DNA of 63,075 nucleotides, counting the filler, from Rhabdomonas costata (Eukaryota), in NCBI GenBank assembly GCA_019059605.1. It is 40 parts of 40 records of this genome, joined end to end, with 100 filler letters (N's around TTAATTAATTAA, not from the genome) between each part and the next. Parts side by side here need not be neighbours in the genome. Positions count along the whole stretch, not along the records: positions 45,814 to 47,292 come from JAHMHO010014881.1; positions 47,393 to 48,872 come from JAHMHO010014882.1; 38 more parts are not named here. One strand, written 5' to 3'. Each line of letters starts with the position of its first letter. Position 1 is the first letter of the stretch. Position numbers and translations under genes: made by a program. The notes below the pieces were generated by a model. It was not told the DNA's origin and ran no database searches. It saw only the letters and a program-made list of their open reading frames with translations. This document shows, piece by piece, positions 1-63,075 of this stretch.

Positions 1-329
1 GGTTGGGTGGGTATCGGCCTGAAGGTGCAAGGACCCGGCCACGCAGCGTCTCGGGAGGCCCACCTTGTGTACAAAAATCCCCGGGGCCAGCTTCGGCTTC
101 GCCCTCTCGGTAAAAAGAAATGTGAAGAACTTAACTTCGTCATTACGATTTCTCAAATCCTTGAATCTTGAATCCTTAGGCTGTTACCATGGAATGCATT
201 TCACAGCAATTCCGAGAGTCCCACAACTTCGCACCCTGCCTCGGACACTTTAGAAATTGAACTGTGACGAATTGAATACATTTGCAGGAGCCGGCCCAAA
301 GACATGCACGAACGCACGATCACGCGGAC

Positions 330-445
330 CTGCCCAAGCTTACCCAAGATATAGGTCTTCGGGATGCGGCAGTCCTCCAGAATCAGCTGCCCCGTGCTGG
401 AGCCGCGGATCCCCAGCTTGTCCTCGTTGCGGCCCACGCTGAACC
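330..445 (-). CDS. ACADS: Internal exon of a short-chain acyl-CoA dehydrogenase
   Basis: CAG|...|GT-bounded exon encoding GFSVGRNEDKLGIRGSSTGQLILEDCRIPKTYILGKLGQ, matching the ACAD EDKLGIRGSST..L.FEDCRIP motif. Exact paralogue uncertain. Confidence 0.85.
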
Positions 446-1369
446 CTGCGGGGGGAAACGGACTCCGATCAAAAACCCCAACCCGGGTGCCCTAACCGTT
501 GGAATGAAACATGACCACCCCCCGTAGCTGACATCGCCATGGACATTTTACCCAACCGGGAGTTCGTCGCAAATCGTTGCTGGCCCAGCTTTCCAAACAG
601 CCGTGTTCCAGACATTTTATGCTTCATCTTTTTTTTTCAAGGCAACACGTTGGGGTAGCCTCACAAACAACAGGTCAAATGAGACAAACACGCTACCGGG
701 TCAACACCGGTTTCCCCCAAAACCTTTTTAGCTTCCAAGTCCGAAAATGCCTGATCTAGCGTGCGCTCTTTTCAGTTGTTACTTTTGGGGGTGACATGGA
801 CATTACGTTGTGCCTCCCTGATTTTTCGTTGATTCATACAGTTCGCATTGGGCCCTTGGGGTAAAAAAAAAAGCATTTGGACCGTCTGTTCCAAACCCTG
901 CTTTGCATCTTTGCATACATAACTTCGATAGGACCCATTCGGACGGTAAAAGCGTGTTTTACGCGTTTTATTACAAAAACATTGCATCAAAAACTGAGAT
1001 CCCGGTGTCCACAGCGATATCAGAGCCAGGTGACACCAGTATTGTTTCATGAGCTGAAGGTCGTGTGTGTGTGTGTGTGTTGGGTTGTTGCGCGCTGGCT
1101 GTTGCCTGGTTGACTGGTTGACTGGTTGACTGTTAGTGACCATTGTGCACTGACGGGCGCACGCGCTGTTGGCCACATTTGTGCTCGCGGGAGGGTGCCG
1201 TTAGAGCGAATGGTCCCGTGGGGAACCGAAACCGGCTCACCGCCGAACGTTCCACATCTGGTGACCTCCCTTCGGCCCCACGGGTCCCGTGCCAGCAACG
1301 GTTACCAACAACCAGTAATGCTGACAACAGGAACAGGAACATAAAAATGACTTAAAATAGGGAAGGGGA

Positions 1370-1473
1370 TTTGATAATTTAGTTCCCTCCAGCGCACCGT
1401 AAAGGTGTTTATGGTCGGGTTTAAGTGAGTTTAAACACCTTTACGGTGCGCTGGAGGGAACTAAATTATCAAA
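1370..1473. repeat. Perfect 42-bp inverted repeat at contig end (probable amplification fold-back)
   Basis: 1370-1411 is the reverse complement of 1432-1473; 20-nt loop; ends 8 nt before the linker. Confidence 0.9.
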
Positions 1474-1481
1474 CCCCCACC

Positions 1482-1581
1482 NNNNNNNNNNNNNNNNNNN
1501 NNNNNNNNNNNNNNNNNNNNNNNNNTTAATTAATTAANNNNNNNNNNNNNNNNNNNNNNNNNNNNNNNNNNNNNNNNNNNN
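1482..1581. other. Artificial contig-joining linker (44 N + TTAATTAATTAA + 44 N); first of 39 copies, last at 61497-61596
   Basis: Identical 100-nt spacer recurs about every 1580 nt; TTAATTAATTAA gives stops in all six frames; intervening contigs are all ~1470-1483 nt. Confidence 0.99.
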
Positions 1582-2072
1582 GGGGTGTGGGGGTGCAGCT
1601 AGGTACAAAAAGGCGGAGAGGAGCGCGAAGGTGGCACCGGAGGACCGCGAAAAAGAAAAAGGGACCTCCAAAAAACTGGCAACCAAAAAAGGAAAGGAAA
1701 GGAAAGGGGAAAGTGGAGGTGGGGCCGTGCGCCACGCATATTACGCAGGTTGGTGTGGGAGACCGACCTGAGCCCCCTATTGTGGGACATGGCCCCAGCA
1801 CCGCCGCTGCCACAAGTAAAGGCAGCAGAAGCGACAGCAAGGGTGCTTTTTTGTTGGGGTCGCCTTCGAAAAACATCTCTGCTGTGTTGGGGATGATGCG
1901 GAGGAGCTGCAGCAGAGAACGAGAGAAGAGTCACTGCCTCCGCTGCGGAGAACAGAAGGACAATATGTATCTGAAAAGAAATCGCCACAAAGAGATTCTC
2001 CAGCCCCAGAACAACGCACAGGGTAAAGAAAGTTGATTGAGAAATCAAATAGAAGGTTCTTTTCCACTACCA

Positions 2073-2113
2073 CCGACCGACCGACCGACCGACCGAACGA
2101 CCGAACGACCAAC
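2073..2113. repeat. (CCGA/ACGA)n tetranucleotide microsatellite
   Basis: ccgaccgaccgaccgaccgaccgaacgaccgaacgacc. Confidence 0.85.
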
Positions 2114-4339
2114 GAAGTGGGGCGAAAAATGCACAATTGTAGGCTCCCTTCTCCCTGGACTTGCCTTGCAAAGGCTACAGACAGGGTAAAACCTCTCTTT
2201 GGTTGGACGAGAGCATATTTTCTATTGGATCGAAGCAGAAAACCTGTCACGATACGCCCAGAGGAAGTGTGTGTGTGTGTGGGGGGACGAGATCCCGAAT
2301 TTTTCCCCCCGAAATTCTCATCGCAAAACATGTGATTGAAACAAATGGCCCGAAAATTTTTTATTTGGACAATTGGACAATTTTTGTATTTGTTTGAAGA
2401 AAGTCTTTGGCAACTCCAAAAAGGTACAAACACCGAAGGCTTAGTAAACCGGGAGTCCAGTCTCTTCGACAGCATATTCGCAACTCCTCCGCCTCCCATT
2501 TTCGCGTCATTTTACTGCTCTCTCTGTCAGTCCGAGCGAAAAATTCTGGCCATCATGTCAAAGTTGTTGCGCATTGTCGCAAATTTTAGGCACACATCTC
2601 CATCTCAAGGTATGGGAGGTCAGCCGCACAAGTTTATAGGCAAAGTTGCAGGTGTCCAAACTACACTTGTACACTTTCTCGAGGTACACATGAAGCTCGC
2701 TGCCTTTGTGGTTGCTGGATCAGGGAGTCTGAGAATCTGCAATGGGGCATGCCACAAATAACCACCAATACCAATTAGGCAAGGGAACGTGTGGAACAGC
2801 TTCACAGCCCAGGAAGCACGAGAGAGAGAGAGAGATCACGAAAAGTTGCCGCTGGCTGGCAGACCATTGTAGCCACTGAAGAAAGCTCTCAACACGTAAA
2901 GCATACAAAGAGAGGAGAAAGCAAGCGGGAGTGCCGACTTTGCATTTGGGAAGGCGGTGGGGGAGAAGGAACACCAGTGCAGCCTTTAGGACTGCAGCAG
3001 CGCCTCCGCCGCGGAGTGTCCCTTGGCCTTGGCCCAATCCAAGGCCGTCCGCCCACCCCCACNNNNNNNNNNNNNNNNNNNNNNNNNNNNNNNNNNNNNN
3101 NNNNNNTTAATTAATTAANNNNNNNNNNNNNNNNNNNNNNNNNNNNNNNNNNNNNNNNNNNNGGGTTTGGGGTGGGATGAGGTGGGCGGAAGAGGCCAAC
3201 GGAGATGTTCACAAGGCGCCATCTCAGGTGCTGCTCACCTCAGTAAGGACGCTATTTTGGATATTTCGGAGAAGACAAGGTGGGTATGCATATGCTTTGG
3301 TCTGCTGAGCGGTGAGCCAGTGCAAGTCTAGTCACTGGTACTAGCAGTGGGTGGAGTGCGACGTGCGCCTGGGGCTTGGGTTCATACTTGCCTCGCTATG
3401 GATGACTGGCATCCGGCTCAGCTTGCAAAGACCGGAAAGACCAGTTCAGAGGATTCAGCTAAAATCATTTCTTCTATTCATATTATTCACGATCGCGCCG
3501 GAAATTTCTAGCGTTGAGGGAGGCAAACCTCCGCCATTCTCCGCAAGAGCCGAGCGATTGGAGAGCGGCTATCCACGGAGGCCTGGAACCCCCGTACCTG
3601 GACCTGCACTGCCGGCGGGGCATGAGCGTAGGCCAGCAGGCACCCCACCACGGGGATCTCCACCTTTTTTGTTTTAAAGAAAAAAAGAACTCACCTGCAA
3701 TGGTCTTTCGGTGGGGGTTTGCTGATGATGGGTGCTCAACAGCTACTCTGAGGAAGTTTCGGTAAAGGAAACTGTAAACCTACTGCGGAACAAATTGACG
3801 ACGACAATGGCAATGGACGTCAAAAAAGGGCCGAAAGAGAAAGGAGAGACAGCAGAGGAAGAAAACGTGGGAGAAAATGTGCCAAAGGAAACCAAAGGAA
3901 GAAAGAAAACGTCACAGTCTCTCTCACCATACTTTCCATAAAAAAGGAATTGATTTCGCAGGGAGAACTAGGTCCAACCTGGAGCCAGATCTGGCGTCTT
4001 TATTGCAAAATAAAAAGAAAAAGAAAAAACAAGGAAATTTGGAAAGAGGAAAGGTAGGGGAAAAGCAGGAAGCGAGCTGTCGAAAGATGTCACCCATGGT
4101 ACAAGGAAGGAAAATTTTTTTTTACTTTCGGTCAGCAGAGACGATAAACCAGAGGAAACTTGGACGTGATTTCTTCTTTTGGCCTGGCTCGCCTATCGCG
4201 CCAGGGCTGCTGCTGGTTCTTCTTCGAACTTTCATAAAAGTTCAATACGTTGTCGTGTGAGAAAACCCATAAAACAAAAACCACGCTTTTTTTCTTCAAG
4301 CACAGTCCTAACACTTCCCCCCCCCAAAAAAAACGAAAC

Positions 4340-4480
4340 CTGCGCCACCAGGGTGTGGCCGTGGAAGTCCAATTCCTCGGACATCCCCAGGACCTCCACC
4401 TGCAGCTTGGCCAGACCCCACAGGGCCTCCCTCCTGTCTTGGGAAGGGGAGCGCCTGTGGCGGCCAACCCTGCGACCCCT
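4340..4480 (-). CDS. Possible exon, unknown protein (LWGLAKL helical-repeat-like motif)
   Basis: TAG|...CAG|GT-bounded open frame ending ...REALWGLAKLQVEVLGMSEELDFHGHTLVAQ. Confidence 0.3.
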
Positions 4481-4751
4481 CTAGAAAGGGGGGAGAGCCC
4501 CTCCCCATCGAGATGGTAGGGATACCAAATACATCTGCTAATTGTCAGGCGAGTGGCCTTTTTGTTTTGGACGGGAGGGAAGATGCGATCTGCATATCCA
4601 TGGCAAAGCTAAAAAAGCCGTTCCTTGTGTGCCCACAAAACACNNNNNNNNNNNNNNNNNNNNNNNNNNNNNNNNNNNNNNNNNNNNTTAATTAATTAAN
4701 NNNNNNNNNNNNNNNNNNNNNNNNNNNNNNNNNNNNNNNNNNNGGTGTGGG

Positions 4752-5786
4752 TTGGACATCGGGGACAGTGTGGCGGCGGAGGAGGCGGAGATGACCCGGA
4801 AATGCGCCCAGCCGCGGCCGGAGAACCCGTTCCCAGCGTACCGGAACCCCGCGGTGCACCCCGTGAGACACCCCACGGACATCCCGATGAGGCTGCAGGG
4901 CGCCCACCCCGGGGACGTCATCGCGTTCGAGGAGGGCACCTACGTGTGCAACATTCTGCTCAGCCAGAGCGGGCTCACCCTGAAGGCCGCCCCGGGGGCG
5001 AAGGCATCTGCGGGGGCGGCGTGGTTGTCGGGTTGAGTTGGTTGGGTACCGATGTTCTTCAGGAGGCGGGCCGCGCGCTGACGAAACACATCTGCTTTGA
5101 ATGTACGGGAGTAGCGCTGGGCAGGCTGTGAACCTTGCCCTGTTTCTCCGGCGATGAGGCTTTACAACGTGCTCCTGGGAGAGTTTCCACAAATCTTCTT
5201 CCATGATGGCTCCGAGAATTTAAAGGGGGTCTGTTAATCTGGGAGGACCACCGAAGCCGGCGCAGCAGAGGAAAGAACAGTGGGAAGAGAAAGAATTTCT
5301 CTTTCTATCGTTGGGGTGGGGATCTTCCAGCTAGACTCCACCGCACATGGACGCTTCTCGTCCGGGTTCACTCCGCAAAGTGAGTGGGTCTTGGTAACCT
5401 TGCACGCAGAGGAGTTCATGGCAGTTGTACACCGGTAGCTCCTCCCTTGTGCCGAAAACTGATCTGTGTGTTTATGTGTGTATGCGTGTTTGCTGCAGGT
5501 TGTGCTGACGAACGATAAGGCCAGCGTGCTGGAGATCAGCGCGGACTACTGTCGCGTGGAGGGCCTCTTTATCACATGCACTGCCGAAGGCTGCCACGCG
5601 GTGGCCGTGACGCACGGCTCTGCGGAGCTGCTGGAGTGTGACATCATCGGTGCGGCGTGGTGCGTGGTGGTGCGGCGTGGAGACACCACGCTGCGGGGGT
5701 GCAAGCTGCACGCCTCGCGGAGGGCGGGGCTGCAGTTCAGTTCCGCCTCGGGGAGGGTTGGGAACTGCGAGAGTTTTGGCAACGTG
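4752..5786 (+). CDS. Right-handed beta-helix (pectin-lyase-like fold) protein fragment, exons ~4752-5003 and 5499-~5786
   Basis: AHPGDVIAFEEGTY...LTLKA then VVLTND..VLEISADYCRVEGLFIT...AVAVTHGSAELLECDI...TTLRGCKLH; in-frame phase-0 AAG|GC...CAG| intron at 5004-5498. Confidence 0.7.
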
Positions 5787-6652
5787 GTTTGCGTAGTGTG
5801 GGTGTGGGTGGTTGTCTGTGTGTGTGGGGGTGGGCGCCTAACGCCAAATCGAGACCAGCGTGATGGACCGTGATATGAATTCGAGCCGACTTCGGTGCCT
5901 GACAGTATCCGTACCAGTGTTCACCCTTCACACCCAACTCAGTGTGTGTGCGTGGGGGGGCGCTTGAAGGTCTGAGGATCCCAAGAGGAGAGAAAGAGAG
6001 AAAGACCCTCGGAAAGGGGCCTCCCAAATATATACCGACAGCACGGGTGGCCCCCTGGCTCCCTTTCACTGAGATTACGGCGGAAGAGGATGCAGAACCT
6101 TTGGGTGATCAAAGAACGAGTGGGCCGAGTTGCGTGGTTACCACAGGTCCCCCCGTGGTGACCACCACAAACTGCTGCCCTCTCTCCCGCTTAATTGAGA
6201 GAGCATCATTATTATCATCATCATNNNNNNNNNNNNNNNNNNNNNNNNNNNNNNNNNNNNNNNNNNNNTTAATTAATTAANNNNNNNNNNNNNNNNNNNN
6301 NNNNNNNNNNNNNNNNNNNNNNNNGTTTTGGGGAAAGCAACTCGCAATGGGACCTCAATGCCGTTCATGAGGACGACCCATTTGTGGTGTATGCATTTCA
6401 TTGTTTCCACACTGAGAGGATCAGGAAGCGATCGAACCTTCCCCACAAAGTGGTGCGATTCGATCGGGAGGTCACTGTGCTTCAGCTCCCACCCTACCCA
6501 CCAGAATATGCTGCTCCACTTCCAGTGGGGAATCAATGCATGGGATTGGTACTATACAGCGACTGTGCGCCGCTTGCACAGCGGTTCAGTCCACTTACAG
6601 TGGGGGAGCGCGATCTGACTGAGCAGGGCCGTTCCCCGCTCATAAAGATTGC

Positions 6653-7075
6653 ATGGGAACCGCATCCAAGCTTTGGAATGAGGGGGATGTGATGCTGTGT
6701 CCCACACTGTTCCTGGAAATCTGCAAGAACTTTGATTCGGTTCCTCAGGTGGATCTGTTTGCAAGCCAAAAACATCACCAATTGAGCAGTTACTATTCAG
6801 CTGATCTGAAGGACCGGAAGTCCGAGGGCTACAACGCCTTCAACTACCACTGGTGACCTGACCAAATCCTTTTTGCAAACCATCCGTGTTCGCTGTTGGA
6901 CGAGGTACTTGACAAAATCCTCGCTGACCGGAGCAGGGTACTGTTTGTTGCACCGTACTTGCCGGATGCCTCGTGGTATAAATGGCTGAAAAGACTGAGG
7001 CGAGATCGGCAGTACTGGAAGCAACCGCTGTACTTGGAAGACAATGGCACGTTGAGGCGCCGACCTCCGTGGCCA
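6653..7075 (+). pseudogene. Decayed Dam-type DNA N6-adenine methyltransferase of the retrotransposon-associated (DIRS MT-like) family
   Basis: PQVDLFASQKHHQLSSYYS...YNAFNYHW*PDQILFANHPCSLLDEVLDKILADRSRVLFVAPYLPDASWYKWL...PLYLEDNGTLRRRPPW; in-frame TGA at 6854-6856; motif IV degraded to NHPC (6878-6889). Confidence 0.8.
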
Positions 7076-8891
7076 AATGTCAATTCAACAGAGGATTAAG
7101 AGTACCACTCGATTGAGCAAGAGGGCGCGCCGTTCTCCCTTTGGGTTAAGGCATTTGCCGCTCATATGCTCCCACCGTCCAGCTAATGGCATCAATTTCG
7201 ACAGGATTGTGTTTTTTGCGGCAACTTTCTCACCCTTTGAGACAATTGACCGTCCTGCTTCTGGCGGGATGCCCATAGGGACCGCAAAAAAGACGTCGTC
7301 AAGGCCTTTTGCGGCAATTTCAGCCCAAAACAAATAGCGCCATGGTCAGCAGATTCGGCAGTTTCGTGGCAAAAAAACGTGAGATTTGCCAAGAAATGTG
7401 GGTACAAGACCTTTGGAGGTTCCAGGGGACAATTGGTCCCAGGATGCGTTGAATTCCCTTTTCTTGGATAAGATTTTCTCTCAGGACATTCTGGGCTTCG
7501 ACAAAAAGACTTCAAGGACACGGTAATAGCACCCAGGATGACCAAGGTCTTTCCTGGAAGGCGCCGCTCGCCTTCAGTTCTGCGCTGCCCTTCCCCCTCT
7601 AGAAGTGCAGTCCTGGCTTTTTTATATATGAGAATTGCTTTTTCAGCTAGGGTTTGCTGCCAAGGGAGTGGAGGGACACCTCGGGCGAAGCAACTCCCAA
7701 GCCCGAGTTCCCCACTACCTCCTCCCACCTCCTCCTTGGTAGCCTGGTCGTCCCGCCGACCCTTCAGGCTTATGCCCAGGATCAGCAGCAGCAGCACCCC
7801 AACACNNNNNNNNNNNNNNNNNNNNNNNNNNNNNNNNNNNNNNNNNNNNTTAATTAATTAANNNNNNNNNNNNNNNNNNNNNNNNNNNNNNNNNNNNNNN
7901 NNNNNGGTGTGGGATTCCGGATGCCCAGCCTTACGTGGAGGGCTACCGAGTTTTTAACACATGCGGGTTTGCACGTGAAAGCTGTGCCCCGCCGTGTTGT
8001 TTCGTCCGTTCGTCGTTCGTCGTTTGCAACCGGAGCAAATTCGTTTTGGAAGAGACGACGGAATCCATTACTATTCCCCACCTCAGCTAGTTCTCCGCTC
8101 TATTAACTCACATGCACCAGAGTTCCTGAAGAATCACTGCAAATGAGTGCAATGTGCTGCCCAACCAACTGCAAAGCGGTTATGGTTTGGTGCGTTTCCG
8201 CAGGAGCTACGTCCACCAGTGCTGGGAAAGTAACCCCATCTTTGCGCAGTGGTTTGTGCAGCGATGTGCCGCTGCTGCTGCTGCTGCCGCCGCCGCTGCA
8301 ACTGCCGCTACGTAGCTGCAGACCCAGTCATGATTACATAGCTGCAGAACTATGTACCCCCTCGTCGCAGCACTGCATGCCTCGTTGTGGGACGTGATGT
8401 CCCAACTGAGCTTTGCGCGGCGATCTGACTGAATAATTGTTGGCACAAGATTTGGGCACTCTTGGCGCATTTGGCGTTGGGTGCATGGCGCTTCACCACA
8501 TACCCGCGCATCCTTCGGCTTGTGGCATCCAGGGCGGTTCCCAGCGGCCAATGGGGCTCAAGTGTTTGTCTGTGCAAGCCTGATCAAGAAAAAATGACTC
8601 CAGTTATCTTAAAAGCTGCTTTTGAGATGGTCCAAGTCTTCCAGTTTCATCTCTTGCTCTAAAGTATCGCTCCCTTGCTTTGATTCCATTTGTGAACTCG
8701 ACTGTTGATAATTTTGTCCCAAAAGGTTTTTCACACCGTCCAAAAAAATTTCGAATCCTTCACCCCCCCCTCTTTCTGTGTTCCCTTTTTTTCAGCCCTC
8801 AATTTCGGGTGCTCTTTTCTTATTTTCGGGTTTGTGTACCTCTTTAGTTGGTGAGCGTCTGGCCCATTGACTCTTCGTGTAACGGAGTCTC

Positions 8892-9161
8892 ATGGCTCAG
8901 CCTGAATTTTCGAAAGTCTCTGCCGCGCTAGATACGATTTTCAACAAGCCAGACTTTCAGGATGCACTGAAAGCCTTCGTGAGTAAGAACGCCCCCACGT
9001 TCCAGGACATGACCAGCGACGAGAATAAGCATGTCTTCTACGACGTGTATAAGCAGTTCGTGGCCATGGTGGACGACTTGCTGACGGCGCGGTTGAAGGA
9101 GGTCCTTGGCCCCACCTTCGACCTGACCAAGTTTACCGAGACTCTCGCCAAGAAAATGGAG
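8892..9161 (+). CDS. ARL2BP: First coding exon of a BART-domain protein (ARL2-binding protein-like)
   Basis: MAQPEF...FQDALKAFVSKNAPTFQDMTSDENKHVFYDVYKQFVAMVDDLLTARLKEVLGPTFDLTKFTETL matches the BART pattern F..F.....F....ENK..Y...F..Y...V; GAG|GT donor; upstream pyrimidine tract. Confidence 0.75.
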
Positions 9162-9577
9162 GTGAAGTGGTCACCCCATCTCCCAGTCTTTCCTGATTTC
9201 CTGAGTCTGCAACTTTCCGAGCTGCTTTGAGAGCGGTCGTTGGACCCCCCCCCTCCTTCCTAAAAAGGTGCATGAGGTCGATGCGAAATACTTGTGAACA
9301 AGGTTGATGAACACCTGCGACTTGAGGTGCACTCGCTGCAATGAAAGAGGAAAACAGAACACCACACCCACCCACACCCACCACANNNNNNNNNNNNNNN
9401 NNNNNNNNNNNNNNNNNNNNNNNNNNNNNTTAATTAATTAANNNNNNNNNNNNNNNNNNNNNNNNNNNNNNNNNNNNNNNNNNNNGATCCATCGATTTTC
9501 ACACGTTTGCCGGCCAAAGCAGAGCAAACTTTGCAACCAATGGCCCGGCTGGTGGGTGGGCTGGTTTGGCCACACAG

Positions 9578-10772
9578 GCACGGAGACAGAGAACGCCGCG
9601 GTGGCCCACATGATCAGCCAGGACGTGTTTGGCACACCCCGAGTCGCTGTGGTGCGAGACCTGTTCAAGCGAGGCTCTCCCCTGGAGTCCCACTTCAAGC
9701 TGATCTCCTCTACCCACTGCGTGCTCAGCGACGTTGGATCACCCCCCCCCCTCTCCCGAGCTGTCGTGTTTTTGAAATCAATGAAATAGGGACGATTGTT
9801 CTTTGATGTCTTTTTTTATGAAACCTTTTTTCCAAACATGCTTGCTGTCTCCTTTATTTCCAACCCCTGCTTCCGCAGGGGGTTTTGAAATTTTTGCATT
9901 GCATTACTATCACCATCACCATCAATATTCCAGGAAAACTGTGCAAGCCCATGTGGGGTTATATTGCATTACATTATGCGGGGTTACATTGCATTTGCCC
10001 GCGGGTTGTCGACCCTCTCTCCTGTACTTCTTCGTTCGCTGTGTGACGACTGTGCAGTAAGGGAATGCGGGTGTGGGTGGTGCTCAGGACGTGGATCTGG
10101 TGCAGTCGCGCCGCCTGGTCACGGAGTACGTCGTGACGAATGGCGCCAGCCGCTTCGAGACTAAGGGAGGGATCGAGGGAGTGGTGCTTGGCCGTTACGC
10201 TGTGAGCCAGAGGTGTGCCTTCGCTCTCCTCCTTAAAAATAGGAGCCTGAGCGAGGCAAGTTTGTTGCATCCACCGTCACCCAGGAAGTTGCGAGGTCGT
10301 CACAGGGGCAGAGCAAGAGTCGGAGGGGCGCTCCTCCCTTGGAGAATTGCTTTTGCGTCGCCGAGGGGCTGCGCTGGAAAGCCTGCAGCCTGCCACTGAC
10401 TAGAAAGATGGAAATGCTAGCACACCGCAGCGGCGCGGGGGCCCTCCTAAGACATCTCTGTTGCCCCCTCCCACTCCGAAATAACGGACTAATGTCGTAT
10501 GGCAGCTGGTTGGGCCCATTGTTTCTGCAACAAAGATTCAGGAAAACGAATCTCTGGCAGCTGGTGCAGTGGCCATAGTGGGTTTTCACTCACCTTAGAG
10601 ATGTCCCTTTCAAGGAGTACCTCACCAAGCTGGGGTACCAGATTGTGGAGCTGCCCGCCAAGTACGATATTAGCCTTTGCGTGTACTCCATGGGCAACGG
10701 TAAGCTCCTTATCGCGGACCCCGAGGTCTACGAGATCCTCCGCGCCGTGCCCCAGCTGCCGTGCGAAATGAA
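9578..10772 (+). CDS. Arginine deiminase-like (amidinotransferase fold) fragment, exons 9578-9732, 10088-10212, 10599-~10772
   Basis: Phase-consistent GT-AG splicing gives ...QDVFGTPRVAVVRDLFKRGSPLESHF...SRRLVTEYV...GRYAVSQRDVPFKEYLTKLGYQIVEL...MGNGKLL, collinear with eukaryote-type ADI (D.LGT.R.AVV.D.F...MHLD..F; RRLVDEY; V.F..Y....G..I; LG...I). Confidence 0.7.
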
Positions 10773-11064
10773 GCAAGGGTGCGGGATGCTCTCATCTCAC
10801 ACCTCGGCCGCACAAAACCTGCCGCGGGCTCCGTTTTCTTCTGTCCTTCCTTTTGCAGAGGCCGTATTTTAGCAGGTCTTTATTTGACTCTGTTCACACT
10901 TTTGCATGTGCAGTGTGCCTCTTTTTCGACGCATATTTGTAACAACAGCACCAACCACACCAAANNNNNNNNNNNNNNNNNNNNNNNNNNNNNNNNNNNN
11001 NNNNNNNNTTAATTAATTAANNNNNNNNNNNNNNNNNNNNNNNNNNNNNNNNNNNNNNNNNNNN

Positions 11065-11525
11065 GTGCACCACCCCTGCGCCGTCGTCCCCGTCACCAGG
11101 CCCTTGTTGAAGTACATGTACCGCACCTCACTGGGGAGGGCCGTGGGGCTGGGCATGTACTTGTACACGGGCAGCCCGTAGGCCTGGTACTGCGGCGGTA
11201 GCAGGATGTAGGTCTGGTTCATAAACCACACCGCAGAGCAGTCTGCGAACCAGAGAAGCCGCAATCGAAGAGGAAATGGCGGCGGCGCACGGGGACGAAA
11301 CCCATCCGGGGGGGGGGTGGGGACCCCAGAGCACAAACGCGTGTCGCGGGGAAGGCAGAAGCTTACTTGGACAAAGCAGAGGGGAAAAGAAAGATGCGCG
11401 GGCGTGGACAGGTATGCGTGCCGGCACGTGCAGGGGGGCGCACGGGAGAGCAGGGAGCACTAACCCAACTGAGCACTCGCGGCACAAATCGCCGCCACAA
11501 GCAGAACGGCGCTGAGCAGGCCCAT
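11065..11525 (-). CDS. N-terminus of a secreted/surface protein, exons 11525-11465 and 11242-contig end
   Basis: Signal-peptide-like MGLLSAVLLVAAICAASAQL, phase-1 GT-AG intron (11243-11464), then DCSAVWFMNQTYILLPPQYQAYGLPVYKY... Confidence 0.7.
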
Positions 11526-12805
11526 CTCTCTTTCCTTCTTTGGGTTCGGGGTAGGCTCACAGGCGGTACTGAGCTGGTAGCCGCTGTGTCCGCGTGCCTC
11601 TTTTCTCTTTCTGCTCCAAAAAATAGAAACAGCCGAGAAAGCCAAAGAAGTAGCTGCCCAGAAGAAAATGAAGAATGGCAACACACCAGGGCACTTGCAG
11701 GGGGAACCAGGCTGGAAAATGGGCGGGTTCGGATAGGGAAATTCTCCACGGCACAGACCTGAGCCCACTTCGACCATTCCGCAACCCATTTCCCGCAAAA
11801 GCGCCCCCGCGCATGGCCGATACACCCTGCATAGAATTGCAGAGATCTACATGTTGAACGGTTTTGCCTGAGCGCCGTCCGTGCATTCCCTGGAAAGAAA
11901 AAACAAGTACCCCTTCGCTACGGGACGACGTCGCATTGTATTCGGCGACCGACTGACACAGAGGTCCGCCTGAGGTAACCCAAAGGGCAAAAGAATCAAA
12001 TAGAGAAAGAAAGGCTATTGGTATAGCGGGGGGTGAAGACTCTGCGAGTGAGGTAGGGGGGCATCGGTTTCCTCGGCGAATGAACACTCCCACCGCCGTC
12101 GAAGACAGCTGGGCAGGGGGACACACAGAGGGAACTCCGAAGGGAGAAGGATGAAGAAAAGGCATGCACACGTACACAGAAATGGCTAAGGTGAGACCTC
12201 AGCTGAGTGCACAGGACGGGCTGAGCTGAGAGCAGAGCCGTACGGAGAAAACGTCCCCAAGCCAACGGCAGGGCACACATTCACAGGAGAGTGAGCGAAT
12301 CAGAGGACGGGGAAAGAGAAGGAAAAGGAGGCGGAAGACGTCGCGAAAGGGAGGGGAAAGGAGGGGAGGGGGAGTAAAGGTTAGGTAAGAGGGAACCAGA
12401 TTACAGGTTTACCTGGCGAAGGGAAAACCATGAGCACCTGAGCAGACAAACGCAACAAACAGCTTAACCCAGGGGAACCCAGACTCATCCATGGGTGGGA
12501 TGGAAAACCACGGGACAGAAGCAAGGCAACTAGGCCAAACCACANNNNNNNNNNNNNNNNNNNNNNNNNNNNNNNNNNNNNNNNNNNNTTAATTAATTAA
12601 NNNNNNNNNNNNNNNNNNNNNNNNNNNNNNNNNNNNNNNNNNNNGGGTGGTTGTTCGAAATCGCGAGTGTCCCTGTGGGTTAAAAATACGGCGTGCTCCC
12701 ACTGTTTCGATTGTTCTGGTGAGTTTTCCGTCTGTCTTGTCAATTTTTTCATCGTCCTGGTAGCTTCTGCGGCCATGCTACCTTCCTTTTTCTTTTCTTT
12801 TGTAG

Positions 12806-13719
12806 GTGATCCGAGAAACCAGTGGAGGAGCCGACAGCACCACAGCCCTTCTGCCGACCGTCGCTGACCTCCCGGGTGGGCCCTGCCTTTTCAATCATTT
12901 ATCGTGACTCTTTCCTAACGCTTCTTCTGGGATTTTTCCTGGATTCCCGCTGTGTCGCATAAATTGCGTAAAATTGTGCGATAGAACCCACAACTTTGGC
13001 TGGTCCCTCAGAGAAGCTTTTGCAAGTGACCATCGCTGCTAGTTTATCACATGTATTTCACGAAGTCATCGTACATTGCAGTTGTGAGTTTGGGGTGGGC
13101 GTGAGGGATCATTTTGAATTAAATCTTTTCGGATTTTTTTTGGTGGGCGGATCGCATATTTTGCCACCCCCCTCCCTTAGGTACTCCTCCTCCTCCGGAA
13201 TTTTTGCCGGCGTTGGAGGTTCCCGAGCTCCTGTCAGCCGTTCCTGGAAAAGCTATTCCGACCTTCCGAACGGAAGGTTTTCTGCGTTCCTCGCACCTGA
13301 GCTCCCCACCTCGGGACTTTTCAGCCGTTTACTTTGATTCGTTGTTGTTGTTGTTGTTGACGTCGTCTTCCTCACTTTTCTTCAATTTTCGTCCTTTCCC
13401 CCCAACCTTTACGACCTTGCAACCTTTACAAAGAAAGAATTGTGGGTGGTGCCATGGAGCTCGCATTTGTTGAATGCACTTGGGACTTTGCTTTTCGCAT
13501 GGGCTCTGGATATTGCACCTTTTAAAAAGGATAGGCTTCAGCTGTGGTCTCAAATGTTTCAATTGAGCACCTGACATTCATGATGAAGGCTGGAGGGGGG
13601 TTGTTAATCACGCTCTGCTCTTGGCGATCCTATTTCAGGACCATGGGCACCTGTCCCGGCCACCACCTCGAGTGCGATGCCGCTTCTTCAGCCGACCGCT
13701 GTCTTCCAGGAGAGCGGAA
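12806..13719 (+). CDS. Possible three-exon fragment of a Pro/Ala/Thr-rich unknown protein
   Basis: AG-preceded segments 12806-12875, 13181-13276 and 13639-~13719 join in frame through phase-1 GT-AG introns; no recognisable domain. Confidence 0.35.
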
Positions 13720-15392
13720 GCACCCACTTACTGCATTCCCCTTCCACACGCGAAGGTTTGCATGGGGCTTTGGTTTGTTTTCATGTCCTGCGAGCGTTGC
13801 TTTTCGCGCTTGACTCACCAAGGTTCCCTTTGGGCGACTCTGTACACTATAGAATGAATTCACTACCGAGACCGAGGGTTCACTGGCATTCTTCAGTTCC
13901 TTTGATCACTTTCTACTTTGTGCGACTCTGAATTGGCAATGTGCATTTTGGCATTTTGAGCATTTGGGAACATTTGAGCCAGTTGAACAAGCCTTCTTCT
14001 CGCTCCATGCAGTGTTGATTGAACCGCTGAAAGTCGAGCTGTTCACGGGGCACCTGGCTCAAATGTTCCCAAATGCTCAAAATGCCAAAATGCACATTGC
14101 CAATTCAGAGTCACACAAAAANNNNNNNNNNNNNNNNNNNNNNNNNNNNNNNNNNNNNNNNNNNNTTAATTAATTAANNNNNNNNNNNNNNNNNNNNNNN
14201 NNNNNNNNNNNNNNNNNNNNNGGGGGGTTGGGAGCGGCCACGACCGTGGGCATTTCCGGTGTGTGTGTGTGTGTGTGTGTGTGAGTTCGACGTGCTTAAT
14301 TCGCATCCATCACATTGATGCATCCAAATTATGTGTTCCCACGATCCCACAAACCTAAGAGTAATAAAGCGCTTGGTAGGCAGGCCATCGGCCACATGCC
14401 AAAATAGACATGTCATTTGAGACAAATCGACTGCCCACATGTCAATCAATCTAATGCCAACCGGCTTCAGCTCTCATAACCGTTGCCGCTAATGCTTCCT
14501 GGCGACTAGCTTTGCGCGTCCCGTCAGGTAACCATACAACTGTGGCAAGTGTGACATATTCAACATCATCAAGGCGGCCTTGCCTTACGACGTTGCAGCG
14601 GAAAACCCCACCGCCAGAGAAAAGACCCGATTCGAAAACGGCAGAACAGTACCAGCAAAATCCACTATCGCGGCGCACCGTGGTGACTTTGCAAAAAGGG
14701 TAGCACAAAATAGTATCCATATGAATGCATTACAAGTGGCCTGCGTCACCCTTCGGGCATGGAACACGGACCGAAGGTGAGTGTAAACAGCGCAACTGAA
14801 ACGTGAAGCACAGGGAAGCCATGGCAGGCACAAAAATACCACAGGGGTGGGGAGAACGGACATTAATCCAACACTGGGCGCCCCACCCGTGAAAGCGCGA
14901 GAATTAGACCCAACACGACTGGAAACATCGAGCCAGGTTGCATTGGAACGTCTCGTCGCAGGAAAGACAGAAAACATACCACAGCGCACACCAGCTGTCT
15001 CACAACTGCTGTCCACGGGCTTGCGCGCGTGCTTATGCGCTGGATGTTAAGTGACTTACAGCGTGCACAGACTCCTGCAAACGTGCAAACACAGGGATTC
15101 AAGATGGCAAAACGCAAAGAAAAAAGCACAAAAAGGAAAGATCCCATGCACACAGCAGCTCAACAACTCTAAAAAACTCTAAAAGCACAAGCGTATGATT
15201 GTCACACTTGGTTTTATGAACAATGGCGGGCTCAAGATCCATCAACTATCCCTTCCACGCAAAAAAAACATGCATGATCAATCAATTAACAATAATGGCA
15301 CATGAGAGCGCTCAGTGCGCACTGTGCACTGCGCAAAAGCAAAAAGCCAACTACATCACCGCCTGATTACTTCATCGTCTGCACAATTACAC

Positions 15393-15635
15393 CGTGGAAG
15401 AAGGGCGACGTCGGCGACTTCGCTGCAAAGTTTCCCGGGGACGCTGACAACGCTCGGTTCAGCCGGCGCTGCAGCACGCGCAATGCCTCGTCGGGAGGAT
15501 CTGCTCGTCCTCTGAGGCGGCCTAGCTCGGCAGAGGCAGCCTGCGCAGCCCCGAGTTGGCCTCGCCCGACAAGCTGCGCCATCTCGGAGAACTTCTCCGC
15601 GTACTCCAGAAGCTCTCGCTGGCCGATGGGCTGCC
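15393..15635 (-). CDS. Probable exon, unknown helical protein
   Basis: CAG|...|GT-bounded GC-rich open frame GQPIGQRELLEYAEKFSEMAQLV...ALRVLQRRLNRAL... Confidence 0.4.
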
Positions 15636-17009
15636 CTGCAGCGCAAACCAAAACCGGAATAGGAAAAATTGCCGCCCCCCCCATGGATTAGGTTAAAAAC
15701 CTCCNNNNNNNNNNNNNNNNNNNNNNNNNNNNNNNNNNNNNNNNNNNNTTAATTAATTAANNNNNNNNNNNNNNNNNNNNNNNNNNNNNNNNNNNNNNNN
15801 NNNNGTGTTGGGTGTGGTTGGTTTGGGTTGTAATGGCTTCGCTCTGCCCGTCCTGTACCCTGAAGTCTTTGGCTGCGTGGTGCGGTTCATGACGGCTTTC
15901 CGATGCACGCCTGTCAATCTTGTGTAGGAAATTTTTTGCTCCGTCTTTTTTTCGGCGTATTTTTTTTTGCCCTCCTTCACTTCCGCACGTTCCCCCGCAC
16001 CCTCTCCGTCTCCCCCCGTTTTCCGTTGTCTAAGAATATGACCCACCGCTTTGGCGCCCAAATACCTGCGCCCATGGTCCCTGTCTCCGGAACAGGTGTG
16101 CCCCCGGACGCCTTGGCGTTTGTGGTTCTCAGGCTCGAACGTGATGTAGGAGGAAGCCGGTGGACCCCAGCACGACTGGCAACCACACACTCAAAAAAGC
16201 AAAGTGGGTGTAATATTGTCTGCGTCAGTGAAGACGTCATTGAAGAGCTGCGCTTAAGTTGCAGCGTTGGGGTGGGTCGAGGATTACGTTTTTTCGTGGG
16301 GTGCAGTGGCCTGCCAGCAGATGAGCCTTCCAGCGTCTATCTTCCATTTCCCGCCTGTCGCTTTTTGGGATGTCCACGGTTAGGGCTGCGGAAAATGCAC
16401 TTTTTGCCGTGCTTTTTTCCACCCTAAGGTTTGTGACCTTTCTTATTAACCGCTAATTTGCATTTTTCTTTCCGGCGCTCGTTTGTGGGTTCCCAGTGCC
16501 CGCTGCTGAAGCCGATGGAAATCCATATGGCATTTGTGATATAAACAAAAAGGATTTGGGGCGAAATTTTGAAGTTCCCTTTCAATTATTTCTGGTCCTG
16601 TCAAGAATTTTCCCAACCCTGCCACCTGCAGTCCACAGATATGTTCCAAACGCTTCCAAAGGCTGCCGAATTGATGGACAGTTGGCAGTTGGGTGAAGAT
16701 GGTTGAAGCGCGCGCTTCCGCTTTCGGGTGGGATGGGGGTGACTTCACAGGGGAGCCTCAATCTGTGTTCGTCCTGCTGCCGCTTGCGGGGTGTGTGGGA
16801 CGTGTGGAAATGCCCTTGTGAGTTTTTCTCTTGTGTCTCCCTGCTGAGGATGGGATAGAGTTAGGTATTATTCCGGCGGCCACCGGGACTCCTCCCATTT
16901 TGGATTGATGGATTTTGTTACAAAACGCGAACGCTTACGTTTAGACAGGTTTTTTTGGAGGAAAGACGAAAGCAAAAAAATCCCTCCTGGAGTATCTCCG
17001 ATTTGGTTA

Positions 17010-17275
17010 GCTACTTTTATCCCTTCTCCTGTTCTCATTGCCATCTTTCCTTATATTGCAAAGGTTGTAACATATTTTTTTGTTGTGGCTAAACATCTAA
17101 GACCGCTAAACGTTTTGTGACTTCGCGGGTTGATTGGCAGCGGGAAGGTTGGCAGCGGATGGAGGCGGGAAACGTTTAGCGGTCTTAGATGTTTAGCCAC
17201 AACAAAAAAATATGTTACAACCTTTGCAATATAAGGAAAGATGGCAATGAGAACAGGAGAAGGGATAAAAGTAGC
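17010..17275. repeat. 106-bp inverted repeat at contig end (probable fold-back)
   Basis: 17010-17115 is the reverse complement of 17170-17275; ends 9 nt before the linker. Confidence 0.9.
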
Positions 17276-18808
17276 CAACCAACANNNNNNNNNNNNNNNN
17301 NNNNNNNNNNNNNNNNNNNNNNNNNNNNTTAATTAATTAANNNNNNNNNNNNNNNNNNNNNNNNNNNNNNNNNNNNNNNNNNNNGGTTTGTTGGACAAAA
17401 GTGCGGCTCCCGCGAAAGAAGGGAAATGCACCAGTTTCCTCCGTTGGAAAAGAGCAAAGCATGAATTTCTTGTCGGATCGAAAACGCAGTTGGGGGAGGC
17501 GAGGCGATGTTTTGTGTGAGCCCCGTACCTCCACCCCAAGTTCACGCAGCGATTGTTCTGCCCCTGCTGTCATAAAGTCTTTGGTAAGTGAATTCACATA
17601 ATTCCCTTGCTGCGTTTTGTTGGATTGTTATGCATCACAAATATTTTTTTGATGCGCAGACGTTACCATTCCCACGGGTCGGGGTTAATGCAGCCCATGA
17701 CTTTGACGTTGGCGTGAGGGCTTTTCTTGGCTTTTCAGAGGGTTTTCTTTTTTTGTTTATGTGACCCCCTTGCCTAAGTTGGGTTTTTGGTGCGTACCTG
17801 TTTGTGTGTGTGTGTGTGCGTTCTCAGTGCCTACCGTGGGAGAGAGGATGACAAGTCAAGATGCCTTAGGTGGTAGCCATCTGCTTGTGTGCCGTCGGTC
17901 GTTTGAAGAGGAGGGGTCCAGCCGAACGTGCATCCCTACCTAATCCCGTACAAATTTTGTGTGTGTTGGAGTGCAGGGCAGGGACACAAGCTACCAGAAA
18001 GAAGATTTGCCTGAAGGACATTTCGACTGGGGGAAGGGGGGTTGCCAGTCCAAGGGCATCGGTTGCGGTTTGTAAGTATAAGGGAAATTGTTCGTGAATA
18101 CCGCGGAAAGCGGAAACAATCTGGTCCCAAAGCCCCCAATACTACTGAATTCCAGCTTTTTCGATGCCTTGCTCTTAACGATGCGGGGTCTCCTGAAACG
18201 ATGGTGGTTTGTGTGTGGGGGATTGCCGTCCACCTGAGGCTTCTTGGCCTGTTCTCCAGCCAGGTGTGAGACTGACCGATGGTCCCTTTCGCTGCCGCCT
18301 CGGCCTGCGGAAAGTTTGCCGTTGTGCTGCTGCTTAGCTATTGTGGCGGGAGCATTGCCCGCAGCCTGAGGATTCCCGTAATTTCAGGCAGGAACCCTCA
18401 GTCCTCTGCTTTTCTCTTTTTTTAACTTGCACTGCAGCCGTCTTGCCAAGGGACGAAATTTTGTGTGAATCTGCGAGTAACAATTCTGAGACGATTGAAC
18501 CCACCAAACCGATATTACTAAAATTTTGCTGATCAATGGATGACAAGGGGCACTCCTTTATGTCCGCTTGAAGAACCACCCGAAAGCTTTTTTATACCAC
18601 TTGCCTTTGCCAATATTGCCAAAGCGACCTTTCAGATAATGTAGGGTGGTTTGCTCCTGCAAACGGCGATAGTTGAAATCCCATGGACAATAACTTCCGA
18701 CGCCGATATTGAGGTTATTGGAGACAACCAGTCTCTTTTAGAAACAGTGCACCAATGCAGGCATCTTTTTTCTCAAATTCCTAGGTGTTTTGGATGGGTT
18801 GCCCTCTC

Positions 18809-18860
18809 GTGGTGATGTTAACAATGGGCTCAAAGTTGAGCCCATTGTTAACATCACCAC
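18809..18860. repeat. 25-bp perfect hairpin at contig end (probable fold-back)
   Basis: gtggtgatgttaacaatgggctcaa-ag-ttgagcccattgttaacatcaccac. Confidence 0.9.
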
Positions 18861-19235
18861 CCACNNNNNNNNNNNNNNNNNNNNNNNNNNNNNNNNNNNN
18901 NNNNNNNNTTAATTAATTAANNNNNNNNNNNNNNNNNNNNNNNNNNNNNNNNNNNNNNNNNNNNCGAACCCTGCAGGGGGGGGGGGCGAAATCCTAATCG
19001 AAGTCCTTCCAAGGGCTTCACATTGTGACTGAGTTTCTGCGTTGTTACTCTAGGAACTAGATAACCTTATGAGGAGAAGAAGGATTAGAGGATAAAAGGG
19101 GGACACATACGGGCAAAAGGACCCAACGACATCTTTCAAGAGACCGACGCTCAGAGTCCGTTGTTTCAGCACCGCAACTACCTTAGCAAAAGGGGACTGG
19201 CAGCCACAAAAAGAAATAAACTCATGGAGAGATAC

Positions 19236-19912
19236 GTCGTTCAACAGAAGGAGCAAGGTTTTGCTGCTGAAGACCATCGAGCCGACGTAGCTCCGCTGAA
19301 TGTCGTCTAGAGGAGTCAGCCGCAGCAGCTCCAGGAAACCAATGATGCCGTTGAGCTGCAACGTGGGGGAATTGAGCAATATTGAGTGACAAGGGAGACT
19401 AAATATTTGAGAAGCGACATGTTCACACAAGACGTCCCGTCTACTTATGGGAAGACCGAGAAGCAGCCCAAGCTGCAGAATACGGACGGGCTGCAGCGAT
19501 ATCAAGAAGGAGAATGCATCAGAGACACAAGAATGCGGGTGGGGTGCGCAAAGAGCGATTGTGTGTTAGGGGTGCAGATCCACTGGCAGGGAACGTAGGG
19601 AACCGTAGACTCTCAGAATGAAATTCTGACAGTTCGCAGCGCAACAGAACACCACACAACAGATCAGAACTCCTCCACACGGATAGGATGACGAACCCTT
19701 CCCCCAGCAATAACGCGAAATGGTTATCTTTCGGAAAAAGCAAAGCGGTGCAGAAAGGAACAGACCTGACCACAGCCCAGAAAAGACAAGAAAACAACAG
19801 AGGCTAGCAGCAGGGACCGGGGTGCGGATTTCATGGCTCATCACTGCCAGGAAGGCGGCCTTCGCCTCGACGGCTTGCAGGGCCTTGGCCTCCGCGTCAA
19901 CGTTCTCCTCCC
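19236..19912 (-). CDS. Sensor histidine kinase HisKA domain, exons 19912-19818 and 19355-19236
   Basis: Splicing gives AVEAKAAFLAVMSHEIRTP|LNGIIGFLELLRLTPLDDIQRSYVGSMVFSSKTLLLLLND, a canonical H-box of hybrid-type kinases, with a phase-0 GT-AG intron. Confidence 0.92.
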
Positions 19913-20681
19913 CTGAGGGGGAGGGCTAACCCACCCAACAGTGGCGAAATGTGACGGCGGTGGAAGGACGGCGAAGGGACAGCTTAGACCATTCAAATCA
20001 TACAGAGACAGAGGTAGATTTGAAGCGCGGCCAAGAAGCGGTCGACTCACCAAAGCAACAGCAACAGCGGCATACCCGCACCGTCGGTGTGCAAGTATTC
20101 AGCAACGATCAAATAAGGAACACGCGCAGACGGTTCTTATGGAAAGGACGTCATCACATGTTATTAAGCATGGCAATGACAAATGACAGATGCAAACCCT
20201 CTATAAAAGCACGCACTCACCACAATATCGAGCCAAACTGCGTGATTCACTCCCTACCTTACCTGAGGTGATCCCTGCAGTTGGTGCAAGGACAGAGACA
20301 ACTCAAGAAAAGCTGCGTGCTGCGGGAATTGAGAAGGACGGAACACGATAAGGGAGCACTTGGGCAGAGTTTGTCTTGGCACAACAATCGGCAAACAGGC
20401 AGGCGAGTGTTCCTGAACGTATTGTGCATAGCTTCCCACAAAAANNNNNNNNNNNNNNNNNNNNNNNNNNNNNNNNNNNNNNNNNNNNTTAATTAATTAA
20501 NNNNNNNNNNNNNNNNNNNNNNNNNNNNNNNNNNNNNNNNNNNNGGTTGTTTTTGCGAAGTTCTGCACCCCGCCCTCGCAGCGGGATTCTTGATCGCCTC
20601 GTCCTCGCCTACTAATTCCTATCGAACTCGCGCGACACATGCCTGAGAAACGGCCTGTATTGTCAAATACTCCGCCCTCAG

Positions 20682-21838
20682 ATCATTGGCCGCCACGAGG
20701 GGGAGGTGCTGCAGCTGCTGCAGGATGACAAGGGCCTGCACCTCATCGCGGTGTTTGGGCTCCAGACCCAGACCACGCCCTCGGTGCCTGCAGTGCAGGC
20801 CGTGCTGGACCTTCTGGGGTGCCCCGAAGTCACCCTGAATCTGGCTTGCCGGATCGGTATGAAGAGTGTGGGTGTCCTTCGCAAACCTTTGCCACTATTA
20901 TTGTGCTAGTAGCTCTGTGTGGTTCCATTTGGTTCCTCACCTCTTCCCGCCGGTAATGTTGCTGGTTTTGGCATAATAGGGGTGGCCACGGGGAATGTCT
21001 TCTGTGGCATCATGGGCTCGGACCAGCGCAAGGCCTTTGACATCCTCGGGGACCCCGTGAACCTGGCGTGCCGGCTGATGCAGCTGTGCTCGCAGACCGG
21101 CTCGACCTTTCTGTGCGACGAGCTGACGACGACGATTTGCAGCGGGAGGTTCATGTTCGCGAAGCTTCCAACGGGCTTCAAGATGAAGGGTCAATCACAG
21201 AAGCTGTCTGTGTACACGGTACAGAGCAGCCAGGAGTACGAGAGCCTTGGGCTGGATGGGCTTCGTCGGCGAATCCAGGGCCACACGACGACGATCTGCG
21301 GGCGGTACCAAGAGCGGGTATGCGAATAACTCGACCCCCATGTTCCGTGTTGAACTGGAAACTATGGTGGTAGTGAAACTATGGTGGTGGTGTCACCCAC
21401 CTGCCCTCCACTTTTGGCACCCAACGTTTACTGGCGGGAAGTGGGTGAGGAGTTACAGAATTATTTTCCATGTTAAGCTTATTTCGTGTTTTTTTCCTGT
21501 TAATGGAGGGAATGGAGGGAATCTTGGAATAGAGGCAGAAAGTCGCGGGCACCGCGCTTGTAGTTTCCCTTTGTCTTTTCTCCAGGCTATGCTGGAGAGC
21601 TTTGTAAGGCGGATGCTGCACCGGAGAGAGGCCTGCCCCAACTTGGGTGGCGCTGCTCAAGGGAGGGGCCTAGCCCCGCCTGCCCCCCTCCAGCCGATCT
21701 GCAGTGGCCCCGTGGATGGCATCCTCAACGAGTCCGTGGTCGACCTCACGGAGGGCGAGCTCGAGCCCGAGCCCAGCACCACCGGGGGCGCGAGCGTGCC
21801 AGAGGCCAGGAGTGTCGTCACCCTGGGAAGCACCGCAG
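20682..21838 (+). CDS. Soluble adenylyl cyclase (ADCY10-like) second catalytic domain, exons 20682-20856, 20980-21317, 21586-21838
   Basis: QDDKGLHLIAVFG...RIG|VATGNVFCGIMGSDQRKAFDILGDPVNLACRLMQ...LCDELT...KMKG, then ICGR.E typical of the lead-in to the sAC P-loop domain; GT-AG introns keep frame. Confidence 0.85.
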
Positions 21839-22334
21839 GTGGCCCTGCATTGTTTCTGTGTGTATGAACGTGTTAAACACGCTAGCAGGAACCTTGTGCA
21901 CTGGCTCAAGCAATGAAGTTTGCCAGAGCAGTTAGAGCACACGTTCTAGGGCGGTACAAAATCAGGGCAGTCAGTGGGACAGCCAGATGTTTGGGGTTGA
22001 AGGTTGGACGGTGTGCACCAGAAANNNNNNNNNNNNNNNNNNNNNNNNNNNNNNNNNNNNNNNNNNNNTTAATTAATTAANNNNNNNNNNNNNNNNNNNN
22101 NNNNNNNNNNNNNNNNNNNNNNNNCCGCTTGTCTTAATGTGCTGACAGCCCATGCGTCCGTCCATTTGCGCATGCCACTACACTTTTAGGGTGGTGCATT
22201 TGCACAAGGTTATGACAAAATTGCTAATGAGCGAGTGGGCGGAAATATTTGATGTTGCCCTTTTGAGCTGTAGCAAGGAAAGCACGTCCTCACGTGGATG
22301 GCAGTACTGTGGCGCGGCTCACCGTTTACCACAG

Positions 22335-23197
22335 GAGGCGGCGCTGGTGTTCAACAGCGGCTACGTCGCCAACGAGTCCGCTCTGAGCACCCTGGGGGCG
22401 CTGCTTCCGGGGTGCGAGTTCTACAGCGACGACGAGAACCACGCCTCGATGATCCACGGGATGAAGGGCAAGGGCGTCAAGAAGTTCATCTGGCGCCACA
22501 ATGACCTCAAGCACCTGGAGGAGCTCCTGAAGGCCTCCTACCTGAAGAACCCCGACACTCCCAGAGTGGTCGCCTTCGAGGTTTGGTGAAGAAAGCAGCG
22601 AATGTCACACTCTGAACCCTGCGCTTTTTCTATCCAGATTACCCTGCCTTTCTGCTTTCAGCCCTCTGTCTCCCAAATCCAAAATATATGGGGAACCAGT
22701 GCATCCGAGCCGACTTGTCAAGGTATTTTAGATTGCGGATTGACCTAGTCTCAATGCACACCTTTTTATGTATGGATAACGGTGATTTGGGACGGAGCAT
22801 TAAACAATAGCGCCCAACATTTCACTGAACTGGTCTCGGACATCCTCGCGATGGTGATACGCAGCATCCAGTTGGGAGCAGGACGGACTCCAAAAAGTTG
22901 GACGCCAGTTCTGTAGTGTTCCTCCTGCTAAATTGCGGTGGATTGCAGGGTCGTCACTCTGGCCTACTGTTCATTCACAGGAAGTATCGCTACTCCCCCA
23001 CCATCTCCTTTCCCTTTTGCAGTCGGTGTACTCCATGTCGGGGACGATCTCCCCGATCGGGGATATCTGCGACCTCGCCCGCAAGTACAACGCCCTGACC
23101 TACCTGGACGAGGTCCACGCCGTGGGGATGTACGGCCCTCATGGTGCTGGGGTGGCAGAGAGGGACCAGGTCATGTGGAAGGTGGACATTATTCAAG
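22335..23197 (+). CDS. ALAS: 5-aminolevulinate synthase fragment, exons 22335-22580 and 23023-23197
   Basis: EAALVFNSGYVANE...SDDENHASMIHG...FIWRHNDLKHLEELL...VAFE|SVYSMSG...DLARKYNALTYLDEVHAVGMYGPHGAGVAERD are ALAS-diagnostic motifs; GT-AG intron 22581-23022. Confidence 0.95.
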
Positions 23198-25284
23198 GTT
23201 GTCTCTTCCCACGTGCACGCCTTAATATTTTCCCTTTTTTTATTCACGCCCCTTCGCGACTGTATTGTATCGACACCCAGAGCGCAGCTATTTACTCTCG
23301 TACGTCGATTGCATGGGAGTTTATTTGGACGAATTCAGACATATTCTGACAGTTTTTCTTTCGCAGAAAATGTTGAAAAACGGTCATAATTCCGGGAGCA
23401 TTGAAAAGAAAAGCGAAGAAAAAAAACGGGAAAAAAATCCTCCTCTAGTCCTTCCTTGGCCTCCGATGACTTTGGGACAGAACCTGCTGTCGGTTAGCGG
23501 AGTAAGTTCTTTCAAAATACTGGTGTCTTGCCTTTGTGTGTGTGTGCGCATTTCGCCAGCTGTAGATCCAATACTGAATTGTTATAATGTGATTCCCTCC
23601 AACCNNNNNNNNNNNNNNNNNNNNNNNNNNNNNNNNNNNNNNNNNNNNTTAATTAATTAANNNNNNNNNNNNNNNNNNNNNNNNNNNNNNNNNNNNNNNN
23701 NNNNTGTGGGTGTGTTTGGGGTTTGGTTTACCTTGGAAGGGCTGCTGATAGAAACAGGAAAAACGGGTTGAAAGAAGATTTTTTTGTTGATAAAGATAAT
23801 GCAGGAAAAGTGAACTTTTGACGTCTGAAATGGTTTGGAGATTTCGGGATCGGGCGAGATTGGTTTGGAAGGGTGGGGAAGACTTCCTTTGCAGCACGCC
23901 TCGTTTTGTTGCACTGAATAAGCGCGGATGGAGTGGGCCTCTGTGTTTGTATTGTGATTTGCTATATGCCGGTTTTCCTGAAACGAAAAGGTACGTGACC
24001 AGTTTTTAGGGGTTCGAGGTTCCACGGACGAAGAGAACTACCTCCGCCGGGAATTGGAGGTCGCGGCCATATTACCGCCCGCGGATGACGGCTCTAAGGC
24101 CGGGGGCACCGCTCCCTGCTCACCGGTTTCTTCCTCGGTCCACGGGCAGTGCAGCATTGCAGACTGACTTTTCTCAGAACGATTCTTGCTGTCCTGCCAA
24201 AAACAACAGAGTCATCTTTTATCCCTTGCCCCACCCCCCTCTCTCCCTCCACGTGCTTTGTGACATGCTTTGCGACGTTACCTCTCTTTGCGGCCGTGAC
24301 GCGCCCTGTGTGATCCCCATGCTTGCCATCGCTGCCAGGGAGTGCAAAGGGCACATTCCTCCGCACCACGGAGCGAAACTGCTACAGACTAATTCGTCAG
24401 GACTCCCCCTCCCCCTCCACCGGTTCTGCCACCAACCATCTCCAACTCACGTCAAACCAACGATATCAGAACATCCAGCGTGCAATCTCACATCCGATGC
24501 ATTTTCGGGGGTTAAACCGTTTAACAACATTATACTATAGCAAGAGAGCTTGGGCACCTCAGGTTCCTCTCAAAATTGCATGTTTTCGTTGTGTGTCGTC
24601 ACGCAACATCCAAATCCAACAACTGGTCGGGTCTAAGTCATGGTGTCCTGCGGTGTCCTGTGCATATGATTTCTGTTTGCCTGCCCCGTGGACACTGACA
24701 CCCCGCCTATTGGGGCATGCCTGGAGACTTTTCTGTGCGTCGGCTCGTTTGCTGTTCTGCGATTCAAATGAGGGGCGTATAAATGTTCTGCAAGTGAGAG
24801 TGTCTCCTCCCCCTTTCGCCTTGCGCAGTTGCTGTAATAGAATGCTGCGTTTACCTTTCGATGGGTTGCGAAGTACAGACAGCTAAAGGTGGTCCCAACC
24901 CCACCACACCCCAATGTCTCAACTGGTGCGCCTCCTCCGCCACCAGGAGCGGGAGCTCGAGAACCGCGAGCAGTCTTTCCAGAATTACTTCCAGCCCTAT
25001 GGGTTGCAACGGGCCCCTCCGCACACCCGAGTGCCAGGGCTGGGGTGGCTGTTTCCCCCACGAACCCGACAGCCTCATTCGGTGCTGCCTGAAAACTCTC
25101 TACGTTTTTTCTTCGTCCCGAGGACAGATGCCCCCACGCCAAATGCACTGCAAAGGGAGGACCATCAGACTTTACAACCCACAANNNNNNNNNNNNNNNN
25201 NNNNNNNNNNNNNNNNNNNNNNNNNNNNTTAATTAATTAANNNNNNNNNNNNNNNNNNNNNNNNNNNNNNNNNNNNNNNNNNNN

Positions 25285-25799
25285 TTGAACTCCTTTGCTG
25301 CTTCGCGGAGCAAGTTGTGCCTTGCGCAGGTGCCGCAGGAGGGCGCCGCAAGAGCGTGGTTTCACGTTGTTCTGTCTGGCGCTACAGCCTTCAAAGCGAA
25401 AGAAAAGGTACAGTAAAGTGGGACCGTGGGGCCTCGTGGGGAAGGGTTGAATATCGCAGTTGTACCGGGCCCTACAGCAGGGGTACCATGGCCAAAAGAG
25501 GGGTACAACGATAGGGGCACACTCCGCAAAAGAGGAGGTTGGGTGCAGGGGATGCAGCACCACAGACACGTCTACAACCCGGGGAGCGGAGTCGCAGAAC
25601 TCCGAGAGGTGCACATCAATCCTAAAACCACCGTCCGGAAGAGGACCTTCGAAGCGAGGTTTGCTTCCCCGATTGAACTCCTTTGCTGCTTCGCGGAGCA
25701 AGTTGTGCCTTGCGCAGGTGCCGCAGGAGGGCGCCGCAAGAGCGTGGTTTCACGTTGTTCTGTCTGGCGCTACAGCCTTCAAAGCGAAAGAAACGGTAC
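25285..25799. repeat. 127-bp direct repeat (25285-25411 and 25673-25799), offset 388 nt
   Basis: 121 identical bases, one mismatch, then ggtac; first copy starts exactly at the contig start. Confidence 0.9.
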
Positions 25800-26562
25800 G
25801 CCCACCCGGAAACGCGCACGGGCCTGAAGCTCTCCAGATGTGAAGGTGGTGCCACCGTCGTGATCCAGGGGCAGGTTGATAGCCCGGGAACTCCCGCATG
25901 CCCGACGTAAAGCGAGCAAACAAGAGCTTTATCGGAAAAGGTATGAAGGCATGAAAATCGCTTTAGCTTCTTCATTCTTTACGTTGAACGTTTGGAGGGG
26001 CACCCCCTTGTCAGCCATCAACGGGAACCAACTCTCTTCTACAAGCGTCTTCTTCTTCGCAGAATTTGTCTTTTACATTCTGATGACAATGGTTGACTGT
26101 CCAACTCTCTTCAGCTTTATCTCCACCCAGATTCTCTCCAAGAGAAGGATAAACTGCTTTCAGATCCGATGTCATCGCTTTCCATTTTTCAAGCCCTGCC
26201 GTGCTTCGTGCAACAACTCACGCTGAGGATGCTCTTGGCCGATGTCCCTGTTTCTGCTGCTTGCGGGCTTTCTGACGGAGACAGCGCGTTTTTCTCTTCC
26301 GCGCGTTGGAACTCTTTTTGTAAAGAGAACGAGCTTGCATTCAAGTCTCCTGTGGACCTCCGACTGTGGGTTTCAGTCCAAGGAAAGGGTGATTTCAAAC
26401 TCAACCCAGCTTTCCGCAGTGGTTTATTTCAGGGTCTTGGTGGCGTCGAATGGCTTAATAGCAGCTCCACGTCCCCTGAATCAGTCCCAACCACGTCGAA
26501 CCCAGAAGTTATGCAGCCTCCTCTGAAGAAGCGAGCCAGTTCAAGCCAGCAGTGGGATCGGC

Positions 26563-26756
26563 TGGTAGAGTTTGGCTGGTTCCAGTGGGAAAACGTACTC
26601 CATTACATTCTTGGATCTGGTGATAAAGACGTTTCCGTTGGAGTAGTTCGCCTGCTGCAAGCTGCAGGCGAACTACTCCAACGGAAACGTCTTTATCACC
26701 AGATCCAAGAATGTAATGGAGTACGTTTTCCCACTGGGACCACCCAAACTCTACCA
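26563..26756. repeat. 93-bp inverted repeat at contig end (probable fold-back)
   Basis: 26563-26655 versus 26664-26756, 8-nt loop, two mismatches near the distal end. Confidence 0.9.
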
Positions 26757-27872
26757 ACCAACNNNNNNNNNNNNNNNNNNNNNNNNNNNNNNNNNNNNNN
26801 NNNNNNTTAATTAATTAANNNNNNNNNNNNNNNNNNNNNNNNNNNNNNNNNNNNNNNNNNNNGGGTGTGGTCTATGATTCTTTCATTCCGGTCGGAACCT
26901 TTTTCGCACACTTGTGCAACACACTTTGTTAGATCGTAAGCATCCTTGGCCACCAGCGCCCCGGGGGACCCCGCAGGGACCCCGTTGGTCGACAACAAGC
27001 CCCGTGTGAGACCACCCAGTTTGGGCTCGCGGCGATCAATGCCACTGAAAGACTGAAGGTTTCAAAGGGCCACTAAGCTATACGCCATAATACGCCTTAT
27101 TCGCGTTTCCGCATATTCAAGGTTTTGTGAGGAGTGATTACGTCACATATCGTCGGTAGCTAATTGCCAATCAATCCACAATGCTCCAAAAAGTCCTTAA
27201 GGTGACGACCCACAAGGCGAAAAATGCCATGTGGTTTGCTTTTCGCCGTTCCAGCTTGTCAGCTCGACACAAGGCTAATGAAATGTCCAGCGTCAAAGTT
27301 CGCAGACCTTTCAGTTGTTTGTGCTAGAGTCAGCGCTCACATCGGTATTTGTCGCCACGCACCTGAAAACTCTAAATTCGCAAACTAAAAAAATTCGGAC
27401 ACTAACCCAGAAACTCTTGCCTTGTATAGTAGTTCGGCAGAGAGGATCCCTACCCAGCGTGCACCACCAACACTGAACTGAAAAATACAGAAAAAACAAT
27501 ACATGGAACGTTCCACAGGATTCCAGAGCTGCTGCTGCTGCTGCTGTGGTGCACAGCAAAGAAAACACACTGGAAGGGACGAGGGGAGTGCACAGAAGAC
27601 TTTCGTGGCGGGAGGGAACTGGCAGCGGAACAGGCGGGATCCCACATGTTCCGCCCGAACCAGTCTAATTAACTGAGAGTGACACCCGTATAGTGTGGTG
27701 TCACCAGACTTACATGCAGAACAAGCGATGGCGCCAATGATACACGACAAGCAGGAGGCCTGAACGCAAGCGGACGGAGGCCCAAGGCACTCCGACAACT
27801 ACGAGCCCCACGCCCCAAACACTTGGCGACTTCCACAAGAAAGAAGACGAAAGGGGCAAAGGAATGAACAGG

Positions 27873-28337
27873 CTACTCAGCAGTCAATGCCAGCGTGCTG
27901 CAGAGCAGCCCTGGTGACGAAGGCTCGCTGCGCGGATCGCGGGTATCCAGAAGTAAAGCGGGAGGCCCACGGGCGCTAACTGCACCGTTCGGAGTCTCAG
28001 TGTCTACGTACACTAAAGTGACCTTATCAGCAGTCCTCGGAAAGTTCCTTTCCACGCCGCGAACTCGAAATTGCGACAGCGGGGAGAACAGAACTTCGTC
28101 CTCGCTGGGGTAATAGCTCAGCGGGGCAACGTAGGGCACCACGGCGTTCTCAATAATAAAGTGAGTGGCAAAGCTGGCGGAATGAAAGGCTCGAATGGCT
28201 GCGAGGCTGCCTTCTTTTTTCAAGATGACTTCCCTGACCTCAGGATGAAGCGACATTGACATATCCTCTTCATCCACCTCATTCTTCACGCCGAAGACCA
28301 CCTCGAAGGCATAGCTCGTGCCCTCAATCTGACCCAC
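27873..28337 (-). CDS. C-terminal part of an R-S-E-clade mono-ADP-ribosyltransferase domain protein
   Basis: 154-codon open frame with VAPLSYYPSEDEVLFSPLSQFRVRGV, the ARTT-loop S.YP.E.EVL..P...F.V motif. R and STS motifs would lie off-contig. Confidence 0.7.
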   Translation of the reverse strand: MGQIEGTSYAFEVVFGVKNEVDEEDMSMSLHPEVREVILKKEGSLAAIRAFHSASFATHFIIENAVVPYVAPLSYYPSEDEVLFSPLSQFRVRGVERNFPRTADKVTLVYVDTETPNGAVSARGPPALLLDTRDPRSEPSSPGLLCSTLALTAE

Positions 28338-28500
28338 ACCCCNNNNNNNNNNNNNNNNNNNNNNNNNNNNNNNNNNNNNNNNNNNNTTAATTAATTAANN
28401 NNNNNNNNNNNNNNNNNNNNNNNNNNNNNNNNNNNNNNNNNNCCGCGGAAGCATCTTCAAAAAGCATTATAGACGCGCGATTCGCGAGGGCGGGGAGCGG

Positions 28501-29915
28501 TCAGAGGTCTGATGCCACCTCCATCCCCATTTCCTTGACGTCAGCGATAAACTGCGTTGGCTCCACAAAGAGGGCCTGGCGATGCACCCCAGGTCGGCGC
28601 GGACCAAGCAGATACTGCCGCAGGCAGGCCACCACGGGAACCGCAGTGAACACAAACCCATCCTCGTGAGAGAGGGTTAGATGGACCTCTCTGAAGGCAA
28701 ACGCACCGCAGCTTTAACATAAGGGTATTGAAAAGCAGAGAGCAGAAAAAATTTATGAGTGCGAGGATCTGGTTTTCTAAAAAAAAAACACAAGCAAAAT
28801 GCCACAGGGCCTTTTTTGCGCGACGGCCGAAACAGACAGAACACATTCATTTCGATCTCAGGTCAAACGTCCCTCTTGCACTTGGATGGTATTTGTCCCG
28901 GTGGGCAAGTGGAAGAGAAATCCTAAGTCAGGGAACAATTCAGCTCAAACAGCAATTAACAGTTCACCACCTGTTTCACGGTTCAACTCACGACTCCGCT
29001 TTCTAATTTTCATCATCCGCAGGAGCTGTGGGGGGCTAGCGTTAGCCGTCCATTCAAGGAGCGCTAGGACGGGGACAATGCACAAGATTTTGCATGCGCT
29101 ATTCTTTCCCATGTGCTGGGCGCAAACGACGCGAACGTGACCATTCGAGAAAAGAGAGGAGAGTGAGGGATCACGAAACTATACAAATAATATGAGAAAT
29201 CACAGCCTGGAGAGACCAATTGTTCAGCATCACGAAGCAAATAACAAGGAAGGAAGCGACGAGCGACCACACAAATTCAGAAAGGGCAACACTAATTTTC
29301 AAAGAAGCCCAAACACGGTCCGCGACCTTTTTCATTTATTAATCGTGTTTCATAAAGCAGGTTCAGTTTCCCGCATTCCCCTCACTCTCCGTCGGCAAAA
29401 AGAAAATTGGGGCGGGGCATGGAGCCTGTCTCTTCTATCACACCTGTGGAGCTCCTGGGTCCCCACAGGGGGCTCCACAGTGCCCGCCAGCACGCACACC
29501 ATGCGGTACGGGGGCCTGCAGAACCTCTTCATGCCCCAGAACAGCAGGTTGCCAGCGGGCTGGGCCAACCGCCTGCCCACACAGGGATATCGTGGTCACC
29601 ATTCCACTCAGGAACAAATTTTAATCACCACACATTGAATGCACTTCGGCGAAACGATTGACCTACAGTGTCTTACTCTTCGGTTCTGATGGCGTGGTTG
29701 TGCAGAACATCGTTTGAGACTCACTGAAAACAACCCAGGAAGCAGTCACGACAACAGCAGCATTCACGCCGAGGCTCACCATCGCGAATGGAAGCCCCAA
29801 TAAAAACACACAATCTGAATGACAATGTCAAGACCCCCCCCCGAACCACCTGGACACCCATGTCGCGGCCGCCGCCGCGGGCATCAGCAGGTAATCCACG
29901 ACCCAGTGGAACCCC
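28501..29915 (-). CDS. C-terminus of a saccharopine-dehydrogenase-like oxidoreductase (bacterial-type), exons ~29915-29850, 29572-29444, 28690-28501
   Basis: Two phase-2 GT-AG introns join to GFHWVVDYLLMPAAAAATWVSRRLAQPAGNLLFWGMKRFCRPPYRMVCV...REVHLTLSHEDGFVFTAVPVVACLRQYLLGPRRPGVHRQALFVEPTQFIADVKEMGMEVASDL*. Gene model is solid; family call is from recall. Confidence 0.6.
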
Positions 29916-31407
29916 ACACAANNNNNNNNNNNNNNNNNNNNNNNNNNNNNNNNNNNNNNNNNNNNTTAATTAATTAANNNNNNNNNNNNNNNNNNNNNNN
30001 NNNNNNNNNNNNNNNNNNNNNTTTGTTGGGTCTGTCACCAAAACTGATGAATGAAAAGGAAGGGAGGGACTTGGGGTTTCATAACGTTGTGCACGGCGCG
30101 CGAAAAACCTACTACGGATAGAGAAGTCGACCCCGCCCCCAGAAAAAGTAACCCTCACCCATTCACTCAAAAGTCAATCAACGTATGTGTACAACTCTTA
30201 CCAGTTCGGCTGAAGTTACTTTTTTTTGGCGGCAACTTCTCAAGTCAAGGTCCAACGTCCATCGTCTCGCACACAGAACAGCAATGCAGGGCGAAACGAA
30301 AGCGATCGGAGAGATGGAGTGGAAGAATGTAAGCGAGTTAAGGAAGCATGAAGAAGCGAGCTGGGTGGTAGTGCTGGTGGGATTAAGTGAGTACGGGGGG
30401 GGGGGGAATGGAGGGCACCACAATTTGAAGAGAAGACAAGAAAACCATCTAAACCGCGACATGATGCCCCATATATACTACCCAGAAGCAACCCAAAAGC
30501 ACCTGAGCGGGCATCCCTAAATAATAAGGGATGGCACGTTTTTATACCCTCCCCTCCAGTCGCCTTATGGATGAATGCCAACTTTTTGTCCAATAACCTT
30601 TCCCAACGTAATCTTTCCGGGTTGCTTGGTAATGGATGTCCGATTGCCTCAGAATTAATAGGCAACCACCAATCCGATGCAATATATCCTCCACCGCAGA
30701 AATAGGCTCTTGTCCTGATGTTCAACCTTGCATCATGTGTTTTGTGGGTGTATTGCATGGGATTTCAATTGTATTCGAGCAGCGACTATCGGCATTTGCA
30801 ACTTTGGGAGGGTGGGGGTGCACCACTTGCCTTGTTTTTGGTTTCCTTGTTCTCTTTAATGATCGTTAGTGATCGCTTTTCCATCCCCACTTTCATTTTG
30901 TCCTGCAATCACAAATACGCAACCCTCCATGCGTTGCTTCAAATCTTTTCTTTCTCATCGTTGTTGCACCCCTCCCTCTCTTTCCGTTTGCCTTCACGCC
31001 GCTATTCTGTGCGCCAGACATTGAACGATCTGCGACATCTCAATGCAGGAGCGGTAGGCGCCATGAAAATGAATAGCAAAGGTGAAATAAAAATTTAGCT
31101 GGAATTTAATTGCACTTTTTTATTCTCATATCCACGGAGTAGAAAGTTTGAGTTTCCTGTTAGATGGGGATGGGGATTTCACCTGAAGGTGGGAATACTT
31201 TCTCCAACGGTATTTTGACAGTGCCCTGCAAATGGGTTTGCTGCGCATTGCAAAGGTTGGGAAGCCCCCCCCCCGGTTCTCAAAGTGGAAAATGGAAAAA
31301 CTCTCCAAAGCAAAGAATTGCACACACTCCAAAACACAATTGGGTGGTCCCAAGGTGCGTGTGCCCCATTTCTGTTTTCTGGGGTTCTGGGATTCGGGGT
31401 GCCACAG

Positions 31408-31496
31408 CTTTGATCGGCTGGTGTTGAACCGCTTCCTGCAGAGCCAGCAGGAGTTCCGGTGGTGTATGGCGAGCGCCAGCTGTGGCTCTGGCCAGC
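31408..31496 (+). CDS. Exon start of an RBR E3 ubiquitin ligase IBR domain
   Basis: CAG| then FDRLVLNRFLQSQQEFRWCMASASCGSGQ (F.WC....CGSGQ IBR pattern); truncated by contig end. Confidence 0.65.
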
Positions 31497-31712
31497 ACCA
31501 CNNNNNNNNNNNNNNNNNNNNNNNNNNNNNNNNNNNNNNNNNNNNTTAATTAATTAANNNNNNNNNNNNNNNNNNNNNNNNNNNNNNNNNNNNNNNNNNN
31601 NTGTGTTTTTTATTTTTAAAAGTCCAGATTTGGGTGGAAGGATGTATGATGTATGATATGGCATCACTTACTCGGGAATGGTGCATGGGAGGGGTACGGT
31701 GGGTCGCTGCAG

Positions 31713-32432
31713 AGAGGTGGACCACAGCAGGAGACGCTCTCCCGCGGAGCCGACGCGAACTCGCCGTGCAGCGGGGCGGTAGGGGTGGTGGTGCACCTCC
31801 AGGTAGGTCGTCTGCTCCCCCCCTCTCCCCGCCCTGTGGCCCATCCTCCCACGTTACTGGTTTGGTGGTGGTGCTGGAAGCAGCTTGTGAGGATTGATCC
31901 ATTGATCAGTTGGAAAAGCAGCACTTATCGGGTTGTTTGTAGTTAGATGATTGGTGCTGGTGACCGCGTACATGGATCAAGGGAGGGATCTTCGCACTCT
32001 CCCTAAGCCGTCTTACTTTTTCGCAGCAGAGGACGGTGGAGAGTGCCACAGAGACCACTGCCACGCTGCTCCCCTCTGCCGCGGATTTTGGGGTGCAGTG
32101 CAGCGTACTTGCCGCGGAGTCTCCAGCCGCGCCAAAGTCTCTCCTTTGCCCCCCTCCCTCACCCTGCGCGTTCGTGACGCAAAATTATGCCTCTTTCGCT
32201 TTTTGTTATGTCGCAAAACCCCTTGCCGCTTTCTCCACTCCACTTTGAGGTGATGGCATGTTCTCTACTGCAGAGCAAGCAGGTCCTTCTTCCATTCTTG
32301 TCACCCCTTATGCTGTTATTTCTATTCTCTTGTTTTTCCATCTCTTATTTTCTCGCTTGCTTCTTCAGGGCAACCGGCGCTGTGGGAGCGACACCCCCTG
32401 CCGGGATCGGTCTGAATCCTGTGGAGTCACAG
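31713..32432 (+). CDS. Possible low-complexity multi-exon fragment
   Basis: GC-rich segments with CAG acceptors (31712, 32026) and strong donors (CAG|GTAGGT 31802, CAG|GTATGC 32432); no domain recognised. Confidence 0.25.
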
Positions 32433-33507
32433 GTATGCTTCCGCACTCTGCAGGTTTTCACCCCTATCTGGGGTTTTGGCAAGAATCTTTTTGTGAATGG
32501 CGCAAACAAATGATCACGTTCAGTGGAGCGCGTTGCACTGTTGTATCACTATCGTGGGTTTACACCCTTGCTTTATCCCACCCCCCTCTCTCACTCTCTG
32601 CTTGTTTTTGGGTGGAACTTGTTTCCCATCATCAGTTTTGAGTCAGTCATTTGTTGAAAACCCCCGCCACCCGCCAGTGTTGTAGATCCACAGAGAGCCT
32701 GGGGCACTGCGGAAGGAGGGATTGGTTCCGAGGCATTTGTTCCCCATCGTCGGTCTATTCAATGGTGGAATTGCCAGAAGGAAACGGAATAGGAATAATT
32801 TTTTTTTTCGACAAACGGTCGATACTCTGCGAGAGTTATCTGGTTCTGTTCTCCAAGTAGCTCCGCGGTGGCCACCCATAGCCACATACCACGCCAATTT
32901 ACAACCACGCCCGTCCCACTCATCACTCACCGGCGTTTTCCTTTTCGACCCGAGGGAGTAATCATTGGGGCGAAGGCATACATGCATGCTGGCTATGCAG
33001 GCTGCCGAGGGATTTCCTGCGGCCCCGACAATTACAGCACCCTCACCCTCCATCGCGACCGCCACCGTGGCCACCAACANNNNNNNNNNNNNNNNNNNNN
33101 NNNNNNNNNNNNNNNNNNNNNNNTTAATTAATTAANNNNNNNNNNNNNNNNNNNNNNNNNNNNNNNNNNNNNNNNNNNNCAACAAGCCCAAGGAGGTCTT
33201 TCGCGCACGCAGCAGTGTGTGGTAGGAGGCGGGTTGATGCCCGGGGACATCTGCCTGCCGTTTTGGGTGGGTCTCGAGAAATCCTGCACACACGCATACA
33301 CACACAAGAGGCAACACCCAACTGGCTGTTGCGTGCTGAATGGACCTGAATGGACCATGGACGCCCTTGGATCGTATAGGGTCCCGCATGGAATTCAGTG
33401 GCTTGCTGGATCTGGTGTGCTGTGGTGCAGTGGTGCGGAAGCCATTCGACGGCAACCTCAGTTTAGTGGAGGGTTGGTAGGGTTGGTGTGCGGGTGGGCT
33501 TGCACAG

Positions 33508-34213
33508 GCCATCGACATGTACATCCACCAGCACGACTGGGTCAACGCGATGAGAGTCGCGGACACCTACGACCCCGAGTCAGTCACGGACATTCTCATC
33601 GCCCAGGCCCGAGTCTCCTTCGAGAACAAGGCACAGCCCTCTGCCGCCACTCCCTCATACTTCCCCGCAACGCTGGCCTGCACATGTACATTTTTGGGAA
33701 GCGAAAGAAGGGAGGGAAGATCCCGTCTGTGCTTTTCCGATCTTTTTCCCTTTCCGTGATTCACCACGACACCCACCGGCCCCATCCCGTTAGCCACCGT
33801 CAGCAAGAGGCTCGAAAGGCCGAGGGATGCGGACCGCTGCTTGGTCCTATCCTTTCGTATGAAAGTCCAGAAGGGAGTGTGGCAACTCTCTGCTCTTTTG
33901 GTTCAGAAGAGGCATTGCTGAACCAAGGGCGTCACACTGCAATGTGTTCATCGCAGCAATGTCGGTCATGGCTTGCCAGTGAGGTCTGGTGCCTGCGAGT
34001 TTTTTATTTGGCGTGGGTCGTAGGACTACGCCACGGCAGAGCAGTTCCTGCTGCGCGCGAACAAGCCCGAGATGTTGTTCAAGATCTACAAGGAGAGCAG
34101 GATGTGGGCCGACGCGCAGCGCGTGGCGCGCGAGCACTGCCCGAACCGGCTGCCCGAGGTCAACGAGGATTACGCCAGGCACCTCCAGGCCAACCTCACC
34201 GACGACGGCAAAG
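33508..34213 (+). CDS. IFT172: Intraflagellar transport protein 172 fragment, exons 33508-33630 and 34024-34213
   Basis: AIDMYIHQHDWVNAMRVADTYDPESVTDILIAQARVSFENK|DYATAEQFLLRANKPEMLFKIYKESRMWADAQRVAREHCP matches the IFT172 TPR-like region; phase-0 GC-AG intron. Confidence 0.92.
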
Positions 34214-36341
34214 GTTTGTGTGTGTGACCCTTCCCAGCAGCCATCCAAAGTTTCGCCACGGAACGAGACTTCGGCCATTGAAGCGCGCCGAGGCAACTTG
34301 TGTCCCCAACCACGCACCCGCGGGCCTCAATGTTCCACAGGGAAGTCCTGGTTGCTGGTTGGGGTGGAGCCAGCGTTGCCTTCAGTCTAACGCCTAATCG
34401 AGACCGGCGTGTAAGACCGTGAGATCCGAACCCTTCACACCCAGCTCAGGGTGTGTATGTGTGTGGTCCATGCCCCATCAAAAGTTGGGAGCCCAGGGGT
34501 GAAGTGGACCTCGAGTCCTCCCCAGAAAAATTCACCCTGGCCACGTGCACCTAAAGTGCATGCGTGTATTTGTGTCAGCGCTGCGTGGTGCGTGTCGGCT
34601 GAAGAGTCACAAATGAGAGGTTCTCAGAAGAGCCTGAGAGTCTGAGTTGACAGCGGGGCNNNNNNNNNNNNNNNNNNNNNNNNNNNNNNNNNNNNNNNNN
34701 NNNTTAATTAATTAANNNNNNNNNNNNNNNNNNNNNNNNNNNNNNNNNNNNNNNNNNNNGTTTGTTTTTGCGGATTAGGTGTTGAAGACAATCCGTTCAT
34801 GTGTCTTGCGATGTGTCGATGAGAGCAGAGTACGGAGAGCACGTGGGATGCAGGAAGGTTTGACAGGAACCCACACCAACCGCCGTGGTGGAGGAATGCG
34901 CCCGTGGCAGCTCGCAGATTTGTTCGCCCCAAGGTGGGCGCCGTCTATCGGTTCTACCCTTGTCAAGATTCATCCCGCTAGCCGCTATTCAATTGCAAAC
35001 ACGGTGACTTTCGTGTGGTTCGCGCGGTTCGGCTTGGCATCGAATTTGACTTATCAAGCAATATGCGCACGAGACGGCCGCCGACCTGGACGCCAAGGAT
35101 TGGAATGCGGTGTGGCCTGCATGACACGGCAGAATGCGTGTCCTAGGCTGGTCAGCCTATTCTTCCGAAGACAACGGACTGGAGGCCTCGGGGCATAAAC
35201 ACTTCCAAGCCTGACCCCCTGACACTTTTTACAGTGTGAATGGGCGGCAAACCACTTCTCATGATCATTCACGGTGAATCCCTTAGCTGATTATTGAATA
35301 TCGGCTTTGGAACCTCATATTCGTCAAACTGGACGAGAACGGTGCTTTCAACCGCCATAATAGAGACATTTGCCCCATCAATTTCTCCAAGGTGGATTCT
35401 CGGCGCCATCGCGTTTGAAAGTCATCTTTTTGTTTTTGGCCTGTATGGCAAAAGTGATGGTTTAGCACACACGTGTTTGGCCATTCAGCGGCGCATTCCT
35501 AGAGCACCCAGACCGTCAACTAATGTTCCGGGGCTTTGCTCGAACGATGGGTCTTCTGAGGCACCGGATTACACACACAATGCTACTTGTGCATGCCCTC
35601 CGGCGCATACCGCGGCTTATAACCTCTTGGGCTAGCTCCCGCACATAAGTATCACGTAGCAGGCGTTCCAGGCCATCACATCCATCACAATCCTGCAAGA
35701 TTCAGCTGGTCTAACGGCGCCATATGTTGGATAAGACAAAACGTTTAATGTTTTGCCACTAACTCAATTTGGAGGATTTATTTGTTTCAAAATGGTTCAT
35801 AACAGATAAACCCCATTTTACGTGAGTAGGAGCGTGTTGAAGCATAACTGCAAGGTTTGGGTTGCAAAACCAGATGTGTTGTGCTAGGTGTCTTCTCGGG
35901 CATTGTCTTTCCTTCTTTTTTAAAGAAGAAAAAAGCAGGATACCATGAAGTGTGCTGTTGAAAACCTTGTGATTATGTTCATGCGTTGCTTCCGCCCATA
36001 TTAAAACGTTCTGTTTTCTGCAACAATTTTCAGTTAAATTGATTTGCGTAACATGGCATTTGTGCCACAGTAACAATGGCAGCATGAAATAAGCCACACA
36101 AGCAAACAAACACACACGCACACAAATTGGACCCGAGGAGCCACAGTGTAGAATGCATTCAGAATCAAGTTAGCACATTTAATGGAGCACAGTGTATCCA
36201 GATTTAATGCGATGAACCGCGTTTTCTTTCAAACAACCCNNNNNNNNNNNNNNNNNNNNNNNNNNNNNNNNNNNNNNNNNNNNTTAATTAATTAANNNNN
36301 NNNNNNNNNNNNNNNNNNNNNNNNNNNNNNNNNNNNNNNGT

Positions 36342-37816
<1,475 letters not shown>

Positions 37817-39699
37817 NNNNNNNNNNNNNNNNNNNNNNNNNNNNNNNNNNNNNNNNNNNNTTAATTAATTAANNNNNNNNNNNNNNNNNNNNNNNNNNNN
37901 NNNNNNNNNNNNNNNNGGTGGGGTGGGGAAGGGCGCCCTCGAAACGGCTATATTTATGGAGAGGTACATCAGTGGGCACAGCGCTCGTGCTTCGCAGTGT
38001 GCGGCAAGTGTTGGATCAGCTGTGACCTGCGTTCTGTTTTTCATCGATTTTGTGGCTTTGACTTTCGACGAGGTCCTCTGATTTGTGTAGCACTTGACAC
38101 GTGTCTGATGAGATGGCCCATCCCTCTGTAATGGCGGGCAACGACTGAACGTTTTATTGTGATGCTATGTTTGAAGGGAGGGAGGGAGGAAGCGGTGGTC
38201 TTTACATGTTATGTTTGTGAGTCGGTAGTTTCGACATAGCATGAGTTGAAAACAACCAATGCCAATACGTTCGCCCCAAGCCTGGCTTCATGGACTAATT
38301 ATTCCGGTTCGATCCGAATGCCTAAGCGGTCCAACTTGATTTCTGTGCTTGCTGCAGAAACGAAGAAAAGCTCCGTGAGAAAATGCGGACTGCAGAGTCC
38401 AGAGGGCAGAAACCATTCAAGCAGAGAAACTCATGATGGGGGGGTTGGAACGGACACGAACAACCTGTGACAAAACCTCTGTGATCACCATTGTATATAT
38501 ACCAAACTAATTTGACCCATTTAATTCCCTTTTTCCATTTGCCTTAAACGGTATCCCTGCAGCCGCCCGCGCCCCGCTCCCCCCGGTTAAGAGACAATGT
38601 TGGGCCACGTGACCTGCCTCTTTCAGCACCAACATTGTCTGAATCTGGGGGGAGGGGGGGGGGTGCGAGGCCATCCACTATTGCATCCGGGCCACGGACT
38701 GCATGAAATGACACCTTTTTAGCAAAGACAACCCCCCAACAAGAATAAAGGCCAAAAATGAGAAAAAAAAACCCGTAAATTTAAAAATGATCACAGCGAT
38801 TTGTCACAGGTTGAAGGTTCGCTCACAGCGACAACAATCTGGTGAGCGTGATCACAGGACAAAGAATATCAGCAATGCACACAGGAGGCTCTCAATGTTG
38901 CCATGTTGCCAAAGCAGCTTCCTGTTTGCCCTGCGGTGTGCGATGTGTCTTGAGAGCTTTTCGTGGTGTGGAGTTTGAATTGTTTTTGGAGGGTTTGGAG
39001 ATGGCTTCGGGATCGTCATCTTCGTCGAGCAAAGGTGAGTGCGGGTTACAGCTTGGCTTTTGTAGTTCGTGGCTCCTTGTTTGTCGTTCAGAAAGGCAAT
39101 GCTGCAGCTATCGTATATATAGCAGGCTGTGGATTTTCAAACAACCCTTACCACTCACCAGAACCGTCCAGAAACGTGCATTGCCGTTGGGTTGTGTGGA
39201 TGTGTGTGTTTGGTGTGCAATCGCCCCTCAACCCCACCCCACTCCACTTCCGATGTCCAACCTCTTTTCCGAACCGAAAAAGGGGTGCTGGCACCCTCCA
39301 CACCCCCGCGGCAGGGCACGGGAATTGTCGCCGCGGGCGCGGCTGCCGCCTCGGGCTGGACTCAGCGCTCTCCACTCCGCCCCAGCCCCACAAACNNNNN
39401 NNNNNNNNNNNNNNNNNNNNNNNNNNNNNNNNNNNNNNNTTAATTAATTAANNNNNNNNNNNNNNNNNNNNNNNNNNNNNNNNNNNNNNNNNNNNTGTGG
39501 GTGGTGGATTGGTGAAGCTTTCAGTGGTTCCGTTGCATGTGTGGCTGGGTAAGGTGCATTCTGAGGCGTCTACGGTGGTTCGGTGCTCTTGGCGGGTGTG
39601 GGATTGAAGTTGGGTTGGGTCGTGCTGGTGTGGGTGTGTGGCTTCTGTGGTGCAATGGATAGTACGTGGCTTGTAGTGTGTGCAGGGTTGCTGGAATGC

Positions 39700-40975
39700 C
39701 AAGGCGTCTGGAACGCCGAGACAGATGAAATTTGAAGGCTTCTGGAATTCCACCTCAGACGACCACGACAACCGAGCGGTCAACGCGAAATCACAGGAAG
39801 CCTTCTACTAGTGTCCATCTAATGCCCAACCTGACCAACTCCTTCGACACCGCATCGACCTTGTCCTGCCACTGCGAATACCACCAGACCCCATTTTTAT
39901 GGGCACAATGCACTTGAACATGTTTTCTTTCGTTTCTTTTTTTGAGGTTTTCAAGCTAGACCACCAGAACGTTTTGAACAACGCCGATCCATGAACGTCG
40001 AAGAGGCGTCCAACTTTTTTGTTCTGGCTACATTCTAAATGGACTACCATGCCCACGCCCAACACACCGAAGTCTCCACAAACTCCACGAGATGAAACAT
40101 CCGACATCTTCAACCTCACCCTGTCCGACCCACCCTCGACAGATCGGCGACGTCCAACAAGTATTTGATCAGCACCAAACGTCTTCTGACCGACTTTCTG
40201 CGCGCTGACCTGTCGATTATGATACCTCCCTCGACTCACCACCGACCTGTCCTACATCTCCTACTGTTTCTACTGGTTGTCGAGATCACATCCGGATCCA
40301 GAATATCTTGGCGACACGAATTCGAGACACCAGTGGAGGTTCAATCAGGAACCTGGTGTGCTGACCACTTCGGAATCATCAACACTCGGGACTCCGGATT
40401 TCTTTAGAGAGAGTAAGATCTCATCGGTTCTTCCGACTTACTTCCATGTTCACCCGAGTTCAACCTCCTTCGCACGTTCACACATGTTCCTGGTTCCACA
40501 GGGTTTTGTGCGAGAAATTTCCCATAGTTTCCTAGTTTTTTCTTTTTCTTTAGATTTTATGATTTCTTGCACAGGTCCAGTCAACATCAATCATGTGATT
40601 TCCCACCTCGTCTTCACATCAGCCCGGTCGCACCACTGTCGTGCTTTCCAATTTGTTACCATTAATGCGCCAGTTCACTTCAAATATAATTTTCACCACA
40701 TCCACCGTCTATTCTCTACACCTTTCCTGCAAATCTTGTGGTTTTTGGGCTCCTTCATTCCAAGCCCTTTGCAGAAAATACGACTTTCATCCATTATTAT
40801 CCATTTTTTCTTTAAACTGGTGCGCCTCTGCTTCTTCTGCCTCTCTTTGGACACAGTTTTTGACGACACCTACCCTCAACACACGAAACCGCTAGAAAAG
40901 CCCATGGCATACCCACGCCGTACCACCTTGCGGCCACTTTTCCGTTGGAAATTCCGGTTTGTTCAATTCGCACTC
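39700..40975 (-). mobile_element. Possible highly decayed retroelement coding remnant
   Basis: Purine-skewed minus strand with many stops; fragment VVKIIFE/GALMVTNWKARQW faintly resembles the Dam-MT C-terminal KI....LV.P.W...W pattern. Confidence 0.2.
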
Positions 40976-41228
40976 NNNNNNNNNNNNNNNNNNNNNNNNN
41001 NNNNNNNNNNNNNNNNNNNTTAATTAATTAANNNNNNNNNNNNNNNNNNNNNNNNNNNNNNNNNNNNNNNNNNNNTGTGGGGGTTCTAATTGTGCATGTT
41101 ATCCCCTAACGTAGTAGTTGTCTCGTTTCCGCACCATTCGGCACCACTTCAACTTGTCTTTTTCTTTCCCCATGACAAGTTGCTTGGTGTGTTCTCTGAT
41201 GGACGGCCTCCAACGCGACCTTACACAG

Positions 41229-42545
41229 GTTTCTGGGCACCGTCCTGCAAGCCAACGCCTGGGTGCGGGTCGTTGCACAGCAGAACTGCTCTGTGGCTAC
41301 CTTGGTGGACGCCCCCCAGGCCTCTGCTCAATGGGTGTACGGGGCCCAGCAGGCCACGTACACCACCGTTTTTGTGCGAGGCGGAAACTACAGCTTGTGC
41401 TACTTCATGTCCCCAGGAGGTTTGTGCGCGTGGTTTGCAGTTCTCATTATGTTTCATTGTGTGGTTGGTGGTTTTTGTTGCTGTCTTTGCTTTCTTGGTA
41501 GGGTTGTTAGTGCAACGGAAACCGAAGGTTATGCTGCTTTGCATTGTTTTGTTTTGATTCATTCACCCCCTTCACAGTTCAACCAGTCAGTTTTAGACGA
41601 GCTGTTTGGTGGGTTTTCGTCTTGCCCCCACCTCCACCCCAACCCGACACAAACACCTTACGACCCATGGTACCAGTGTAACAGTGGGTTCTAGAGGTGA
41701 GCATTACATGGCCATCCACGAGAGTGTGGGTCACACCGGCAGCACATAAGAACAGCAGACAGGGGATTACAGGGGATTAATACAAAAGCGATACATTCCG
41801 TTTCGTTTGTGTGGTGAACCCCCTACCCTCCCTCACTATCCAGGGGACAGCGATCACTACCCAGCTGGAGATCGTGCAAGAGGAAGGGTTCCGCATCGGA
41901 TTAAAGGGGAACACACTTCTTCTGTAATTCCCGTCCATGGCTGGGAACGTTGCCACAGTCCCCCCTGGGTTTTCTGGTTACTTCACTCTCTTCAGTAAAA
42001 CCCAGCATATGCACCGTAGTCCTGCTTCACACGAGCTATAAAAAAGCATTTGCTCATATGGCCCGCGTCACCTCAAAAGTAAGAGGTGACCATAAAATCA
42101 GCTTGAAAGAATAAGCACAACCGATATGCACTGGAGCCCAGTTTTTTCACCACCCGTTTTAGCTTCGAAAACGCCTGATTTAGTGCACACTTTTGTAAGT
42201 TGTGACTTTTTTGAGGTGACGCGGACAATATTCAGAACCAGAGGCGGGCCCAAAGTGGGTGGTGCTGGGGGAGGTTCATTGCTGCGCTCACCGTCCTCTT
42301 ACAGGGGTGGTGACCTTTCCTTCGGTTATGGTGTGGGGTCCCTCGGTGGAGCCCTATCCCAACGTTGTGGCGGTGGGAACGAGCCAGAACGTCACCGTGG
42401 GGGGCTACGGGCTGGGCTCGGTGGATAGCATGGCCTTCGTGTACAGCTCCAGCCCCTCGGCCGCAGGGAACTGCTCCGCCGTGGGGTCGGGCTCCGTGGT
42501 GGTGGCAGGGTCCTACTCCACGGCAAACCCCACAGCGGCGGCATT
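41229..42545 (+). CDS. Fragment of a large extracellular beta-rich glycoprotein, exons 41229-41419 and 42305-contig end
   Basis: ...QQNCSVA...FVRGGNYSLCYFMSPG|GVVTFPSVMVWGP...SQNVTVGGYGL...AGNCSAVG; phase-1 GT-AG intron; several N-x-S/T sequons. Confidence 0.6.
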
Positions 42546-42655
42546 CACACCACCCNNNNNNNNNNNNNNNNNNNNNNNNNNNNNNNNNNNNNNNNNNNNT
42601 TAATTAATTAANNNNNNNNNNNNNNNNNNNNNNNNNNNNNNNNNNNNNNNNNNNN

Positions 42656-43400
42656 CCCCCGCTGTGGGGGACCGCGCCCCAAGCCCTGCTGCTTCCGGAG
42701 GGGTGCCCGTGGCGCCTGTGCCTGTGGTCACGGTCTCCGCATCGCTCCCCAACGATGCCGCTGAGCTGGACGATGACCCGATGTGCCTGGTGGACACCGC
42801 CGCGCCGATCGAGGTGCAGCAAGTCCAGAAGGTGAGTGTGTGCCTGTGTTCTTTCGGGGTTCTCTTCAGTTGAATTGGTTTCGTCGATGGAATGGATTTG
42901 CGTTCACCTCGTCTCCAGGATATTTTTCTCGGTCACAGTTAAGCTATGGCATAATGTGCTATGTTTGGGTATCTTTTCTGTCTTCTGTGTTTCCAGGTTT
43001 TCATCGTTTAGCCAATTTCACCTTGCTCCGCTTTCCACTCCTATGGACATCTTGCTTCACGTGTCGATTGCAGGACTGGAACGCTGAGCTGCGATCGTTG
43101 AAGAGTCAGGCTGACCGAGAGCTGGAGTTCCTGCGGCTGCGGCACATCCAGGATATCGAGGAGGCAAGGGCGGCTGGTGTGTGCAGCGATTCCAATTTTA
43201 CGCAACTGCGTCGCCACATATGGAATTTCCCGCGCCGATGCACCAGGAGTCTTCCTTAAAAATTTGGCGTCATTACTAAAGGTGTGAGCGAGGACGTGCT
43301 GGCACGGCTGCGGGAGGAGCACGAGCAGGAGTTGCAGATGATGCGGGAGCAGAACGTGCTGCTCAAGGAGGAGATCCTCCGGCAGAAGAAGAAGGAGGAG
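42656..43400 (+). CDS. Coiled-coil protein fragment, exons to 42831, 43074-43176, 43282-~43400
   Basis: VQQVQK|DWNAELRSLKSQADRELEFLRLRHIQDIEEARAAG|VSEDVLARLREEHEQELQMMREQN; phase-consistent GT-AG introns; last donor possibly GAG|GC. Confidence 0.7.
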
Positions 43401-43878
43401 GCTGCGGCCCTACTGAGGCACTGTCGCGCGTTTTTTTTTCCTGCCGCCCCCACCCTACCGGACTCTACGCTAGCTCTTTTTTCTTCTTTTTTTTCTTGCC
43501 TCATCCTTCAGTGCGTATCTTTGTTTTTGAGCGATGGGTGGTTTCTGGTGGAGATTGTTCGACACGGTCGGAGAGACGGTGAGCTTGTCCCTTTGGCAAA
43601 CTGTGGGTGCAGACTTTGGCTACGACTTCTCTTAAACAGAGGAAAACAGAGGAGGTGGATTTTGGATGATTGCTCGAAGTTGAGCCTGGGTCCAGGTGTC
43701 GTTCAATCAAAGGAATCAAAGAGGAAGCACAATTTTGAAAGTGTATAAGTGTATGCAGCCGTGCTTCTGAGTTTCTGCCTTCCATGCTTAAGAACAGTTT
43801 CTATTACCCTTCTTTTTATGATTTTTCTTTACAATTGTGCTTTTTCCTCTTGTGTATTTGTTTCTCTCCTTCGTGGCC

Positions 43879-44110
43879 ATGCCTTTCCAAAGCCCGCTGC
43901 ATCCCTCTGGCCTCTCCGAGGTTCACCTGGGCGGGCTTTTCTGTGTTGCTATACTTGTGATAGCAGCAGCCCCCATTGCTTCGCTCGCGGGAGACTTCCC
44001 TGGGGGTGGCACCAGTGTATGCTTCATCAGCGACAACTCCACGGTGGTCAACACCAACTTCACTGCCCTTTCTGGAGCCACCAACTTCAGCGTGGAGTAC
44101 TGGTTCTACA
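43879..44110 (+). CDS. Possible N-terminus of a secreted LamG/ConA-like domain protein
   Basis: Hydrophobic LFCVAILVIAAAPIASLAG then GGGTSVCF...LSGATNFSVEYWFY (F[ST]VE.W LamG strand). Confidence 0.45.
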
Positions 44111-44234
44111 CCCACAACCCAAACACACCAACAGNNNNNNNNNNNNNNNNNNNNNNNNNNNNNNNNNNNNNNNNNNNNTTAATTAATTAANNNNNNNNNN
44201 NNNNNNNNNNNNNNNNNNNNNNNNNNNNNNNNNN

Positions 44235-44860
44235 GTGGTGTTGGTAGCAGACATGCGCGCTTACAACGTGACATGGCTCAAACCCCCCTCCTCTCTCCCT
44301 TCCCTCGCTTGCTTCCCTGCTACCAACACGCAACTTTGCCAATCTCTTCTTCACAAAACTGGACCTAAAGAATTGCTTTGGTCCATCAATCTGCCTCCCT
44401 CCGTATCCGGTGTCTTTTGCTTTACAGTTGATTCCCACAACGCGACCACCTCCTTTGCCGCGCGCGCGCGCTTCCCTTTGGCTGGCGGTGGTGTCTGCAC
44501 CTCGCCCACAAGACTGTTGAGATTCGCCTCCAGCCGCTTTTCACCCTCGCACCCTTGGTATGGCTTGATGACCTACTTATTGCACATACAGATCCACACT
44601 ATCTTATCTTCCTTACCCACTACGCTGTTTTTCTTCTCGAAATTGCCGGCTTCATTCTGAGCACCAAATCACAACTGACACAGACCTCGCTTACGTGGCT
44701 CGGGAAGACTCTTTCGGCACATGAAGAGGTGGCCAACTCCCTTCCTCGCATGGGCCAACTCCTCATTGAAATTTGGTTTCTGCACACACGCCGCTGCACT
44801 TTTCGTTCTCTATAACGTGCTTGGTTTGCTTCAATGGATGGCATCTCCTTGCTCTCCTGT
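44235..44860 (+). mobile_element. Frameshifted reverse transcriptase of DIRS/Ngaro (tyrosine-recombinase retrotransposon) type
   Basis: Ordered RT motifs across frames: LVADMRAYN, FTKLDLKNCF(W)SINLP, LPFGWRW, LVWLDDLLI, AGFILSTKSQL..TSLTWLGK, LGLLQW. Confidence 0.8.
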
Positions 44861-47057
44861 GGGGTCAGGTCTCCCTCCGCTCTCTTCCGGGTATGTATTT
44901 TTATCGACAATCTCTCTTCTTTCTTCACTCTGCAAACCGGTCGGGTTTCCTTCCGCACACCTCATAGAGCCCGAATTCTTCTTTCATACTCCGCCTCTGT
45001 TTCGCAGAAAATCTGGACATGCAAGTGGTGCATGTGCGATCCTCCCACAACCCCGCGGACCCATTTTCCCGGCCAGAGCGCATCTCATCGACACCAGCCA
45101 TCCACCCACCTCACAAGTTACACATTCCTCCTATACCTACGCGCCCTGCCACCCTGTCTGACGCTCCGAGTTTCCCACTGCGATGAGTGTGCGTTCTGAG
45201 CATTCTTTTCCACTCCCTGCGCTAACTTTCAGTATCAGAAAATGCTGAGTTGAAAATTCTCAGTCGAAAATCCCAAGACGACGGCCACAAGAAAAAGTGC
45301 ACAGTGTACGTTGATGGTGGTCTCGTCTTTTCTGCTCACTTTCGACTTTTAAAAGCGAAAGTAAAGGAAATATCGTCGAACAGACCAAGACGTGTCTGTC
45401 CAGTGTGTCACATTCCGAGCCTCGAGCCGCCACACTGCTCTTGCCTAGAAGGATTAGGTAGTATGAGGAGTCCTCAATATGCATAACGGCGAACGGTTTA
45501 AAAAATCCAAAGTAGCGTATCATGGGGATCGCTCTGTTTTTTGTTTCGTAAATGCTGAGCCTTGAAGTGGGTCGTGTCCAAATTAAGTTGCTGCTTCCTG
45601 TTTTTTCATTCAAAGCTCCGCGTCCCACAATCTTCAGAGAAAATTATCGCCCAGAATCGGCAAAAAACCTTTCCAGAATTGAACAACTTTTACTAGGAAC
45701 TTGCAAACCAACANNNNNNNNNNNNNNNNNNNNNNNNNNNNNNNNNNNNNNNNNNNNTTAATTAATTAANNNNNNNNNNNNNNNNNNNNNNNNNNNNNNN
45801 NNNNNNNNNNNNNGTGTTGTTCCGGAACACACAAAATTAGGGTATGAAAGAGGTGTGCTGTGGAGGGACGGAGCATGTGCGAAACATGTGTACAGGGAAA
45901 ACGGGAAAATATCAGTGCCCGTGGTTGGCCGTCAGCTTGATTTTTTTTGCTCGGAGTTGTCGACGTTTCAGGACTTGATGTTTTCGCCTACCCCAGGTTT
46001 GTACGGGTGGGCTATCCGATGGAAGTGGTCGGGACAGCCGACTTGAAGACTAGGTAGTAGCTCGACCAGCGCGTTTCCGTCCATTTTTCTCAAAAGCCCC
46101 AAAAGATCGTGTTTGGGTTTGGACCGATCCCCCCATTTTTTGTGGTCGGGGAATAAGAAAAACACGATTTGGAGCTTCGCTTCGAGCTCTCCGGGATTAA
46201 AGAAAATTCTCCTTCCGGGAATCGAACCAACTTTTTTTTGAGGTCGGGGGTTCCGCGAACCCGCTTTACCCGATTTGCGATTTGAGCCGTTTTTGAGGTC
46301 TTTTACTGCGTTTTCAGCCTATATTTGCGTTTACGTTGGCCTTTTTGAGCACTCACAGCATTCACAGCATCCATTCACAAGTAAAGAAAGACGGCGCCCC
46401 GGGGTGAGCACAGAGCACATCCTGAAAGGTAGTGTTCACAGGGTTTCTATTATCCACAGCTTGGGCGGCTGGGGTATGGCAGGAGTTGTTTGGGAATGCC
46501 AAGATATAAACCGGGAGTGGTCGGTTTGTTGCATTGGCTGCAGTTGGGGTCCTGCGAACTGCGAAGGGGTCGAAGGTCTCATGGCTTGAAGCACCGGTGT
46601 GTCAGCAAGAAGGTACGGCGTGTTTGAGACTTAACCCGACGTTGTCGACCTCTGGTCTCCCTTATCCCTATCCCCAAAAAGGTCATAATCAAAAAACCGG
46701 GTTTTTTGTTTTGATGGTTTTGGTTTCTTTTTTTTTGGTTCTTTGGTTTTTTGGTTCTTTGGTTTTTTTGGTTTTTAGTTTTTTTTTTTTTACATTCCTG
46801 TATTCTTGCCGTTCGTCTTATGCTGCCGAGCACGTGGAGTTAGTTAGTTTGGAGATTGCGAAAGTTGGTTCTGTCTCACTCCACAGCGCACTTTTGCAAT
46901 TGTTCGTGTTAATGTTACGTCCTGTGCGACTCATTCACCGCTGCCTTCGCGTTTTAAACCCCACTCCGTGCCGTTGGGAGAGCCACACAAAGTGTTCCCA
47001 ACCGGTTGATCTGCAGTCGGCGATAAATGAATGGGAGATGACTGGTTCCCTCTTCAG

Positions 47058-47202
47058 TCTGCGGGAGTTGGGGAACAGGCTGCTGCAGAAGCACTATGTC
47101 AAAGGTGAGTACGAGGAAGTCAAAAAATACTTCCAGATATTGTTCGAATGGAGGTTGGTGGATCGCGCTTCTTACACGTGGCTGTTCGCTTCGTTGACGA
47201 AG
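47058..47202 (+). CDS. Exon with a pentatricopeptide (PPR)-like repeat
   Basis: CAG|...AAG|GT exon LRELGNRLLQKHYVKGEYEEVKKYFQILFEWRLVDRASYTWLFASLTK (N.ll..y...G..ee...f; D..sYt.l). Confidence 0.55.
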
Positions 47203-47749
47203 GTGTTGCACCCACACTTTACTTCGCTTTTTGTTGTTGTTGGGTTCCGACCTTGTTAGTGGTGCCTTGGTTTGCCACCCACCACCCAAACANNNNNNNN
47301 NNNNNNNNNNNNNNNNNNNNNNNNNNNNNNNNNNNNTTAATTAATTAANNNNNNNNNNNNNNNNNNNNNNNNNNNNNNNNNNNNNNNNNNNNGGGGGTGG
47401 TTGGAAAGGTCGTCTCAGACCGAGGGAGAAGCCAGAAATCAGGAGACCGGAAGGGGCCGTTCCGGAGCCGCCTGCGCCGCAAGATTCGACCGAGAGCGTT
47501 GGAGATGAGGTCAAGGAGCTTCGAAGGTTGCAAGAAGTGTTGATAGAACGACCTAGAGACGGCGAAGAAGGGTATGAAGAGTGGTTGAAGCAGGCCAGAG
47601 CATCTAAGGAGGAGTTGACTGGCCGGGGAAGTCCAGAAGGTCACCGGTTAGGTGCTATGCAGTCATATGGTGTGGGAGAAGACGCTCATGGAGAGATAAT
47701 GCAAAGAAGGCTTCCGGGAAAGCACTATAAGCCGGTGTTCAGTCCGGAA

Positions 47750-48192
47750 GAAGAGGTGAAGTTAGACTCTCGTGTTTTTGGAGAGGCACATGTCACATGT
47801 CACAGGCTGTTGGTAACACCGTGCATGGATTTGTCCAAGAGGCATAACCAGTTGCCGAGGTATTTTACGGCAGAGAAGGGGGATGAGGCAGCGCTAGGAT
47901 GTAACTCATTCGCGTATGAGTGGAGTCCAGAGGTTTGCTTGTACGCAAATCCTCCGTTGAGTTTAATCCCTTTGGTGCTGAAGAAGATTTGCAGAGATTA
48001 AAGGCGAGTGTTTCTAGTTACGCCAAACTGGACGTACGCACCTTGGTTTCATCTGTTGGAGTAAATTACAGTGCGGATGTGTTGAGAGGAGGTAAGCTTT
48101 ATTTGTCAGAGAATTTGGAGCTGAGGCCCTTGCCAATGTGGCCGACATTGTTTTAGTTCATGGTCGGTAAAGAATTTGAGGGGGTGGTGTAA
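47750..48192 (+). pseudogene. Second decayed Dam-type N6-adenine methyltransferase, homologous to 6653-7075
   Basis: PCMDLSKRHNQLPRYFTA...CNSFAYEWSPEVCLYANPPLSLIPLVLKKICRD*RRVFLVTPNWTYAPWFHLLE*...GKLYLSENLELRPLPMWPT; NPPL at 47948-47959; stops at 47999 and 48062 plus a frameshift. Confidence 0.85.
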
Positions 48193-48741
48193 CAAGAGGC
48201 GATGTGAATAGAGCTTGGAGAATTATGGATTGAGAAGTTACGGAGCCTGAGAATGCGACTGTGCAGCAGAAGGATCTTCAGAGTTGATCCAGAGAGGTGG
48301 TTGCGGAGCAGTCGATATCCTTTCTTTCTTGAGAGTGAGCGGGAGAGTCATTTTTTGTTGTTTCTTTTTCAGGAGTTGCTGGCGAAGAGGATACACAGAG
48401 GAGTTCATCTCAGAGGAGGCTTTATGCGGTGGAGGTTTGGGTATTGTGGACGTGGAGGAGAGAACGTTGTGTCGTAAGGCTTGTGTCAGTGTGTGAGTGC
48501 TGATCAAGTGTGCTGACTAACTACTCAAGATTTGAGTGTGTGGTAGTCGAGCAGAGTGGCGTGTTGGCGGAAGAGTGCAGCTGAGCGAGGCTTTGCAAGA
48601 TGCCATCAAGCTATCAAGCAGTCATATGGCGGAGTTCGGAGATGTGGTTGTGTGAATGTCATGGTCCATGCGCGTGATGTTCAGAGCTGGACAGTCATGA
48701 GTGATCGGCCGTCCCCCGTCTGTTGGGACGTTCTCCGTCCT

Positions 48742-48872
48742 AGCAGGGGAGCGTGTAACGGTCCAGGTCACCCAGGTGTTCCTCATTCACGAGTTAGATA
48801 GCCAGGACATCAAGGTGTTTCCAGAGACTAGTTTCCAGAGGTTTCATAGAGATTCCATAGAGCCAACAACAA
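48742..48872 (+). mobile_element. Candidate polypurine tract and start of a 3' LTR
   Basis: TTGGGACG...TAGCAGGGGAGCG|TGTAACG with TG at 48754 resembles Ty3/Gypsy PPT-LTR junctions; an alternative GAGGGGGTGG|TGTAACA lies at 48178-48194. Confidence 0.4.
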
Positions 48873-50176
48873 NNNNNNNNNNNNNNNNNNNNNNNNNNNN
48901 NNNNNNNNNNNNNNNNTTAATTAATTAANNNNNNNNNNNNNNNNNNNNNNNNNNNNNNNNNNNNNNNNNNNNGGGTGGGGGGTAGAGCTAGAAAATGACG
49001 CATGAATCATCCGGACCTTGGCAAGCATTCGCACTGCAGGGTGCAGTAGCTGTTCAATATAAAATGTTCAATCCCTGAATTATAATAGTGGCCTTGCAGA
49101 AAAGAACCCCGTTTCTGGGGCCAGAGCGTAGAGCCCCGCAAGCAGAAGCAATGAAAAGGGCGGAGAAGTGAGAGAGAAAGCCGCACCGGTTCCTATCCCG
49201 TTACAGATGGCTAAGCTATGAGGCCACTGATCCCCACTGAAAGTCCAAATAAGAACGTTCATTCAAACAGAGACATACCAGCCGCTGTAGCAAGGGGATA
49301 GCGTAGGCCAAGGTTTTTCCTGTATGTTGAAATGAGCAGACTGTGAAGTTCAGTGAATAACTGAGCGTGGCCTTTCATTGTCGCTCTGCCTTTCATTTTC
49401 ATGCGGTTATTGCAGATCATACACAAATTCCTTCAGTTCAAGTCAAGTAATTTATGGCGATGCAATACTTTCAAAATTCTGATAAAAACAGAATAATGTA
49501 TGTGCTGTGGAAAATCTTGGCGTCAACCAAACTACTTGAGTAAGCCGGTACCAAAACAGAAGCCCCAGGAGAAATATTGCTTCAAGGGGATGAGATGAGA
49601 TGAGCTGATAAAGGTTGCTGGTTAAAAATACGAATGAATGAGTGGAAAAATCACCAGACGAGGACTATTGGAGTCAGGGGACGTCGCCTGGATGCCAGAA
49701 ATAGTGGTGTTGCGTTGCATGTGGACAGAAAGTGGCATGGCCAAGGTGGAAAAGGTGTCAGTAGAGAAGAGCCTCACCAAGGTCATTGCCCCATCAGTTT
49801 CACCATGGAGACCATGGAGCAAAAAAAAAAAGTAAAGAGAGCGGAAAAAAAGCAGCGTTTTCGCTCGCGTGGCGTGCGAAATGTTGAATTCTGGGGGGGG
49901 GGACTTTTATTATTTTGTATGCTGATAGTGCCAGCAGTTATTTTTTGTCAGTTCAGAATGGGCTGCTGCAAAAAGTGACCATTAAAACTGCCGTGTCACA
50001 TTTTATTTTCTATGGTGTGCCTTTTATGCGCTTCTTTTAGGAACTATTATTACTACTTTTAGAGTTATGAGATGAAGGGAAAGATGTGATTACCATCTAC
50101 CGTAAATTTTGAACATAGAGGAGCATGTCAGCAACACGTTAGACGTGTGAGAGCAAAGTTCCGAGCAAAAGCATGC

Positions 50177-50399
50177 CTGAGCCTGTCTCGGACTTAATCA
50201 GGACGTCACCTTCCCCCATCATAGGCTTAAAGGAGTCCACTTGGATCGGAGTCAGGCGGGTAATCCCGAACTTACCTAGGCTCTGCTTCAGCCACGGGTG
50301 CAGGGGCAGGGACTCCACAGCCGGCGCAGATGCTGGCAGCACCCCACAGGTTTCCATAGGTTTCGCCTCCCGCCGCCCCAGCGGCTCCGCGTTCAGAAA
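50177..50399 (-). CDS. DEAD-box RNA helicase exon (Q motif and start of motif I; DDX31/DBP7-like)
   Basis: LPLHPWLKQSLGKFGITRLTPIQVDSFKPMMGEGDVLIKSETGSG; CAG acceptor, CAG|GC donor splitting GSG-KT. Confidence 0.85.
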
Positions 50400-50551
50400 C
50401 TGAATTTCTCGCGACCCAACCACGTGCAACTACCCAGCGCACACCACAACCNNNNNNNNNNNNNNNNNNNNNNNNNNNNNNNNNNNNNNNNNNNNTTAAT
50501 TAATTAANNNNNNNNNNNNNNNNNNNNNNNNNNNNNNNNNNNNNNNNNNNN

Positions 50552-50710
50552 TGTGGTGGGTGTGGTTGGTTGGTTGGGGGTCGTATTGAGGTCGAATGTT
50601 GCATTGAGGTCGAGTGTTGCATTGAGGTTAAGCAGTGTTGGGCCAACCCCGATTGAAGCCCCGCCAAGCAGGAGAAGTGACAGTACTATAAAATAAGGAA
50701 GTGCATGCAT
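50552..50710 (-). CDS. Possible secreted protein N-terminus with an 18-bp coding tandem repeat
   Basis: MHALPYFIVLSLLLLGGASIG...NLNATLDLNATFDLNTT; repeat unit attgaggtcgartgttgc at ~50585-50628. Confidence 0.4.
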
Positions 50711-52143
50711 GAAAAGATGCCTGGGTCATCAGCCAGGGACGGCCGCATTAGAGCCGGAAAGACAAACAGTGGCTGCGAGCACACACACATACATGCACGC
50801 GGTGTTTTTTCTGCTGTGATTGTGTGGGATTCGTTGAATTGTTCAATGTAGATGACGCCGAACATTCAACACCGAAAACCCCAAGGGGACACATATCATA
50901 CGCACAGATCAAATACACGCCGCGCTTAAAAACGCAACTCCTTAACTCCTTCCTGGACAGTGCATTCTTTAACGGCCTAAAGCAAACAAGTACACGTTTT
51001 TTTTCCACCGCCACAGGTGGTGATGGTCAATATTGGATTAACGGTTAAGCCGGTATACAGTTCGTTGTCATTTCAGCCACCTTGCTACGGCCGCCGTGGC
51101 GGTGGCCTCCTCCCCATAGCTGTTCCATTGGTCTACGAAATATCACGAACAAATACCTCTGGAAACGATTGCCATTTGAAAGCGTTGCCACTGGTACAGA
51201 TGAAGATAAAATCCCAACCAAACACCAAAAAAGGTATAATAGTTTGCATGTATTCATACCGGCAAAATCCGGAAGCTCCTGCAGTGCGGAACATGCATTT
51301 CAGCTGCTCAAACAATTTTATGTAAGAAACCACATTATGTTGTGAGCATGTCAAAAAAAATAATAGACATGCCTATCCCCACGCAATTGCTGAAAGACCC
51401 CAGTACGCGTAAAGATGACCAGTTTTTGCGCCGTGCCGTTCACCAATCGAAGCGTGAGGCAGCTGTCATTTAACACTGCACACTGCAAACGCACACAGGT
51501 GGAGATGTTCTTTCAGCACATACAATATCTGGTCGTCAAAAAGATCAAAAGACCCATCTGAAGATTGGCACCATTAGGCTGAGGTTTGTTCTTGACCGAA
51601 TCACCGCGATCCGCTGGGCGGGGCTGGTGGAGTGCTGCACTATAAGAATCGGTCCCAGATGGCTCACATCGGTACCAACCCCTCGGCGGCTGGAACGAAA
51701 GAGATCATCGGAGCCACAGCTGCAATCCCACAACTTGTTCGTGCGTGGGAAGGAAACTTCACAGCGGGCAGGGCATCTTCCCCACCACCACGGCAATCGT
51801 TGTGCATATCGCAGACAATGTTCCCGGAATCTCTCCTAAAAGCACAGGACAGGAGACGGGCTACAGAGAAAGACAAGGAAAAAAGCAGCACGGGTCCCCC
51901 CGGGCCAAAACTTTCGTCAATGTAACAAGGGATCATCGTTCAGCCATGGAGGGGGGGGGGGCAAGTCAATGAGCACACCAGCGACGTGCTCCTCCAAAAC
52001 CTCCTCCAGGCTCTCCTCCCCCGCACGGCTNNNNNNNNNNNNNNNNNNNNNNNNNNNNNNNNNNNNNNNNNNNNTTAATTAATTAANNNNNNNNNNNNNN
52101 NNNNNNNNNNNNNNNNNNNNNNNNNNNNNNACTGCTTGAACAG

Positions 52144-52740
52144 ATTTCCAGCGTGCTGTATGGTGCCGCGGTGAATGTTGGTTCTGGGTGTTGCCTTTCT
52201 AGCATTTGCAGCGCAGCAACACTAGGGAAGCCAAGCAACGGAGAATTGGTCAATGAGACGCAGCAGGTGATGCATGGGGGCCTGCACGGCGACACCGTGT
52301 TCTGCCGGCCCATCGTTACCAACACGGGCCAGCTGGTGACGAATGGCACCTGCCTGGAGGATTCTGTGTTGCTGAGCATGACATGGCTGCCCTCCGCCGC
52401 GGTAGCTGCATTTGGGATATACTGTTGCAAACCTTTTTTTTTCCGTTTGTTTTTGTTATTCTGGTTGCACTCCGTTTATGTCACCCCGTCGTCACCTTCT
52501 AAGCGTTCCGAAAGGCGTGAGGCCCGAAAATCCCTATGCACGCTGGCTTTTTGGGGCCTGCAAAACCTTTCATTAGTTAATCTTCATTTGGGTTGTTCCC
52601 CCACTCCGCCCGTTCTTCTGGCCGCTTCACACAGATCGACCATGGGCTGTGGGTCCTGCCCAGCCGATTCTGCGAGGCCGGATGGTTTGGCTTCTGGAAC
52701 ACTTCCTCCCTCTCGGTGAGCTGCCAGCTCTGCCCCGGAG
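52144..52740 (+). CDS. Cys-rich surface protein fragment (ephrin-receptor-like/GCC-type C..CP.G repeat), exons 52144-52401 and 52635-52740
   Basis: Phase-0 GT-AG join; second exon IDHGLWVLPSRFCEAGWFGFWNTSSLSVSCQLCPG|G. Confidence 0.6.
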
Positions 52741-55700
52741 GTAGACCGCGCGGCAACCCGCCCCTCACCATTCTCCTTGTGTGTGTCAGTATTAATTGGG
52801 ACTTGAAGATTGAGGATCTGGATAGGGTAAGGGAGCCCGAGTAGCCTTATTGGTGGCTGCGAATTTGGCGGATTTGCACACCCCCAGCTCGGCGGTAGGA
52901 CCATCACGTAAAACATCCTCCTGGTCAATACCGCGAAGAGTGCCAATTCATCGGCACAAATTAGTGCTTTTTAATAACCGCAGGAGGTTCTCTTCTCTCT
53001 TAGAGGGCGGCTGCATGCTCCCTGAACTCTCGCACTGCGGGGTTGGTGTTTGTCCTGGTGTACGGTGCCGCGTAGGGGGAGGTGCCGATGAGGGTGATTG
53101 GACCGGGTGGTGTCCCGTCCGTGCCAAGGCTGAAATGTGTGATTCGCAGCGAACTCAATTGTACTCTAACCCAAAGCGCATGGTTGTGAATTTGTTGTAC
53201 CCGTGCTCGGACGTCTGATCATCATCATTCACTTTCCCTATCTCTCTTCCTTTTTGACGCCTGGAACTCGGATGCGGATGTGGCAAATATTAGTGATTGG
53301 CAGAAATCTTCGTTTCTGGTATAAAAGCAGTGACACAGTAAACACCGACAATGGTTTCGGTATTTTCTTCCTTGCTCCCCTCATCGCAATCGAACCCATC
53401 AATACCCTGGTTACTCCAGCAGTACTTTTCAGTGGGGTTTTGGAAGGTGAAGGCCAAGACTTACGCGAAGCACGCACGGAGAGGTTGAGTAACAAAACGC
53501 CTGGCTCCGCGGCTTCGGCGTTGACTACCTTTCACGCAGTTTTGCCTTTTTTTAACGTTATTTGTAACGTTATTTATGCAGGGCTTCTCCCCGTTCCCCA
53601 CCCACCACCNNNNNNNNNNNNNNNNNNNNNNNNNNNNNNNNNNNNNNNNNNNNTTAATTAATTAANNNNNNNNNNNNNNNNNNNNNNNNNNNNNNNNNNN
53701 NNNNNNNNNCCCCATTCGGGTGTGTGTGCGGGTATTTGTGTGACTACTACATCTTCATTTAGTTGCCAAAATGATTGAGTACAATAAATCAGTATCAAGC
53801 CCAATTTCGAAGGGCAGTGCCCTGCTGCCCCTTCCCTTGTCTCTCAAGTGTGCTGCCTTTCTGAATCGCCTGTGGCTTTTGCATCATGTATTTTCTCGTT
53901 GTCTCCGAAATGGGATCTGAGCTGAGTGGGAAGTTACTGCGAAAGATTGCGGCGAAGAGCAGAATGACCACAGATAAGTTTTGATGGTGTTTGTGAACTG
54001 AACAACGGCCATTTTTCAACTCTTTTGGAAATTCTCTCGGCCTCGAGTTCTCGTCTCGGCCATACCTTTTTTCATGAAATACGTCTCCCTGGCCTTGCCA
54101 CAAGTTTTTGCATCTTCTTATGTGAAGAGGCGCTCCGCCTGTCCCGTGAGGTCGCCCCACCACCTGTGGTGCGGTGTCCCAGGCGTGGAGTAAAAGAAGA
54201 GGGCACAAGTTGAGAAAGGCATAGGAGGGCCGCACCTGCGCATCGAGGGCCACTTGTACCCCAAAGCTTCCTTTCCCCTAGGCCTCTCTTTTAAATCGGC
54301 CACTTCTTTGTATTTGTGAAACGTCCAGCGGCCTGTGTAAGGCTTTTGCCTTTTGTGCGTGCCCCCTGTGCCATTTCTTTTCGTCCTCTGGGAAGGAAGT
54401 GGTTTTGTGAAGCCACCCACCTTCGCACCTGTAAGAGACTGTGAAAGGACGGAGGCATTCCGTCGCATCCATCACTCTGTGAGTCAGCTGGCCTTTCTCG
54501 ACACCACAACCTCATTGATTGCCCCTCTAGGGTTGTCAGTTGACGTTAGCTGACCTTTCTGTGTGTCACAAGCAGCCCGTGGCTCATCCGGGGCTGTGGT
54601 CTGCCTCTCGTTGTTCTTGCTATTTCCCCTCTTGGGAAGGTCTTCTTAGCGAACTTCCCTCCCTCTGCTCCCGGTGTTTGGCTCCTGTGCGTTGCACAAG
54701 CCGGACTGCAGCGAGTTAGCTGTGTGCGTGTCTCGATGTTGTCTTTGGATAGAGGCAAGTCGAGACCGCCGCAAGGTTTCCACAAACTGGTTTCTCATTC
54801 TTCTTGAAGCCGTCGCCATTTAAACCTTTCATCCTTCCGTAAAGATTATCTAATTGCTTTACATTTCTTGCCAGCAACCTAAGTATGCGCGTTTTTATAC
54901 AGCTGTAACTAAGCACCTGAAGCCTTTGATCGGTGTGGAGGGTGTAAATGTTGTCTCGACCTTCGAATGACTAGTGGTGATGGTAAGGGCAACAGCCGGG
55001 GGTGGGAATAAACAGGTCAGGGGCCTTGTAGATTTGTGAGAGGGGAAGAAGGGCGGGTGCCTGGCTCGTGTACCGCAAAATCAATGAATCCAACCTGGAA
55101 CCGCCCTTAACCTCTAATGCTCCGGCGTGGCTCGCGGTCAGCGACCTACCCGGGGGCCCTGATAGACCGCTTCTGCCAACCCACCACCNNNNNNNNNNNN
55201 NNNNNNNNNNNNNNNNNNNNNNNNNNNNNNNNTTAATTAATTAANNNNNNNNNNNNNNNNNNNNNNNNNNNNNNNNNNNNNNNNNNNNGTGGGGGGGGGT
55301 GGTGGATTCCTGGGCCCCACCTGCGTGAAATTCCCTACTCTCAGGAGGGCGCCCAAGGGATGGACCTCAGATAGGGTGCGGGTTGCGGTGACCGGTGGTA
55401 ACACCCTAAATGTCGTACTACCCAATGTCCACACGTAGGTTAATTAATAAAAAAGATGATGATGATGATGCTACGGAAATCCAAGGGTGGAAGAAGTCTC
55501 AGGCATAATGGGAAAGACATCCCCTATTCAACACCATGGCATACCTACCTATTCCCCGAATGCACCGCTAAACTTTCCATTCAACCATTGTGGTTTTCTA
55601 CTATGTTGGGACTATTACAAACCGTCCATGAGGACTTTGCCGCCTCAACCCGTCCGCTCCGCCCAACTCCTAAGCGTCTTGCGATGAGCCTTGCCCACAG

Positions 55701-57324
55701 TTTCGCCCTTGAACCGAAACTCTATTCACTTGAACCACGAGGAAAGTTAATCTTGCGCCAGTAGATAAGTGAGGCGCGTGGTGAGATTCGCTTTGCACTA
55801 AGATTTCTGTTACGATAATTTACCGTCACTCTCCCCTCCCTCTCCAAGGTCACTGACGCCTGAAAAGGGCGGGAAAGGAGGTGAGGGTGCATCTTACCTT
55901 TGTACTTCCATAAAAGGAAGCACTGGGAAGGCGATCTATAGGAAAAGGAGAAGGAGAGAGATGCTTGAGCTCTTCCTTAGGTTGGCTCTTCAGTATGTTT
56001 GTGTCAAAGCCCCTTAGTATCTGCTTTGTTCGAGTGCTACGTCTTTTGGCCTTCTTAGGCCCAACTGGAGGGCCAAAAGACAACGGCACGGGCGGGGTGG
56101 AATCCTGTCGTTCGACGGGAAGGAATGGTCGGGTCGAGGGACGGATTTCCATTTTTGGCTTTCAAACGAGCGATGGAAGAAGTGATGGATGTGCGCGCGC
56201 ACTGCTTTGGCACTGCCTGTGTGCTTCCCGTTGGAACCACCAGCAACTGTATTCCCCAAAAGAAGAGGAAGAAGGGAAGTCTTCGTCGTCGTGGTGACGG
56301 GCGTGATTGGTGCTCATGTGGTTTATCTCCCACTCCCTTTCCGTTCTCAAAGTTGAGCGAGTCAGATTTAGGAATTATGGCTTTTATCGATAATATCGCC
56401 ATGGAAATGTTTATTTCCCCCACCCAGGAAATGGTCAGTGATCGCTTGCCAATTATTATGAGCGGGCACGACGGATAACCGGATTACGGTTAAGCGCGTT
56501 GAACGGTGAGGTGTCAAAATAAGACTTTGGAATTGCGGTACCTTTCCGCGGTATTTCTGGTGGGTTCGAGAGGCGGACTTTGGGCGGCGACTTTGCCCTA
56601 AGGGCGATGAACGATTCCCGTGGACATGCGCGACGCACCCGCTGGGGGGTTCTCCATTGGCCAAACCCACCAGCGTAATTTGCACCGCACCGCTTAACAC
56701 CCCCGCCCAAAAAATTTACCCTGTAAAGAGCCGCCTTGGTCACAGACACCCAACACAANNNNNNNNNNNNNNNNNNNNNNNNNNNNNNNNNNNNNNNNNN
56801 NNTTAATTAATTAANNNNNNNNNNNNNNNNNNNNNNNNNNNNNNNNNNNNNNNNNNNNGTGGTTGGGGGGGTGGGGTGGGGGTTTCGTCCCTGAATTCTG
56901 GTGCTTGTTTTGAGTTTCGCGTTTTATCTTCAGCCTTCAAGATTCGTACACCTTAGCTCCGGGTGCGCCTTAGCTCAGGGTTCCTCGAAGCCTGTGTTGG
57001 GGCCCCTCGGATTTGGTTTTCCGTCTCCATTCACTGCATTAAAGCCGCGATGATGCTGATGCACAAATGAAAACCACACTTCGGTCCAGTTTCAGGGGAC
57101 CAATATCACGACCAATATCATTGCGGTGAAATCCTTTCTGCCCATAACATTTCTTGAGCTGAGCGCAAAACAGAAGCCGAAAAACCTACAGCTGGTGCTG
57201 CGAGCCAAACGCGGCTGACAGTCTTATAAACCGCATACCACCACTGTAAAGTTCATCTGCGGCTTCTCCTTGTGTGGTTCACTTAACGTGGCTGTGAATT
57301 AAGAAGGGAATCATCCCTTCATAC

Positions 57325-58325
57325 GACTCTCTCAGGGTTTTTTCCACTGAGACCATGTGCATGTTGGAGGGACAAAGAGGCACTGCCATCGAGACTGCAG
57401 CAAGGGCCTGAGTCGGATTGCCGGCCATGAGGTACAGCTTCGCGAGGTGGAAGAGGTATGCTACGTTAGATTTGGGGTAGGCCTTGCACCCCTCACGCAA
57501 GAAGTGCATACCTGCAGAAAACGCGCATGCACACAAACACACACCCAAACACGGGATGAGGATTCCGAAAAGGCCAACATACACCAGCTGCCGCAGGTTG
57601 GAATGGTGATGGTGGGGAGAGAATGCGGAACGATTACTGCCCCCACCACACCGTCGTTTCTGCCGCGTGATCCAATCTATCGGAGTCATTCTTTTTCGGG
57701 CCAGTCTGATTCAAAACTCATGGCTACAGCTGTGCCGCTGAAAACAACACCGCCTTTTCCTGAGGTCCTGGTGTGGAGGATGGAATAGTCTTAATTAAAA
57801 AGTTAATGTGTGCCTACCTGAAATCCAGCCACACCCTCCTAAACGAAATTGGGTCTTCGCGATGGAGAACCTGGTGTTTCTTCCTGGCAACTCGCGCAAC
57901 AACGCGTAATAATGGCATTGGTGGCATCACTTTCAGTAATGGTGCACGGGGTCATGCGTCCACAGAAACCACACCGAGATCGGAGAAGTTGCGGAAGTAT
58001 TCCGGGGGTGCGGTTAGCTGCTGGATAAGGAACCGCGCCACCAGAAGGTCCACCGTCTCCCCACTAACAGAGGAAGGCACCAGCTCCACCACCGTCTTCC
58101 GCAGCTCATCAGCTGGAGTGCGGCGGTCGGCCAGAGCCTTTTGGTTTTTGTCGTGGGTAAATGTAAAAGGGACCACAACTTTACAGAGATCAATTAGCAA
58201 TACCGGCTTTACAGTGGCCTTCGGAAGGGTGGAAGAGACATGGAGGTTGAAGGCATACCAACGCGGAGGTGTGCAATGCGAAACAACAAACTCTGACGAA
58301 AACTGCTGGCGGTGGTAGTAGCCGC
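57325..58325 (-). CDS. TPR-containing protein fragment, exons ~58325-57975 and 57511-~57325
   Basis: Phase-1 GT-AG intron; ...FRNFSDL|GMHFLREGCKAYPKSNVAYLFHLAKLYLMAGNPTQALAAVSMAVPLCPSN fits the TPR consensus. Confidence 0.6.
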
Positions 58326-58513
58326 TTCCAAACCACANNNNNNNNNNNNNNNNNNNNNNNNNNNNNNNNNNNNNNNNNNNNTTAATTAATTAANNNNNNN
58401 NNNNNNNNNNNNNNNNNNNNNNNNNNNNNNNNNNNNNGTTGTTGAGCAGTGTCGAAACCTAACCTCCATCGCGGACTCAGATGACCCCGCCCTCGCCTTG
58501 GGTGATTTCTCAG

Positions 58514-58801
58514 ATGACTCGGGTCCGCAAACTGCTGAACATCCTGGGCCGGCGGGCAGTGATGAACAAGATCCTCATCGTGGGGATCATCCTGATTTTG
58601 ATCCTGGTCATCTTCCTGGTGGTGTACTTCAAGTGGGTGAAGCCCAACCTCAGCTCTTCCTCCTCCTCCGACCCCGCTCCGGGGCCCACACCGCCCTCTC
58701 CCGTCACGAACTCCACTCAAGCGCCGGAGTTTCGGGCCCTTGGGGTGGTGCTGCGGCAGGTCGTCGGGGGTGCCCGGCTACGTGGGCTTCCCCCGCAGTG
58801 A
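58514..58801 (+). CDS. VTI1: Last exon of a VTI1-like Qb-SNARE
   Basis: CAG|MTRVRKLLNILGRRAVMNKILIVGIILILILVIFLVVYFKW: SNARE helix end (RK.L....RR...NK) plus TM anchor; TGA at 58799-58801. Confidence 0.7.
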   Translation: MTRVRKLLNILGRRAVMNKILIVGIILILILVIFLVVYFKWVKPNLSSSSSSDPAPGPTPPSPVTNSTQAPEFRALGVVLRQVVGGARLRGLPPQ

Positions 58802-59701
58802 AGGAGGCGACTGCCGTGGCTCTTTTGGAGCTGTGGTGAACCTACGAAGTCATTTGGAGCGGGGGTCCTCCAGACCACCTCCTTTCCTCTTCGCGCCAGC
58901 TGTGCACAGCGTGCGGATGTGTCTCTTGTCTTCCCTGGGGCATTGCTCTTACTTTTGGATGTGAGGTGGCTGTCAGATGGCTCACAGAGACGTTTTCGAG
59001 GGGGGCGTCTTTGGAGGAGCCATCGATCCCACTTCAATTCCACTTCCTCGTTTGTTGCCGGATTTCGGATGTGTTCCCCACTTTCCCAGCACTCCAGTTC
59101 CCTTCCAAAGGGCCGGGGTGGTGAGCACGAGGCGAGGCCGGTGCCCCCTTTTCTACGTTGTGAAAGAGGCGGGCTGGCTTAGGAAGCTGGCGCTAGTGTT
59201 TTGGTGGTCCCTCCCCTGCCCTTTCGGGTTCTCTTTTTTTTGTGGTGCTACGCGCGCGAGTTTCTGTGAATAGTTGTAGGTTGCGTGAGGAGTGGTTGGG
59301 GACCAACCGAGGGGTCGAGAGGTCCATTCCCCTCTCCTTCGGGACAGCGGGACTGTACTTTTGTGGGCCTCTTGTTCTGCACGTGGTTTTCAGGTTATTC
59401 CACCCAGGGCAGTGGGCATCCGGGAAACCCTAAACGGGGTGGAAATAGCAAGGGCTTGCCGCCGAAGGGAAGGGCCGTTTTGGCGGTTGTTGCAAGTTAA
59501 TGCGCGAAGCCTTGGGGAGAACCCGTTGAACAGCTGGAGGAGTGCATGCGGGTGCCTCCTCGTTGGTGTTATTCTCGTATTTGCTTAGGAACAGGCGAGC
59601 GAACATCTAGCACCAACGCGCAGCAAGAGTTGAAGCCAGCGCCTTCGAAAACTGACTCCGCGCATGGTGCCGCATCCCGCGAGGGCGATCGCGCGCGCAT
59701 G

Positions 59702-59729
59702 CACACACACACACACACACACACACACA
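59702..59729. repeat. (CA)14 microsatellite; similar (GT)n tracts at 1063-1080 and 14259-14282
   Basis: Direct reading. Confidence 0.95.
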
Positions 59730-60068
59730 AGGCAGTGCGTCAGGGCCAAGAGACCCAAGAGACCCGAGCGAAGCAAGGGCAGAAACAGAACGAAGCCCAG
59801 CAACCGCCGAACCATGCTTCGAACCAGGCAGTTTCCCGGTGTACACCTGGAGTGGATGGTATGGCGGAAACCCGTGGGAACATGAACTCGAGGAAATGCA
59901 GATCCGACCGGAAAAAANNNNNNNNNNNNNNNNNNNNNNNNNNNNNNNNNNNNNNNNNNNNTTAATTAATTAANNNNNNNNNNNNNNNNNNNNNNNNNNN
60001 NNNNNNNNNNNNNNNNNTCCATGTCTTCATGTTGACTCTCTTCCTGTGTCCTGTGTGTGTAACTGCAG

Positions 60069-60624
60069 GTTTAGCATGCTCCGCAACGAGGAGCGTGAGC
60101 GGCAGCGCGCGTCATGGGAGGAGGGGGTGCGGTCGGGCTTCTTGATCCCCATGGCCCACTTGCTCCCAGCGCAGGAGCTGCAAAGGAAGGAGCTGATGAC
60201 CCAGCAGAGCCAGGTGGGGTCAATGTTTTGTATCTTCTCCCTTTTCCACCTCGCCCAATACGTCCCTTTCTTCTTTCTTCTTTTCTTTCCTAATTTGCGT
60301 AAGTTCTGTATTGCGTACGTGGACTTTGACTCTAATGGAGATATCGGCCATGTGTTGTGCGTGCGTGCAGTGTATTGTTTTGGCACACCACCAGCAGCAC
60401 ACCCGGAGACAGCGATGCACTTCCGTAAATGCCTAGCTTTTTCTGTCCTGTGCTTATGCTCCTTGTTTTTTGCGTGCTTTGTCCAGGAGTTCATCGAGGA
60501 CGTGCTGTGGGGAATGGCCTTCCCGCTGGCCATCGGCTGTGCCCAGCACGGCAGCACCGTCATTCGCGACGAGGAGGAGGCCGAAAGGGCAGTGCTTTTT
60601 GCCAAGCACCTTGAGGAGCGCAAA
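60069..60624 (+). CDS. Glu/Arg-rich helical protein fragment, exons 60069-60213 and 60487-~60624
   Basis: FSMLRNEERERQRASWEE...QQSQ|EFIEDVLW...IRDEEEAERAVLF; phase-0 GT-AG intron. Confidence 0.6.
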
Positions 60625-61603
60625 GCTGCCGGTTCTGCTGCGTCGGCGTGCGTCGTGGTGTTGTTAACGTGATGTTGTCGCCCTTCGTTGGGATATCCCT
60701 TTGATTGCTGCAGTGGCGCGTTATGATGCCTGCTTCCCAAATCAGACTCCTAGTGATTTTCAGTTCCCACTGATAGTCACTGGAAGGTTCTGTTGGGGAG
60801 ATTGACGTTTACCGCTCTCTAAACCCCTGCCAGGCAACGAAACTGTTCCAGGGATTATTTCTCAGGTTTGTGTGTTCAGTATCATCAAGCGTGCATGTGC
60901 GCCTGTGGGGCACACGGCTCCCAACAGTGCACGCTGTGCGAGCATTTAGGCATGGCGAGAGTAGAGAGTAGAGCTGAAGCTGTCGTACTTAGGCAAGCCC
61001 CCCGCTATGCACTTGTATGGTTGCGACGAGGGAATGGGTGCGATGACTTTGAAGAGAGTGCGAGATGGGTTGCCTAGTCCTGCGGAAAGAACCCGGCAGA
61101 GCCCCCAGCGCGACTGAGACACCATGAATTGATCGGGGGAGAGGATTGGCAAGCAGAGCGGAAGAGCTGTCAAAGGGCAAGAACCCACAACAACACACCA
61201 CTCCATGTCTGCGCATTTTCGCTGTCCGAGTGCACACAGCAAGATTTTGCCTTTTTGAAGGCCAGCGGATGCTATTTCAACGACAGCGTGGTGTACTCCT
61301 GAGGTCTACCCTTGGGCATGCCATGCAGCCCCGGCCGAAAGATTATGCACACTGTGCAGGCCTGCAAAAAGGCCCAAAATGACCCGAAATCCCTCCAGAA
61401 CCAGGTACACAGGTGTACACAATAGTCCGAAGCTCATCTCAGGAGTCCTATCCCCCATATTATGAGACCACCACACACCCCAACCACACCCACCACNNNN
61501 NNNNNNNNNNNNNNNNNNNNNNNNNNNNNNNNNNNNNNNNTTAATTAATTAANNNNNNNNNNNNNNNNNNNNNNNNNNNNNNNNNNNNNNNNNNNNGTTG
61601 GTT

Positions 61604-61803
61604 GGTCGCATGAAAACTGGCAGCTGAACAACAGAAAAAGCAATCAAAAGATCTGATACAACGCACCGTCGACAAGGGAGAAAAAAGTGTTGCCACGTCA
61701 GGCTGCCGACGTTGGAACACTCTTTTCTCCCTTGTCGACGGTGGGTTGTATCAGATCTTTTGATTGCTTTTTCTGTTGTTCAGCTGCCAGTTTTCATGCG
61801 ACC
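61604..61803. repeat. 88-bp inverted repeat at contig start (probable fold-back)
   Basis: 61604-61691 versus 61716-61803 with two mismatches; begins 7 nt after the linker. Confidence 0.9.
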
Positions 61804-63075
61804 TACCGACCGAACGACTTCATTGGGCAGCAGCTGCGCAACTCAGCGTACCATTCTTTCATTCTCTCATGCGCGACTAACGGTTTTCGTTTTTTGGTTT
61901 GCTAACGCCACTTGCCAGCCAATGACATCCGTCGCTTTCATAGGAATCCTACCGCACAACCGGACTGAAGCTCTGTTGTGTTCACTGTGCTTACCTACCG
62001 AGTAGTGTAGTTAGCGTTAGCTTGACATTGGTGTAGGAAACTCCAAATTGCTCTCCATTTACCCCACACAAATCATCACCACCACCTCCTTTCACACAAT
62101 GCCAGCACATCACTTTGCCATTGTATACACACACACCAACTCAGCATGTAACTGTTCACTCTTTTCTTGTTGCTCCCAAGAAGCTTCTCTGCAATTCTTT
62201 GCCTCTCGTATTACCACCTGTCGTTCTTCGTGCACCACAGACACACTACATGCCCAACCAGCCGACCAAGTGGTGAAGTTCATGAACGTATAAAACCAGA
62301 GGCTATTCCTCCTACCCATGGTGAAATTTTGTATTCCCCATTTTGTGGAAGCTGTGGAAGTCCCATTTTGACGGCTGCAACTGAGGAAAGCCCACCGCAA
62401 CAATCTGCAGACCGGCACTGGGGGATGTGAACCGGTACCGAGTAGAAGGGTAGTGTAAAGTTTTACCTCGGGATATTGTAGGTTCACCCGTTCAGCGACA
62501 CCGCACACACCGTGCCGACCGTGTTTTTTCTCCTGCTTTTCTTTGTGCTACCCTGTTAATGCTCATTTCTGTTTTTCAGGAACTCCACGCCACTGCTGCA
62601 CTACCCTTCCGCGCGTGTGTGCTTGTTTGCTTGTCTTTCTGGTCTCCTCCTTAATTTTTGTACCAGCCTAAGTGCGGCCAACCGCCTCCAACCGGCCGTC
62701 AAGAAACGCCACAAACGGCAGTACACCAGCGAGCCAGTCAGATCATGTCGCCGCAGGAACAGCTCGCCTGATCCACTGATGCTCAAGAAGACCAGAACAC
62801 ACACATGCCCACGCACACACAAATGAACACTGCCCTTGACATCTGCACCTCTTTTTGCTGCACTTGTTGTGCCCTTTGCACCACGACTAACGGACTCTTT
62901 TGGCCACACCCTAACACACCCAGCTTCTGACATAAGTGGCCACTCACATTTTTCCGTGGCTTCTCCGCCCCTAGTCTGGGAGGGTGTGAAGGTCCTCCTA
63001 ATGTCAAAAACCGATCCTTCTCCACCAGGCCAAGGATCACTTCTTGACAGGAAACACATACTGAAAGTTTGCCAG

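Follow-up and report, generated by a model that had tools for sequence, protein, structure and literature searches.

The question raised by this locus is whether a decayed adenine methyltransferase (MT) gene, lying at the 3′ end of an apparent retrotransposon, belongs to an LTR element or to the DIRS group, and what such a domain might do there. The window, i.e., the whole 63,075-nt stretch of DNA analysed, consists of 40 unlinked contigs of ~1,480 nt each with N spacers between them. The feature is exactly one of these contigs (G000:C14882, 1,480 nt) in a genome assembly of 97.2 Mb and 104,289 contigs (G000), and since it stands alone between N spacers, the neighbouring window sequence is unlinked to it. 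We are highly confident that the contig is a chimeric fragment from the 3′ end of a Ty3/Gypsy retrotransposon, now dead, that belongs to the DAM-LTR kind, the host being a probable euglenozoan. Its features are listed below.

47393..47737, plus strand: C-terminal stretch of the acidic/Pro-rich linker between the integrase (GPY/F domain) and the MT in pol; open in frame +1
47738..48192, plus strand: decayed DIRS-type (Dam/PCIF1-like) N6-adenine MT domain, recognised by its motifs and ~90% DNA identity to copy L006
48188..48193, plus strand: TGTAAC overlapping the pol stop codon, no LTR edge; none of 25 informative copies has a break at it
48193..48674, plus strand: family A 3′ internal region with short ORF remnants and an internal deletion near 48650, from homology and comparison with L005
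48352..48372, plus strand: pyrimidine tract followed by CAG, splice-acceptor-like; same kind of site in 5/5 own-genome families
48675..48753, plus strand: 3′ untranslated region and polypurine tract (PPT, 48743-48753) of sister family B/F, from alignments
48754..48872, plus strand: first ~120 nt of the sister family B/F 3′ LTR (TGTAAC...), cut by the contig end, from alignment with the PPT/TGTCAC junction

The window copy and the joint in its contig

All the N6-adenine MT motifs quoted in the earlier note can be read in frame +1, counted from 47393: QLPRY (47849-47863), NSFAYEW (47903-47923), YANPP (47942-47956), KKI (47981-47989), LVTPNW (48014-48031) and APW (48038-48046). The decay is equally plain, with premature stops at 47999-48001, 48062-48064 and 48154-48156, a frame change near 48081, 9 extra nucleotides at 47789-47797, a 6-nt gap near 47835 that takes out part of the DLFAS motif, and a replacement of the W in NPPW. 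Six ORF pieces of the contig gave no Pfam match at E≤1. The natural pol stop is the TAA at 48190-48192, within the TGTAAC at 48188. The ~115 codons upstream of the MT are acidic/Pro-rich linker and, as had been noted, lack an RNase H ending; the reported purine skew is also there (purine fraction 0.58, against a range of 0.41–0.61 over the 40 contigs; 492 G vs. 255 C). The window copy itself cannot make an enzyme and, as a dead chimeric fragment, adds little; the other copies carry the argument.

A DNA search of the genome gave 352 candidates, of which 40 were scored, with 45 matches at 71–95% identity besides the self-match. The MT frame is open in copies L004 and L006, and the MT protein of the latter is referred to as P0001. 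The earlier note had read two TGTAAC sites, at 48188 and 48754, as junctions between a purine tract and an LTR. TGTAAC occurs 13 times on the plus strand of the ~59.6 kb of called bases in the window, and the contig holds a third copy, not listed in that note, at 47900 within the MT coding region; the junction claims therefore needed a test on other copies. Among the 28 other copies across 48188, three start too late, 24 continue into MT coding sequence and one diverges ~16 nt upstream. The site at 48188 does overlap the natural stop, but as an LTR edge it was rejected, since homology passes straight through it in 24 of the 25 informative copies and none of them breaks there. The second site fared better: 48754 aligns with the PPT/TGTCAC junction of family A, and a similar LTR start lies on L003 next to an unrelated flank. 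It is a true PPT/TG junction, but one that belongs to a sister family, joined on near 48675.

Homology to other family A copies extends to 48650-48672, and the last ~200 nt of the contig match another abundant family instead (196 candidates, best matches 92–96%). Of 39 other scored matches of this tail, 38 begin at 48674-48695, only the contig itself matching from query base 1, and the join from family A to B/F is in no other scored copy. Near 48675, where the switch falls, the two families share a short microhomology, GATGTT. The LTR of the tail also lies on L233, together with RT and a family B RNase H, and the region upstream of it matches family B contigs, which most likely makes it part of a sister family that carries an MT too. 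Taking the contig as one intact family A 3′ end was accordingly abandoned, its last ~200 nt coming from another family. Template switching during reverse transcription and an amplification artefact would both fit the switch; no bridging of it was found among the best 27 of ~500 Logan contig pieces, drawn from four runs that all come from one sample.

Inversion or fold-back joints were seen within contigs L014, L021, L024, L025, L042 and L194, and most window contigs start G/T-rich and end C/A-rich. Both suggest amplification artefacts of the assembly, presumably of the kind left by whole-genome amplification.

An MT domain at the end of a Ty3/Gypsy polyprotein

Two walking steps upstream of the MT pass through the acidic Pro-rich linker and reach, in turn, a GPY/F (SH3_Tf2-1) domain, the integrase core, a zinc finger and finally RNase H. 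The integrase core (rve, E=8.5e-8 on L140) and SH3_Tf2-1 (E=1.5e-11 on L147) both lie upstream of the linker, which in family A spans ~400 aa between GPY/F and MT. A stop-free in-frame overlap chain of pieces from five copies, L147-L127-L068-L020-L006, drawn from 16 contigs compared, runs from the integrase C-terminus to the MT with overlaps of 36–83 aa at 80–97% amino acid identity, and in family B the GPY/F domain, linker and MT share a single contig (L157). The remaining pieces are RNase H followed by integrase on L149, RT-RNase H on L233 with an RNase H of family B, and a gag with a weak Ty3_capsid match (E=7e-4) on L279. No G000 contig examined holds a whole element, and the family A layout is tiled from short contigs, several of them with inversion joints (L014, L021, L024, L025).

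Longer proteins from elsewhere hold the same arrangement in one piece. The 24 longer homologues include two single-ORF integrase-MT fusions, P0002 and P0003, with an MT identity of 61–63%, and a 1,763-aa polyprotein, P0005, in the order PR-RT-RH-IN-MT. The metagenome locus L264 encodes gag and a 2,295-aa stop-free pol ordered as in P0005, and reaches its contig end before any 3′ LTR. Moreover, the best 30 of the 150 scored RT loci are all Gypsy-like (50–74% identical to P0005, at most 33% to RTs of DIRS layout). The earlier suggestion of a Ty3/Gypsy LTR lineage with an MT at the 3′ end of pol thus holds, the overlap chain and single-ORF fusions placing it after a DDE integrase. Its idea of the MT as separate cargo does not: by the same evidence and contig L157, the MT is an in-frame C-terminal domain of the integrase.

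The long acidic linker is dispensable, since the relative P0009 (341 aa) has its MT almost directly behind GPY/F. A motif IPP-x-(V/L)R-x-W/x-(I/L) was seen by eye to recur in the otherwise unalignable integrase-MT linkers of P0002 (~640-655), P0003, P0005, P0008 and family A (L068, L060).

Downstream, family A runs ~0.8–0.9 kb past the MT to a GAGCAGGGGAGGG/TGTCAC junction. Of 29 family A contigs with an LTR start, 24 have PPT/internal sequence upstream of it, four have unrelated flanks and one is uninformative. The 3′ edge of the LTR is TCTGACA, followed by diverse flanks, and the four contigs with both ends give an LTR of ~1.14–1.30 kb bounded by TGTCA..TGACA. A primer-binding site (PBS), TGGTAGCAGAGG, starts 2 nt past the LTR end in 16/16 pattern matches, compared with 0 for a reversed control, and a gag-like ORF follows the family A 5′ LTR and PBS. 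We take this PBS to be of the initiator-Met type; a search of the genome for the initiator tRNA gene pattern gave 0 matches. One solo LTR (L104) has CTCAG on both sides, a single case of a 5-bp target duplication; the other three of the four two-ended LTRs are 3′ LTRs and so cannot show one. The family therefore has what defines Ty3/Gypsy elements: sharp-edged TG..CA LTRs, PPT, PBS, target duplication (in that one case) and pol order. Its layout, as tiled from these sequences, is very probably LTR, PBS, gag, pol (RT, RNase H, integrase with GPY/F, acidic linker, MT), 3′ region, PPT and LTR.

The leader after the family A 5′ LTR was seen to carry, before gag, repeats of a degenerate LTR-end/PBS unit (..GTGACA NN TGGTAGCAGAGG..) ~70–90 nt apart (L279, L280, L282, L285, L290).

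It is hardly credible that the locus is an ordinary DIRS element, or that an MT of DIRS origin came to lie beside Gypsy sequence through chance nesting or an amplification artefact. The DIRS/Ngaro layout is RT-RH-MT (Poulter and Goodwin, 2005, as cited in PMC4738411 and PMC5890265). The MT is indeed homologous to 15 proteins of that order (P0011-P0025; E 2e-14 to 4e-4), and the assembly has chimeric contigs, the window contig itself being one. However, numerous contigs, from more than one family and also from unrelated metagenomes, repeat the link from integrase through linker to MT. As the earlier note had proposed, the layout is not that of DIRS: RNase H is not directly upstream of the MT, the ~400-aa linker, GPY/F and integrase intervening, and what follows the MT is a 3′ region and then the PPT and LTR, with no tyrosine recombinase ORF. 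The check between a DDE integrase with LTR and PBS and a tyrosine recombinase, also proposed there, thus turned up the former around the MT family. Unlike in DIRS/Ngaro elements, the MT follows a DDE integrase, within TG..CA LTRs accompanied by PBS, PPT and the 5-bp target duplication. In a 44-row tree, 29 LTR-side MTs form a long-branch group apart from the 15 RT-RH-MT proteins at 100/100; its rows were all gathered by similarity to P0001, its DIRS label means RT-first domain order alone, and for some rows on the LTR side the contig lacks an integrase. Genome-wide, the tyrosine recombinase profile PF00589, which may miss divergent DIRS recombinases, gave two matches among seven candidates, both bacterial-looking. 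The DIRS reading is therefore rejected on layout, RT identities, the tree split, the PF00589 result and the target duplication.

Of the two recombinase matches (L211:18-230 and L212:133-270), one is AT-rich and joined to host-like DNA and the other GC-rich, beside a transporter-like ORF; contamination or chimeras are the likely source.

Selection, fold and the region past the stop codon

Searching the genome with P0001 gave 514 MT candidates, of which 150 were scored, and by sequence at least five families can be told apart among them (A to E), mostly 55–65% identical to A within the MT. In nine copies compared, pS between families is 0.63–0.89, i.e., near saturation, and pN is 0.18–0.28; copies of one family have similar pN and pS, as dead copies should. 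On these sequence comparisons, the MT is under purifying selection between the five sister families. The DLFAS and NPPW residues are nearly invariant in 34 aligned sequences, and N93, P95 and W96 are invariant in 16 LTR-type sequences. The Dam profile (PF05869), put forward earlier as a check, did match the open copy, but only weakly: P0001 scored E=0.0059 and 16.7 bits, below the cut-off of 28.1.

An AlphaFold2 model of the MT, computed from the 34-row alignment, reached pLDDT 93.2 and pTM 0.89. Its top Foldseek matches are human and zebrafish CAPAM (PCIF1; TMq 0.63, E 6.5e-5), followed by KsgA/DIMT1, and all 12 matches at E≤0.001 are one or the other. VIA-align over 48,161 chains also placed CAPAM at the top (Z 11.2, rmsd 3.5, 147 aligned), 2.2 above the next match at 9.0, with T4Dam at Z 8.1 and EcoDam at Z 7.7. 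The traits of a class I SAM-dependent N6-adenine MT are recognisable (Rossmann-like fold, SAM motif, [N/D/S]PP[Y/F/W]), in degraded form in the window copy. Because selection between families, the confident model and the fold matches agree, the domain is a genuine N6-MTase fold kept by active lineages.

About 100–180 nt past the MT end, all five families carry the acceptor-like tract represented by 48352..48372, in a region where their sequences are otherwise unlike. With a motif rule that was set after the sites had been seen, its shuffle fractions are 0.03–0.13, and it is found 0 times in five MT-coding controls. In metagenomic loci (13 of 23 taken, two dropped as too short), the motif is present in 8 of 11, where ~4.4 are expected, a weak excess. 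A long ORF lies beyond the tract in families B, C and E and in loci L260, L263, L264 and L265; family A has only short remnants of it. Coordinates past the MT stop include L164:612-1883, L163:876-1712, L263:1279-3042 and L260:1056-2075, a further case being on L160. We infer that this 3′ ORF may be a separately spliced or trans-spliced gene, for which a site of the 48352..48372 type would be the putative acceptor.

By eye, the B and C versions of the ORF look homologous. The ORFs of L263 and L260 match each other at E about 1e-30, the only such match between metagenomic versions, and own-genome and metagenomic versions have no similarity; the extra ORFs could not be assigned convincingly to a Pfam family, and Atlas gave no usable match. 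Treating the family A remnant as the end of the family B/F ORF was rejected, tblastn giving only E≥0.28. On L153 and L159, an extra ORF is also found upstream of pol pieces, and these are read as rearranged copies. Gypsy elements with extra ORFs are known in general; none of six papers listed in a literature search dealt, by title and beginning of abstract, with trans-splicing or extra ORFs in LTR elements of euglenids.

Possible function and relation to known elements

What the MT domain does in DIRS and DAM-LTR elements has been an open question for about twenty years. Our preferred answer, held tentatively, is that it deposits N6-methyladenine (6mA), either on the reverse-transcription intermediate or on the newly inserted copy. 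The MT would be made as the last Pol domain, in the slot that chromoviruses use for a chromodomain; by established Ty3/Gypsy biology, extended here by inference, it would be packaged in the particle with RT and integrase. It might then stay with the integrase on the new cDNA in the pre-integration complex and methylate adenines of the intermediate or the fresh insert, after which 6mA maintenance by the host could keep the insert transcribed. The conserved catalytic motif and the 6mA enrichment that a preprint reports for three species favour DNA methylation; the Dam score under the Pfam cut-off, the CAPAM fold match, the negative E. coli assay and absent expression effect in E. gracilis of that preprint, and the view of Iyer et al. 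on DIRS1 MTases count against it. As to host enzymes, PF05063 (MT-A70) has three matches on two contigs, METTL3/14-like by reading, and AMT1 was not recognised in the incomplete assembly.

Since the nearest solved fold is PCIF1/CAPAM and not T4 Dam, RNA as the substrate, or no substrate at all, is a live rival. The domain might be a silent or weak nucleic-acid- or chromatin-binding module that helps the integrase in cDNA binding or targeting, much as a chromodomain would; we regard this as possible, though on the unlikely side. Its position at the integrase C-terminus behind GPY/F and its size of only ~150 aa suit such a role, Iyer et al. propose for the MTases of DIRS1 a role as inactive binders or as mimics of PCIF1, and a heterologous E. 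coli assay of related domains was negative. The near-invariant DLFAS and NPPW residues, the invariant N93/P95/W96 and the purifying selection argue against silence, although SAM or adenine binding alone could also explain the conserved motifs. Methylation of RNA, e.g., at cap-adjacent or other adenosines of the genomic RNA in the particle, in the manner of PCIF1/CAPAM, where it would aid translation, stability or packaging, is in our view a less probable role still. CAPAM is the top fold in both structural searches with rRNA N6-MTases behind it, the placement of DIRS1 MTases in the PCIF1 clade by Iyer et al. points the same way, and the negative E. coli result for DNA would be accounted for if the substrate were RNA. 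A shared fold, however, does not show function, identity to CAPAM is 13–18%, and a preprint discussed below groups the domains with prokaryotic DAMs and finds 6mA enriched on DNA. The ~150-aa MT presumably has no counterpart of the helical cap-binding domain of CAPAM.

A bolder combination, quite improbable, would be that in this Gypsy clade an active CAPAM-like MT at the integrase C-terminus marks the element’s own RNA or an RNA:DNA intermediate and not dsDNA, with the conserved acceptor, possibly through spliced-leader trans-splicing, serving to express a third protein. If true, such a retrotransposon would write an RNA mark of its own, and what is called the “DAM” domain in DIRS and DAM-LTR elements would be reassigned. 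The fold result makes RNA and hybrids candidate substrates, which could explain the published negative DNA assay. With at least five diverged families whose catalytic motif is under purifying selection, beside many other Gypsy RTs, the genome is a reasonable setting in which 6mA and expression could be compared.

Chromoviruses are Ty3/Gypsy elements with a chromodomain at the integrase C-terminus. The present elements resemble them in RT-RH-IN order, GPY/F, an extra domain at that C-terminus and a PBS that seems to be of the initiator-Met type, but the domain is an MTase fold and no Chromo match was found in P0002, P0003, P0005 or the L264 pol. Neither Chromo nor DNMT, as traits of EpiLTRs, was found in these four or in the scanned part of the 3′ ORFs. 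CAPAM has WW and helical cap-binding parts that are absent from the MT here. PCIF1/CAPAM (PDB 6IRW, 6IRX) is the best structural match and shares the NPP-aromatic motif and, according to Iyer et al., the MTase clade; in their view, DIRS1 MTases derive from PCIF1 and their copies are likely inactive. In contrast to PCIF1/CAPAM, at 13–18% identity, the present MT is a small domain fused to an integrase.

The earlier note considered the locus the best candidate for an undescribed system, and here it was overtaken: DAM-LTRs, with the same 6mA-marking model, are already described (Fernandez-Moreno et al., 2026, bioRxiv 10.64898/2026.05.21.726589). That preprint reports DAM domains in Ty3/Gypsy elements of five lineages, including Euglena gracilis, which group with prokaryotic DAMs in a tree. 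Insertions of DAM-LTRs carry more 6mA in E. gracilis and in two ichthyosporeans, DAM domains expressed in E. coli gave no gain of 6mA, and in E. gracilis there was no expression effect. The only clade whose DAM position is given in its main text is Chloro-Ochrophyta, where the domain lies between RT and integrase. The element described here encodes a Dam-like domain with an NPP motif in a Ty3/Gypsy pol and is a new member of the DAM-LTR group. It shares with the group the DIRS-derived Dam-like domain, the NPP motif with flanking aromatics, the five-strand core, the proposed 6mA function and a probably euglenozoan host. Compared with the main text of the preprint, it differs in the place of the MT, which comes after the integrase and a long acidic linker, and in the acceptor-like site and extra 3′ ORF, which are unmentioned there.

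The host assignment was approached through two markers. A profile search for the paraflagellar rod family PF05149 (17 candidates) gave nine matches above the cut-off on seven contigs, and this family is not known outside Euglenozoa; the host is probably euglenozoan. The uL3 exons gave a mixed picture, with 6ZJ3, which we take to be the Euglena ribosome, best for one exon, ninth for the second and absent among the 60 matches listed for the third. One uL3 exon (L214:777-983) has an in-frame TAA at the expected residue, an assembly error or a pseudogene. Elsewhere in the window, 50139-50429 on the minus strand looks by eye like an exon of a DEAD-box helicase-like gene (..GDVLIKSETGSG..). Contig L038 (G000:C949) holds a rearranged family A piece in which the LTR is joined back to the MT start, and this piece adjoins exons that, by eye, resemble an ADP/ATP carrier with GT-AG introns.
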